The notes beneath the pieces are model-generated. The model searched no databases. It had not been told where the DNA came from and saw only the letters and a list, made by a program, of their open reading frames with translations. The translations under genes were made by a program, and so were the position numbers. A stretch of DNA of 48,526 bases from NCBI GenBank assembly GCA_042584825.1, contig JBHOSK010000003.1, positions 1 to 48,526 of the forward strand. The letters run 5' to 3'. This DNA is from Candidatus Aenigmatarchaeota archaeon (GTDB taxonomy: Archaea > Aenigmatarchaeota > Aenigmatarchaeia > GW2011-AR5). Position 1 is the stretch's first letter. Every line of letters starts with the position of its first letter. Below are positions 1-48,526 of the stretch, piece after piece.

Positions 1-3000
1 TGAATGAGATGTAGTCAATCAGCAGTGATTCTGCACCAATATTTTCTATTTTCACGCTACAGTTTCCTGATTCATTGGATGCGATTTGATTTTGTAAGAC
101 AGGTATTCGTGAACTTGTTACAACGTCTTCTATAACTTGACTGTGTAATATGTCCTGATAACCGGTTGAATTGTATGTATAAACCCTTGCCTTTGTGAAA
201 TTGCTGTTATAACCTTCCCAGTAAATCGTTAGCTCTGCTAAACGATAATCGGCAGCAGGACAATCAAAGTGCGCTGTGAAGTTATGACCTGCTGGAATCA
301 ATGCCTCGTCTGCTAATGTGTCGTAATCAGATCCAATTGATGAGTCTATTGTGCATATCTGTGTGGTAACATCTGTATCATTGTATGCTACCTCCGGGCA
401 TGTTATATTAAACATTTCGTATACAACAGATCCTGTTGAATTTAATTCACCATATGATGCTGTCCCGCCTGAGGTACCATTTATGTCCACTGTTACTGTA
501 AAATTTCCTGTGCTTGTGGCATTAACATACCACATTACACTCCTTATTGTATTTGCATCGACCGTTCCTAAACTTTGCAAACGGTTATCAATGGTCCAAT
601 CATCTGGAGCTGTAAGATTAACATAAACATCGTCTGAATCATCAATAAGGCTTGTTACTGTTGCATTTATTGTGAAATTTCTGTGTTGGAATGTTTCTTC
701 GGGTAGGTTAACTCCTAATATAGTTACTTCAGCATCGCATCCAGTTAAACCAATTGATATATTAAGGACGATAGATGTGTTTTGTTTATAGTTTGATTCT
801 GTGTCATTTATTTCTGCTAGCCAGTTTTGATCACCAGCTGTCAATCCCTGACCACATGTTGGGGTGAAGTCAAAAATAGCATGTCCTGTTGCATTTGTTA
901 TGTTTGACCCTATGATTTTGTTATATAGCCCACTATAAGTTACATTGAAATTCACTGTGGCATTTGTTAATAGATTACTTGTGGCTGCATCATGGTCATA
1001 CACCTGAACAATTAATCTGGTTGAATTTGTTAGATTTGCTGCGGTTTCATTACCCAATAAGTATGTTATGTTTGCGTCGTCTTCTTCCACAGTAACAAAA
1101 AGAAAGCCTGATGTTTGTGTATTGTCTGTATCATTCATTTTGAACTGATAATACCATTGTCCCTGATCGTTAGAAGTGAAATTCCTGTACCACGACATCA
1201 GCATCTCTGTACAGTTTGTACAAACTGTTTCTGTCTGATTAAAACATGTGTCTTTATCACATATTGTAATTGGGTTCGGTGAATCCTTTTCCATGTAAGG
1301 CGAAACATTTATTTCTACACCATTATCTCCTGATGATGCAATCACAGAGAAGTTCCAATTTGGATATCCCCACCCTTCTGTTTCATTTGGGATTGCTGAT
1401 GCGTTTTGTAGTTTCTTTATCGGAGACAGATAAAATATTCCGGGATCTGCTTCATTGATATCAGAATTGTTATAATGGAAAGATAGATTAGCATCCATTG
1501 TTGTGTTGTACCAGCCTTTTGGTGTTGTTATATTTGTTGTGAAATCGCATGTAAATGCATTTGAACCTACTTTCACTATATTTACGCAGCCAAATGGTCC
1601 TGTTGTGTGGTTCAAATAATATTTGACGTCTGGTGTAATTGGATCACCACAATCATCAAATGCTGAACCTATGAATTGTATTATGTCCTCTTGTGTATAA
1701 TTAGATGATGTATCGGGTTTTGTCATTGTTAAGTTAATATCCCCCCACACGGATATTTTCTGTCCGGTAAATGTTACTTCGCTGTAGAGTGGGTCTGATG
1801 AATTTATAGCAACCTTCCATGTTTGGTTTCCTATCTGGTATTTCGATGGTGTACATACTGGGTCAAAATAATAATTTATGTGCCCGGTTGAGTTTGTTTC
1901 ATTAACAAATCCTGAATCGAATGTTGAACCGTCTAATGTTATGAAAAATGTCAGGTTAATTAGATCCACTATTGAACCGTTTGTATCGTTTATTCTTACT
2001 GATAAGAACCTGTATTGTTCGTCAGAACGATTAACTATTGTTTCATTACCAACAACTTCATAGAATATAATACTGTCTTTTGTCAGAGTAAACGTGGTTG
2101 TGTTCGATCCACCATCGTAAGAGTTGTTAAATTTTATAGTATTATATCCGTTTAATAAATGAGAAGCTAATGCATCCCAGCTGTAATTTAACACTACTCC
2201 GTCGTCACCATCACTAAAGGCGGCTGTGCTTATTTTTTCCCAGTCAGTGCCATTACCTACCCACGCTTCTACATTGAAACCTGTTCCGGCATTTGAGCTA
2301 ACTGTAACATTGAATGTCCAGTTAAAGCCATAAGCACCTGTGCTAGTGTTTGTTTGTAATGAATATGCAGTAGGGTTTGCCAGATTTATACTAACAGAGG
2401 GCGGGTCGATTGTAACATCTGTACAACTCTGGGCATTTGTACCGTTTTCAAATGCACTTGTATTTATACAAAATTGGTAAGTTCCAGAAGAAACGTCTGT
2501 TGAGTTTACCTCCCATTGCACATTCTGTGAATCACCCAGAATCATTGTTCCTATAAATGTGTTGTTGCTTTGGTGTCCTGTGCTGTTTGTTATATTGAAT
2601 ACACCAGAGGTTCCATTTATGCTTGATGTAACGTTTGTTGCGTTTCCTGGTCCGTAATTTGTTATTGTTGTACTTATGTTGAACCATTCTCCTTCTGACA
2701 ATGATGATGGTGAAACTGTTAGTGTGTCTAAAATAAGTGAAGCTCCACATGCAACAAATATGGTGTATGTTTGATCTAGATAATTATATGAAATATTAAC
2801 GGGTATTCCTTGAAATTGGAATGTGCCGTTTACCTGGTGTGTTGCGTTTATTGTATAGTTATAATAATTTGAACCTTCGTAATAACCAAGTGTTGTTAAA
2901 TCTATATTCTCACTTCCCCATGTGACACTTACACCGTCACTCATTGTTGCTGTGCTGCCATCGCTTGATCCAGCGTCTGAGAAATTAAGATCTATTGGGT

Positions 3001-6000
3001 GTGTTACTGTTCGGTTTGTCTTAATATCGGTTATGTTAAAATCTATTGCTGGTACGTTTCCTTTATTGTACACTTTCAGGGATGTTGAAAAATTACCACA
3101 CATCCAATTTTCTGGAAAATCATCCTGCCATCCGTTACCATCGTGTGTATTATATGATCTTTCTGTTTTTAGATGTGAACCATTTATCTGGAATATTCTT
3201 CTATTCGTGAAATACCATTGTGATCTTAATGTGTCACCGTTTCCAAAAATGGTTTCTTTCCAAACTTTTCCTCCTGGTGTGAACTGATCTTCTGTTCCTA
3301 TCTCTATATCAGTTATTGTTACAAACGTTTTGTTATCGTCCCTTCCTTGATCGTGTAAAAAATAATCGTCTGTTTCATCGTCAAATCCACTGAATGCTGT
3401 CCATTTAACTATATAACCTTCGTGTATTGATCCCATAGGATATCCAATGTCTGGTGCGTCACTGAAATCTCCTCTACTGATATTGAAACCTGGTGGTATG
3501 TTTATTACAGTAGCAAAATTCCAGCCATCATCAACACCGGATCCTTCATGGTAACTATATGTAAATTCTGTCGTTGTACCCATGACAGCTGAATCTGTTG
3601 AGAATATTGGTGTTATTGTATCGAATGCTCCTGAACCCGATGCGCCAAGTACATCTATGTTTAATGAATTTGATTGTGTTAAACCTGTTTCAGGATCTAC
3701 CCAATATACTATTGTATACCATGATCCCTGAATTGCACCATCTTCTGCTCCCATGTAATCCAATAATGTCTGGAAACATTCTGATGTTGTCAGATTCCAG
3801 TTATACCAATCCACCTGGCTTGTAGTTGCACTGGCAAAGGGTGCTCCTTCTTGTAGTGTTGGTGGGGTTGTTGAGTGTTGGCCTGACGGAAATTCTGTAA
3901 CATTTATTGTTACGTTATAATCACCGTAGTTACATATACTTGTTCTGTGGTAATTTCGATCTGCTTGGTCTGTGTTTTGTTTATTTGGTGCTGTAAAGAA
4001 GATCAGTATTGGTGTCAGTGATTCTGAATCTGACACTCTTGGCTCAAAATCTTTTTCATATGTTATTGGTGCTGCAAGAGTTGACTGATTTATTGATACA
4101 TTGACGGTGTAGGTAACTTTATCAATAGCATCGGGCACATGGAAATGCCATACAAGAATACTTTCATTAAAATTGAAAGGCAGCCCTGATTTTGTTATGT
4201 TTGTTACCTGGTCGTTGCCTTCTTCTATGTACCAGTCCATTTCTTCTATTCCTTTCATTATTTTAATGGAGACGTTTGTGTTGTTCATATCATCTGTAAT
4301 GTTATAGCTTGCAAGAGGAACAACTATTGTGGCTTCTGATCCTGCTATTATATAACCGTCTTCACCGCTTGGCCCAAAGATCTTTATATCTCTTACAATA
4401 TTCACATGGCTGCAATCTATCACTCTCATTTCATGGACATTTGTATTATCCTTAAATGCACCTGGATTATTTGCTGGAAACATCCTAAGCTTATATATTC
4501 CTAATGCTGCATTGGATGTTACATTAACAAATCTGTGGTCCCTGAAACAAAAGTCATTAGAATCTTCATTACACTGATTTCCTGTTCCAAGCTCTTGTGT
4601 GTTTTTTGTGTCTGTCTGACCATTCCACATTGTCAAATAATTACTATCATCGACCTCTACATAGGTCCCTGCGCCTGGTTCCAAAACCTGCAAAATCCAG
4701 TCTTGTGTAGGAGAGTTAGAATCGTCTGCCAGGTCCATTGACAGTATAGCTACAGTAAGATTGTTTCCTCTACAGACTGATTGTGAATCTGTCGCTTTTT
4801 GATATGTACTTGAGTTGTCATAGTATATTGACCATGTTGCGTAGTAATAATAAGTAACATCTGCTGCTATTGCCCATTCTCGGGCCTCGGTGAATTTTTC
4901 ATCATTACCATAGTTTATAACAGCTGGTCCTGTAAGATATAACATCGGTGATATGTGTGGTGGTTCATAAGTATAATTAATTGTTATTGTTTCGCCTATA
5001 GTCAGATCACCCAGGTCCCATGTAATTTCTTGTGTTTCGTTTGTTCCAGAAATTGTTCCGTCTGTAACTATGTTGAATTCTGTAGGTACGTATTCTTTGA
5101 AAATTGTGTTTTGGGAATTGGTGTTCGGTGTTATGTTTATTATTACTGTATTATTCTCAAGATAGATTACAGTTTCCTCGTCTCTTATTATTTCAAAATC
5201 GATAGCCTCTCTTACTTCAAATGTTGTTTCATAGGTTTCGTTAACAAATTCTGTTTCAGCATGAGCATGTACATAATAAACACCGACTTCCTGCGTTACG
5301 TAATCTAAGATATATGTTCCATCACCGTTGTTAATGATTGTTCCTTCTATTGTTGAAAATTCTGTTATAACGTCGTTGGGAGATGTTACTGATGTTGTTA
5401 CGTTTGCATTTTCAACCCTTTGTCCGACAGGATCTAAAACACCTATAATCACATTTGCTGTTTCGCCTGTCAGGTACATGCTTTTGTGGGTGTTTATTAC
5501 GACAAGCCCCCATTCAAATTGCTGCTCATATCGTTCACCATCTACTTCAACAACAAGAATATATTTACCTGGCATCATCTTGGTGTGTTTTGGTGTTTTT
5601 ATTTTATAGCCGGATCCAGCCTTTTTGATATTTAAGTCGACATCGATACGTGGTCTAAGGCTACCGTTGATATATTCGATATATGTATTGATTTCGTTTT
5701 TTGCATGATTCCATACAAGCGTGTCTTGTTTATTATTTTTGTTGAAATCTTTGTATTCTTTTTTAATTTCTGTTTCTTCTAAAAGCGATTCGTCATCGAT
5801 TATAATATCGAACTCTGGCCTTTCGCGTGCTCCGAATGATTTTTTCTTTGGGATAATCGTGACGTCTATCTTACTTTTTTTAAGTATTATTTCTACTTCA
5901 TTTGATTGTTCTGTGTATAATCCATCAGAAGCTGTGAAGATTATTGCGCTGTTTTCTGTATATTCTATATCTAGTCTTAGCGTCACCAACGGACCGTCGA

Positions 6001-7288
6001 TATCGACAGTTATGTTGTCTGGTATTGTTGATTTGTATGCTAGTGTGTCGTTATCTGGATCAGTAAAGTAATAATCAAGGTTAATTGTTTTCTGGCTGTT
6101 CTTTTCTATTTTGATTGGTGGTATTTTTTCAATTAGATATGGTGGTTTGTTCTGCTGCTCAGAATCAACAACGTATATGCTGAATGTGTTTGATTCTGTA
6201 CTTGTTTGAAGATCTGATGCTATGAAATTCATTTCTCTGCGGCCGGTGAAGTTTATATTTGGTATAAGTGTAGCATAAGGGCCATCGATTATTATTGTTA
6301 TATTTCTAGGTCTTGAAGATCTGTAAGTAAGTGGGTCGTCATCAGGATCATAAAAGTATTCATCCAGGTTGAGTGTGCGTTCTGTGTTTTTCAACATTAC
6401 CATATCCATAAATTGTCTTATCAGAATTGGCTTCCTGTTTGCTGTTGCCAATAAGACTGCAAAAACATTTGATTTTGTGGTGTATTCTGGATCAGATGCA
6501 TAGAACATTGCAGTACCGACTAAATTGGCCATTATTTCGGCCACGTCCTTGTCTATCAATATTCGTACTCCTTCTGAAGCATTGTGCGTGAATACTAATG
6601 GACCTTCATCATAGAAGTATTTGGATAGGTTTATGTTGAATCTCTCGTTTTTGTGTATCTTTATGTCATCTATGTCCCGAATAAGCTGGGGTGGTTCGTT
6701 TGTCGAGTCTTTTTCAAAAATATCGACAGATTGTACACAATTGGCATAATAAGGAGAGATGTTGTTTGTTCCGTTAACATCCTGACCATATCGGTAGCAA
6801 GAATCAGTTATCAGGCTGTTGTTTGATATGTTTATTGTGTTTTCTATGCCGAAAATCGTGTTTGCGGACATCAAAAGTATGGTTGCTATGATGAATAATC
6901 GTGTAAAGCTACTGATACCAATCATGGATTTTTTATTTCTTTTTTCGACACGTTTTCCGACACTTGATATGAATGGGAGAGATAATAGTGGAGAGATCAT
7001 TAATGGAGCGTTGTTGCTAACTAAAAGCATAAATGCAGAAAAAGATATGAGAAGTGTAATAGAGAAGATTTTAGATTTTAGTTTTTCAAGTTCTTTAGAA
7101 TATAGATAACACAGTGTGGCTGGTCCCACTTTGCGCTGGATAATTTTCTTTTCTCCTGTAAGTTCGTATATGTATTTGACTATACTGTGTCTATGCATGC
7201 CGGCCAATTTAGCAACTTGCGATATTGTAAGACCTTCATGATACTGCTTTAAAACAGCTAGTATCTTCTCTTTTACGTTTTTTGCCAT
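1..7288 (-). CDS. Giant surface protein (>2400 aa, 3' end outside window): N-terminal winged-HTH, hydrophobic segments, three cadherin-like repeats, long Asn/Thr-rich beta-sandwich region
   Basis: Manual translation from ATG at 7288: MAKNVKEKILAVLKQYHEGLTISQVAKLAGMHRHSIVKYIYELTGEKKIIQRKVGPATLCY. The same frame is open at the left edge (...CSVKIENIGAESLLIDYISF). No long minus-strand ORF with a stop appears in the track here, consistent with one uninterrupted frame. N.PP.LI...NL..YF.DPD.D.L.Y repeats at about 5880-6700. Many N-X-S/T sequons. Confidence 0.9.
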   Translation of the reverse strand, partial: MAKNVKEKILAVLKQYHEGLTISQVAKLAGMHRHSIVKYIYELTGEKKIIQRKVGPATLCYLYSKELEKLKSKIFSITLLISFSAFMLLVSNNAPLMISPLLSLPFISSVGKRVEKRNKKSMIGISSFTRLFIIATILLMSANTIFGIENTINISNNSLITDSCYRYGQDVNGTNNISPYYANCVQSVDIFEKDSTNEPPQLIRDIDDIKIHKNERFNINLSKYFYDEGPLVFTHNASEGVRILIDKDVAEIMANLVGTAMFYASDPEYTTKSNVFAVLLATANRKPILIRQFMDMVMLKNTERTLNLDEYFYDPDDDPLTYRSSRPRNITIIIDGPYATLIPNINFTGRREMNFIASDLQTSTESNTFSIYVVDSEQQNKPPYLIEKIPPIKIEKNSQKTINLDYYFTDPDNDTLAYKSTIPDNITVDIDGPLVTLRLDIEYTENSAIIFTASDGLYTEQSNEVEIILKKSKIDVTIIPKKKSFGARERPEFDIIIDDESLLEETEIKKEYKDFNKNNKQDTLVWNHAKNEINTYIEYINGSLRPRIDVDLNIKKAGSGYKIKTPKHTKMMPGKYILVVEVDGERYEQQFEWGLVVINTHKSMYLTGETANVIIGVLDPVGQRVENANVTTSVTSPNDVITEFSTIEGTIINNGDGTYILDYVTQEVGVYYVHAHAETEFVNETYETTFEVREAIDFEIIRDEETVIYLENNTVIINITPNTNSQNTIFKEYVPTEFNIVTDGTISGTNETQEITWDLGDLTIGETITINYTYEPPHISPMLYLTGPAVINYGNDEKFTEAREWAIAADVTYYYYATWSIYYDNSSTYQKATDSQSVCRGNNLTVAILSMDLADDSNSPTQDWILQVLEPGAGTYVEVDDSNYLTMWNGQTDTKNTQELGTGNQCNEDSNDFCFRDHRFVNVTSNAALGIYKLRMFPANNPGAFKDNTNVHEMRVIDCSHVNIVRDIKIFGPSGEDGYIIAGSEATIVVPLASYNITDDMNNTNVSIKIMKGIEEMDWYIEEGNDQVTNITKSGLPFNFNESILVWHFHVPDAIDKVTYTVNVSINQSTLAAPITYEKDFEPRVSDSESLTPILIFFTAPNKQNTDQADRNYHRTSICNYGDYNVTINVTEFPSGQHSTTPPTLQEGAPFASATTSQVDWYNWNLTTSECFQTLLDYMGAEDGAIQGSWYTIVYWVDPETGLTQSNSLNIDVLGASGSGAFDTITPIFSTDSAVMGTTTEFTYSYHEGSGVDDGWNFATVINIPPGFNISRGDFSDAPDIGYPMGSIHEGYIVKWTAFSGFDDETDDYFLHDQGRDDNKTFVTITDIEIGTEDQFTPGGKVWKETIFGNGDTLRSQWYFTNRRIFQINGSHLKTERSYNTHDGNGWQDDFPENWMCGNFSTSLKVYNKGNVPAIDFNITDIKTNRTVTHPIDLNFSDAGSSDGSTATMSDGVSVTWGSENIDLTTLGYYEGSNYYNYTINATHQVNGTFQFQGIPVNISYNYLDQTYTIFVACGASLILDTLTVSPSSLSEGEWFNISTTITNYGPGNATNVTSSINGTSGVFNITNSTGHQSNNTFIGTMILGDSQNVQWEVNSTDVSSGTYQFCINTSAFENGTNAQSCTDVTIDPPSVSINLANPTAYSLQTNTSTGAYGFNWTFNVTVSSNAGTGFNVEAWVGNGTDWEKISTAAFSDGDDGVVLNYSWDALASHLLNGYNTIKFNNSYDGGSNTTTFTLTKDSIIFYEVVGNETIVNRSDEQYRFLSVRINDTNGSIVDLINLTFFITLDGSTFDSGFVNETNSTGHINYYFDPVCTPSKYQIGNQTWKVAINSSDPLYSEVTFTGQKISVWGDINLTMTKPDTSSNYTQEDIIQFIGSAFDDCGDPITPDVKYYLNHTTGPFGCVNIVKVGSNAFTCDFTTNITTPKGWYNTTMDANLSFHYNNSDINEADPGIFYLSPIKKLQNASAIPNETEGWGYPNWNFSVIASSGDNGVEINVSPYMEKDSPNPITICDKDTCFNQTETVCTNCTEMLMSWYRNFTSNDQGQWYYQFKMNDTDNTQTSGFLFVTVEEDDANITYLLGNETAANLTNSTRLIVQVYDHDAATSNLLTNATVNFNVTYSGLYNKIIGSNITNATGHAIFDFTPTCGQGLTAGDQNWLAEINDTESNYKQNTSIVLNISIGLTGCDAEVTILGVNLPEETFQHRNFTINATVTSLIDDSDDVYVNLTAPDDWTIDNRLQSLGTVDANTIRSVMWYVNATSTGNFTVTVDINGTSGGTASYGELNSTGSVVYEMFNITCPEVAYNDTDVTTQICTIDSSIGSDYDTLADEALIPAGHNFTAHFDCPAADYRLAELTIYWEGYNSNFTKARVYTYNSTGYQDILHSQVIEDVVTSSRIPVLQNQIASNESGNCSVKIENIGAESLLIDYISF

Positions 7289-7300
7289 GACTTCAAATCT

Positions 7301-7365
7301 CTCCACTATGTGTACACTATAGCACTCCACTAATGTACACTATAGTGGAGTTCTATAGTGTAGTG
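7301..7365. promoter_or_regulatory. Array of CACTA/TAGTG direct and inverted repeats between divergent wHTH-encoding genes (putative operator or centromere-like site)
   Basis: CTCCACTATGTGTACACTATAG (7301-7322) repeats as CTCCACTAATGTACACTATAG (7325-7345). Palindrome CACTATAGTG at 7338-7347. TAGTG at 7343, 7356 and 7361. Confidence 0.65.
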
Positions 7366-7422
7366 AATATGTGTCGATCCATATAAACCTTTAAATATTC
7401 TGTCGACCGACAAATAATTAGT

Positions 7423-7797
7423 ATGAGGGAGAATGTCGTCAGGGAACTTCTAAAGATAAGAGAGGAAATAGAGTCCCGTAAGGTCAAACCAATAGAGAAT
7501 GAGGAAGATTTATCAGCCAAGATAGTTAAACTGTCTAAGAAGATCGACACATTACATGAAATGATAAAGGGGAATAAAGTAAATAAAAATGTTGATCAAA
7601 GTCCTGTAAAAACCAGAAAAAGAAATCAGGTAATGGAACTTGTTGAGAAAAACATTAAATTAAGTTCTTATGACCTATCTTTTTTGATGAATATTTCGCG
7701 TACTCGTGCGAATGAATATCTAAAGGAATTAGAAAGGGATGGTCTTCTGAAGAATGAGTTAATTGATAAAAAAATGTACTATAGGGTTGTAAAATGA
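7423..7797 (+). CDS. Coiled-coil plus C-terminal winged-HTH DNA-binding protein
   Basis: C-terminal LSSYDLSFLMNISRTRANEYLKELERDGLL...KKMYY is a wHTH pattern. ATGA overlap with the downstream MinD-like gene. Confidence 0.8.
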   Translation: MRENVVRELLKIREEIESRKVKPIENEEDLSAKIVKLSKKIDTLHEMIKGNKVNKNVDQSPVKTRKRNQVMELVEKNIKLSSYDLSFLMNISRTRANEYLKELERDGLLKNELIDKKMYYRVVK

Positions 7798-8531
7798 TAA
7801 TTGGTATAGTGTCTGGGAAGGGTGGTGTAGGAAAAACAACGCTTTCTATAAACATTGGTATGGCCCTTTCAAAATTAGGTAAGAATGTTTCTGTAATAGA
7901 TGGTGATATAAAAAATCCAAATCTTGGACTTTATCTTGGATTGTATGGACTAAAATATACAATAAACGATTTTATTAGGGGAGAAGAACAGGACGGGTAT
8001 GATTATCATGGTATGAAGATATTCCCGTCTTCTTTATCGCTGGATGAATCGACAAGTGTTTCTAAAATAAGGAAAGTTGTAGAAAGTTTAGAAGGTTATA
8101 TTATAATAGATTTTCCTCCTGGACTCAACCGAGATATAGCACACCTCATGGATGTTTGTCATAAGTATATTGTAATTACAAACCCGAATATGGTTTGTCT
8201 AGCTTCTACAATGAGACTTTCTCATATATTGAAAGGTACTGACAAGGATGTAATGGGTATAATAGTCAACAGGACAGGTAAAAAACATGATGTCGAACGT
8301 GACGAAATAGAAGCTGCTATAACAGATAACATCATGGGTCATATTCCTGAAGATGATAATATTACAATGTCTATGAATTCTCATAAACCTGTATTAGAGT
8401 ATAATCCTTATGCACCATCATCAATAGAAATCATGGACATTACCAGTAAAATGATAGGGTTAGAATACAAAAGACCTAGTGGATTCATAAAAATAAGAAA
8501 TTTTTTGAGTCAATTGAGGGTGAAAAAGTAA
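7794..8531 (+). CDS. minD: MinD/ParA-family ATPase 1
   Basis: Deviant Walker A GKGGVGKTT, IDGD, IIIDFPPG, GIIVNR, C-terminal amphipathic GFIKIRNFL. Confidence 0.9.
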   Translation: MIIGIVSGKGGVGKTTLSINIGMALSKLGKNVSVIDGDIKNPNLGLYLGLYGLKYTINDFIRGEEQDGYDYHGMKIFPSSLSLDESTSVSKIRKVVESLEGYIIIDFPPGLNRDIAHLMDVCHKYIVITNPNMVCLASTMRLSHILKGTDKDVMGIIVNRTGKKHDVERDEIEAAITDNIMGHIPEDDNITMSMNSHKPVLEYNPYAPSSIEIMDITSKMIGLEYKRPSGFIKIRNFLSQLRVKK

Positions 8532-8568
8532 TATATATGGGATGTGTTAAATTATAATTGGGGTAGTC

Positions 8569-8790
8569 GTGGGAATATTTGGCAACTTTATGTATAAATC
8601 TAAGAAGAGTGATAAGAAATATTGGCTGCACTCAACAGAAAGAGGTAAGGTAACCTTGTATTTTTTTTCACAAAATCCTATAGATGCCCTCCCTAGCTTA
8701 CCTGGTGGGTATGAAGTCATAGAGAATAAAATAACTGGAATGCCTTTACTAAAGAAAAAAGGTGGAAAAAAGGGAGAGAAAAAGAAATAG
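8569..8790 (+). CDS. Small basic hypothetical protein between two MinD genes
   Basis: 73-aa ORF abutting the next gene. The YWLH...LYFFS...LPGGYEVIEN..TGMPLLKK pattern looks like a folded protein. Confidence 0.75.
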   Translation: MGIFGNFMYKSKKSDKKYWLHSTERGKVTLYFFSQNPIDALPSLPGGYEVIENKITGMPLLKKKGGKKGEKKK

Positions 8791-9561
8791 TTGATGTTTA
8801 TGAAATCCATTGGTATTGTATCTGGAAAGGGTGGTGTAGGAAAAACTACTGTTGCGATTAATCTAGGTGTTGCACTTTCTCACTACTTTAGAAGATACGT
8901 TACATTGATTGATTGTAATGTTACAACCTCTCATATTGGTCTTTTCCTTGGTAGTTATCATTATGATAAAACGCTGAATGATGTTTTAAGAGGAAATTAT
9001 AGTATAGAAGATGCTGAAATACATCATTCAAGTGGTATGAAAATCGTTCCAGCATCGCTTTCTCTTAGAGATATGGCTGGTATAGATATACTCAAATTAA
9101 GAGATGTAATACAACCAATGATAGAAAGGAATGAAATTGTTATACTTGATGGTGGCCCGGGTCTTGGAAGAGAAGCTATAGCTACTTTCAAAGCAAGTGA
9201 TGAATTAATTTTCGTTGCACAACCAAACATACCTTCTATTATAGATATTGTAAGATGTCAGGAAATTGCTAATGAGGTTGGTATCAAGCCGCTTGGAATA
9301 GTTGTAAATATGGTTAAGAAAGACAAGTATGAAATGTCCAAAGACGAGATAGAACATCTCACAGATTTGCCTGTAATTTCTGCAATACCTTTTGATAATA
9401 ATGTTAGAAAAAGTATCCATAACAAAACCCCTTTAGTTACGTATAAACCAAGATCTGGTGCAAGCAAAGAATTGTTCAGACTTGCATCAACAGTTATAGG
9501 AGAAGACTATAAAGAAAGTAGAGATTTCGGTAGTGTTTTCAGAAAAATGAAATTTTGGTAA
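8791..9561 (+). CDS. minD: MinD/ParA-family ATPase 2
   Basis: GKGGVGKTT, IDCN, ILDGGPGLGREA, GIVVN, C-terminal FGSVFRKMKFW. True start probably ATG 8794 or 8800. Confidence 0.92.
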   Translation: MMFMKSIGIVSGKGGVGKTTVAINLGVALSHYFRRYVTLIDCNVTTSHIGLFLGSYHYDKTLNDVLRGNYSIEDAEIHHSSGMKIVPASLSLRDMAGIDILKLRDVIQPMIERNEIVILDGGPGLGREAIATFKASDELIFVAQPNIPSIIDIVRCQEIANEVGIKPLGIVVNMVKKDKYEMSKDEIEHLTDLPVISAIPFDNNVRKSIHNKTPLVTYKPRSGASKELFRLASTVIGEDYKESRDFGSVFRKMKFW

Positions 9562-9562
9562 T

Positions 9563-10846
9563 TTATTCTTCACTTTTTCCTCTTAGTAGCTTAGGCTTTA
9601 GATTCTTCTTTTTCTTCTTTTTCTTTCTCCAGAAGAATAAAATAAGAAATATTGCAATCACTATTATAATTATGAGTAATACGTAAAACGTGGGGAATGC
9701 CTCTGCTTCAAAAATAATTATCATTGAATTGGCAAGTGCAAAAACCGCCTCTTTTATGTTCTCTTTTGTATCATATAATTTGTCTTTAGTTTCGTCATAT
9801 TTTTCTTGTTCGAAAAGGTTTTTTGCGCTATTCAGATCTAAGTCTGCTTGTTCTATATAATATTCAGCTACTGATATATCATATCCATCCATTTTTGCGT
9901 CTGCAATTTCATTTTTAATTTGAAGTATCAAAAGTTTGTAATTTAGTATTATATTGTAAAGATAGTCCCTCAATGAAAATGGTTCATCAATAATTTCTAT
10001 TTCTGCTCTTCCGTCTTTTTTTAATCTGTCTGTAATTATGCTGAAGAACAATGTATAGCTACCCAATTCTATATCGTTATCAGGATCAATTGATATTAAA
10101 AACGATGTTGATTTTCCTTTTTTTACTCGTTGTATTATTTTTGGTGTTATTTCGGTATTTAATTTATTTGTAGTTGATATGAAAGGTCTTAACCCAAATA
10201 AGTCGACGTTTCCTGTGTTGTCAATGTCTATTCTGTATAGATATGATTCTCCTCTTATTATCTGGACTGTACTCTCGTAAGTTAGTTTCATATCAGGTTC
10301 TGCTTCTAATATACTGAAAGACGGGGTAACTGTTGTTGTTCCGGCCCCTCCGCCGGCGCCTCCTTCACCAGTACCGTTTCCTTGTGTTTGGTTTTGCTCA
10401 CCATCACTTACAACAAATACGGCCCATGTTTCTGCGTTCTTTGTATCATACGGAACTTTAACTTGTATGTAATATAGTCCTGTTTCGTTTGGAATAAACG
10501 TAGATGAATAGTGTCTCATCATACCTGGATACAACTGTACAGACGAGTCAGCATATTCAGCTAGTTGTAAAAGAGAGTTATTGTTAAACTTGAATATGTA
10601 TATGTATATTTTTGCTGTGAAAAGTTCGCTCCCAACATTTGTAAATTCGGTAGATATGTTTTCTCTTGCTCCTATTGTTATGTAGGGGTCGTATATTAAC
10701 GATGTTATTTCTCCTTTCATTATTCCTTCCACAGATACTCCGATGGGTGCAGTAGCAAGTCCTGTAGAATGAAAAGGTATTATGTAAAATAATGATATAA
10801 AGGAGAAAATAATAATTATAATTATCAAAAACTCTTTTTTGTACAT
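9563..10846 (-). CDS. Membrane-anchored surface protein (Ig/CARDB-like domains, Gly-rich linker, coiled coil, C-terminal TM plus Lys tail)
   Basis: N-terminal hydrophobic signal, FTNVGS and IDNTGNVDL motifs, GEGGAGGGAG linker, helical region, TM followed by RKKKKKKK. Confidence 0.85.
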   Translation of the reverse strand: MYKKEFLIIIIIIFSFISLFYIIPFHSTGLATAPIGVSVEGIMKGEITSLIYDPYITIGARENISTEFTNVGSELFTAKIYIYIFKFNNNSLLQLAEYADSSVQLYPGMMRHYSSTFIPNETGLYYIQVKVPYDTKNAETWAVFVVSDGEQNQTQGNGTGEGGAGGGAGTTTVTPSFSILEAEPDMKLTYESTVQIIRGESYLYRIDIDNTGNVDLFGLRPFISTTNKLNTEITPKIIQRVKKGKSTSFLISIDPDNDIELGSYTLFFSIITDRLKKDGRAEIEIIDEPFSLRDYLYNIILNYKLLILQIKNEIADAKMDGYDISVAEYYIEQADLDLNSAKNLFEQEKYDETKDKLYDTKENIKEAVFALANSMIIIFEAEAFPTFYVLLIIIIVIAIFLILFFWRKKKKKKKNLKPKLLRGKSEE

Positions 10847-11005
10847 AAATTATAATTGATTGTATAATATAAAAATGATTTTTTTTATTTATTTATCAGA
10901 ACACAAAAATTGAAATCTTTATATACTAGTTATGTATATTATTAATTATTACGGGGATTAATAAGTTACAAAAATAGTTGTGTTACGTGATATCATATCA
11001 TAATT

Positions 11006-11968
11006 ATGAATGAATCATTTAAACGTGGAAAAATCGGGTCAGCATTATTGAATAAGAATGTTATATTCTTAGGTGTTTTGGTCTTGGGATTGGTTCTATT
11101 ATCTGTATCTATATCCGCAAACCCTGATACAGCAACTATTCATGTTGGTATTAATCAATTGAACCAGATAACACTACAACCAGATAGTTTAAACTGGAGT
11201 AATGTGACACTGGGAGGTCGTGGTGGATTTAAATATATTGATATTAGAAACACAGGTTCCATAAACATAACAAATACCTACGCTTATGTTGATACAATTA
11301 CTGGTGAAGCAACAAGACCATATGAATCTGATCAAGCTATTGATTATTCTGCTGGTGGAGTATTATTATTAAGAAATGAAACCGAAACCGGTATAAATTG
11401 GGTAGGCAGAATTGAATGGAACTGGACAAGCAACATAACTAATACGAATTTAACTGATATAACAAATGGTACTGATGCTATAACTCAAGGATTTTTCAGA
11501 AATGCGAGCAATCAATATCATTGGGCTGTTAGAAATGGAACGAACACCAGTGATACAGATGGTCTTGTTAATGGAACTTGCAATACAAGTAATACTCGTA
11601 TTGCAATAGAAGATGACCCTGATAATGGTACTTTGGCTACACGAACACCAACAGCAAATGGATTTACTTATGATGGTGGCGCTGCTGCATATGGTTGGGG
11701 TATTTGGTCATTTGATAGAAATGGTCATCCTCTTGATGATCATTGCTTTGCAATAAATTACACCTGTGATAAAATATATATATATAAATATGATCAGCGG
11801 TCTGCTGATGGTTTTGATGATTGTAGTCAGGTCGAATTCGTATTAGCTCCTGATCTTTCACCTGGTAAAGAAGAAACCATGACATTGGATGTTCATATTC
11901 CGTTGGGTATGCCTGATGGTACAATGACTTCAACTACATTAACGATTACTGGAACTGGTACACAATAA
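11006..11968 (+). CDS. Secreted putative fibre/pilin subunit, NPDTA paralog 1 (TasA/WxL-like beta-sandwich pattern)
   Basis: Signal peptide ending ISA|NPDTA, L.W..V..G....IDIRNTGS motif, C-terminal LSPG...LDVHIPLG.PDG...LTITGTG, four Cys shared with the paralogs, no membrane anchor. Confidence 0.85.
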   Translation: MNESFKRGKIGSALLNKNVIFLGVLVLGLVLLSVSISANPDTATIHVGINQLNQITLQPDSLNWSNVTLGGRGGFKYIDIRNTGSINITNTYAYVDTITGEATRPYESDQAIDYSAGGVLLLRNETETGINWVGRIEWNWTSNITNTNLTDITNGTDAITQGFFRNASNQYHWAVRNGTNTSDTDGLVNGTCNTSNTRIAIEDDPDNGTLATRTPTANGFTYDGGAAAYGWGIWSFDRNGHPLDDHCFAINYTCDKIYIYKYDQRSADGFDDCSQVEFVLAPDLSPGKEETMTLDVHIPLGMPDGTMTSTTLTITGTGTQ

Positions 11969-12060
11969 GCTATTTACTATTATATTTATCATATTTGTTG
12001 TAAGTGATTTGGGGTACATTTATTCATTTACAATAGTATAGATGTCGTCTTTGGGGGTCG

Positions 12061-12966
12061 TTGGGAATATATAGAAGTTATAAAGTAAGTACTTTATTAG
12101 TTTTATTTCTAATTTTATTAGGTTTATCTATATCTGTTGATGCAAATCCTGATACAGCAATAATTCATGTTAATATTAATACTATAAATCAATTGACCCT
12201 ATTGCCCGAAGAACTCACATGGACGGCTGTAGATGTAGGAGACCGTGGTGGCTTCCATTATATGGATATAAAAAATACTGGTTCTATCAACATTACTAAC
12301 ATATATGGGTATGTTGATACATTGAGTGGGGAACCATCACGTCCCTATGCATCTGACCAAGCTACTGATTATTCTGCAGGTGGTGTGGTATTGATTAGAA
12401 ATGAAAGTGGGAGTAGGATGTTCTTTGCAGGAAGAATTGAATGGAACTGGACAAGCAATGTTAGTAATACAAATCTGAGCAATATGACAGACGGGTTGAC
12501 AACACCAATGGCACAGGGCTTTCTGAGGAATTCTAGTAATCAATATTATTGGGCTCTTATCAATGGTACTGGTGGTGAATGTAATGCAACAGGGACATTG
12601 CTCGCAATAGAAGATGAGCCTGACAACGGTACTGTTCAAACCAGGTTTCCTGGAGTAGAGAACGTTACATTTGATGGCGCTGCTGCTGGGGGATGGGGAA
12701 TATTCTCAATTACAAGAGATGATAGCATATTCGATGGTTATTGTATTGCAGTTAATTATACGTGTGAAAAATTATACGTGTACAAGCATGACTATAGATC
12801 TAATCCTGGTTTTGATCAATGTAGTAATGTCAATTACATTAGAGAACCTGGTCTGATACCGGGTCAAGAAGAAAGTTTGACATTAGATGTCCACATTCCA
12901 TTAGGTATTCCTGATGGTGCAGCAAATCCTTCTGTATTTACTGTAACAGGAACCGGTGTTAGTTAA
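12061..12966 (+). CDS. Secreted putative fibre/pilin subunit, NPDTA paralog 2
   Basis: Aligns end to end with 11006-11968 and 22907-23794 (NPDTAIIHV, DYSAGGV, RIEWNWTSN, LDVHIPLG). TTG start uncertain. Confidence 0.85.
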   Translation: MGIYRSYKVSTLLVLFLILLGLSISVDANPDTAIIHVNINTINQLTLLPEELTWTAVDVGDRGGFHYMDIKNTGSINITNIYGYVDTLSGEPSRPYASDQATDYSAGGVVLIRNESGSRMFFAGRIEWNWTSNVSNTNLSNMTDGLTTPMAQGFLRNSSNQYYWALINGTGGECNATGTLLAIEDEPDNGTVQTRFPGVENVTFDGAAAGGWGIFSITRDDSIFDGYCIAVNYTCEKLYVYKHDYRSNPGFDQCSNVNYIREPGLIPGQEESLTLDVHIPLGIPDGAANPSVFTVTGTGVS

Positions 12967-12967
12967 A

Positions 12968-13609
12968 TTATGCTAGTTTGTATATTATTGCAGTCACTGC
13001 TATAATTATGAAAATGAAATATAGCAGAGTATAGTCTGGTTCTGCTTCTGGTTCATTTTGTTGTGTATTGTTGTATTCGGGTTCTGTTGTTTCATCTGGT
13101 TCTTCTGTTTCCTCTGGTTCTTCTGTTTCCTCTGGTTCTTCGCCTATTCCCATATCTACTACTAACGTAAATGGTATTTTTTGAGAAATTGTTATTTGAT
13201 TTTCTGGTTGTTCTGTAATAGGTATGGCTTCTAAAATAATTTCATGCATTCCACTACCAATGTTGTTTGGTGGTTTTGCAAAGACTTCAATTTTTTTTGC
13301 TTTTACATAGTCCTGAATTGTTGGATTAAATATATACTCGTCGCCTATAGTTCGTGAAATTTCAAATGTTTTTGGTGTTATCAATATTGTCCAGTCTTGG
13401 TGTGTTTGTTGTATTATTTCTATTCTAAAGGGTTCTTCTTCGGTTGTCCAAAAAAGTAATGAAAATTTTGCAGATTCTTGATTGTTGTTTAAAAAAACGT
13501 GGTCATTTTTTGCAAAAGTCCCTATGTTTAGAGCAAAGAGTGGTTGAGATAGGACACAAAGTGTCATAAACAATAAAATAATATTAAGGACTTTGACCAT
13601 ATTCAACAC
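12968..13609 (-). CDS. Membrane-anchored single Ig-like domain protein with acidic EPEET stalk
   Basis: Signal peptide, beta-rich domain, EEPEET repeats, C-terminal TM. Likely start ATG 13600. Confidence 0.8.
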   Translation of the reverse strand: MLNMVKVLNIILLFMTLCVLSQPLFALNIGTFAKNDHVFLNNNQESAKFSLLFWTTEEEPFRIEIIQQTHQDWTILITPKTFEISRTIGDEYIFNPTIQDYVKAKKIEVFAKPPNNIGSGMHEIILEAIPITEQPENQITISQKIPFTLVVDMGIGEEPEETEEPEETEEPDETTEPEYNNTQQNEPEAEPDYTLLYFIFIIIAVTAIIYKLA

Positions 13610-14939
13610 CTGTAATATAGATGGTTCCGTTATATTCTCCTAAATAAACTGCTGGTGCATCAAACCAAAACCACGTTGTTACGTTGGTTCCTGGTGGTGA
13701 TGTTGTTTTCAAGGCTACGTTTGTGCCATTTAACTGCCGAGATTCTGAATAATCATTGGTTGTGTTGCTCCAGGTTATGTTACCAACATTCATCACTGTT
13801 GGCATGGTTTCGTTTGTCATGTTTGTACCTCTTATATAAAAATCTAATATACAGCTTCCAGGATTTGCCGAAACATTATATTGATCGTTATCATTACCTG
13901 GTGCTGCGTTCCCTGTTGAGCTAGGATTCATGTATCCAAAATCAATTGATGACCAATGTGTTGTAAAATCTACAACACACCCTATTATAGTGGCATTAGA
14001 GTTTATTGTGTTGTTGTTTGATACCTCTGGTTCTTCAGATTGGAATAAAACGTCTATTGCCCAAGTAGAATCCACTACTCCGGTTGCGTTTATGATCCAT
14101 GTAAGATTGCAGTAATCATCTTTACCCAGTGGATTATTAGAACATGATTTTGTAGCTAGTGGTGTGGGTTCATTAACAAAAAATGGTACATCGCCTTCTG
14201 TTATATTTACCGGTGTGTTGGGTTCAGACGAAGTATAATTATATCTTACTGTGGCATTCACATTCCCACACCCAGCTTTTCTACAATAAACTGTGGCGTT
14301 AACAAAGAATGTAAAATTTTGAATAAGGTTTGTTGGTGCGTCTATTGGTGGTGTTGTCATATTAACTTCTAAAATTGCTTTTGGGACAACAAGTTCTGTC
14401 CATGTAATTCGTAATCTACTTCCTTGACCTCCTCCGATCGTATTTGGAATTATACGAAGTATCAAATTAGAATAATCATCTATACTGGATACCTCTGCGG
14501 TCTCTAAAAGATGAGAAATTGTTTGGTATGATGTTGTTAGATTTATTGGTTCTGTATTGGATATAAGGGTGCCTCCTTGGTATAAATCAACTGTTATTGC
14601 ATGATCTCTTGTGCCTTCTTCTTTTTTAGCAGTGAAATTTATAACGTGTCCTGTATCAACATCTGGATCTGATACGTCTGTGAGATTTATTTCAAAATAC
14701 TCTGTTGGTGTTGGGTTGTTTATCGAATATACATAAGAAGTATCTCCATCTGAATTAATCTCATCTATTGAATTATATAGTAATCCATCAACTTCTACTG
14801 TACCTCCATCATCCCATGCACCTGGATTTGAAACATCTAAATTGGGTCTTGCGATTTGTTCTGCAAGGATCGGAATCACAAGTATTGATAAAAACAGTGT
14901 AAATGATAAAATAGTGATAAATCTAATCTTTTCTTTCAT
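13584..14939 (-). CDS. Secreted multidomain protein, candidate tip adhesin or minor fibre subunit
   Basis: Signal peptide, N-terminal beta domain, Cys-containing middle domain. The C-terminal domain IDFG.MNP...W.WFDAP....GEYNGTIYITG resembles the subunit fold pattern. Confidence 0.8.
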   Translation of the reverse strand: MKEKIRFITILSFTLFLSILVIPILAEQIARPNLDVSNPGAWDDGGTVEVDGLLYNSIDEINSDGDTSYVYSINNPTPTEYFEINLTDVSDPDVDTGHVINFTAKKEEGTRDHAITVDLYQGGTLISNTEPINLTTSYQTISHLLETAEVSSIDDYSNLILRIIPNTIGGGQGSRLRITWTELVVPKAILEVNMTTPPIDAPTNLIQNFTFFVNATVYCRKAGCGNVNATVRYNYTSSEPNTPVNITEGDVPFFVNEPTPLATKSCSNNPLGKDDYCNLTWIINATGVVDSTWAIDVLFQSEEPEVSNNNTINSNATIIGCVVDFTTHWSSIDFGYMNPSSTGNAAPGNDNDQYNVSANPGSCILDFYIRGTNMTNETMPTVMNVGNITWSNTTNDYSESRQLNGTNVALKTTSPPGTNVTTWFWFDAPAVYLGEYNGTIYITGVEYGQSP

Positions 14940-14976
14940 TTATTCACCTTTGTCTCTTACTATGACTGTAATTTTA

Positions 14977-15792
14977 TCATACCACGTTTTGTTGATTTTG
15001 GGGTGCAATAATGTGCACTACTTTTTTTCTACGGAATAGAGAAGGTATACTCGATAAAAATGATTTTTCTTTGTAATCTATTCCTGCTATTTTGTGCCCA
15101 AGTTTCTTGAAAGCCTTTGATGATTTTGCTTTTGGTCTGTTATGAACAACTAGTTTCTTCTCATTTACACTTTTCAATACACTTTCATCTTCGGGTATTG
15201 TGTTCAACAAAGGCAATTCTGTGAAATAAAGCACGTCTTCTGGTTTTATTTCATATTTCTTGTTCTTTACTCTGTTAAGTACGACGCCGATTGGATTATG
15301 ACCAATTTTTTCAGCGAAGTGTGTATACTTTGCAATATCCACCAAAGAGGGAACATGGGGAGTTGCAACGAATAATAATTCATCGCTGGCATTCATTGCG
15401 ATCAATGCTTCTTTTCCAAGACCTGGTGCAGAGTCTAAAATAACATAATCGTAATCAGCAAAAACTCTCTTTATATCGTCTTTCATTCTTGATGAATCTA
15501 TATCTATTAAATCCCTTACTTCAAGAGAAGCAGGAACTACTTTTATGTTAGTTACATGATCGTATAGTGTGTCTTCAAGTTTCACTTCATTCCTTAGATA
15601 ATTATTCAATGTGTTGGTGTTTTTATGCATACCTAAGTGAAGTCCCATGTGTGCTGTTGTTAGATTACAATCTATTACAGCAACTCTTTTTCCGATACCT
15701 TGCAGTGTTGCTGCAAGGTTTGTGGCAACTACTGTTTTGCCCACTCCGCCCTTTCCAGAGCATACATCAATTACTCTTACCATCTTCATCAC
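14977..15792 (-). CDS. minD: MinD/ParA-family ATPase 3
   Basis: GKGGVGKT, IDCN, ILDSAPGLGKEA, GVVLNRV, amphipathic SFLSSIPSLF near the C-terminus. Start likely 15789 or 15783. Confidence 0.92.
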   Translation of the reverse strand: MMKMVRVIDVCSGKGGVGKTVVATNLAATLQGIGKRVAVIDCNLTTAHMGLHLGMHKNTNTLNNYLRNEVKLEDTLYDHVTNIKVVPASLEVRDLIDIDSSRMKDDIKRVFADYDYVILDSAPGLGKEALIAMNASDELLFVATPHVPSLVDIAKYTHFAEKIGHNPIGVVLNRVKNKKYEIKPEDVLYFTELPLLNTIPEDESVLKSVNEKKLVVHNRPKAKSSKAFKKLGHKIAGIDYKEKSFLSSIPSLFRRKKVVHIIAPQNQQNVV

Positions 15793-18148
15793 CCTCTTTT
15801 TTTAAGAAATCATTAAAATACTTTACGTCTATAAAGTATCCGTTTCTTTCTTTTTTCTCATTTGAAGTACTATTAATGTGCTTCAAATGATTTTTAATAT
15901 CAATTAGTGTATTTTTCGTCTCAATAGACGACTTTGTTTTTGGTTTGTTTTTTCTTTTTAATTTGAATGTAAAATAAAATAAAATAATTGCAAATACTAC
16001 TATTAACAATAACTCAACATTCAGCTGTGAAGTATCAAAAGAAAATAAACCAGTTATATCAAATGCTGGTTCTGTTATAACAGTGTCTTTTACTTCTTCG
16101 TTTATTACTTGTCTTTCCTCAATAGTAAATCCAAATGTTTCTTCTCGTTCTATGTAATCATTATATATTTTTATGCTGGCTGCTGTCGTGGTTGGCACAG
16201 AATCTTCTGGGATGCTAAAATAAATTAGTGCCTCTTCTTCTTCGCCAACTTTTAATTCTTCTATGTTTGTTATTAGTTCATAATATTCGTTGCTTATTCC
16301 CTGAAGTTCTACCTTTATATCAAACATGTCTGTTTGTCCTGTGTTTTTTACTGTAATTTTTTGTAGTAGGTTCTCTCCTCGTTTTATTTTTATTGTTTCT
16401 GGAACTACTATGGTTATATCTTTACTTTTTGTTACAGTTATGTTGTATGTGTTTCTGTATTCAATAAAATCTTCTTTTTCAACTTTTAGATAAACGTTAA
16501 AGAACCCTTCACTGTCTGGTGAAATAAAATCAATTGTGAATAATCCATTATTATCTGATTCTGCTTCAAAGTCTTCATTATTTATTGTTATGATAACTGT
16601 TGCATTTGGTACATACACATCTGATTCATCCCTAACTATTCCAAATGCCTTTCCTGTTTCACCTAGATAATAGTTTTGGTGCTCGAAGTTTAGATCTGCT
16701 TTCACACCTTTTCTAATTCCTATTGTAAATGCTGATAGGGTTTCCTGACTTGTTGTCGCTTTGTTTCTAAATGTATCTATTTCGTTTGTTGTTATTTTCC
16801 ATTCAGATCTACATGTCATTGTTGCTGGGTTCCAGCTTTTGCATTTAAAGAGTTTTATTTCTGACTCGTCTAGTATGTTGTTTGGATATTCTATTTCAAT
16901 GTAAGCTTCTTCAAAAGTTATGTTTACTTCGAATACGTGTATTTTTCCTGTACCGGCTATGCCCTGTGGTTGTTTGTTTATGTAGTAGTATATGATGTCG
17001 TCATCATACTCGTCTACTTCTGCTTCAACCAATATCAATTTAGACTCGGGAAATGTTATCTCAATATCGTACTCGTCTGGAGGCAATTTTCCGGAATACT
17101 CACCTTCATCGTTTGTAGACATAGATAACTTTGTTTCATCGTCCTGCTTGAACAGGATTTCTGCTTCGAGTCCTTCATCATATAAATCGATAAAGGTGCC
17201 TTCAATGGGGACAACATAATATATTTTTATTGTATCACGATAGTACGTGTTGTTATAGAATAACAATACTTCTAAGTTGTACTCACCTGGAGCTAATTCT
17301 GGTGTAACAAACATTACATTGTATTTGTTGTCAGAACCAAGTGTTATTGACTCTATTCCCATTTCATCTGAATCTAAAAACAAATCAAAGTTGTTTTCAT
17401 TTACGTTTATTAAATTATCTCCTTGAAATGCGTTTATGAATATTCCAATGTTTTCATTTGGTTCTACCCAACTATTGTCAATATTAGATATTTTGAACAC
17501 AACGCTGTCAGTAACTTGTATTTGTTGTTGCACATAAATTGACGTGTCTTGATAGTGTGCAGTAATTTCTAATGAATAATATCCTTCATCTTCTATTGCA
17601 GGTATTCTCAGTATCCAACCTTCTTCTGTATCGTATAATGGAAATAAAAGGAGTTCTTGGGACTCACCGCTGACCACAACCTCGAAAGATACTCCCGACG
17701 TTATCGGGTCATCGTCCTTTTCAAGAACAAAATGTATTTCTATTACGTCATCTGTTCTTATGGGGTTTGGGATTATATTGTTTATGTGTCCTGTAAGTTG
17801 TGACACAACAAATTCTGTAATATCGCCGACCTGTTCTGATTCATTATTTAAACAAGTTACAGTAGCTGTAAATGTGCCAACTCTGTCAAAGTAAGCACTG
17901 TCTATTGTTAATTCATAACTACCAATAAAGTCAAATTCTGGTAATATAACGTTTGGTCCTACAATGTTTGTGTAAACTCTTTCTATTTCTTTACCAGCTG
18001 TGTCATAACAGCTTAGTGTTAGTGTAATATCATCATCCAACCATGGGTTAGATGGGTTAACAGTTAGGTTTTCTATAACTGGTGTTGCATTAACAACCGT
18101 AGTTAACAGTAGTATTGTAAATATCATCAAAACGAAGGTGTATCTCAT
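15767..18148 (-). CDS. Large membrane-anchored surface protein with tandem Ig-like domains and cytoplasmic tail
   Basis: Signal peptide, acidic beta-rich repeats, VKNTGQTD motif, C-terminal TM followed by a basic tail. Overlaps both neighbours. Confidence 0.88.
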   Translation of the reverse strand: MRYTFVLMIFTILLLTTVVNATPVIENLTVNPSNPWLDDDITLTLSCYDTAGKEIERVYTNIVGPNVILPEFDFIGSYELTIDSAYFDRVGTFTATVTCLNNESEQVGDITEFVVSQLTGHINNIIPNPIRTDDVIEIHFVLEKDDDPITSGVSFEVVVSGESQELLLFPLYDTEEGWILRIPAIEDEGYYSLEITAHYQDTSIYVQQQIQVTDSVVFKISNIDNSWVEPNENIGIFINAFQGDNLINVNENNFDLFLDSDEMGIESITLGSDNKYNVMFVTPELAPGEYNLEVLLFYNNTYYRDTIKIYYVVPIEGTFIDLYDEGLEAEILFKQDDETKLSMSTNDEGEYSGKLPPDEYDIEITFPESKLILVEAEVDEYDDDIIYYYINKQPQGIAGTGKIHVFEVNITFEEAYIEIEYPNNILDESEIKLFKCKSWNPATMTCRSEWKITTNEIDTFRNKATTSQETLSAFTIGIRKGVKADLNFEHQNYYLGETGKAFGIVRDESDVYVPNATVIITINNEDFEAESDNNGLFTIDFISPDSEGFFNVYLKVEKEDFIEYRNTYNITVTKSKDITIVVPETIKIKRGENLLQKITVKNTGQTDMFDIKVELQGISNEYYELITNIEELKVGEEEEALIYFSIPEDSVPTTTAASIKIYNDYIEREETFGFTIEERQVINEEVKDTVITEPAFDITGLFSFDTSQLNVELLLIVVFAIILFYFTFKLKRKNKPKTKSSIETKNTLIDIKNHLKHINSTSNEKKERNGYFIDVKYFNDFLKKEGDEDGKSN

Positions 18149-18369
18149 TTTTTCACCTTCCTCCCTATAGTTGTGTAGACGTTTGATCTACCAACCTTGT
18201 AGAAATCAAGCTTCCCCTGGTTTTTTAGTGCTTCTAAATAACCGGTTGCGACATCGCGCCGAATGTTTAGCTCTTTAGCTATCTGAGAAACTGACATTAA
18301 TCGAGCTGATAATAGCTCAAGTACCTTTTTTTCAAAGTCATTTGGAGTTAACTCCTTAGCTGATGTCAT
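18145..18369 (-). CDS. Stand-alone winged-HTH protein
   Basis: MSVSQIAKELNIRRDVATGYLEALKNQGKL...KVGRSNVY. ATG at 18369 with GAGG upstream. ATGA overlap with the 793-aa gene. Confidence 0.85.
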   Translation of the reverse strand: MTSAKELTPNDFEKKVLELLSARLMSVSQIAKELNIRRDVATGYLEALKNQGKLDFYKVGRSNVYTTIGRKVKK

Positions 18370-18528
18370 GGTTAACCTCGTCAATATTGCTGCTATTTAT
18401 ACTTTATATAATGTTTTTATGGTATATAAATAGTTTTTTAATTCATACTATATTGTGGCAATATTGTACAGAAATTGAAATAATGTGTAATTACTGTAAA
18501 GTCACAAAATCTTTATATACTATGTTAG

Positions 18529-19086
18529 GTGATTGTTTTTATGATTATCAAACCTTTTTGGGAGTTGTCTGTGGGATTGCAGGATGAGACATACCGTTTA
18601 GCGCATGCTGTTTATCCCCACGAATCAGAAGGTTCTGCGTGCGCAGCAGCTTTTCGTGCTAGTCTTGATCCTGATGAACATCGTGATTTTTTTGATGAAC
18701 ATCATATAGTTGATATAAGATATTGGGATGCTTTGGGAAGCGATCGTGGTCCTGTGTTGGGTACTGTTGGACTATATCATACAAAGGGTGGCTATATTTT
18801 TCGTAAAGGGTTGGGGCAAATAGAAGAGCCATCGATATGGCTTGGTTATTGGATGACTCATCCTGAGCACAGAAGACGTGGTGTTGGTGGACAAACGATT
18901 GACTTTGCTCAAACAACCGCAAGAGACGAAAGACAAAAAACAATGCTTCTATATACTGGTAGTGCTCCAGATGAGGCAGCGGCCCAAGTAATGTATGATG
19001 AGCGTGGATTTCCAATTGTAAAGACTTGGCCGAACTTTGAAGATGCTGGCTATGATATTCATATTCGGAAAAAGTCACTTCGATAA
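18529..19086 (+). CDS. GNAT-family N-acetyltransferase
   Basis: Motif A HPEHRRRGVG and motif B AAAQVMYDERGF. Confidence 0.85.
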   Translation: MIVFMIIKPFWELSVGLQDETYRLAHAVYPHESEGSACAAAFRASLDPDEHRDFFDEHHIVDIRYWDALGSDRGPVLGTVGLYHTKGGYIFRKGLGQIEEPSIWLGYWMTHPEHRRRGVGGQTIDFAQTTARDERQKTMLLYTGSAPDEAAAQVMYDERGFPIVKTWPNFEDAGYDIHIRKKSLR

Positions 19087-19088
19087 TT

Positions 19089-19382
19089 TGTAACACACTG
19101 TTTTCTAGGGTATATAAATGGAATTTGGCAATTGTTACACATATTTGTAAAGGGGGTGAAAAAATGCTTACAACCATCTTATAATATAGTGTTTTGGGTG
19201 TTTTTGAAAAATGGCTTAGTATTTAAATGGGGTGCGTTGTTACACGTTCTATATATTATGAACGTGATTGTGTCACGTTTTTTGGGGTCTTTTTGGTGTT
19301 ACACGTTTTGCCTCCAAGCGGGGGTCTTGTATAAGATGGTCTAAAACGGAAGAATATGACGTATTTTTGGAATTTACACGTT
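19089..19382. repeat. Iterated TGTTACAC(GTT) motif in a non-coding gap between convergent genes
   Basis: Copies or variants at 19089 (inverted), 19133, 19238, 19269, 19297 and 19373. Confidence 0.6.
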
Positions 19383-19520
19383 TCGTGTTGCAAAAGTATA
19401 TAATAAAAGCCGTTTTTGCCAAAAACCAAAAAACCACCGAACAAAAACATTTTTCTCCGTATTCTGAGGGGTATAAAGGATACCAGAAAGCACCAATAGT
19501 CTATTTTTTGGCTTCGTTTG

Positions 19521-20474
19521 CTATATCTTAGGGTTGTTTATATTATTAGGTTGAGGTGTAACGTTTTTTTCTATGGGTTTATTTGCACTTTTTTTGGCCT
19601 TTTCTTTGGTTTCTTCAATTTCGGGTTTTGTGGTGATTTTTTGCGCTGGTTGTGTCGCGACTGGTGCTGGTTCCCGTGGCTTCATCTCGTTAACAAATCT
19701 TCTCCATGAATTTGTTTTTGCATCCAACCAAACCCACTCGTTGGGTTTCAACAGCCGACAAGCATTTGATATTGGTGTTGGAAGGTTTGTATTTTTCAAT
19801 AAGTCTGACCAGAACTGACCAATAATTGGGGTTGTGTTATTCAAAATTTTATTATTGAGTGGGAATTGTGACACAACTATAACCTGTATATTCTTTTTTT
19901 GTCCTGCTGAAATTATTGGAAGAATGTGTTCTTCATATTCTGATGCATTTTCAATAACTAAAAGTTCGGGTTTCTTTTCTACACGATCCATTAGACTAGA
20001 AAAATATTCTATCAGGAACTGTTTTTCTGTTTCCTTTTCTTTGAACTCTGGTTGTATTACAATACTACCCTTTTCTGTGTCACATAAGTCTCGTATTCTC
20101 CTTGCCTCTTGTTTTGCCCAAAATCGTTCTAGCACTGCTTCTTTTTCTGTTTCTTGCTCTTGTTTTTCTCGTTTTACAGCATAAACAGTACCTAAATTTG
20201 AGTATTCTTTGTTAGGATCTATGATAATTTTTCTTCTGGTTAGCATAGGTAGTATAGTTTTCATTAATCGTGTTTTACCACTACCTAATTTACCAAGAAC
20301 TATGTAATTTTGGTCTTCCTTGAAAAGTATCCTTTTTTCATCCATTTTAAAATAGTCTAACCATACGGCTACCGCTTCCCTTACTATCTTACTTGCTTTT
20401 GTCTTGTCTTCATGGAGTCGTTTATAAAGCGGACCAGGGAATCTAACATTAACAAAAAACGTCTTTGATGCCAT
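19521..20474 (-). CDS. RHH-like domain fused to HerA/VirB4-like P-loop domain with degenerate Walker B
   Basis: N-terminal VNVRFP..LY..L...SKIVREAV, Walker A GKLGSGKT, IIIDPNKEY, LLVIENA, IVVSQ, low-complexity C-terminal tail. Confidence 0.75.
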   Translation of the reverse strand: MASKTFFVNVRFPGPLYKRLHEDKTKASKIVREAVAVWLDYFKMDEKRILFKEDQNYIVLGKLGSGKTRLMKTILPMLTRRKIIIDPNKEYSNLGTVYAVKREKQEQETEKEAVLERFWAKQEARRIRDLCDTEKGSIVIQPEFKEKETEKQFLIEYFSSLMDRVEKKPELLVIENASEYEEHILPIISAGQKKNIQVIVVSQFPLNNKILNNTTPIIGQFWSDLLKNTNLPTPISNACRLLKPNEWVWLDAKTNSWRRFVNEMKPREPAPVATQPAQKITTKPEIEETKEKAKKSANKPIEKNVTPQPNNINNPKI

Positions 20475-20511
20475 ATAGAAATAAAATAGTTGTCTTTTGA
20501 CTTAAAGTTAA

Positions 20512-21264
20512 TTAAACCAACATAAACAAGAAGTAAGTTAATAAAAGTTCTCTGAATAGTGCTAACCTGCTTTTCTGTTTTCTCATTTTGAGTGTTTTTT
20601 CTGAGTAATATTTGCCATCGTCAGACACTATCTCTATAATAATGTCTCTGCTTGACCACACGGTTGGTTCATAATATAATGATATCTTCTTCATTTCGTT
20701 TGGTTCTAATGAGATTAGTGTTTCTTGTTCAATTATCCAACCTGGAACAAATTTTTTCGGTATTATTTTTATGTCTCTTGCTGATTGGTTGCTGGTTAGT
20801 GTAAATGTTATTGTGTTATCATAAACTTTTACTTGTTTTATATCAAATATGTTTTCGGTTTCTGTTGTGGTCTGTTTTTCTGTGTTTATTTCATCAAGTT
20901 CTACTATTTCATTTGCAAAATAAACTCTGGGTATGATTGTAAAATTCCCTTTTTCATTAATGTACCAATATATCTTGTTTGTGTGTGTATTTCCTGGGAA
21001 AAAATTGTGTTTTTTTGACCATCCTGTAAAGATTTTTTCATCATTATTGAAAATGTCTAGTCTTATTCGTGTATTATAAGCAAATGATCCTGAATTAAAA
21101 AATTCTATGTCAAACAAAACCGGAGTGTCTGATATATTATAATTGAAATAGTTTATCTCTCCTTTTAGTAATGGGTTTATTTTAACATCTATGCTGGTTG
21201 CGTTAACTAAAGAAATAATAAAACAAAATGATATTATTGTTGCTGCTAAAAATTTCATATTCAT
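20512..21264 (-). CDS. Secreted or membrane-anchored two-Ig-domain protein
   Basis: Signal peptide, FFNSGS...FFPG...W...G.F pattern shared with the 427-aa and 323-aa proteins, hydrophobic C-terminus. Confidence 0.8.
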   Translation of the reverse strand: MNMKFLAATIISFCFIISLVNATSIDVKINPLLKGEINYFNYNISDTPVLFDIEFFNSGSFAYNTRIRLDIFNNDEKIFTGWSKKHNFFPGNTHTNKIYWYINEKGNFTIIPRVYFANEIVELDEINTEKQTTTETENIFDIKQVKVYDNTITFTLTSNQSARDIKIIPKKFVPGWIIEQETLISLEPNEMKKISLYYEPTVWSSRDIIIEIVSDDGKYYSEKTLKMRKQKSRLALFRELLLTYFLFMLV

Positions 21265-21276
21265 AACATCACTTAT

Positions 21277-21765
21277 TTACCATATAGTAATTTTTGGTCT
21301 TTTTGCTGTAACATCTATTTTACCGCTATAGTTTCCTGGTGTGGCATTTTTTGCGTTCATGATGATCTTTACAGATTTCTTTTCGTTGCCATTTAATTTA
21401 AAATTGTTTTGTTCGAACTCCATAAAAGGACTTATTGTACCTTTTACACTAAAAATAATTTCAACTCCGTAATCTTCTGGGTTTTCCAAGTCAATAAACC
21501 TGTGGGAGCCGCCTGCTTTTGCAGGTATAATACCAAAATTAAGATCTGTTGTGTCTACGTTCATACCTATTGTTAATCTTTCCATTGAATCGGGCAAATC
21601 TACAACTTCAACTGATGTAGCATATGTTACGGTTTCGTATACAAAAAAAAGATCTGTTCTTAGATTGTTATCAATCACGACATTTCCTGTTGTGCTTGTT
21701 CCTAAAAAAAGTATTGAAATTGCAATTACTATAACTATAATTACAATGTAGTGTTTTTTTTCCAT
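21277..21765 (-). CDS. N-terminally anchored Ig-like protein
   Basis: N-terminal TM, LNFG.IP...IDLEN...PGNYSGKI pattern. Confidence 0.8.
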   Translation of the reverse strand: MEKKHYIVIIVIVIAISILFLGTSTTGNVVIDNNLRTDLFFVYETVTYATSVEVVDLPDSMERLTIGMNVDTTDLNFGIIPAKAGGSHRFIDLENPEDYGVEIIFSVKGTISPFMEFEQNNFKLNGNEKKSVKIIMNAKNATPGNYSGKIDVTAKRPKITIW

Positions 21766-21774
21766 ACAATCCCC

Positions 21775-22746
21775 TTAATCTGATTTTTTATATTTGTATA
21801 TTACAATTATTACTAGTATTATTATAATTATCAATAAAATTAATGTAAATGGAATTTGTTCTTTTTCCACAATAAGTCTTCCTGTAATATGCAACAAATC
21901 TTCTGATACTGTTACATTTGCGTATTTTTCTGTTTGATTCGTTATGTAATCAACCGTTGTTAAAACAGAATAATTGCCTTCTGCTAATGCTAATCGCACC
22001 GGAGCACTCATTACTGTTGTACTTCCTGGTGCTACTTTGTGTTTTGATGATTTGAATTCTCCTAAATATGTTCCATTAATATCGTACAGGTGTTGTATTG
22101 CTCTTGCTGTCATTGTAACTGTACCTGTATTTTTAAAAAATGTGCTTAAATCAAATTCTGTAGATCTGTAGTTTTTCAATACCGTATCTAAAATCTTTCC
22201 TTTTCTTGTTGCTTCACCAGGAACCTTAAAAAGAACATTAAATGAAACAACCGCAACGAGTCTTGTTCCTCCTGCTTGCATATCGTCGCTTGATACTGCT
22301 GGGGCTGGCATTACGTTTATTAAGTGATATCCTGGTTCTATTTCTTGTGGGACATCCAATAATAATGAGACGGTTTTCCATCCCCTTATGTTTGGTGTGG
22401 TTGCGTCTGGGTTGGGAATTATTTCAATCGGGCTCTCTGTCGGAGTTAACCACTCATGCACAGCTTGCTCAGAATAATTATGAATTTTATCCTTATACCG
22501 GGAGCCAGGAAAGAAGTTTATACTTCCTGGAGATGTTTTCAAATCAACGAAAATTGTCTCGGTTGATTGTGTTACAATAGAAAACGCGATCATTTTTTGT
22601 TCGCCTGGATTAATATCAACTTCTGCCATATTTGGTGATATTCCTATTGAATATTTTGATTGTGCAGTAACAACTGACGAAAAAATAAACAAAATTAGTA
22701 AGAAAAAAGTTATATGTTTAATAATCATAATCTTTTTATATCGCAA
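21775..22746 (-). CDS. Membrane-anchored two-domain protein resembling WxL-interacting (DUF916/DUF3324-like) assembly proteins
   Basis: IGISP...INPGE, EWL, VP...EPG.H, FKNTGTV, VAPG, GNY...VDY, C-terminal TM plus Lys. Likely start ATG 22728. Confidence 0.75.
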   Translation of the reverse strand: MRYKKIMIIKHITFFLLILFIFSSVVTAQSKYSIGISPNMAEVDINPGEQKMIAFSIVTQSTETIFVDLKTSPGSINFFPGSRYKDKIHNYSEQAVHEWLTPTESPIEIIPNPDATTPNIRGWKTVSLLLDVPQEIEPGYHLINVMPAPAVSSDDMQAGGTRLVAVVSFNVLFKVPGEATRKGKILDTVLKNYRSTEFDLSTFFKNTGTVTMTARAIQHLYDINGTYLGEFKSSKHKVAPGSTTVMSAPVRLALAEGNYSVLTTVDYITNQTEKYANVTVSEDLLHITGRLIVEKEQIPFTLILLIIIIILVIIVIYKYKKSD

Positions 22747-22770
22747 AAAGTCTTTATAATTATCGTAAAA

Positions 22771-22825
22771 GGGTGTCTGTGGTCAAGTATTAATCGTGGG
22801 GATGATTAATACATAAAACACATCC
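22771..22825. promoter_or_regulatory. Nested inverted repeat (hairpin) between divergent genes
   Basis: GTATTAATCGT (22787-22797), GGGG loop, ATGATTAATAC (22802-22812). Outer GGGTGT/ACATCC pairing. Confidence 0.5.
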
Positions 22826-22906
22826 TACGTGGTTAGAAGCCTTGTTATTTTTTCTTAGTTTCGAGAATAAAAAACTTTATATATCACTTAAAATCAAGAT
22901 TTATGT

Positions 22907-23794
22907 ATGAAGAACGCGATAACCATATCAGTAGTCATATTCATAATCGTTGCTATCTCTGTACTTGTAACAGCAAATCCGGATACAGCGATAATTCATG
23001 TTGGTATCGATCAACTGAATCAACTAACATTACAACCAGATAACCTAAACTGGAGTAATGTGACATTAGGAGATCGTGGTGGCTTCAAATACATTGATAT
23101 TCGAAATACGGGTTCCATAAATCTTACAAACATATATGGATATGTGTCCACACTTGACAATGAAACTACAAGACCATACGAATCTGACCAAGCTATTGAT
23201 TATTCTGCCGGTGGAGTACTAGTATTAAGAAACGAAAGTGAAAACAGAATTTATTTTGCAGGGAGACTTGAATGGAACTGGACAAGTAATGTTAGTAATA
23301 CAAATCTGAGCAATATGTCGGTTGATTGGACAACTCCAATGGCACAAGGCTTTCTGAGAAATTCTAGTAGTCAATATTACTGGGCTGTTAGAAATGGTAC
23401 TGGTGGTGAATGTAATGCAACGGATACATTACTCGCAATAGAGGATCAACCTGACAATGGTACTATTCAAACCAGGTTTCCTGGAGTAGAGAATGTTACA
23501 TTTGATTCTGCTGAAGATGGTTGGGGAATATTCTCAGTTACCAGAGATGACAGCATATATAATGGATATTGTATTGCCGTTAACGCCACTTGTGATAATA
23601 TATACCTATACAAATACGATTATAGAACAAGTCCTGGATTTGATCAATGTAGTAATGTCAGATACATAAGAGCTCTTGATCTGGCACCTGGTAAAGAAGA
23701 AACCATGACACTAGATGTTCATATCCCACTAGGTATGCCTGACGGTGTAATGTCACCAGTAACATTAACAATATCAGGAACAGGTACTCAATAA
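22907..23794 (+). CDS. Secreted putative fibre/pilin subunit, NPDTA paralog 3
   Basis: Signal peptide ending VTA|NPDTA. Aligns end to end with paralogs 1 and 2. Confidence 0.87.
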   Translation: MKNAITISVVIFIIVAISVLVTANPDTAIIHVGIDQLNQLTLQPDNLNWSNVTLGDRGGFKYIDIRNTGSINLTNIYGYVSTLDNETTRPYESDQAIDYSAGGVLVLRNESENRIYFAGRLEWNWTSNVSNTNLSNMSVDWTTPMAQGFLRNSSSQYYWAVRNGTGGECNATDTLLAIEDQPDNGTIQTRFPGVENVTFDSAEDGWGIFSVTRDDSIYNGYCIAVNATCDNIYLYKYDYRTSPGFDQCSNVRYIRALDLAPGKEETMTLDVHIPLGMPDGVMSPVTLTISGTGTQ

Positions 23795-23917
23795 ACTATT
23801 TTTTTATCTACTATTTAGATTCTCTTATCTCTTTTTTAAATTTCTCAAGTGTTCTGGGTATGTCTTCTTCTTTTACACCAAGCATTTTACTAAGCTTTCG
23901 TAATACTTTTGTCTCTT

Positions 23918-26632
23918 TCATTTTGTCACCATTTCGCGCCATAGGATTTTGATAACGTCATCCAACTTGGCTTTATCAAAACCAATGCCTTGTCCTAGCT
24001 GAGATGATCCACCACCACGGCCACCAAGGTCTTCACATGCTCTCTTGATTATATCTCCAATATTAACTCCTGTTTTTTGGCCTGCTGATCCTATTACGTA
24101 TATTTTATCGGATATTCCAAACAAAATAACTAATCTGTCGTTGTCTGACAAAATTTTTGACACTTTTTGTATTAATTTATGGTCACCGTCTTGTATTTTA
24201 CCTATAATTGTTTTCTTTACCATTCTTTTACTCAAAAAAGATGCAACATCTTCTGCTTTGTGTTCTTTTTGTTTTTCTATTGATTTTTTTGATGATTTCC
24301 ATTCATTGAAAAGTTTTTCGGTTGATTTTAGTATGTTTTTTTCATCTGTACCCAGAATACGCTTGATTTGTATTAACAGTAATGTTTTTTCTTCTAAATA
24401 ATCGTTAGCTGCTTCCCCGGATACGAGTGTCAATCTAACTATACCGTCCTGTATGCGTTCTGCTGAAGTTATTATTATCTTTCCTGCATCTTTTGTGTTA
24501 TCTAAGTGTGTACCACCACAGGCTTCTGTGTCAACGCCTGTAATGCTTATTATTCTTAGTTCTTTTTCAGGAACAGCACCTCCTTGATATATTTTTATAC
24601 CGTAAAGTTTCTCTGCTTTTGTTCTAGGCATAACGGTTTTCTTTATTCTTAATTTCTTTTTTACTATGTCATTGGCTTTTTTCTCTATTTTCTCTAGTTC
24701 TTCTAGTGTTAATGGTTTGTAATGTGTCAAATCTATGTGAGCCTTCTTTATTGTTTTGTGTGCACCTGCTTGCCATACATGGTTTCCAAGAACTTTGCGT
24801 GCTGCACCATTTATAATATGTATTGCTGTATGGTGTCGTGCAAGTTGCTTTCTTCTGTTAATATCGATTTTACCGTGAACTGTATTGCCTTTCTTGATTG
24901 TTGGTGATTCTATTACATGAACTATGATATTTCCTATCTTTTCCACGTCATATACTGTATTTTCATCTAGAAAACCAGAATCTGGTTCTTGTCCACCAGA
25001 ACGTCCATAGAATAATGTTTTATCAAGTACTACATACTTGTTATCTATTATTTTCAAAACTTTTGCATCGAACTCTGATCCTTTTGTATTTTTGTAGAAT
25101 AATGTTTCTGTTGCTGGTAGTCCTGATAAATCAATGTCTAATCCCTCTTTAGAATTGTCTTTCATGTGCTTTTCTGATATTTCTCTATAGAAGTTTGGTG
25201 GTATTTTTACATCTATATTTAATTTTTTCCCTACTTCTTTAATAAGTTCTGGTGTTATTCCGTGTGATTCATAAAGTTCTGATAATTTATCGTTATCTAA
25301 CGCAATATCTTTTTTAATTAAATTTTCAATTGTTGACGCGCTTCGTTTTTTCATCGTTTTAAACCGGTCTTTTTCTGTGTTTATTATGTCTGATACGTTA
25401 TCTAAATCTTTTGTTATCCGTGGAGAGAATTTTTTCAGGTACAGTGCGTGGGCGTTGCATACATCAAGGATATCAATGTCGATATCATATTCGTCTATGA
25501 AGCTAAGTGCTCTTCTTAAAATAACACGCAGATTATATCCACCACCAACATTACTTGGTAAGAGTCCGTCTGTTATTGAATAGAGCAATGTTTTTGCATG
25601 ATCAGCGATGGCATAAACTGCTTCTGCTGGTCCTGTTTTTTCAATAAGTTTCTCATAACTTATTCCTAACTGTTCAGCAACCCTTTTCTTTGCAAGTTTG
25701 TAATCTTTCACATCTTCTATATCAAGAGTAGCAGATATTTTTGAATACTCTTTGAAGAATTTTTTGTCAAAGTTTATTTTTCTTTTTAATTTGTTCATTA
25801 AAGGTCCGAATATTGCATCATAACATGTTGGTGTTCCTTGGGATAACCATGTGAAACGTTCAAGCCCCGCGCCCATGTCGATTACTTTGAAATCCATTTT
25901 TGTGTGATTTTCTGGTGTACCAACAAATTCTGTAAAAACTGCGTTACCTAGTTCTAATCCACGTACAAAATATTCCAGAGAACTACCAAATGCATTAGGT
26001 CCTAGCCAAACTTCTTCTAAGAATGATATTTCATCGGGTGATATGCCAAAAACTTTTGTTAGTAATTCGTAATCAAGTTCAATACATCTGTCTTTCCAAT
26101 ATCCAGCCCTAGGGCGGTCATCAGAATATTTAGCATGTTGCCCAATCATAACAAAATTTGTTAAGTGTCGTCCTGTTACTCCTACATTTGGGATATCATT
26201 AAAACGAAGACATTGTTGTGGTACTATTAGGGGATTTGCAGGAAATTCAAAAGTAGTTCTGTCGGCGACGGATCGTTGGAAGGCTACTATACTAGCAACT
26301 GTATAATATAGCCCTGGAAACCATCTACAAACAACCGGATAACTCTCTACTGACGTGTGTTTATTCTTTACAAAAAAGCGTTCAATCGCTTTCCATGTTT
26401 GTATGTAATCAAATTTTTTCTTTGTTAGTTTCTTACCAATAAACTCGTATTGCGTGCATGGTGGATTGGGACAGAGCTTACGCTCACTAATGGACCAAAA
26501 AAAAGATCCACACTTTTGGCATTTTTGACGTGTAAATCCGTGTTCTTCGAAAAGAGATACTTTATAAAATTTTTCGTGGTCTTTTGAGAACCTTTGTGTT
26601 AGTTGTTCTTTTTTATTCAAATTGCTACTCAT
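23918..26632 (-). CDS. alaS: Alanine--tRNA ligase, archaeal type
   Basis: N-terminal CxxC, CLRFND..NVG.TGRH, LELGNAVF, DMGAGLER, editing HTAIH and ACGGTH, C-terminal GGRGGG. Confidence 0.98.
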   Translation of the reverse strand: MSSNLNKKEQLTQRFSKDHEKFYKVSLFEEHGFTRQKCQKCGSFFWSISERKLCPNPPCTQYEFIGKKLTKKKFDYIQTWKAIERFFVKNKHTSVESYPVVCRWFPGLYYTVASIVAFQRSVADRTTFEFPANPLIVPQQCLRFNDIPNVGVTGRHLTNFVMIGQHAKYSDDRPRAGYWKDRCIELDYELLTKVFGISPDEISFLEEVWLGPNAFGSSLEYFVRGLELGNAVFTEFVGTPENHTKMDFKVIDMGAGLERFTWLSQGTPTCYDAIFGPLMNKLKRKINFDKKFFKEYSKISATLDIEDVKDYKLAKKRVAEQLGISYEKLIEKTGPAEAVYAIADHAKTLLYSITDGLLPSNVGGGYNLRVILRRALSFIDEYDIDIDILDVCNAHALYLKKFSPRITKDLDNVSDIINTEKDRFKTMKKRSASTIENLIKKDIALDNDKLSELYESHGITPELIKEVGKKLNIDVKIPPNFYREISEKHMKDNSKEGLDIDLSGLPATETLFYKNTKGSEFDAKVLKIIDNKYVVLDKTLFYGRSGGQEPDSGFLDENTVYDVEKIGNIIVHVIESPTIKKGNTVHGKIDINRRKQLARHHTAIHIINGAARKVLGNHVWQAGAHKTIKKAHIDLTHYKPLTLEELEKIEKKANDIVKKKLRIKKTVMPRTKAEKLYGIKIYQGGAVPEKELRIISITGVDTEACGGTHLDNTKDAGKIIITSAERIQDGIVRLTLVSGEAANDYLEEKTLLLIQIKRILGTDEKNILKSTEKLFNEWKSSKKSIEKQKEHKAEDVASFLSKRMVKKTIIGKIQDGDHKLIQKVSKILSDNDRLVILFGISDKIYVIGSAGQKTGVNIGDIIKRACEDLGGRGGGSSQLGQGIGFDKAKLDDVIKILWREMVTK

Positions 26633-26686
26633 ATACTCTAATAATATTTAGAAGATTTTTATAGGTTTAATGGTAATGTTATATCG

Positions 26687-27253
26687 ATGTCAAAATTAGA
26701 GGTAATATGTGGACCCATGTTTTGTGGCAAATCAGAGGAGCTAATAAGGCGGTTAAAACGCATACAAATTGCCAAGAAAAAAATAATTGCATTTAAACCA
26801 AGTATTGATGATAGATACGATAAAACTCGAATTGCTTCTCATTCTGGAGCATTCATAGATGCTGTAGCAATTGATACGACCAAAGAAAGTATTGAAAGTA
26901 TTGTAGAAAAATCAAAAGATGCTGATGTCGTTGGTATAGATGAAATACAGTTTTTTGATGATCATATAATAAATATTGTTGATTTTCTAATAGACGGTGG
27001 TAAAGAAGTGGTTGTGGCTGGTCTTGATAAAGATTTTAGAAAAGAACCGTTTGGTCCAATGCCAATGCTTCTTGCAAAAGCTGATTATGTAATAAAATTA
27101 GATGCTATTTGTGTAAAGTGTGGTGAGCTAGCTACAACTACACAGCGCATAATTGAAGGTAAGCCTGCAAAGTACAGCGACCCTATAAAACTCGTTGGGC
27201 AAAAAGATAAGTATGAGGCGCGCTGCAGAAAGTGTCATGAAATTTTAAAATAA
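26687..27253 (+). CDS. tdk: Thymidine kinase
   Basis: GPMFCGKSEEL, GIDEIQFF, AGLDKDF, zinc-binding CVKC and CRKC. Confidence 0.97.
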   Translation: MSKLEVICGPMFCGKSEELIRRLKRIQIAKKKIIAFKPSIDDRYDKTRIASHSGAFIDAVAIDTTKESIESIVEKSKDADVVGIDEIQFFDDHIINIVDFLIDGGKEVVVAGLDKDFRKEPFGPMPMLLAKADYVIKLDAICVKCGELATTTQRIIEGKPAKYSDPIKLVGQKDKYEARCRKCHEILK

Positions 27254-27257
27254 AAAA

Positions 27258-27569
27258 TTAACCAAATAATGCGCCTAATCCTTCAGCTGCACTTTCTGCT
27301 TTTTTCTCTTTGTCTTCCTCACTTTCTTCTGGTTCAGCGCTTGCTTCTGCACCACCTGCTGCTGGAGCTGCTACTGGAGCTGCTGCTACAGGCATAGCTG
27401 CTTTTTCAATCACTTCGTCGATGTTTACACCGTCTAGTGCTGCTATAACTGCTTTTACTTGTGCATCTTCTATTTTATCACCAGTTGCTTCTGCTACTTT
27501 CTTTAGTGTTTCTTCTTTCACTTCCTTCTTAGCAGAGTGAAGTAACAATGCCGCGTATATAAGATTCAT
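27258..27569 (-). CDS. rpl12: 50S ribosomal stalk protein P1/L12
   Basis: [11 protein letters not shown], Ala-rich hinge, C-terminal GLGALFG. SD GAGGTGA before ATG 27569. Confidence 0.97.
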
Positions 27570-27582
27570 TTTTTCACCTCCT

Positions 27583-28629
27583 TTATTTTGATTTTTGATT
27601 ATCATTTTCTGACGATTTTTCATCGTTCTTATTATCTGAATTTACGGACGCGTCTTTTTCATCAGCGGGTGCGTCACTCGGTTTTTCTTCGTTCTTATCT
27701 GAAACTTCGTTCTTAGTGTCTTTTACCTCATTTACTTCATTTGGTGTTTCTTCTTTTTTCTTTTCGTCTGGTTTTTCTTCGTTCTTTTCCTCAACTTTAA
27801 TATTCAATTTACTTTCTAACTCTTTTTCTTCTCTTACTGCTTTCATTATTAGCTCGTCAACAATATCTTTTGTTACAATATTTGCATCGATTGCAATGGC
27901 TTTAGCTTCTCTAAATGCTTTTTGTATTGCTAATGGTGCAACATCTTTTGTTATATATCCTATACCAATTGATAATTCAATTCCTTGTTGTACAGCTAAT
28001 TGTAGATTTCTTAAATATTCGTCTTGATCAATATCTAAAACGTCTTTTCCATAAATTACATCATTTTCCCAAATGGATGTTATATCAAGTCCAACTTCCA
28101 TTGGTTCAATTTTCAATAAAGAGAAAACTGCTATCATATCTTCTGTTATTGTATCGCCTTCTTTTGCAATAACCTTTTCTCTCATAACTGAAATTTTTCC
28201 TTGTTCTACTCCTGTTTTCAAACCAACTTTTTGGAATGTTGATATTGCAGGACCTGGTGCAACTGGGGTTGGTCCTTTTTTAATTGGAATATCTGCTATT
28301 GCGATTTGACCCGCTTTTGCTGATGCGGGTGCCCGATTTTCTTTTATTATCTTAAACAGTTTGAATGGATTATCTTTGGATAAAATTAATGCTACTTCTC
28401 CTGTTACACTATCCAATAAATTATCTAATTTTTTATCACTTCCTTTTAGAGCACGTAAAATTAGGTTTTTATTACTCATTCGAATTACTGTTGTTCCTCT
28501 TAAATTATCTCTAATTTCTTGTAGTTGCTTTGCTGGCATACCAAACATGTTAAGTGTTCCTATTACTGGATATTCGTCTATCAGTTTTTTCAGCTTCTCG
28601 GTTTCTTTTATTTTTTCGTTTTTGAACAT
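27583..28629 (-). CDS. rpl10: 50S ribosomal protein uL10/P0
   Basis: [21 protein letters not shown]...PGP, charged C-terminal tail, operon position. Confidence 0.96.
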
Positions 28630-28631
28630 GT

Positions 28632-29312
28632 TTACACCTTTATTTTAACTGCACTTGACATTGTGAGTTTTATGAAAATTGTTTTTATTTGATTCTTTCC
28701 TTTTGGAAGTATTTTTTCTAATTCATTGATAACGCTGTTTGCATTTTTTTCAATTTCTTCATCACTCATTTTTTCTATACCGATTGGTACATGCATTGTT
28801 GGCAATGTTGTTAATCTTAAACGTACCGCTTTTTTCTTTGCTTCGACTATTTTATCGGTTGGGCCTCTTGGTGGGAATGGTGAAGGCATTTTACCTAAAG
28901 GACCTAAATATTTTCCTAAAACTTTACCGACAAAAGGCATTAATGGGGCTTCACAAATGAAAAAATCATTTTCTCTTATCATTTTTCTCATTGCTTTTTT
29001 ATCTAACCCTTCTAAAAATGGTTTTGTATATGCTCCTTCAATATTATCAGAAATTATACCAACTGTAACATCTTTTCCACGACCGTGTGGTAGTATGACT
29101 TCTTTTGAAAATTTGTTTTCTGGTTTACGTAGGTCTATGTTTTTGAAATTTACAATAATATCAATTGTTTGTGTAAAGTTTCTTTTTTTAGAACTTGACT
29201 TAGCTAACTTTATTGCTTCTATCATAGAAAATTCTTTGTTTTCTTGTGCTTTTTCTTGTGCTTTTTCTTGTGCTTTTTCTTGTGCTTTTTCTTGTGCTTT
29301 TTCTTCACTCAT
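28632..29312 (-). CDS. rpl1: 50S ribosomal protein uL1 with N-terminal (AQEK)n extension
   Basis: KRNFTQT, LPHGRG, LGPLGKMP, KLTM. Confidence 0.96.
   Translation of the reverse strand: MSEEKAQEKAQEKAQEKAQEKAQENKEFSMIEAIKLAKSSSKKRNFTQTIDIIVNFKNIDLRKPENKFSKEVILPHGRGKDVTVGIISDNIEGAYTKPFLEGLDKKAMRKMIRENDFFICEAPLMPFVGKVLGKYLGPLGKMPSPFPPRGPTDKIVEAKKKAVRLRLTTLPTMHVPIGIEKMSDEEIEKNANSVINELEKILPKGKNQIKTIFIKLTMSSAVKIKV
29239..29304. repeat. 12-bp tandem repeat, about 5 copies, in the 5' end of rpl1
   Basis: TGTGC recurs at 29245, 29257, 29269, 29281 and 29293 within identical TTTTCTTGTGCT units. Confidence 0.9.
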
Positions 29313-29383
29313 ATCAATAACCTCCTACAATTAAAATGAATTGTAGTATAACGGATATTATTCAAATAAGTAGGTGCTAACCT

Positions 29384-29863
29384 TTAAATCTCTTCTTTTT
29401 CCTCTATTCCGCGCAATCTCTCGTCTAAACTGCCATAGGCGATGCCTAGGTTCTTTTTAACCTCATTTATCTTGTTTTCGGATTCTAGTATTTTTCGGGC
29501 TAGGTCGCGATATTGCTTTTCTGATTCTGTCTGTATTTCGTTGGTAAACTCATTTACGCGATCATTAAAATTACTAGCTAGTACTGATGATGTGCTATTG
29601 AAATCATTACCAACTCGTTCAATTGTATGTGATATTGAGTCTATTTTCTCAGATAACAAAAATATGAATCGTTTTCTCTTTTGTTTCTGTTTGTCAAAAC
29701 TGTCTTCCATATGCATTTTCTGGATAAATGTTATGATAATTATTATAATGAGCGTTATACCTAGTAAGAAAACGTCAGAGAACGTAATAACTATTATTGC
29801 AAGTACTGCAATATACAGTATTATTAGTGCTATGTTGTATTTTCCAAAGTTTTCTTCGCTCAT
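29384..29863 (-). CDS. Hypothetical membrane protein (2 TM plus coiled coil)
   Basis: Two N-terminal hydrophobic helices then heptad-like helices. Co-oriented with the ribosomal cluster. Confidence 0.75.
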   Translation of the reverse strand: MSEENFGKYNIALIILYIAVLAIIVITFSDVFLLGITLIIIIIITFIQKMHMEDSFDKQKQKRKRFIFLLSEKIDSISHTIERVGNDFNSTSSVLASNFNDRVNEFTNEIQTESEKQYRDLARKILESENKINEVKKNLGIAYGSLDERLRGIEEKEEI

Positions 29864-29933
29864 TAATTACTATGAATCTGTAAAGAATAAAAAACAAGTT
29901 AAGAATTACTATTAAATTACGTAGAGATTACAG

Positions 29934-30401
29934 TTATTCAACTTTAATTTTGCCTTCTTTTATATCTTTTATTACTTCTCTCGGAGAACGTCCGTCAACA
30001 GTAACTCCACCAGAAAGGCATGTACCAAGAACTTGATTTGTTCGTGCTTTTAGGTCACCAGACATTGTTTTGCTTTTTGCAATTTTTATTATCTTCTCTA
30101 AAGAAATATCACCAGGTAGGGTTTTCTCTCCTTCTTTAACAATGGCTAGTTTTTGAACATTCATCTCTTTTTTTATCATAGCTGAAACCGGAGGAGTACC
30201 AACCTCTATTGTGAATTTTTTCGTGGCTGTGTCTACTATTACTTTAACAGGAACGTCCATCCCTTTGAATGCTGCTGTTTTTTCATTTATCTCTTTAATT
30301 ACAAGCCCTACATTAACACCTAATGGTGACAATGATGGACCCAATGGCGGTGCTGGTGTAGCTGCGCCACCCTTAATTAATGCTTCAACAATTTCTGGCA
30401 T
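29934..30401 (-). CDS. rpl11: 50S ribosomal protein uL11
   Basis: GGAATPAPPLGP, GMDVPVKV, GTC.S.GVTVDG. Confidence 0.97.
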   Translation of the reverse strand: MPEIVEALIKGGAATPAPPLGPSLSPLGVNVGLVIKEINEKTAAFKGMDVPVKVIVDTATKKFTIEVGTPPVSAMIKKEMNVQKLAIVKEGEKTLPGDISLEKIIKIAKSKTMSGDLKARTNQVLGTCLSGGVTVDGRSPREVIKDIKEGKIKVE

Positions 30402-30442
30402 GTATAATCACTCAATTACCTATAGAGAATAAGTTTTAAAAG

Positions 30443-31354
30443 CTAACTTTTCTCAACGGTTCTTACACGCAATTCAAGATCATTAGTAAGTTGATTCATT
30501 TTTGTAGATCCGAATATCTTGAATTTTTTTGTCAATATGTCTAATGACATAACATAATCATTTATTGGGGTTTCGCTAAGCTTTGATTCTATTTCGTCTG
30601 TTTTTTTACCTAATAGTTTTTCAGCTGTTTCTCCAAAAAATGCTGCATTTATTGTTGAAGTACCGTCATCTAAGAGACCAGAAACAATTAGTGTTTTTCG
30701 TGGTTCTACTTTCCCATGAACCATGCATTCACCGTTTTGTAGTTTCTGTCTACATTGTGGACAGAAGTAGTATATGAGTGGTCTTTCGAATATATGCAAT
30801 AATGTTGCTTCTATGTTAACATCGTCGTTTTCTTCTAACCCAGATAAGCTGCTTTTAGGTTCTTTTACATTTACTACTGCGTCTGTTTTTGCTATGTTTC
30901 CGCTGTAGCCTATGGATGCTTGTGTCATTCCTAGGTTATCTTTTCTTGTACGAACATTTTCAACTTTGACAACATCATTTATTGAAAACTTATATTTATC
31001 TACTTCATCATTCCATAAAGAAAGCCGTATTTTTCCTGTTTCATCTTCTATTACTAGGTTTTGTACTTTGCCTGGATTTCCATCACGATTAAATTCTCGT
31101 ACAGGGCTGACGTCTGTTATTTTACCTATAAATGTTATGTTTCGCATGTTGGGAACTATATTCGTAATTTTCAGTTCTTGTGGTTTTGATGCATACAAAT
31201 TAATGGTAAGGTCTCTTGCAACAAGATTTATAATACCTTCTTCAGAAACACCTGTAAAATCTTTTTGTTTTTCTGAAATGAGTTTTTGAACTTCTTCAAG
31301 AGATTTTCCTGCTTCTTGTACTAGTTTCGATATTAGTTCTTCCTTAGAAACCAT
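30443..31354 (-). CDS. Replication protein A-like OB-fold ssDNA-binding protein with zinc ribbon
   Basis: DETGKIRLSLWND, CPQC...C..HG, DDGT.TI...FFG..AE. Confidence 0.88.
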   Translation of the reverse strand: MVSKEELISKLVQEAGKSLEEVQKLISEKQKDFTGVSEEGIINLVARDLTINLYASKPQELKITNIVPNMRNITFIGKITDVSPVREFNRDGNPGKVQNLVIEDETGKIRLSLWNDEVDKYKFSINDVVKVENVRTRKDNLGMTQASIGYSGNIAKTDAVVNVKEPKSSLSGLEENDDVNIEATLLHIFERPLIYYFCPQCRQKLQNGECMVHGKVEPRKTLIVSGLLDDGTSTINAAFFGETAEKLLGKKTDEIESKLSETPINDYVMSLDILTKKFKIFGSTKMNQLTNDLELRVRTVEKS

Positions 31355-31391
31355 GCAACTAATTATGATGTAAAATTTAAATTGTTAAGAT

Positions 31392-31838
31392 TTACTCATC
31401 ATTCTTGGCTTTTTGATGTAATCTTAAAGAATTTTTAGAAATTGTAACTGGTATTGGTACTGCTGCTTCCATGAATTCTACAGTAACTTCATTCTTTGTT
31501 TCGTCTACACGAGTTATTTTTGCTTTTTCACCTTTGAATGGGGATGAGATTATTTCTACAATATCACCAACCTCTATTTTTATATCACTTTTTTCAGGTA
31601 TGATGAATTTTTCAATATCTTTTGATTCAACAGGTCGGTTGATAAGGCCTCTTACGTGGGGTATACCTTTTATTGATGCCTCAATATCGTTTATTTCACC
31701 TTCTATGAAAACATAGCCTTTCAGTTCTTCTGGTCTGAAAATAGCTTTTATGGGTATTTTTTGTGAATTTACCTTATAAATAATACTATCTACAACTACA
31801 TTTTCTCTTCCTGTTGTTGTTCGTACTGTTGCTATCAT
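31392..31838 (-). CDS. spt5: Transcription elongation factor Spt5
   Basis: TT.GRE, LKGYVFIE, KOW-like GDIVEII..PFKGE, AAVPIPVT. Confidence 0.96.
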   Translation of the reverse strand: MIATVRTTTGRENVVVDSIIYKVNSQKIPIKAIFRPEELKGYVFIEGEINDIEASIKGIPHVRGLINRPVESKDIEKFIIPEKSDIKIEVGDIVEIISSPFKGEKAKITRVDETKNEVTVEFMEAAVPIPVTISKNSLRLHQKAKNDE

Positions 31839-32050
31839 TTTTCATAACCTTTTCTTCCGGCTTCACGCTGTACTCTAATTGTTGTAATTATTGCGGGATC
31901 TCCTGCTTCATTCCCTGCTGGGTAATTGGAAGGTTTTCGTCTTAGGGTGTCTCCGTGCACTATATATCCCGGTGGTGTACCATGCTCTGGTAGCGTTCTT
32001 GTTCTTCTTAAAGTACTTTTCAAAGTTCTCCAGAGTTCGTATGCAAGCAT
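31835..32050 (-). CDS. Hypothetical 71-aa basic protein between secE and spt5
   Basis: Fills the gap exactly: starts 2 nt after the secE stop and has an ATGA overlap with spt5. Confidence 0.55.
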   Translation of the reverse strand: MLAYELWRTLKSTLRRTRTLPEHGTPPGYIVHGDTLRRKPSNYPAGNEAGDPAIITTIRVQREAGRKGYEK

Positions 32051-32052
32051 AA

Positions 32053-32235
32053 TTATAATACACCTATAAGCTGGGCAGCTATAAATATAATAAATCCAAT
32101 TACTCCTATTATAATTATTCCCATTCCTGTTATTTTGGTCGTTGTCTTAAATTCTTGAATATCGGGCTTATTTGCGATGAGTAATACTCTTCTTATATTA
32201 AATAACATGTTTTTTAGTCTACCCATGGATATCAC
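32053..32235 (-). CDS. secE: Protein translocase SecE/Sec61-gamma
   Basis: RRVL.IA.KP...EF...KITG.G...IG.IGFII. Confidence 0.93.
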   Translation of the reverse strand: MISMGRLKNMLFNIRRVLLIANKPDIQEFKTTTKITGMGIIIIGVIGFIIFIAAQLIGVL

Positions 32236-32312
32236 AATAGTCTAATATACAAACATAATATTTAAAAAGGGTTATTTTAGGCGATATACTTATAGTTTCA
32301 TGCTTCTATTAT

Positions 32313-32570
32313 ATGCTGGTGAGTTTTATGTCTGGTAATATGGTATTTAGAAAATCATTTAGTCCTCATCTCATAGGTACTCTGAGTGGCGCTTCAGACG
32401 GAAGAGCTTTTGAATTAGGAAGATACGAGGGGCAAACTGCTGTTACTGGTCCTGTTGAATTTGATCGTAGAGGAAGGCCAAAAAATACTAGAAAAGAAGT
32501 CTATTTGTTAGCTAATCCTCAAGAATGTGATGCTAGTTATACTGAATGGAACGCAACACAAGTAGCATGA
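32313..32570 (+). CDS. Hypothetical protein
   Basis: 85-aa ORF filling an intergenic gap, no recognisable motif. Confidence 0.45.
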   Translation: MLVSFMSGNMVFRKSFSPHLIGTLSGASDGRAFELGRYEGQTAVTGPVEFDRRGRPKNTRKEVYLLANPQECDASYTEWNATQVA

Positions 32571-32602
32571 ATAATTAAATATTTTGTCGGTTTATATAAA
32601 CT

Positions 32603-33567
32603 ATGATAGATCCACATGTGCATTGTAGAGATGGTAATCAATCGTATAAAGAAACCATAATGCATGTTTTTTCTGTTGCTGATAAGCAGGGTGTGAAAAA
32701 AATATTTGATATGCCAAATACAGATCCACCTATTACAACAAAAGCAGATGTTATTAAACGCCTTGGTCTGGTTCCTATCAATAGAAAAAATGATTATTTT
32801 TTGTATATTGGAGCTACGTCGGATGAAAAACAACTAGAAGACGCTGTCAAATGTCATGATGAGTACAACGAGATAATTGGTATAAAATTATTTGCGGGTA
32901 GGTCTGTTGGTAATTTGACTGTTACAGAAAAAGAAGACCAATTTAATATTTACAAAACGCTTTCTGAAATTGGATATAAGGGTGTGTTGGCTGTTCATTG
33001 TGAAAAAGAAGAATTTATCAATGATACAAAATGGGATCCAATAAATCCTTCTACTCATTGTGTTGCTAGACCAAAATTAGCTGAAATAGAATCAATAAAA
33101 GATCAGATTGAATTGGTAAAAAGAACTGGCTTTTCTGGTAACCTACATGTTTGTCATGTATCGTGTCCGGAAACAATAGAAATAATAGATAAAGCAAGAG
33201 AGGAAATGAAAATAACCTGTGGCGTTACTCCACACCACATTTTGTGGAATAATAACTTACTTGAGGGGTAGATGGGTTACTTTACAAGATGAATCCACCA
33301 CTTAGAGATGAAACTGATAAGGAAAAACTAAAGTTGCTGCTTAAGATTGGTAAAATAGACTGGATAGAAAGTGATCATGCGCCGCATGCCATAGGTGAAA
33401 AATTACACTATCCTTTTCTTTCCGGATATCCATCACTCTATCTTTACAAAAATTTTGTGAAAAATTTCTTACCTGGTCTTGGTATTGGTGAAAAGGAAAT
33501 TGAGAAAATGACATTTACTAATATTAAAAATACTTTTAAGAAAAAATTGGGATCTGGCCTAGAATAA
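32603..33567 (+). pseudogene. pyrC: Dihydroorotase split by a single-base frameshift (or assembly error)
   Basis: DPHVH, DMPNT.PP, VHCE, HVCHVS and TPHH in frame 1; KMNPPLR, SDHAPH and SGYP in another frame. One extra G at 33265-33268 would restore LEGVDGLLYKMNPPLR. Confidence 0.85.
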
Positions 33568-33650
33568 ATGGAAAACTAAATGATTATGTATAAAATTTAT
33601 AATTATAAATGTGGGGAAAGTAATTGAAGAATAGGATTAGGTGATTTATA

Positions 33651-33860
33651 ATGGGTAAAGCTAGAGTGTATGCAAGAGCAAGACAAAAGGAAACTACAAC
33701 TAAGGCTAAAAAGGGTGTTTCAAAAAAAGGAAAAAAAGAGTTTGAAGAGAAACCAGATTCTTTACCAATAAACACCGAATTTTCTGTTTGTAAAAACTGT
33801 GGTTTTAGAGCAGCCTATAAATTTCATAGGTGTCCTTCTTGTGATGCGGTACAAGAATAG
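33651..33860 (+). CDS. Small basic zinc-ribbon protein
   Basis: CKNCG...RCPSC, with SD AGGTGA upstream. Confidence 0.75.
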   Translation: MGKARVYARARQKETTTKAKKGVSKKGKKEFEEKPDSLPINTEFSVCKNCGFRAAYKFHRCPSCDAVQE

Positions 33861-33870
33861 TTAATTACAC

Positions 33871-33903
33871 TTTTTCTACAGAACTTACTTCTGCAACAAC
33901 CCC
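33871..33903. repeat. Orphan copy of a related transposon right end outside the left target duplication
   Basis: ACTTCTGCAACAACCCC (33887-33903) versus the true right end ACTTCTGCAACAAAGCC (42295-42311). Both are followed by TCGTCCCAC. Confidence 0.7.
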
Positions 33904-33912
33904 TCGTCCCAC
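33904..33912. repeat. Left 9-bp target-site duplication TCGTCCCAC
   Basis: Identical to 42312-42320 and directly abuts the inverted terminus. Confidence 0.9.
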
Positions 33913-34013
33913 GGCTTTGTTGCTAAAAGGGGTTAATTAGACAACATTTGCAACAGAATCGGGACTTTTGCAACAAAACGACATTTAAATAATTTTCAAA
34001 AATACTCTTTCTT

Positions 34014-34412
34014 ATGGATGTTCTTAGTAAAGAACAACGAAGCTATAATATGTCCAGAATCCGAGGAAAGTGGACTGTACCAGAAAAGGCAATTCATAAC
34101 CACCTGAAAGGCTTGAAAATAAAACATAAAATGCATCCAAAAATAGAAGGAAATCCTGATATATTACTGAAGAACTCAAAAACCCTGATTTTTATTGACG
34201 GGTGTTTCTGGCATAAATGTCCAAAATGTTATAAAGAACCGCAGTCCAGAAGGAACTTCTGGATACCGAAAATTGAAGGTAATGTAAAAAAGGGCAGAAC
34301 CGTCACGAGAAAGTTGCGCAGAGAAGGATGGAACGTTATTCGTATATGGGAACATGAAATAAATAATAATCCAAGAAAAATAGTGGGGAATTTAATATGC
34401 CGAATAAAATAA
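34014..34412 (+). CDS. vsr: Very-short-patch repair endonuclease
   Basis: MDV....RSYNMSRIR...T.PE, G.PDI, FIDGCFWH.C, FW..KI..N, GW.VIRIWE. Confidence 0.95.
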   Translation: MDVLSKEQRSYNMSRIRGKWTVPEKAIHNHLKGLKIKHKMHPKIEGNPDILLKNSKTLIFIDGCFWHKCPKCYKEPQSRRNFWIPKIEGNVKKGRTVTRKLRREGWNVIRIWEHEINNNPRKIVGNLICRIK

Positions 34413-34897
34413 AACAAATTGTAGATGGTTTAAAAAATGATGAATTATGGGATATGTATTCAAGCATAATGCAGCAGTTAAAACAGAGGGGGCTTGTAAG
34501 AACAAAAAATATAATTGGTGAAAGAGGAGAGTCGCTTGTGGTAGAAATTTATAACAATACACCAAATGAGCCAAACCTTCAAGCAGCACCAGAAGGGACC
34601 CAAAACGTAGACGCTCTTAGCCGAAAAGGTGAAAGATACAGCATAAAAACTGTTACCCTTCCGAATAAAATAACTGGCGTCTTCTATGGCCTGAATCAAC
34701 CCGAATCAAGTGAAGTTGAAGAAAAAAAGTTTGAATATCTTATAATTGTCCTACTCGACAGTAATTTACAACCTATTAAAATTTTAGAAGCTGGATGGGA
34801 AACATTTCTTAAATTTAAAAAATGGCACAAGACGATGCGCGCTTGGAACATTTCCATAACAAAAAAATTTGAAGGTGAATGTCGTATAATTATATGA
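34397..34897 (+). CDS. Small PD-(D/E)XK restriction-endonuclease-fold protein
   Basis: GERGE...VDA...YSIK arrangement, position in an R-M-like cassette, overlapping neighbours. Confidence 0.65.
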   Translation: MPNKIKQIVDGLKNDELWDMYSSIMQQLKQRGLVRTKNIIGERGESLVVEIYNNTPNEPNLQAAPEGTQNVDALSRKGERYSIKTVTLPNKITGVFYGLNQPESSEVEEKKFEYLIIVLLDSNLQPIKILEAGWETFLKFKKWHKTMRAWNISITKKFEGECRIII

Positions 34898-36507
34898 AGG
34901 TAATAAAAATGATTAGTGATATAAAATACGAATCATTTATTGAAATAGATGATATGCCTATTCAGTGGGCATCTAGAATAGAATTATTCTATCCCGACCT
35001 ACCGCAATTTCCAATAATTTATGTTCACAAAGTAGTCGGTAGGGAGAGAATATATGGATTTCCTGTATCTTTCAGCATAACCTGTAAAAAAAATAAAACA
35101 TGCAGTGTTAAACTGAAATTTTTGTCTAATAAAAATCTGGAAAAAAATAAAAATTTAAAAAATACAATAAAAGAAGAATTAGAACACAGAATCGGTACAA
35201 AAAACAAGATAGGGCTTGATGATATAATAGCCGCATGCAAAGGTGAAAAAAAATACGAAAAATTTTTTGCCTATTTGTGGAAATACGTTTCAAAAATTTA
35301 TGGCAATGTAATACCATATGGAAAATTATATGAAGAAATATTTTCTATCGTTAGATTTGTATCGGCTTGGCAGCCAAAAACAGGAAGACAAAGTGAAATG
35401 AGAATGCTCTACAATTTTCTCAGTATTTTTGGGGAGAAAATAGTCGTGAAGGGTGACTGGGATTATCTCGAATTTTTCCTTTTGCCTACATATTCCGACA
35501 TGCTTGGAAAAAATTTTAAACCTTTCCCTACATTTAACAAACTTTTTGTTGCAATGGAAAAGATATGGAAATCCCAGTTCACGCAGTCTGTAACCATAGG
35601 CGACAAATCCATGTCTTTTATGAAAAAGGGCTGGCCAAGTAATAAAGAAGAATTCATAAACACTGTATGCTCCGAGCTAATAAATGCAGGAAAAATTACC
35701 AAAGAAGACGGACACAATATAGAAAGGTTGATTGATGCATTCAACAGACATCCTTGGAGAGCGTCGTTTTTTATTTCCAGCATAATGAATGCATATGTTT
35801 TTGATTATAACATCTGGGACAAAAAGTTTTTCATCAAATTTTATTCAAATAAAAAAGGCAGGGGTGTCTCACCCAAAGCCATAGCATGTTTTCTTCAGCA
35901 GGGATTCCTTAAAGATGAGTTCATACCAATAGATACATGGGTAGAATCGTTTCATGTATATGCGCTTGGTATAGCAACTAAAGACGAGTTTTTCAAAAAA
36001 TTCAGCAAAATGGGTAAACTTGAAAGGGTCATATGGCTTTCAAGCCAGGCAAACAAAACCAACATTACCACGTTTTTTAATACATTATGGTGTACGCGTT
36101 TTGGTGTCAGGGGAATCAAAAAATTAAGGGAAGCTAATCCTATTTCATGTTACGAATGTGAACTTAAAGATACGTGTCCTGGATATCTTGAAATAAAGGA
36201 TAAGCTGGTTCTTGTCAAAGAAAGTGACCACGTCAGATTAAGAGAAGAAACCACACCAAAAGGTAAATTTAAAGGTCAGGTTTTGGATTCGCCAGAAGTT
36301 ATTGAGGAAGCCTCTTCAGGTGACTGTGAATTTGTATGTATAACCAAGAATTCCGTTCCGAAAAAAATAATAATAAACAGTAACGGCAAGTGGCCGCTTA
36401 TAGACGAACATTCTGGATACGTTCTTGACAGTACCAAGAAAACGAATAAGATAAACGAAATTGTCACGGTTGATGATTTTATAAAAAGTCTCCCTAAATT
36501 CAATTAA
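34879..36507 (+). CDS. Large protein with HhH-GPD DNA glycosylase motifs and a probable Fe-S cluster loop
   Basis: GVSPKAIACF...F....IPIDTWV (HhH Lys and catalytic Asp pattern), then WC...CYECELKDTC. Confidence 0.7.
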   Translation: MSYNYMKVIKMISDIKYESFIEIDDMPIQWASRIELFYPDLPQFPIIYVHKVVGRERIYGFPVSFSITCKKNKTCSVKLKFLSNKNLEKNKNLKNTIKEELEHRIGTKNKIGLDDIIAACKGEKKYEKFFAYLWKYVSKIYGNVIPYGKLYEEIFSIVRFVSAWQPKTGRQSEMRMLYNFLSIFGEKIVVKGDWDYLEFFLLPTYSDMLGKNFKPFPTFNKLFVAMEKIWKSQFTQSVTIGDKSMSFMKKGWPSNKEEFINTVCSELINAGKITKEDGHNIERLIDAFNRHPWRASFFISSIMNAYVFDYNIWDKKFFIKFYSNKKGRGVSPKAIACFLQQGFLKDEFIPIDTWVESFHVYALGIATKDEFFKKFSKMGKLERVIWLSSQANKTNITTFFNTLWCTRFGVRGIKKLREANPISCYECELKDTCPGYLEIKDKLVLVKESDHVRLREETTPKGKFKGQVLDSPEVIEEASSGDCEFVCITKNSVPKKIIINSNGKWPLIDEHSGYVLDSTKKTNKINEIVTVDDFIKSLPKFN

Positions 36508-37666
36508 ATGCCTTTTTTATCTCTTCGGCAATTGCTTTTGCAAGAAGTGGTGGAACCGCATTTCCTATCTGGCTGTAGATGTCTCTCTTACTTCCAGTAA
36601 ATTTGAAACCTTTTGGAAAACTCTGTATTGCCGCACACTCATCTGGTGTAAGCATACGTATTTCATTTTCCGAATATTTTACAAGTGCATCGGCACCATC
36701 CTTCCAGTAACGGGCCGAAATTGTAAATGAAGGTTCATCCATTCTCAGAATCTGCCATCCAAAACCGTTTTTCAGTTTCCTGTTTATCTTTTCCCTCTTT
36801 CTGAATCCAGCCAGCATTTTTGGTGAGTGGAAAAATGCCTTGTCTACACGTTCCTTTTCTTTAAGAACCTTTCCCACACCAACCCATTTTTTTAGAATAC
36901 TGTTACCAACTGTCTTACTGGATATTTTGGAATGTGTGGGCCTTGGAAAAGTCTGAACGTCTTTTTTTGTACCGATAAAAATAACCCTCTGTCTTTTCTG
37001 CGGAACGCCGTAATCAGCCGCCATGAGCGTCCTGAATTTTATTTCATACCCTATCTTTCTGAACTCTTTTTCTATCATTTTTATTACAGGTTCCTGAAAG
37101 TTTCTTAACCCCATTCTAAGTTTCGAAAGTTCCTTGGAGATATATGTCCTTCTTCTTATTATCTGATCATCAGTAAGTTCGGTATTCTTGAGAAGTCCAA
37201 GTCTTTCCGATGTAAGAGAATCAATTTTTTTTAGAATATTATCACTTATTTTTTTCTCTTTTTCGGAAAGATCGTCCCTGAAATGATACATTGCCAGAAT
37301 CCCTTTAACATTTTCAATGACAAAAAACTTGGGCCCGATATGTTTCACAATCTCAACATAGTCATAAAAGAGTTTTCCGCGGGGATCATTTGGATCCCTT
37401 CTGCCCGCCAAAGAAAAGGCCTGACACGGCGGCCCGCCGATAATTACATCAACTTTCCTGTCAACTGTTTTTATTATTTCCTTACGGACTTTTTCATTTC
37501 TGATGTCACCGCGTATGGCTTTTGCATCTGGGTGATTGATTTCAAAAGTATTTAATGCGGGATCCCAGTTGTCATTCCCAGCAAGAATCCTGAATCCTGC
37601 CATCTCAAATCCCTTACTCATTCCACCACAACCGCAGAAAAGATCTAGGACAGTCGGTTTTTTCAT
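36500..37666 (-). CDS. dcm: DNA (cytosine-5)-methyltransferase
   Basis: Motif I DLFCGCGG, IV GGPPCQ, VI ENV, VIII Q.RQR, IX/X R.LT...IQSFP and QIGNAVPP. Confidence 0.97.
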   Translation of the reverse strand: MKKPTVLDLFCGCGGMSKGFEMAGFRILAGNDNWDPALNTFEINHPDAKAIRGDIRNEKVRKEIIKTVDRKVDVIIGGPPCQAFSLAGRRDPNDPRGKLFYDYVEIVKHIGPKFFVIENVKGILAMYHFRDDLSEKEKKISDNILKKIDSLTSERLGLLKNTELTDDQIIRRRTYISKELSKLRMGLRNFQEPVIKMIEKEFRKIGYEIKFRTLMAADYGVPQKRQRVIFIGTKKDVQTFPRPTHSKISSKTVGNSILKKWVGVGKVLKEKERVDKAFFHSPKMLAGFRKREKINRKLKNGFGWQILRMDEPSFTISARYWKDGADALVKYSENEIRMLTPDECAAIQSFPKGFKFTGSKRDIYSQIGNAVPPLLAKAIAEEIKKAFN

Positions 37667-38358
37667 TGGTCACACCTCTTCTTTTTTCCAGCCCACTCAC
37701 AAAACTTACACGTCTCAGAAGATTCGGGCATCTCTCCCCGTAAAACCTGTATAGCTTTCTTAAACAACTCCTCAGCATGTTCCAGGTTTATATCCATCTT
37801 GACAAGATGTGTATCAAAAACAAAGTCACCATTATCATTAATCTCTTTTGAGATTAGGAATAACAGATATGCATAATCTTCTGTTTCGTATCCATTCTTT
37901 CTTAACAGAAAATTGTATAGATTTACCTGGTCTTGATAATGATGGTGTGTATCTTCTTTCAGGGGATATCCTCTTGTTTTGTAATCAAGAACAATAAGCT
38001 TTTTGTCTTTTACGAGCATATCATCAACAGCACCTCGTAATAAAATATCACTTTCTTCATCCAGGAACTGAATACCCTTGAAGTTGTTCCTCCAGATATT
38101 AAGTTGTTCTATATCATCAAACAGTTTGATTCCATCTAGTTCTTCCAGTTCTGGAGGTATTGTTTTTTGTTTTCTGTGCTTGTCGAAATGAACTTTCATT
38201 ATCTTGTCAATACCAGAGGGCAATGTTGGAAATCCCATACTAGGTCTACGTATCTTTTTTACAACATATAACCAGAAACATTTAGGACAGTTCTCCAATA
38301 AATTCAAACTTGATGGTGATAGTTTATATTTTGTCATTATTATCCCTCTTTGATTCAA
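37663..38358 (-). CDS. PD-(D/E)XK (RecB/Cas4-like) nuclease
   Basis: LSPSSL....CPKCFW, GAVDD, LDYKT, Q...Y, CKFC. Likely start ATG 38337. Confidence 0.88.
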   Translation of the reverse strand: MNQRGIIMTKYKLSPSSLNLLENCPKCFWLYVVKKIRRPSMGFPTLPSGIDKIMKVHFDKHRKQKTIPPELEELDGIKLFDDIEQLNIWRNNFKGIQFLDEESDILLRGAVDDMLVKDKKLIVLDYKTRGYPLKEDTHHHYQDQVNLYNFLLRKNGYETEDYAYLLFLISKEINDNGDFVFDTHLVKMDINLEHAEELFKKAIQVLRGEMPESSETCKFCEWAGKKKRCDQ

Positions 38359-39580
38359 AATTTAAATTCTTGTCAAACTCGGTCTTTATACCCAATTCCT
38401 CCATTTCTTGCACTACTACACAAATATTATGGCAGAGTATTTTCAGTAAAATTTCATTCTGAATTGCCGTCTCTGTTCTGCTTCGTACGTGTGAGCCAAA
38501 TTTAGATTTAATCATGTGGAATGTTGTTTCAACGTTGCTCCGTTTATGATAGTGTTCTCTAAATTCTTCCTGATTATACATGAATTGATGCCACATCTTT
38601 TTCCACAAACGAGATTTATACGCTCTTGGTGCACTGTTGCTTTTGAATGGAATATATGCGGTACCACCCAACCCCTGTACGAGCGTGAGACTGTTTTTTG
38701 ATAAGTACGCTTTGTCGGCACTAACTTCATCAATCTTGAAATTTTCAGATGTTTTTTCTACAAGACCTGAAAATTGTTTTATGTCGCTTTCGTGTCCTGT
38801 TGTTAATTTTACTGCAGCAACAATATTTGTCTTAACACCAACACACAAATGAGCCTTAATCCATACACGTTTTGCTTGGTCCTTGCCAAACCTGTAATCA
38901 AACCAGCGACCGAAGTTAGATGTGGAAAATCCAGAAGAATCAACTGCGAAGTCGGTTTCCACATTTTTTAATACAAGACTGCTTAGTTCTATGAGTTCAA
39001 TTAATATTGGTGTCAGTTCTAACTTTTCCATGTAACGTGCCACTGTTGTGTAATAAGGTATTTTATTTATGAAGTCGTCTTCTTTTGCTTTCTTTACATC
39101 GCTTGTAAATCTTCTAAGTGAAAAAGTAGTATACACTTTCAAAGCAGAAGCAAATATCATGTCCTTTAACAACATCTTTGGTCTTCCAAAGATTTGCTGC
39201 GGTTCTTCCACGGTTTTGCATAGGTCATGCAACAGCTTCATGAACAATGATTTCTCGTTAATTTTTGCTCTATCATAGGCTGGCCATTTTTGCGGATATG
39301 TCGGTTTTATTATTCTCGTGGTTATTGTGCTTCCTATTTCATCAGAAGTTTTATTTGTAATGAGTTCTACAGCCCAAATATGTTTACATTTTTCTAGTCT
39401 TTCTTGATAGTCATGACAAGAGCACGTTAATTTTCCGTCAAGTGCTCTCCTTCTTACATCATAGTAAATGTGCTTTGTTTGTGACGGGACTCGCCAGCCA
39501 GTGGATACTTTTTTGATACGGCTTCGCTGGGCTATCAAAAGGCCTCTTTGTTTTCTACTGTTGGTATTTTCTATTTGCAT
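38324..39580 (-). CDS. DDE transposase (IS5/IS4-like) with N-terminal SWIM zinc finger
   Basis: SWIM CSC.D......CKH, catalytic AVDSSG, ADKAY and YHKRSNVETTF, W.KAH. Confidence 0.93.
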   Translation of the reverse strand: MQIENTNSRKQRGLLIAQRSRIKKVSTGWRVPSQTKHIYYDVRRRALDGKLTCSCHDYQERLEKCKHIWAVELITNKTSDEIGSTITTRIIKPTYPQKWPAYDRAKINEKSLFMKLLHDLCKTVEEPQQIFGRPKMLLKDMIFASALKVYTTFSLRRFTSDVKKAKEDDFINKIPYYTTVARYMEKLELTPILIELIELSSLVLKNVETDFAVDSSGFSTSNFGRWFDYRFGKDQAKRVWIKAHLCVGVKTNIVAAVKLTTGHESDIKQFSGLVEKTSENFKIDEVSADKAYLSKNSLTLVQGLGGTAYIPFKSNSAPRAYKSRLWKKMWHQFMYNQEEFREHYHKRSNVETTFHMIKSKFGSHVRSRTETAIQNEILLKILCHNICVVVQEMEELGIKTEFDKNLNFESKRDNNDKI

Positions 39581-39597
39581 TTTATCACCGTGTGGTA

Positions 39598-39666
39598 ATA
39601 CACATATGTGTATATGTGTATAAACTTAATTCACTGAAGGATTTAAAGCTATGGGTTTATGTGTAT
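39598..39666. promoter_or_regulatory. Perfect 16-bp palindrome and ATGTGTAT repeats between divergent transposase and RHH genes
   Basis: ATACACATATGTGTAT at 39598-39613. ATGTGTAT recurs at about 39614 and 39659. Confidence 0.6.
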
Positions 39667-39668
39667 AT

Positions 39669-39875
39669 ATGGGAAGGTTGGATATAGTTATCAGCGATGA
39701 TATAGAAAAAAAATTTAGAGATGAGATAGTTAAAAGATTGGGATTTAAAAAAGGTAACATAAGTATTGCCATTGAAGATGCGATAAAAGATTGGTTAAAT
39801 AAAAAATCTGGAAAAATGGTACTTGCAGGTAAGAAAGCGTGGATAACGAGAAGGGAGAAAGCGATTAAAAAATAA
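39669..39875 (+). CDS. Ribbon-helix-helix (CopG-like) regulator
   Basis: MGRLDIVISDDIEKKFR......G..KG.IS.AIEDAI..WL. Confidence 0.8.
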   Translation: MGRLDIVISDDIEKKFRDEIVKRLGFKKGNISIAIEDAIKDWLNKKSGKMVLAGKKAWITRREKAIKK

Positions 39876-39894
39876 AAATATTGAGTAATTTTAT

Positions 39895-40518
39895 ATGGTT
39901 GAAATTTCAAAAAGAATTATAGACGTGATAAAAGATTTATTTGTTATAAGAAATGATTGTTTTCCTATACAGAAAGATGGGTTGAATGAATATAAAGTAA
40001 TGAAAGGTTTTTTTTCTGATGAAATTATAAAAAGCCACCTTAAGGGTACACTAACTGTTGGTAGCTTCCAAATAAATCCTAATACTAACACTGTGAAATG
40101 GATATGTTTTGATTTTGATGGAGATTTAGATACTGAATTTAAAAAAACCAAGAAACTTTACATACACCTCAAAGAAAATGGTTACAATCCTTTATTAGAA
40201 TTTAGTGGAAGACGGGGGTATCATGTTTGGTTATTTATAAAACCTACTGACGCAGCGATTGCAAGAAAATTTTCACATGAAGTTTCTAAGAGTATTATCA
40301 TTAGCGAAATATTTCCAAAACAAAATAAAATTGGAGTTAATCAATATGGTGGTCAGGTTAAGATACCTCTTGGCATACATAGAGCGAGTAACAAACGAAG
40401 CTTTTTTTTTGACAATAATTTTAAAGAATTATCCTTGAAAAAAAGTTTTAATGAGTTACTCTCAATTAATCGTAAACGGGATGTGCTAGATATTTTCAAT
40501 TTGAAAAGGTTCGAGTAA
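39895..40518 (+). CDS. Stand-alone archaeo-eukaryotic primase catalytic domain (AEP, TOTE-like)
   Basis: WICFDFD, EFSGRRGYHVW, FPKQ, VKIPLG.H. Confidence 0.85.
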   Translation: MVEISKRIIDVIKDLFVIRNDCFPIQKDGLNEYKVMKGFFSDEIIKSHLKGTLTVGSFQINPNTNTVKWICFDFDGDLDTEFKKTKKLYIHLKENGYNPLLEFSGRRGYHVWLFIKPTDAAIARKFSHEVSKSIIISEIFPKQNKIGVNQYGGQVKIPLGIHRASNKRSFFFDNNFKELSLKKSFNELLSINRKRDVLDIFNLKRFE

Positions 40519-40549
40519 ATTATTAATCTTTTGGTATACAATTTAATTT

Positions 40550-41275
40550 ATGGCTGAAAAGAGTTCTATTGAATGGACAGATTCTACGTGGAATCCAACA
40601 ACGGGGTGTACTAAGGTTAGCTCAGGTTGTGCTAATTGTTATGCTGAAAGATTAGCTTTTAGACTTCATAAGATAGGTGTAAAAAAATATAGAAATCGAT
40701 TCAGATTAACTATTCACAAGGATGTTATATCAATGCCTTTGAAATGGAAGGTACCTAAAACGATATTTGTTAACAGTATGAGTGATTTATTTCATAAAGA
40801 CGTTTCGTATGATTTCATTAAACGTGTTTTTGATGTTATGAAAGAGGCGCACTGGCATACTTTCCAGTTGTTAACAAAAAGACCTGAAAGAATGTTAGAA
40901 TTCACAAAAAAATATTATAAAAAGCCTATATCCAATTTGTGGCTTGGAACATCTATAGAAAATTCTTCTGTGAAAAACAGAATAAATATTTTAAAGAAAA
41001 CACCATCTAAAATAAGGTTTATCAGTTTTGAACCTCTGATTGGTCCTATCGGAAAATTAAACTTGAGTAAAATACATTGGGTTGTTGTTGGTGGTGAAAG
41101 TGGTTGGAATCATAGACCAATAGAAAAAGATTGGGTAAGAGAAATAAGAGACCAATGTATTAAACAAAAGGTACCTTTTTTCTTTAAACAGTGGGGGGGT
41201 AATACACCAAAATCTGGTGGTAGAAAGTTAGATAGAAAATATTGGAATGAATATCCCGCTACCGAAAAAAACTAA
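40550..41275 (+). CDS. DUF5131 (phage Gp37/Gp68-like) three-Cys-motif protein
   Basis: IEWTD.TWNP.TGC.KVS.GC.NCYA, FVNSMSDLFH, LTKRP, SFEPL, GGESG, FFKQWGG. Confidence 0.95.
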   Translation: MAEKSSIEWTDSTWNPTTGCTKVSSGCANCYAERLAFRLHKIGVKKYRNRFRLTIHKDVISMPLKWKVPKTIFVNSMSDLFHKDVSYDFIKRVFDVMKEAHWHTFQLLTKRPERMLEFTKKYYKKPISNLWLGTSIENSSVKNRINILKKTPSKIRFISFEPLIGPIGKLNLSKIHWVVVGGESGWNHRPIEKDWVREIRDQCIKQKVPFFFKQWGGNTPKSGGRKLDRKYWNEYPATEKN

Positions 41276-42222
41276 ATCATATCAACCAAGGATTTAGACC
41301 TACCTTCTATTTGGCTTGCAATTTCTTCTAGAACTTTACCTGAAAATTTTTTTATTCTGTAATTCAAACCACCGAATATGTTTGGAAACCAAGGTGATGC
41401 CGCAAATGTTTTTCTCACCGCTGGAATGAGATGATAATGATAAGGTATTCCACCACCAGCACGTATAGCTATCTCGGTAGAAACGTCTTTTCCTATACCT
41501 GCCAAATTTTTTCTATATTGCTTTATAGCCCACGTTTCAACGTGTGACGATGGGACTTTTTCAGAACCAGGACCTAAAAAAGATTTTATTGCGTCTGGAT
41601 AATGTAAATTTCTTGAAATTGCTGTGGATGGAAAATTTATTATAAAGTCGCACATAATATTATCCGCCATTGATGTTACAGAGTCCCATTTCATTTCCAT
41701 ACCTTCTGGGTCTATGAATATTAAAGAATGGTCTATACCGAAAGATTTTAGAATTTCAGGTATTTCGTTAATCAACTTATTAGCATCTTTTTTTTCAATG
41801 GAAAATTTATCTGATTTGAGTAATTTATATGCATCTATCCTGGCTTCAAGTGCATCGACATTTTTCTTTTTATTATCACAAAATATGTGATAATCAAATC
41901 CTGGTTTTTCTCTATCTATAACCAGCGGGATTAGTGGTGAACCTAAAACTGGTATTTTCGCATCTCCCAATATATTAATACCGGGTCCTGAGAAAAGGTC
42001 TATGAATGCTGTCTTTTTCCCCCTTTTTCTGAATATATTTACAAATGGAGGTATGTAATATTTTATACAAATGAGTTTTAATGCAGTCCAATAACCTTTG
42101 TCGTATGTGGGAACTTTAGATTCTATTTCACCATCAAGAGTATTTATTTCCTTTCCTTTATCCATAAGTGGCTTTAGGTGTGATATAATCCATTCTCTAT
42201 CTGTCATTTTTCTAGGACTCAT
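41272..42222 (-). CDS. tcmP: Three-Cys-motif partner protein (SAM-methyltransferase-like fold)
   Basis: WT..KL, FIDLFSGPG, GSPL, DAN, FIDP.G. Convergent with DUF5131. Confidence 0.88.
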   Translation of the reverse strand: MSPRKMTDREWIISHLKPLMDKGKEINTLDGEIESKVPTYDKGYWTALKLICIKYYIPPFVNIFRKRGKKTAFIDLFSGPGINILGDAKIPVLGSPLIPLVIDREKPGFDYHIFCDNKKKNVDALEARIDAYKLLKSDKFSIEKKDANKLINEIPEILKSFGIDHSLIFIDPEGMEMKWDSVTSMADNIMCDFIINFPSTAISRNLHYPDAIKSFLGPGSEKVPSSHVETWAIKQYRKNLAGIGKDVSTEIAIRAGGGIPYHYHLIPAVRKTFAASPWFPNIFGGLNYRIKKFSGKVLEEIASQIEGRSKSLVDMI

Positions 42223-42311
42223 GGAATATATTGGAATTTAAATTTTTTAATATGTTGTTTTTACAACAAAAAACACTCTTTTGCAACAGGAATCACTTCT
42301 GCAACAAAGCC

Positions 42312-42320
42312 TCGTCCCAC
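42312..42320. repeat. Right 9-bp target-site duplication TCGTCCCAC
   Basis: Identical to 33904-33912. Confidence 0.9.
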
Positions 42321-42395
42321 AAAAACTTTAAATACCGGTTTAATGTATGATGTGTTGTCTAGAGGTGTCGAAAATGAATAAAATAAAAACAAACG

Positions 42396-42674
42396 TTGGT
42401 GGCCGGGTTCACATCAGTGAACAAAACAAATAGACTTATTTCTGCTCAATTTACAGCGAAGCTGGATGAAAAAGGACGTATAGTAATACCTTCTGATGTT
42501 AGGCGATCCTTTGGTTTGGGAAAAGGTAGATGTTTAGATGTTGCTCTTTCTTGTAGTTTTGATGGTCGTGATAGTGTAATGGTAGCATATGGGCTTGTGG
42601 AGCCTCTGGTTCGGGTTCAAATCCCGGTCACGACCCTATCAAAAATTAATGGAACTGGTGAGAAATATGGATAA
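42396..42674 (+). pseudogene. AbrB/MazE/SpoVT-like DNA-binding domain, probably disrupted, reading into tRNA-His
   Basis: AKLDEKGRIVIPSDVRRSFGL. The ATG with a good SD (42374) is in another frame that stops early, and the AbrB frame runs through the tRNA. Confidence 0.55.
42564..42635 (+). tRNA. tRNA-His (GTG) with encoded G-1
   Basis: Acceptor GTCGTGA/TCACGAC, G-1:C73, anticodon loop TTGTGGA, T-loop TTCAAAT, no encoded CCA. Confidence 0.92.
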
Positions 42675-42864
42675 TGGGGTTCCTACATATGTTATAGCGG
42701 GTATAGAATTTTTCCGAGATGAAATGCTCGGCTATATTCAAACCGCATTTAGTATGCCACCAGAAGAGGGGGAAGAATATCTTATCAGAAGACTGAAGGA
42801 AGGAACAAAAGAGCTAGAGCGGGCTGATTTTTATTTTGGACCTAATCAACCCAGAGGTGTGTAA
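42667..42864 (+). CDS. Hypothetical protein (65 aa)
   Basis: ATG at 42667 preceded by GGTGAG. Fills the tRNA-His to hisS gap. Confidence 0.5.
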   Translation: MDNGVPTYVIAGIEFFRDEMLGYIQTAFSMPPEEGEEYLIRRLKEGTKELERADFYFGPNQPRGV

Positions 42865-42896
42865 ACATTAATAAATTGTAAGAGGAAGTGATTATT

Positions 42897-44111
42897 ATGA
42901 AATTTCAAGTTCCGCGCGGTACAAGGGATTTTTTGCCTGAAGAAATGGCAAAAAGAAGAATAGTATTTGATAGGATAAGAAGTATCTTTGATAGATATGG
43001 GTATGGAGAAGTATGTACTCCTGCTTTTGAAGATTTTGAACTTCTTTCAAAAAAATCTGGACCAGATATAGAGAATGAGCTTTATGTATTCAAAGATAAG
43101 TCTGGTAGAAAATTAGGATTGCGTTTTGATCCTACTGTACCAATATGTAGAATTGTTTCTAATGATCCAAGCATGATAAATCCGATAAAATTTAGTTATA
43201 TTACTAACATGTGGAGGTACGATAGACCTGGTGCTGGTAGATGGCGAGAGTTCTGGCAAGCAGGAGTTGAACTAATAGGTTCATCTAAACCAGAAGCTGA
43301 TGTAGAAATAATACAAGTTGTTTATGATATACTTACATCTCTTGGAATAAAGGACTTTTATTTCAAAATAAATTCACGGGTTGTTATAGAAGATTTTATC
43401 AAAGAGTCTGGTATCAGTGAAAAAAAGAAATTTGATGTATTCAGAGCAATAGACAAACTTGGCAAAATAGGTGAGAAAGGTGTTAGAAAGGAAATGGAAA
43501 GATATGAGATAGACAAGAAAAAAATAGATAAATTTATTTCTCTTGTAAGAGAAAAAGGAAATACAAAAGAACTTCTTGATATAATTGGTCTTTGTAAGTT
43601 AACCGGGATTGAAAATATAGAAATTGATTTTAGCATTGTGCGTGGTATTGATTATTATACTGGTTTTGTTTTTGAAACGTTTGTAAAAGGTAAGGAAAGT
43701 GTTGGATCCGTAGCCTCTGGTGGTAGATATGATTCACTAATTGGATTGTATAGTGGAAAAGAAACACCAGCAACCGGGTTTGGTTTAGGTATTGATAGGT
43801 TGTTGGATGCTGTTAAAATAAAAGTAGACGACAATAAAAAATCTGTTTTTATTGCTTACATTAAAGAAAAACAAGCGGCAATGGAATTAGCTGGCGAGTT
43901 AAGAAAACTTGGCATTAATGTGGAAACAGATGTGATGGATAGAAACTTGAAAAAGCAGCTTAATTATGCAAATAACAAAAAAATATCATATGTTATTGTT
44001 TTGGGTGAAAAGGAAATATCATCTAAAAAAGGTAAATTAAAGGATATGGCAACTGGAAAAGAATATTCTATAGACTTAGAAAACCTAGAAAAAATAAAAG
44101 AATTGATATAA
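42897..44111 (+). CDS. hisS: Histidine--tRNA ligase
   Basis: PRGTRDF, LRFD.T, R.DRP..GR.REF.Q, RGIDYYTG, GGRYD, GFGLGIDR, anticodon-binding domain. Confidence 0.98.
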   Translation: MKFQVPRGTRDFLPEEMAKRRIVFDRIRSIFDRYGYGEVCTPAFEDFELLSKKSGPDIENELYVFKDKSGRKLGLRFDPTVPICRIVSNDPSMINPIKFSYITNMWRYDRPGAGRWREFWQAGVELIGSSKPEADVEIIQVVYDILTSLGIKDFYFKINSRVVIEDFIKESGISEKKKFDVFRAIDKLGKIGEKGVRKEMERYEIDKKKIDKFISLVREKGNTKELLDIIGLCKLTGIENIEIDFSIVRGIDYYTGFVFETFVKGKESVGSVASGGRYDSLIGLYSGKETPATGFGLGIDRLLDAVKIKVDDNKKSVFIAYIKEKQAAMELAGELRKLGINVETDVMDRNLKKQLNYANNKKISYVIVLGEKEISSKKGKLKDMATGKEYSIDLENLEKIKELI

Positions 44112-44112
44112 C

Positions 44113-44403
44113 TTACCAACAGCGTTGATAACCATTATTACATCTAGCACAACACATTTGTCCTTCGCCCCAGCAAGCTGAAACTCCTCCTCTCATGTGG
44201 CATACCCAGTCACATCCCCAGGCACAATAACTGCTATCTACCATCCATGCTGGAGGATGTCTAAGACCACCATCACTTTCATCAGTAGCTGGTAATGGGA
44301 AAAGTCCTCTTGGTAAAGTAGCTGATATTGCTCCTAGAATAAGGAGGAAAAGTATTACGATTGCCACTACAACAAAAATCATTGTGTTATTTTGTTTTTT
44401 CAT
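44113..44403 (-). CDS. Small membrane-anchored Cys-rich protein
   Basis: N-terminal TM and eight Cys in the C-terminal ~40 aa. Confidence 0.65.
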   Translation of the reverse strand: MKKQNNTMIFVVVAIVILFLLILGAISATLPRGLFPLPATDESDGGLRHPPAWMVDSSYCAWGCDWVCHMRGGVSACWGEGQMCCARCNNGYQRCW

Positions 44404-44488
44404 GCTCTTAATATGGAATTTTTTATATAAATATCTTTAACTCGATAAAACAAGTTTTTTAAACATGTATACAAAAAGGAATATTCAT

Positions 44489-44560
44489 GCCTCGGTAGCT
44501 TAGTGGTAGAGCGTCTGGCTGTTAACCAGGAGGTCGCAGGTTCGAATCCTGCCCGAGGCG
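44489..44560 (+). tRNA. tRNA-Asn (GTT)
   Basis: Acceptor GCCTCGG/CCGAGGC, anticodon loop CTGTTAA, GGTTCGAATCC. Confidence 0.96.
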
Positions 44561-44562
44561 CT

Positions 44563-44850
44563 ATGGACGATTACGAGGATGTAATGGAAAAACTAAGAAG
44601 TCTTTCGTTAGATCAATTTAATATACAAAATCTTAGTTCGTGTTGTAACATTAAAGGATGCTCAAAGAAACCTGAGAAAGAAATATTTATCTATGAATAT
44701 ACAATAAAAAGAAGGAAGGGTATAGTAACGGTATATTTATGTAAAGATCACACTAAAGATCTAAGAACGTTTATGAGAAAATTGCGTGATAATGCACCCA
44801 AAATGCTGATAGAAAAGAGTGTTTATCCGATTGAGAAAAAGGGGAGGTAG
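44563..44850 (+). CDS. Hypothetical Cys/His (possible zinc-binding) protein between two tRNAs
   Basis: MDDYEDVMEK..., C...GC.K.P and YLC..H. The stop codon lies within tRNA-Phe. Confidence 0.65.
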   Translation: MDDYEDVMEKLRSLSLDQFNIQNLSSCCNIKGCSKKPEKEIFIYEYTIKRRKGIVTVYLCKDHTKDLRTFMRKLRDNAPKMLIEKSVYPIEKKGR

Positions 44851-44914
44851 CTCAGCCTGGGAGAGCGCACGGCTGAAGACCGTGTTGTCGTGGGTTCAAA
44901 TCCCACTCTCCCCA
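44841..44914 (+). tRNA. tRNA-Phe (GAA)
   Basis: Acceptor GGGGAGG/TCTCCCC, anticodon arm CACGG-CTGAAGA-CCGTG, GGTTCAAATCC. Confidence 0.96.
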
Positions 44915-44974
44915 TTTATTATTCTAATTCCTGAAAAACAAAGATTTATATTGAAAGAGTATAATATAATAAAT

Positions 44975-45667
44975 ATGGGTTTTAATTATAGCTACAAACC
45001 TGGTAGAAAAAACGATACAAAAAGCAAAATTGGAGAGCTCTACGATAAGACTGTTGGAAAGGTTTTTGAAAAAGGAATTGGTCAAAGAAGTCCTATTCAA
45101 AGCAACTCTGATCAAGAAATACTGAAAGGTGTGGTTGTAGTTGTTTCTATATTTGTTCTGCTCGGGTTAGTAGGTATGCTTGGAAGTTCATATACCGGAT
45201 TAGCAACCAACAAGTTGGACGTAGAACAGCAGTTAGCATATAAGAATAGTGAGTTGTCAGATGTTGGATTAGAAAAGAAATCGTGCGAGACCAATCTATT
45301 CAACACTATAAAACGGGTTGATGATTGTGAAGCAAAAGCTGAAAATAAAGCAGACGATTTGGTAGCATGTATGAAACAAAACAATGATTTGGAGACATAT
45401 TCTAATGAACTGAACTCTTTCTATACTGAATGTGAAAAAGAAAAGACTGTAGCAGAAGAAGATTATGAAAATGCTTTAGAAGAAATAGAAAATGTGCAAG
45501 AAAACTATGACATATTCGTGAGAAATTCTGTTAGATCAACCTGCTGTAGTATAAATGACATATTGAATGAATTTACCAAAAACTTCGGTGTTACTGATAA
45601 TCAAGTAATTTGCAATACGGATGGTCAATTTACAATAAATTGTGGTACAGGAGATACAAACTATTGA
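44975..45667 (+). CDS. Single-TM coiled-coil protein with periodic Cys
   Basis: ATG at 44975 in frame with the track ORF, one TM, heptads with Cys, C-terminal CC...C...C. Confidence 0.78.
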   Translation: MGFNYSYKPGRKNDTKSKIGELYDKTVGKVFEKGIGQRSPIQSNSDQEILKGVVVVVSIFVLLGLVGMLGSSYTGLATNKLDVEQQLAYKNSELSDVGLEKKSCETNLFNTIKRVDDCEAKAENKADDLVACMKQNNDLETYSNELNSFYTECEKEKTVAEEDYENALEEIENVQENYDIFVRNSVRSTCCSINDILNEFTKNFGVTDNQVICNTDGQFTINCGTGDTNY

Positions 45668-45939
45668 TGTTTTCTCCAATGCCATTCTTCTGTTTTTTTA
45701 CTATCTAATGATGGGATTATAGGAGAAACTCCCATAGCAATGTCTCTGCTACTCGTGATGGAAGAGAATCTATGTGGAACTACCTCAAACTCCTCTCCAT
45801 TGGTGTATTTTTCGGGTGATACAGGATCAACTGACATGAACCCCTCTAATAATCCGTCGTCAATATAAATGCGATGACAACCACCTACCTGAAATATTGC
45901 ATACACGTCTCCTGGCCTTAACTTGGTTGTGAATGACAT
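45661..45939 (-). CDS. Hypothetical protein
   Basis: 92-aa ORF filling the gap, no motif. Confidence 0.45.
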   Translation of the reverse strand: MSFTTKLRPGDVYAIFQVGGCHRIYIDDGLLEGFMSVDPVSPEKYTNGEEFEVVPHRFSSITSSRDIAMGVSPIIPSLDSKKTEEWHWRKHQ

Positions 45940-46002
45940 TCTCTTGTATGACTCAAAAAAGCTTTTAAGTCTGTGGTGAAATTGATAGCATAGGGATTTT
46001 AT

Positions 46003-46641
46003 ATGGCAAAGAAAAACCTGAAAAAGAAGATGAAAAAGAAAAAGAGCGATACGTATGACTCAAAAGAATGGAAGGAAAAGCCAGATTACGTTAAGGAAGA
46101 AGAAATAAAGAAAATCGTAGATGCCGCCTTAGAAGAAAATAAAGCTATTGTTACTAAGGATAAAGAACATGTTTATGAACCTGGATATTTTGGAAAAGAC
46201 TTGGGTGATCGCTTAGAGCTTGCTCTTATTGAAGCGTTACTGCTACTAAAAAGAGGTAGAATACGTGTTTTGAATAAAGGTAAGCAAATGAAGTTTCAGG
46301 ACTTATATGATCATGCCACATCGCTTGACAAGCGTTTTCCTGAAAGATATAGAGTATACGAAGATCTTCGTGAGCGTGGTCTATTAGTTAGAACTGGATA
46401 CAAGTTTGGTTGTGATTTTCGCGTTTATGAGCGTGGTGTACAATTAAAGAAAGGTCCTAAAAGTGCTAAAGAACATACAAAATGGATTGTTTTCGCGGTA
46501 CCTGAAGATTATACGTGTTCTTTTCAAGAACTCTCAAGAGCCGTAAGGCTTGCACACAACATAAGAGCTAGAATGCTCTGGGCTATTGTAGATAATGAGG
46601 GAGATTGTACATATCTACAAATAACAAGACATAAACCATGA
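46003..46641 (+). CDS. endA: tRNA-intron endonuclease
   Basis: LEL..IEA, Y.VYEDLRERG, GYKFG.DFRVY, EH, VRLAH.IR, AIVD.EGD.TY...KP. Confidence 0.95.
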   Translation: MAKKNLKKKMKKKKSDTYDSKEWKEKPDYVKEEEIKKIVDAALEENKAIVTKDKEHVYEPGYFGKDLGDRLELALIEALLLLKRGRIRVLNKGKQMKFQDLYDHATSLDKRFPERYRVYEDLRERGLLVRTGYKFGCDFRVYERGVQLKKGPKSAKEHTKWIVFAVPEDYTCSFQELSRAVRLAHNIRARMLWAIVDNEGDCTYLQITRHKP

Positions 46642-47786
46642 TAAAAAATAGAAAAGAATTAAAATTAATTATCATGAAAGTCAAAAATGTTATGAATAAG
46701 AATATTGTTTCTGTTGATGTTGATGAAAATATTTCAACGGCATTAGGAAAAATGAAGAGATATGGTATACACCAATTACCTGTAATTAGTGGTGGTTTTT
46801 TTCAAGGTATGTTAGAACTAAAGAATATAGTAACAAAAAAAATAGATCCCAGGGTGACTAAGGCGGCATCCCTTATGCAAAATACGCCATCAATAGAACC
46901 TAATGAAAGTTTGGTTATGGGTGTGAAAAAACTTATTCAAAGTGGTTTTAGAGCTATTCCTGTAATGAAAGAGGAAAGACTTTACGGTGTTTTATCAGAA
47001 ACTGATGTACTGAAGGTATCTGACTTGATTAAAAAAGGTAAGGTTTCGGACATAATGTCTCTTTGTGTTTGTTTAACAGTTAATGATAACATAGGAAAAG
47101 TTGCAAAGACGATGTTATACGAAAATGTTTCTAGAATACCAATAACAGAAAATAGCAAGCTTGTTGGAACAATAGGTACGCTTGATATGATTAATGTATT
47201 CATGGGTGAGACGAAAATGAATGCACGGGGTGGATCACCTGAATTAAAACAACGTGGTGCTAAAGATAAGGTTGGTCCAGAAGAAACTCTTGTAAGATCT
47301 ATAATGAATACTCCTAAAACAGTAACAAAAAATTCTACAATAAAAAGAGTTTCTGAATTACTAATAAAACATGATCAAGTTTATGTTGAGAACGAAGGAT
47401 TTATCTGTATTGTAACACCAAAAGACGTTTTACAAAATATAACAGAAGGTAGGGGCGTTTTTGTTGAAGTTACAAATATAGAAGACGAGGATGAATTTAC
47501 AATTGGAAAAATTCATCAAGCTGCAGCTGAAACTGTAAAGAAAATTGGTAGAATAATACCGGACATCAGATCAATAATTATACACATAAACCGGCATCAA
47601 AAAGGTGGCGGACGAATGCGTTATTCTGTTAGATCTAGAATGATGACTGGTGAGGGACTCTTTGTCTCACATTCTTGGGGATGGGATCTTGTTTCTATTT
47701 CCCAACAGACATTAAATAAAATGGAAAGAGAAGCAAAGAAAAAACACGGTAAAAAACAAAGTATGAGGAGAAGATTACAAGAATAA
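46638..47786 (+). CDS. Four-CBS-domain protein with C-terminal HPF/RaiA-like domain (archaeal ribosome hibernation factor-like)
   Basis: CBS repeats (QLPV, AIPV, RIPI) and a C-terminal V.V...K..KI......I.I......YSVR........F.S...WDL......L.K.E pattern. Confidence 0.8.
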   Translation: MIKNRKELKLIIMKVKNVMNKNIVSVDVDENISTALGKMKRYGIHQLPVISGGFFQGMLELKNIVTKKIDPRVTKAASLMQNTPSIEPNESLVMGVKKLIQSGFRAIPVMKEERLYGVLSETDVLKVSDLIKKGKVSDIMSLCVCLTVNDNIGKVAKTMLYENVSRIPITENSKLVGTIGTLDMINVFMGETKMNARGGSPELKQRGAKDKVGPEETLVRSIMNTPKTVTKNSTIKRVSELLIKHDQVYVENEGFICIVTPKDVLQNITEGRGVFVEVTNIEDEDEFTIGKIHQAAAETVKKIGRIIPDIRSIIIHINRHQKGGGRMRYSVRSRMMTGEGLFVSHSWGWDLVSISQQTLNKMEREAKKKHGKKQSMRRRLQE

Positions 47787-47796
47787 ATGATATAAC

Positions 47797-48474
47797 TCAC
47801 GGGGTTGATGATTTTTCAGGTGTTTCTTGATAACATTTGTCTCTATATTCACAATGTTCACATGTCCATTTGTTTTTTTCATCAGCTCTTGACTCTGGTT
47901 TTGGTATGGTACTGTCTTTTATGTGTTTATGCAAAAGACGAAAACGTTCTATTACTTTTAGTGCATCATCGACACTGTACTTAAAATCAAATGTTTTTGT
48001 TTTCATGTTTCGTTTATCTATGTATAACAGAATACCATCATCAATTCTGGTGAAGTGCATATACAATTGCAATTGCATTATGTTATAATCTGGTGGTGTT
48101 TCGATATATTTGATATTGCTAGAAGACTTCACTTCGATTAATACTTTTTTGTTATCTTCTTTAACAAGAATTAGGTTATCAATCCTACCACTTATCATAA
48201 AGTCGTCTATTTCTTCTCTAAAAGGAAATTCTGCTTGTAATAATTCTATGTGCGGATTTTTATCACTTTCTAAAATTTCTACAACCAAATCGTGCATTAT
48301 GTTTCCAATATGAAATATTTTTTGTAAATCAACTTGCGTTTCTCTAGGAAATTTGTAGGAGTACCAAACCTTTCTCATGCACGTTCCTATTTGGCTAGGA
48401 TAGTATCTTCCTTCTGGTTTTTGATATGGTTTCCGTTTAAGGTGGTTTTCCACCATCTTATCAAAATCAATCAT
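47797..48474 (-). CDS. Solo Cas4-like PD-(D/E)XK nuclease
   Basis: PS....C.RK.WY, GRID, IEVKS, QLQLY, C..CEY...C. No CRISPR array in the window. Start could be 48510. Confidence 0.88.
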   Translation of the reverse strand: MIDFDKMVENHLKRKPYQKPEGRYYPSQIGTCMRKVWYSYKFPRETQVDLQKIFHIGNIMHDLVVEILESDKNPHIELLQAEFPFREEIDDFMISGRIDNLILVKEDNKKVLIEVKSSSNIKYIETPPDYNIMQLQLYMHFTRIDDGILLYIDKRNMKTKTFDFKYSVDDALKVIERFRLLHKHIKDSTIPKPESRADEKNKWTCEHCEYRDKCYQETPEKSSTP

Positions 48475-48526
48475 AAGGATAAGAATTGGATATAATATAT
48501 TAAAACCCATATTTATTATATTATAC

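What the first reader, a model, noticed from the sequence alone, without database searches (positions are those of the whole stretch)
33904..42320. 8.4-kb non-composite cargo transposon with IS903-like ends and a central SWIM-DDE transposase
Seen: TCGTCCCAC|GGCTTTGTTGC ... GCAACAAAGCC|TCGTCCCAC, with only one transposase, several kb from either end, and nine passenger genes (R-M/repair cassette, nuclease, RHH, primase domain, DUF5131/TcmP). Established: IS903-group IS5 elements begin GGCTTTGTTG, make 9-bp duplications, and are normally ~1 kb transposase-only units. Inference: a distinct class of archaeal defence-cargo transposons in which a SWIM-bearing IS5-like enzyme mobilises a multigene unit. 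The intact duplication suggests recent insertion.
Basis: partly seen in the sequence, partly recalled or inferred. Interest (0 to 1): 0.92.

Follow-up and report, generated by a model that had tools for sequence, protein, structure and literature searches.

The report
Defence-gene transposon with IS903-like ends
This is a real 8.4-kb jumping gene in a tiny archaeon that carries a set of DNA-defence genes, and it belongs to a large, apparently undescribed family found in both archaea and bacteria.

Summary
An 8,399-bp unit (33913-42311) has perfect 11-bp inverted ends, GGCTTTGTTGC, and a perfect 9-bp duplication, TCGTCCCAC. It holds one intact SWIM + DDE_Tnp_1 transposase and nine passenger genes.

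- No closer inverted repeats bound the transposase alone.
- Of 79 homologous loci, 37 show the same GGCTTTG ends plus an exact 9-bp duplication (control 4 of 79). Their spans are 3.5-7.9 kb, with one of 1.8 kb. Only the transposase is shared, and the cargo is rich in restriction-modification genes.
- Six relatives have the orthologous site upstream of hisS empty, with a single 9-mer. A sister element, and in another genus a 68-bp mini-element, sit at exactly that position.

Three corrections and additions:
- The family is not archaeal-only. It also occurs in Dehalococcoidia, Acidobacteriota and other bacteria.
- The insertion site is a recurrent landing pad whose host flank (CAACCCC) resembles a transposon end. 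In the window this flank matches the right end over 46 nt.
- In Acidobacteria, related elements stack in tandem, separated by one repeated 9-mer.

Verdict: a genuine unit transposon. It is a new variant of a known kind, related to IS5/IS903. How it chooses its target is inferred, not shown.

The parts
33867..33903 (+). Left flank that resembles the inside of the right end. It has two transposase-site-like motifs and ends in CAACCCC. The last 12-14 nt are a host block conserved in relatives.
   Evidence: D1 (46 nt, 83%, including the duplication); 14/16 matches to the right end. The block is conserved at empty sites in six genomes.
33904..33912 (.). Left copy of the 9-bp target-site duplication, TCGTCCCAC
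   Evidence: only two exact copies in the window.
33913..33923 (+). Left terminal inverted repeat, GGCTTTGTTGC
   Evidence: Its first 10 nt equal the IS903B end read.
33947..33976 (+). Two subterminal TTTGCAACA(G/A) repeats, in inverted orientation relative to the terminal repeat. Putative extra transposase-binding sites.
   Evidence: Read directly. Motif TTGTTGCA occurs 8 times in the window against 3.2 expected. Binding is inferred.
34014..34412 (+). Vsr-type very-short-patch nicking endonuclease
   Evidence: PF03852 3.8e-18; PADLOC Vsr 2.4e-18.
34397..34897 (+). Restriction endonuclease (PADLOC family mREase_II)
   Evidence: PDLC03205 1.7e-59. Pfam gives only a weak DUF6998 match.
34879..36507 (+). 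542-aa protein of unknown family
   Evidence: No Pfam, NCBIfam or PADLOC hit. The Atlas nearest clusters are unnamed. HhH-GPD/AGOG-like rows fall below its bar and are leads only.
36500..37666 (-). C5 cytosine DNA methyltransferase
   Evidence: PF00145 1e-73; PADLOC MTase_II 7.3e-87.
37663..38358 (-). Cas4-like PD-(D/E)XK nuclease. It overlaps both neighbours, so it probably shares an operon with the transposase and the methyltransferase.
   Evidence: PF12705 8e-12; PADLOC Cas4 6.8e-11. The operon is inferred from overlapping ORFs.
38324..39580 (-). Transposase of 418 aa: an N-terminal SWIM zinc finger (CxC...CxH at C53, C55, C65, H67) plus a DDE_Tnp_1 catalytic domain (D214, D289, E351, and a Y344-R347-E351-K358 motif)
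   Evidence: PF01609 5.2e-24 and PF04434 1.1e-4. NF033579 IS5 family 142.4 bits against a cut-off of 140. The named residues are invariant in 58 sequences.
39651..39875 (+). Small ORF, possibly a ribbon-helix-helix regulator (tentative)
   Evidence: PF16762 E 0.0057, below the cut-off.
39895..40518 (+). Archaeo-eukaryotic primase-polymerase domain protein
   Evidence: PF22548 AEP-TOTE 1.1e-23; PADLOC RT_UG10 N-terminal part and PrimPol.
40550..41275 (+). DUF5131 protein, the B component of the PADLOC candidate defence pair PDC-M41
   Evidence: PF07505 4.6e-95; PDC-M41B 1.2e-109.
41272..42222 (-). TcmP (three-Cys-motif partner) protein, the A component of PDC-M41
   Evidence: TIGR04474 1.1e-29; PDC-M41A 9.9e-20.
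42260..42300 (+). Right subterminal repeats TTTACAACAA and TTTGCAACAG, in the same orientation as the terminal copy
   Evidence: Read directly. Direct repeat D5.
42301..42311 (-). Right terminal inverted repeat (GCAACAAAGCC on the + strand)
42312..42320 (.). Right copy of the 9-bp target-site duplication, TCGTCCCAC
42321..42334 (+). Host promoter-like AAAAAC TTTAAATA directly after the duplication. It begins the conserved right flank (small ORF, tRNA-His 42565-42636, hisS 42888-44111).
   Evidence: Read. The flank is conserved in seven other genomes. tRNA-His and HisRS. The promoter role is inferred from the archaeal TATA consensus (recalled).

Best explanation
Window 33913-42311 is a non-composite (unit) DNA transposon. 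A single 418-aa transposase sits inside it. This enzyme has an IS5/IS903-type DDE catalytic domain and about 98 extra N-terminal residues that contain a SWIM zinc finger.

Inferred mechanism: the enzyme binds the 11-bp terminal inverted repeats and probably the two extra subterminal TTGCAACA-type sites at each end. It then moves the whole 8.4-kb segment and joins it to 9-bp staggered cuts, which produces the TCGTCCCAC duplication.

The cargo is a small defence set:
- a C5 methyltransferase, a restriction endonuclease and Vsr;
- a Cas4-like nuclease;
- a primase-polymerase;
- the DUF5131/TcmP candidate defence pair.

The element belongs to a large family in archaea and bacteria. All members share GGCTTTG ends, a 9-bp duplication and variable cargo rich in restriction-modification genes.

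The insertion lies in a recurrent landing pad just upstream of the promoter of a small-ORF / tRNA-His / hisS unit. My inference is that the transposase, or a partner, recognises the end-like host block (ACAACCCC) and cuts the adjacent 9 bp.

Shown: the boundaries, the family-wide architecture, the empty and occupied orthologous sites, and the cargo identities. Inferred: binding to the subterminal sites, the role of SWIM, how the target is chosen, cut-and-paste versus replicative movement, and present-day activity.
For: Boundaries: perfect 11-bp inverted repeat plus 9-bp duplication, found in 0 of 200 simulations.

Enzyme:
- Pfam DDE_Tnp_1 and SWIM; NCBIfam IS5 family just above its cut-off.
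- The DDE, YREK and CxC..CxH residues are invariant in 58 homologs.
- Residues 99-368 align with IS903B transposase at about 23% identity, E about 1e-5.
- The IS903B ends read GGCTTTGTTGAATAAATC.

Family:
- At least 7,221 protein clusters at E <= 1e-20 among the 8,000 candidates scored.
- 475 of 599 scanned stretches were confirmed as relatives.
- 37 of 79 loci have an exact 9-bp duplication and at least 12/16 inverted ends, against 4 of 79 in the control. Of the 56 loci with at least 3 kb on both sides, 32 qualify. Spans are 1,802 bp once and 3,529-7,855 bp otherwise.
- In the window's own archaeal family, 4 of 11 loci have perfect ends with a 9-bp duplication: L032 5,754 bp, L034 3,686 bp, L036 6,217 bp, L041 4,065 bp.

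Cargo:
- Only the transposase cluster is shared (36 of 40 elements), and 135 ORF clusters are singletons.
- Among 126 cargo ORFs of at least 100 aa, Pfam hits are N6_Mtase 6, DNA_methylase 5, N6_N4_Mtase 4, Vsr 3, Methylase_S 3, Eco57I 3, MmeI 3, D12 2 and Mrr 2.
- Methyltransferase families head the PADLOC list.

Site:
- Six family genomes each hold one contiguous CAACCCC-N4-CCCAC-AAAA site upstream of hisS, with 0 control hits.
- G009 and G058 carry a single TTTGCCCAC where their congener G023 has TTTGCCCAC[6,217 bp]TTTGCCCAC. The G009 and G023 right flanks are 97-99% identical.
- G012 has a 68-bp mini-element with window-type ends and a CACTCCCAC duplication at the same position.
Against: - No transposition was observed.
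- The element is single-copy in a 65.7%-complete assembly.
- No genome of the same genus was available, so the window's own empty allele was not seen.
- 42 of the 79 homologous loci gave no exact duplication-plus-repeat pair. Some sit at contig ends, some may be decayed, and some may exceed the 10-kb flanks.
- The SWIM hit is modest (22.1 bits against a 19.6 cut-off) and its DNA-binding role is untested.
- NCBIfam IS5 membership passes by only 2.4 bits.
- End-mimic targeting does not explain the Acidobacterial landing pad, whose motif (TGATAATACATATTAT) does not resemble an end.
- It also does not explain why the window's flank matches the right end over 46 nt while keeping CCCC instead of AGCC.
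Confidence: 0.87

Rival explanations
1. The element is integrated by site-specific recombination, not transposition. On this reading the 46-nt imperfect direct repeats (33867-33912 and 42275-42320) are attL and attR, and the 9 bp is the crossover core.
For: The direct repeat extends well beyond 9 bp (D1). The same chromosomal site is used in three genera. A tRNA gene lies 245 bp to the right.
Against: No integrase or recombinase was found among the 10 ORFs scanned. Relatives of the same transposase sit at unrelated sites with different 9-bp duplications and no extended flank similarity; 34 of 40 elements match under 10/16. At empty sites only a block of about 12-14 nt is conserved, not 46 nt. 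The tRNA gene is not the target.
Confidence: 0.03
2. The repeat pair is coincidental or a relic. The transposase is an ordinary IS remnant lying inside a fixed defence island, and the 8.4 kb never moved as one unit.
For: It is a single copy, and no mobility was observed. GC content is like the surrounding genome.
Against: None of 200 simulations produced the pair. The same architecture appears in 37 of 79 independent loci. No inner inverted repeats surround the transposase. Relatives lack the segment at the orthologous site.
Confidence: 0.03
3. It was a genuine transposon, but it is now immobile or domesticated. On this reading it is kept for its defence cargo at a fixed site and inherited vertically. 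The shared hisS site in three genera would then reflect one ancient insertion.
For: The window and G023 transposases are about 51% identical, similar to the flanking HisRS at about 50%. Both elements have the same orientation.
Against: The two duplication copies are identical within each genome, yet the orthologous 9-mers differ between genomes (TCGTCCCAC, TTTGCCCAC, CACTCCCAC). Independent decay since one ancient event would not give this pattern. The end types differ (TTGTTGC versus TTGTGTA) and so does the cargo. A congener of G023 with a 97-99% identical right flank has the site empty. The transposase ORF and its catalytic residues are intact.
Confidence: 0.07

Closest known systems
IS903 / IS903B (IS5 family, IS903 group)
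   Same: The termini begin GGCTTTGTTG; the IS903B end was read. The target duplication is 9 bp (for IS903 this is recalled). The catalytic domain is DDE_Tnp_1 with a YREK motif, and the two enzymes align over residues 99-368.
   Different: IS903B is about 1.06 kb and carries only its transposase. This element is 8.4 kb with nine passengers. Its transposase has about 98 extra N-terminal residues with a SWIM finger, and identity is only about 23%. Each end has three site-like repeats, not one inverted repeat.
Transporter IS (tIS) and unit transposons in the ISfinder/TnCentral sense
   Same: One transposase, inverted repeats at the extremities, passenger genes inside, and no flanking IS copies.
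   Different: I found no tIS group described with a SWIM-IS5 transposase, with mainly restriction-modification cargo, or in DPANN archaea. The searches were made; ISfinder itself could not be consulted. Passages of PMC6563490 (2019) say cargo-carrying DNA transposons had not been detected in archaea.
Tn7-like transposons
   Same: By analogy only: insertion at a fixed distance from a recognised conserved site next to an essential gene, defence-rich cargo, and tandem accumulation at the attachment site. PMC8649781 was seen only as a search listing and abstract.
   Different: The element has no TnsA/B/C/D-type genes, only a single DDE_Tnp_1 enzyme. Many family members also sit at unrelated sites.
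Transposon-like restriction-modification units (Furuta et al. 2010, PMC2853133)
   Same: Restriction-modification genes bounded by inverted repeats and a short target duplication, with empty sites in related genomes (passages read).
   Different: The two cases with an empty site that I read in those passages have 8-bp duplications and 26- or 65-bp repeats, and no transposase inside is mentioned. The paper had set aside systems linked to mobility genes. Its supplements were not seen.
End-targeted insertion by IS30 and IS911
   Same: Insertion directly beside a sequence that resembles the element's own inverted repeat.
   Different: These belong to different IS families and use circle intermediates. 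Here the resemblance of the host block to an end is partial (GGGGTTGTGTTC against GGCTTTGTGTAG), and binding is untested.

Membership tests
IS5 family (ISfinder) / NCBIfam NF033579 | DDE_Tnp_1 catalytic domain with a DDE triad and a Y-2-R-3-E-6-K motif | tested here: met
   PF01609 5.2e-24. NF033579 142.4 bits against a cut-off of 140. D214, D289, E351, Y344, R347 and K358 are invariant in 58 sequences.
IS903 group of the IS5 family | Termini beginning GGCTTTGTTG | tested here: met
   Window ends compared with the IS903B ends in NZ_CP080071.1.
IS903 group of the IS5 family | 9-bp target duplication | tested here: met
   TCGTCCCAC occurs twice. 37 of 79 relatives have an exact 9-bp duplication. 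The 9-bp value for IS903 itself is recalled.
IS903 group of the IS5 family | A compact element of about 1 kb that encodes only a transposase of about 310 aa | tested here: not met
   The element is 8,399 bp with nine passengers. The transposase is 418 aa with a SWIM extension. Only 1 of 37 bounded relatives is under 3.5 kb.
IS903 group of the IS5 family | Close transposase similarity to group members | tested here: inconclusive
   About 23% identity to IS903B over residues 99-368, E about 1e-5, and 24% to ISAba13-type. No tree was built.
Unit (non-composite) transposon / tIS | A single transposase, inverted repeats at the extremities, a target duplication, passenger genes, and no flanking IS copies | tested here: met
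Integrase-mediated integrative element | Encodes a tyrosine or serine recombinase, with att direct repeats | tested here: not met
   No recombinase domain in the 10 ORFs. Direct repeats are present, but relatives show a simple 9-bp duplication.
Tn7-like | TnsA/TnsB/TnsC core machinery | tested here: not met
   No such domains in Pfam or NCBIfam scans of the element's ORFs.

The most novel reading that the evidence does not exclude
SWIM-bearing IS903-like transposases define a family of site-directed defence-gene shuttles that spans both prokaryotic domains. Members home to short landing-pad motifs. One is an end-mimicking ACAACCCC block upstream of hisS in Aenigmatarchaeota. Another is a TGATAATACATATTAT motif in Acidobacteria. 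They cut the adjacent 9 bp, so successive arrivals stack into tandem arrays separated by the same 9-mer. On this reading a single-protein DDE transposon builds defence islands, using a Tn7-like strategy with only one enzyme.
Probability: 0.4. Interest if true: 0.85.

Novelty: new variant of a known kind. Interest (0 to 1): 0.74.

Why it matters
Cargo-carrying DNA transposons were said not to have been detected in archaea in a 2019 survey of integrated elements (PMC6563490, passages). Tn7-family elements have been reported in archaea since then (bioRxiv 10.1101/2025.07.27.667033, abstract only).

Here a one-enzyme transposon family with clean, computable boundaries carries restriction-modification and other defence genes. 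It does so in DPANN archaea with genomes of about 1 Mb, and also in Dehalococcoidia and Acidobacteriota.

- It offers a simple vehicle for movement of defence genes. Its occurrence in both domains raises the question of transfer between them, which was not tested here.
- It explains some small defence islands as stacks of transposons.
- It provides a tractable system (one protein, short ends, a defined landing pad) for studying how a DDE transposase acquires target specificity and what a SWIM finger does in a prokaryotic transposase.
- No relative with a solved structure was found by sequence.

Tried and rejected
- Closer inverted repeats around the transposase only: none convincing.
- A third copy of the 9-mer, or a left-end partner for the end-like flank to the left of the element: none. 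The flank therefore cannot be shown to be a complete older element.
- The exact window end motif in relatives: not conserved letter for letter. A general scan for repeat plus duplication was needed. The first scan missed L032 because its first base mismatches, and one search recovered it.
- Empty site by DNA similarity in relatives: relatives are too distant (65-72% identity in genes). The site was instead found through hisS synteny and a motif.
- Public sequencing runs holding the left flank: none was listed.
- Rfam around both junctions: only tRNA-His.
- Aloposons (PMC8813620, passages): unrelated. They integrate at tRNA genes and carry giant genes.
- The 2026 survey of archaeal IS (PMC13343696, term search only): no mention of IS903, SWIM or passengers in the main text.
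- PDB profile search with 58 transposases: no hit better than E 0.5.
- Head-to-tail orientation in the arrays: not claimed, because the transposase orientation differs between modules.
- A conserved accessory gene: none.
- Supplementary files of papers were closed and may hold relevant element lists.
- ISfinder and TnCentral could not be queried.
Full report
**1. The observation**

The window reads ...CTTCTGCAACAACCCC TCGTCCCAC | GGCTTTGTTGC... at 33904/33913 and ...CTGCAACAAAGCC | TCGTCCCAC AAAAACTTTAAATA... at 42311/42312. The bounded unit is 8,399 bp.
- A scan for inverted repeats that flank the transposase and are themselves flanked by direct repeats puts this pair far ahead of everything else.
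- None of 200 Markov-simulated sequences gave a 9-bp direct repeat with an 11/11 inverted repeat.
- GGCTTTGT occurs only at these two places in the window.
- The transposase gene (38324-39580, minus strand) is the only copy in the assembly, which has 887 kb, 41 contigs and 65.7% completeness.
- No plausible inverted repeats bound the transposase alone.

**2. The genes**

The transposase has a DDE_Tnp_1 domain (5.2e-24) and a SWIM zinc finger (1.1e-4; 22.1 bits against a cut-off of 19.6). It passes the NCBIfam IS5-family model by a small margin (142.4 against 140 bits), and only over residues 98-386. In an alignment of 58 homologs the CxC...CxH residues, the DDE triad and the Y-R-E-K motif are all invariant.

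The passengers are listed here.
- Vsr.
- A restriction endonuclease (PADLOC mREase_II, 1.7e-59).
- A 542-aa protein of unknown family. The Atlas gave only leads for it.
- A C5 methyltransferase.
- A Cas4-like PD-(D/E)XK nuclease.
- A possible ribbon-helix-helix protein (weak).
- An AEP primase-polymerase.
- DUF5131 and TcmP. This pair matches the PADLOC candidate defence system PDC-M41 (1.2e-109 and 9.9e-20).

**3. Relation to IS903**

Against 72,556 plasmids, residues 99-368 align with IS903B and ISAba13-type transposases at 23-25% identity (E 1e-5 to 1e-12). Nothing matches the first 98 residues. An annotated IS903B copy begins GGCTTTGTTGAATAAATC and ends with its complement, so the first ten bases of the window's ends are those of IS903. 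The ends and the catalytic domain are therefore IS903-like. The size, the cargo and the SWIM extension are not.

**4. Is this a family?**

*Within the window's own taxonomic family.* Records name some members Aenigmatarchaeota, and 13 of 70 genomes of the order have a match. I fetched 11 loci.
- Four have perfect GGCTTTG- or AGCTTTG-type inverted ends and an exact 9-bp duplication, spanning 3,686, 4,065, 5,754 and 6,217 bp.
- Two have ends without a matching duplication.
- Five gave nothing; two of those are at contig ends.

*Across one genome per species.* 475 of 599 scanned stretches encode relatives, and 79 loci were kept.
- 37 of the 79 have an exact 9-bp duplication and at least 12/16 matching inverted ends around the transposase. 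36 of them begin [AG]GCTTTG.
- A reversed-not-complemented control gives 4 of 79.
- Among the 56 loci with at least 3 kb on both sides, 32 are positive.
- Spans are 1,802 bp once, and otherwise 3,529-7,855 bp.
- The hosts are 14 archaea (DPANN groups, Methanoperedens and other Euryarchaeota) and 23 bacteria (Dehalococcoidia, Chloroflexia, Acidobacteriota, Acetothermia, and alpha- and delta-proteobacteria).

The protein family is large: at least 7,221 clusters at E <= 1e-20 among the 8,000 candidates scored. Where named at all, sources call them only 'transposase' or 'IS5 family transposase'.

**5. Cargo across the family**

ORF clustering over 40 elements finds only the transposase in common (36 of 40). 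135 clusters are singletons. Of 126 cargo ORFs of at least 100 aa from 39 elements, the commonest Pfam families are DNA methyltransferases and restriction components: N6_Mtase 6, DNA_methylase 5, N6_N4_Mtase 4, Vsr 3, Methylase_S 3, Eco57I 3, MmeI 3, D12 2, Mrr 2, plus single restriction enzymes, PIN and others. These counts can overlap within a protein. PADLOC gives the same picture.

**6. The ends are complex**

Besides the terminal repeat, each end of the window element has two more copies of a TTGCAACA-type motif. At the right end they run in the same direction as the terminal copy, and at the left end they are inverted. Relatives show the same three-site layout with their own motif, for example TGTTTAA in L034, L041 and L032. 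That these sites bind the transposase is inferred.

**7. The insertion site**

The gene to the right is histidyl-tRNA synthetase. It is preceded by tRNA-His, a short ORF and a TATA-like box that starts 6 bp after the duplication.

*Occupied sites.*
- The 6.2-kb element of G023 lies at the homologous position...GAACACAACCCC TTTGCCCAC [element] TTTGCCCAC AAAACGCTTAAGTA.
- G012 has, at exactly this position, a 68-bp mini-element with window-type ends and a CACTCCCAC duplication.

*Empty sites.*
- A motif search of 44 family genomes finds the uninterrupted site once each in six genomes, with no hits for the control pattern. Every hit is upstream of hisS.
- G009 and G058 belong to the same genus as G023. 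Both carry a single TTTGCCCAC, and the G009 right flank is 97-99% identical to that of G023 over 1.27 kb.

It was obtained for the sister element and, at genus-level distance, for the window's own site.

Each occupied genome has two identical copies of its own version of the 9-mer. The end types and the cargo also differ between the elements. The three occupancies are therefore best read as independent insertions into one preferred site.

**8. The end-like flank**

The host block left of the 9-mer (ACACAACCCC; its reverse complement is GGGGTTGTGT) resembles a transposon end and is conserved at the empty sites. In the window the resemblance is much stronger: 29 of 37 positions outside the duplication, covering two site motifs (D1, 14/16). 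The terminal AGCC is nevertheless replaced by CCCC.

Across 40 elements, 7 of 80 flanks match the opposite inside end at 10/16 or better, where about 1.2 are expected. Five match at 12/16 or better, where about 0.06 are expected. A Chloroflexia element (L119) has a true right end of the GGGGTTG type.

I cannot decide which of three readings is right for the window's flank:
- a relic of an earlier resident's end;
- the result of gene conversion from the right end;
- a host decoy that diverged toward the end sequence.

**9. Tandem arrays**

In Acidobacterial loci, elements abut with exactly 9 bp between ends, and the same 9-mer recurs through the array.
- L093 has GTTGGACCG before, between and after the first two modules and before the third. 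The three modules are 4,035, 5,276 and 7,154 bp, and each has its own transposase (intact or broken).
- After the third module the 9-mer appears as its reverse complement, which I did not pursue.
- L088, L109 and L115 are similar. L102 and L111 also show repeated 9-mers.

Seven such loci begin at a conserved motif, (C)TGCGTC TGATAATACATATTAT, followed by a variable 9-mer and the first end. One of the seven has a single mismatch. The upstream genes are homologous within two groups. Repeated insertion into the 9 bp next to a recognised motif would produce exactly this pattern. This second motif does not resemble an end, so mimicry of an end cannot be the whole explanation.

**10. Known or new**

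They found no description of an IS5-type transposase with SWIM, of cargo transposons with IS903-like ends, or of such arrays.
- PMC6563490 (passages) states that cargo-bearing DNA transposons had not been detected in archaea.
- PMC2853133 (passages) describes restriction-modification units with inverted repeats and 8-bp duplications; no transposase inside them is mentioned in the passages read.
- Aloposons are unrelated.
- ISfinder, TnCentral and paper supplements could not be consulted, so a named member may exist.

**11. Verdict**

The element is a genuine unit transposon of a widespread, apparently undescribed branch related to IS5/IS903. Its boundaries, its family-wide architecture and the recurrent target site are shown. 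The role of SWIM, the mode of transposition, how the target is recognised and whether the element is active today are inferred.

Noticed in passing
window 42374-42433, and the same position in L133, L137, L146, L036, L157: A short ORF of about 19-21 codons follows the TATA-like box upstream of tRNA-His and hisS in several genera. Each version contains one His in a similar context (for example ..GRVHIS.., ..SPHRGF.., ..YFHRGF..). It may be a leader peptide or a small protein tied to the His operon.
   Followed up: partly
L146 3612-3679 (G012): A 68-bp miniature element with window-type ends and a 9-bp duplication at the hisS landing pad. No transposase match at E <= 1e-10 was found in this genome, which is 91% complete.
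   Followed up: partly
L093, L088, L111, L102, L115, L109, L080, L090, L118 (Acidobacteriota): Tandem stacks of related transposons separated by one repeated 9-mer. Seven of these nine loci (not L102 or L109) start at a conserved TGATAATACATATTAT motif.
   Followed up: partly
window 33651-33860; L032 7762-7965; L033 7541-7726: A 69-aa lysine-rich zinc-ribbon ORF lies just outside the left duplication. Its homologs (E 9e-15 and 1e-10) lie inside both transposon copies of genome G041, about 1.4-1.6 kb upstream of their transposases.
   Followed up: partly
window 32603-33271 and 33289-33567: Two adjacent same-strand ORFs that look like one gene split in two. From reading the translation they appear amidohydrolase- or dihydroorotase-like. 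Pfam gave no hit at E <= 0.01.
   Followed up: no
window 34397-34897 with 36500-37666 and 34014-34412: The endonuclease matches a PADLOC family labelled methyl-directed, yet it sits with a C5 methyltransferase and Vsr. Either the label is loose or the pairing is unusual.
   Followed up: no
L036 3679-3722 (G023): A second end / 9 bp / end junction (..AAACAAAGCC TGGGTCTTG GGCTTTGCACG..) lies 5.6 kb left of the hisS-site element. This archaeal genome may therefore also hold stacked or decayed modules. A further broken transposase copy lies to the right of hisS.
   Followed up: partly
L119 7721-15104 (Chloroflexia): An element whose right end is GGGGTTG-type, not GGCTTTG-type. A second GCAACCCC lies just outside its left duplication, which mirrors the arrangement in the window.
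   Followed up: partly
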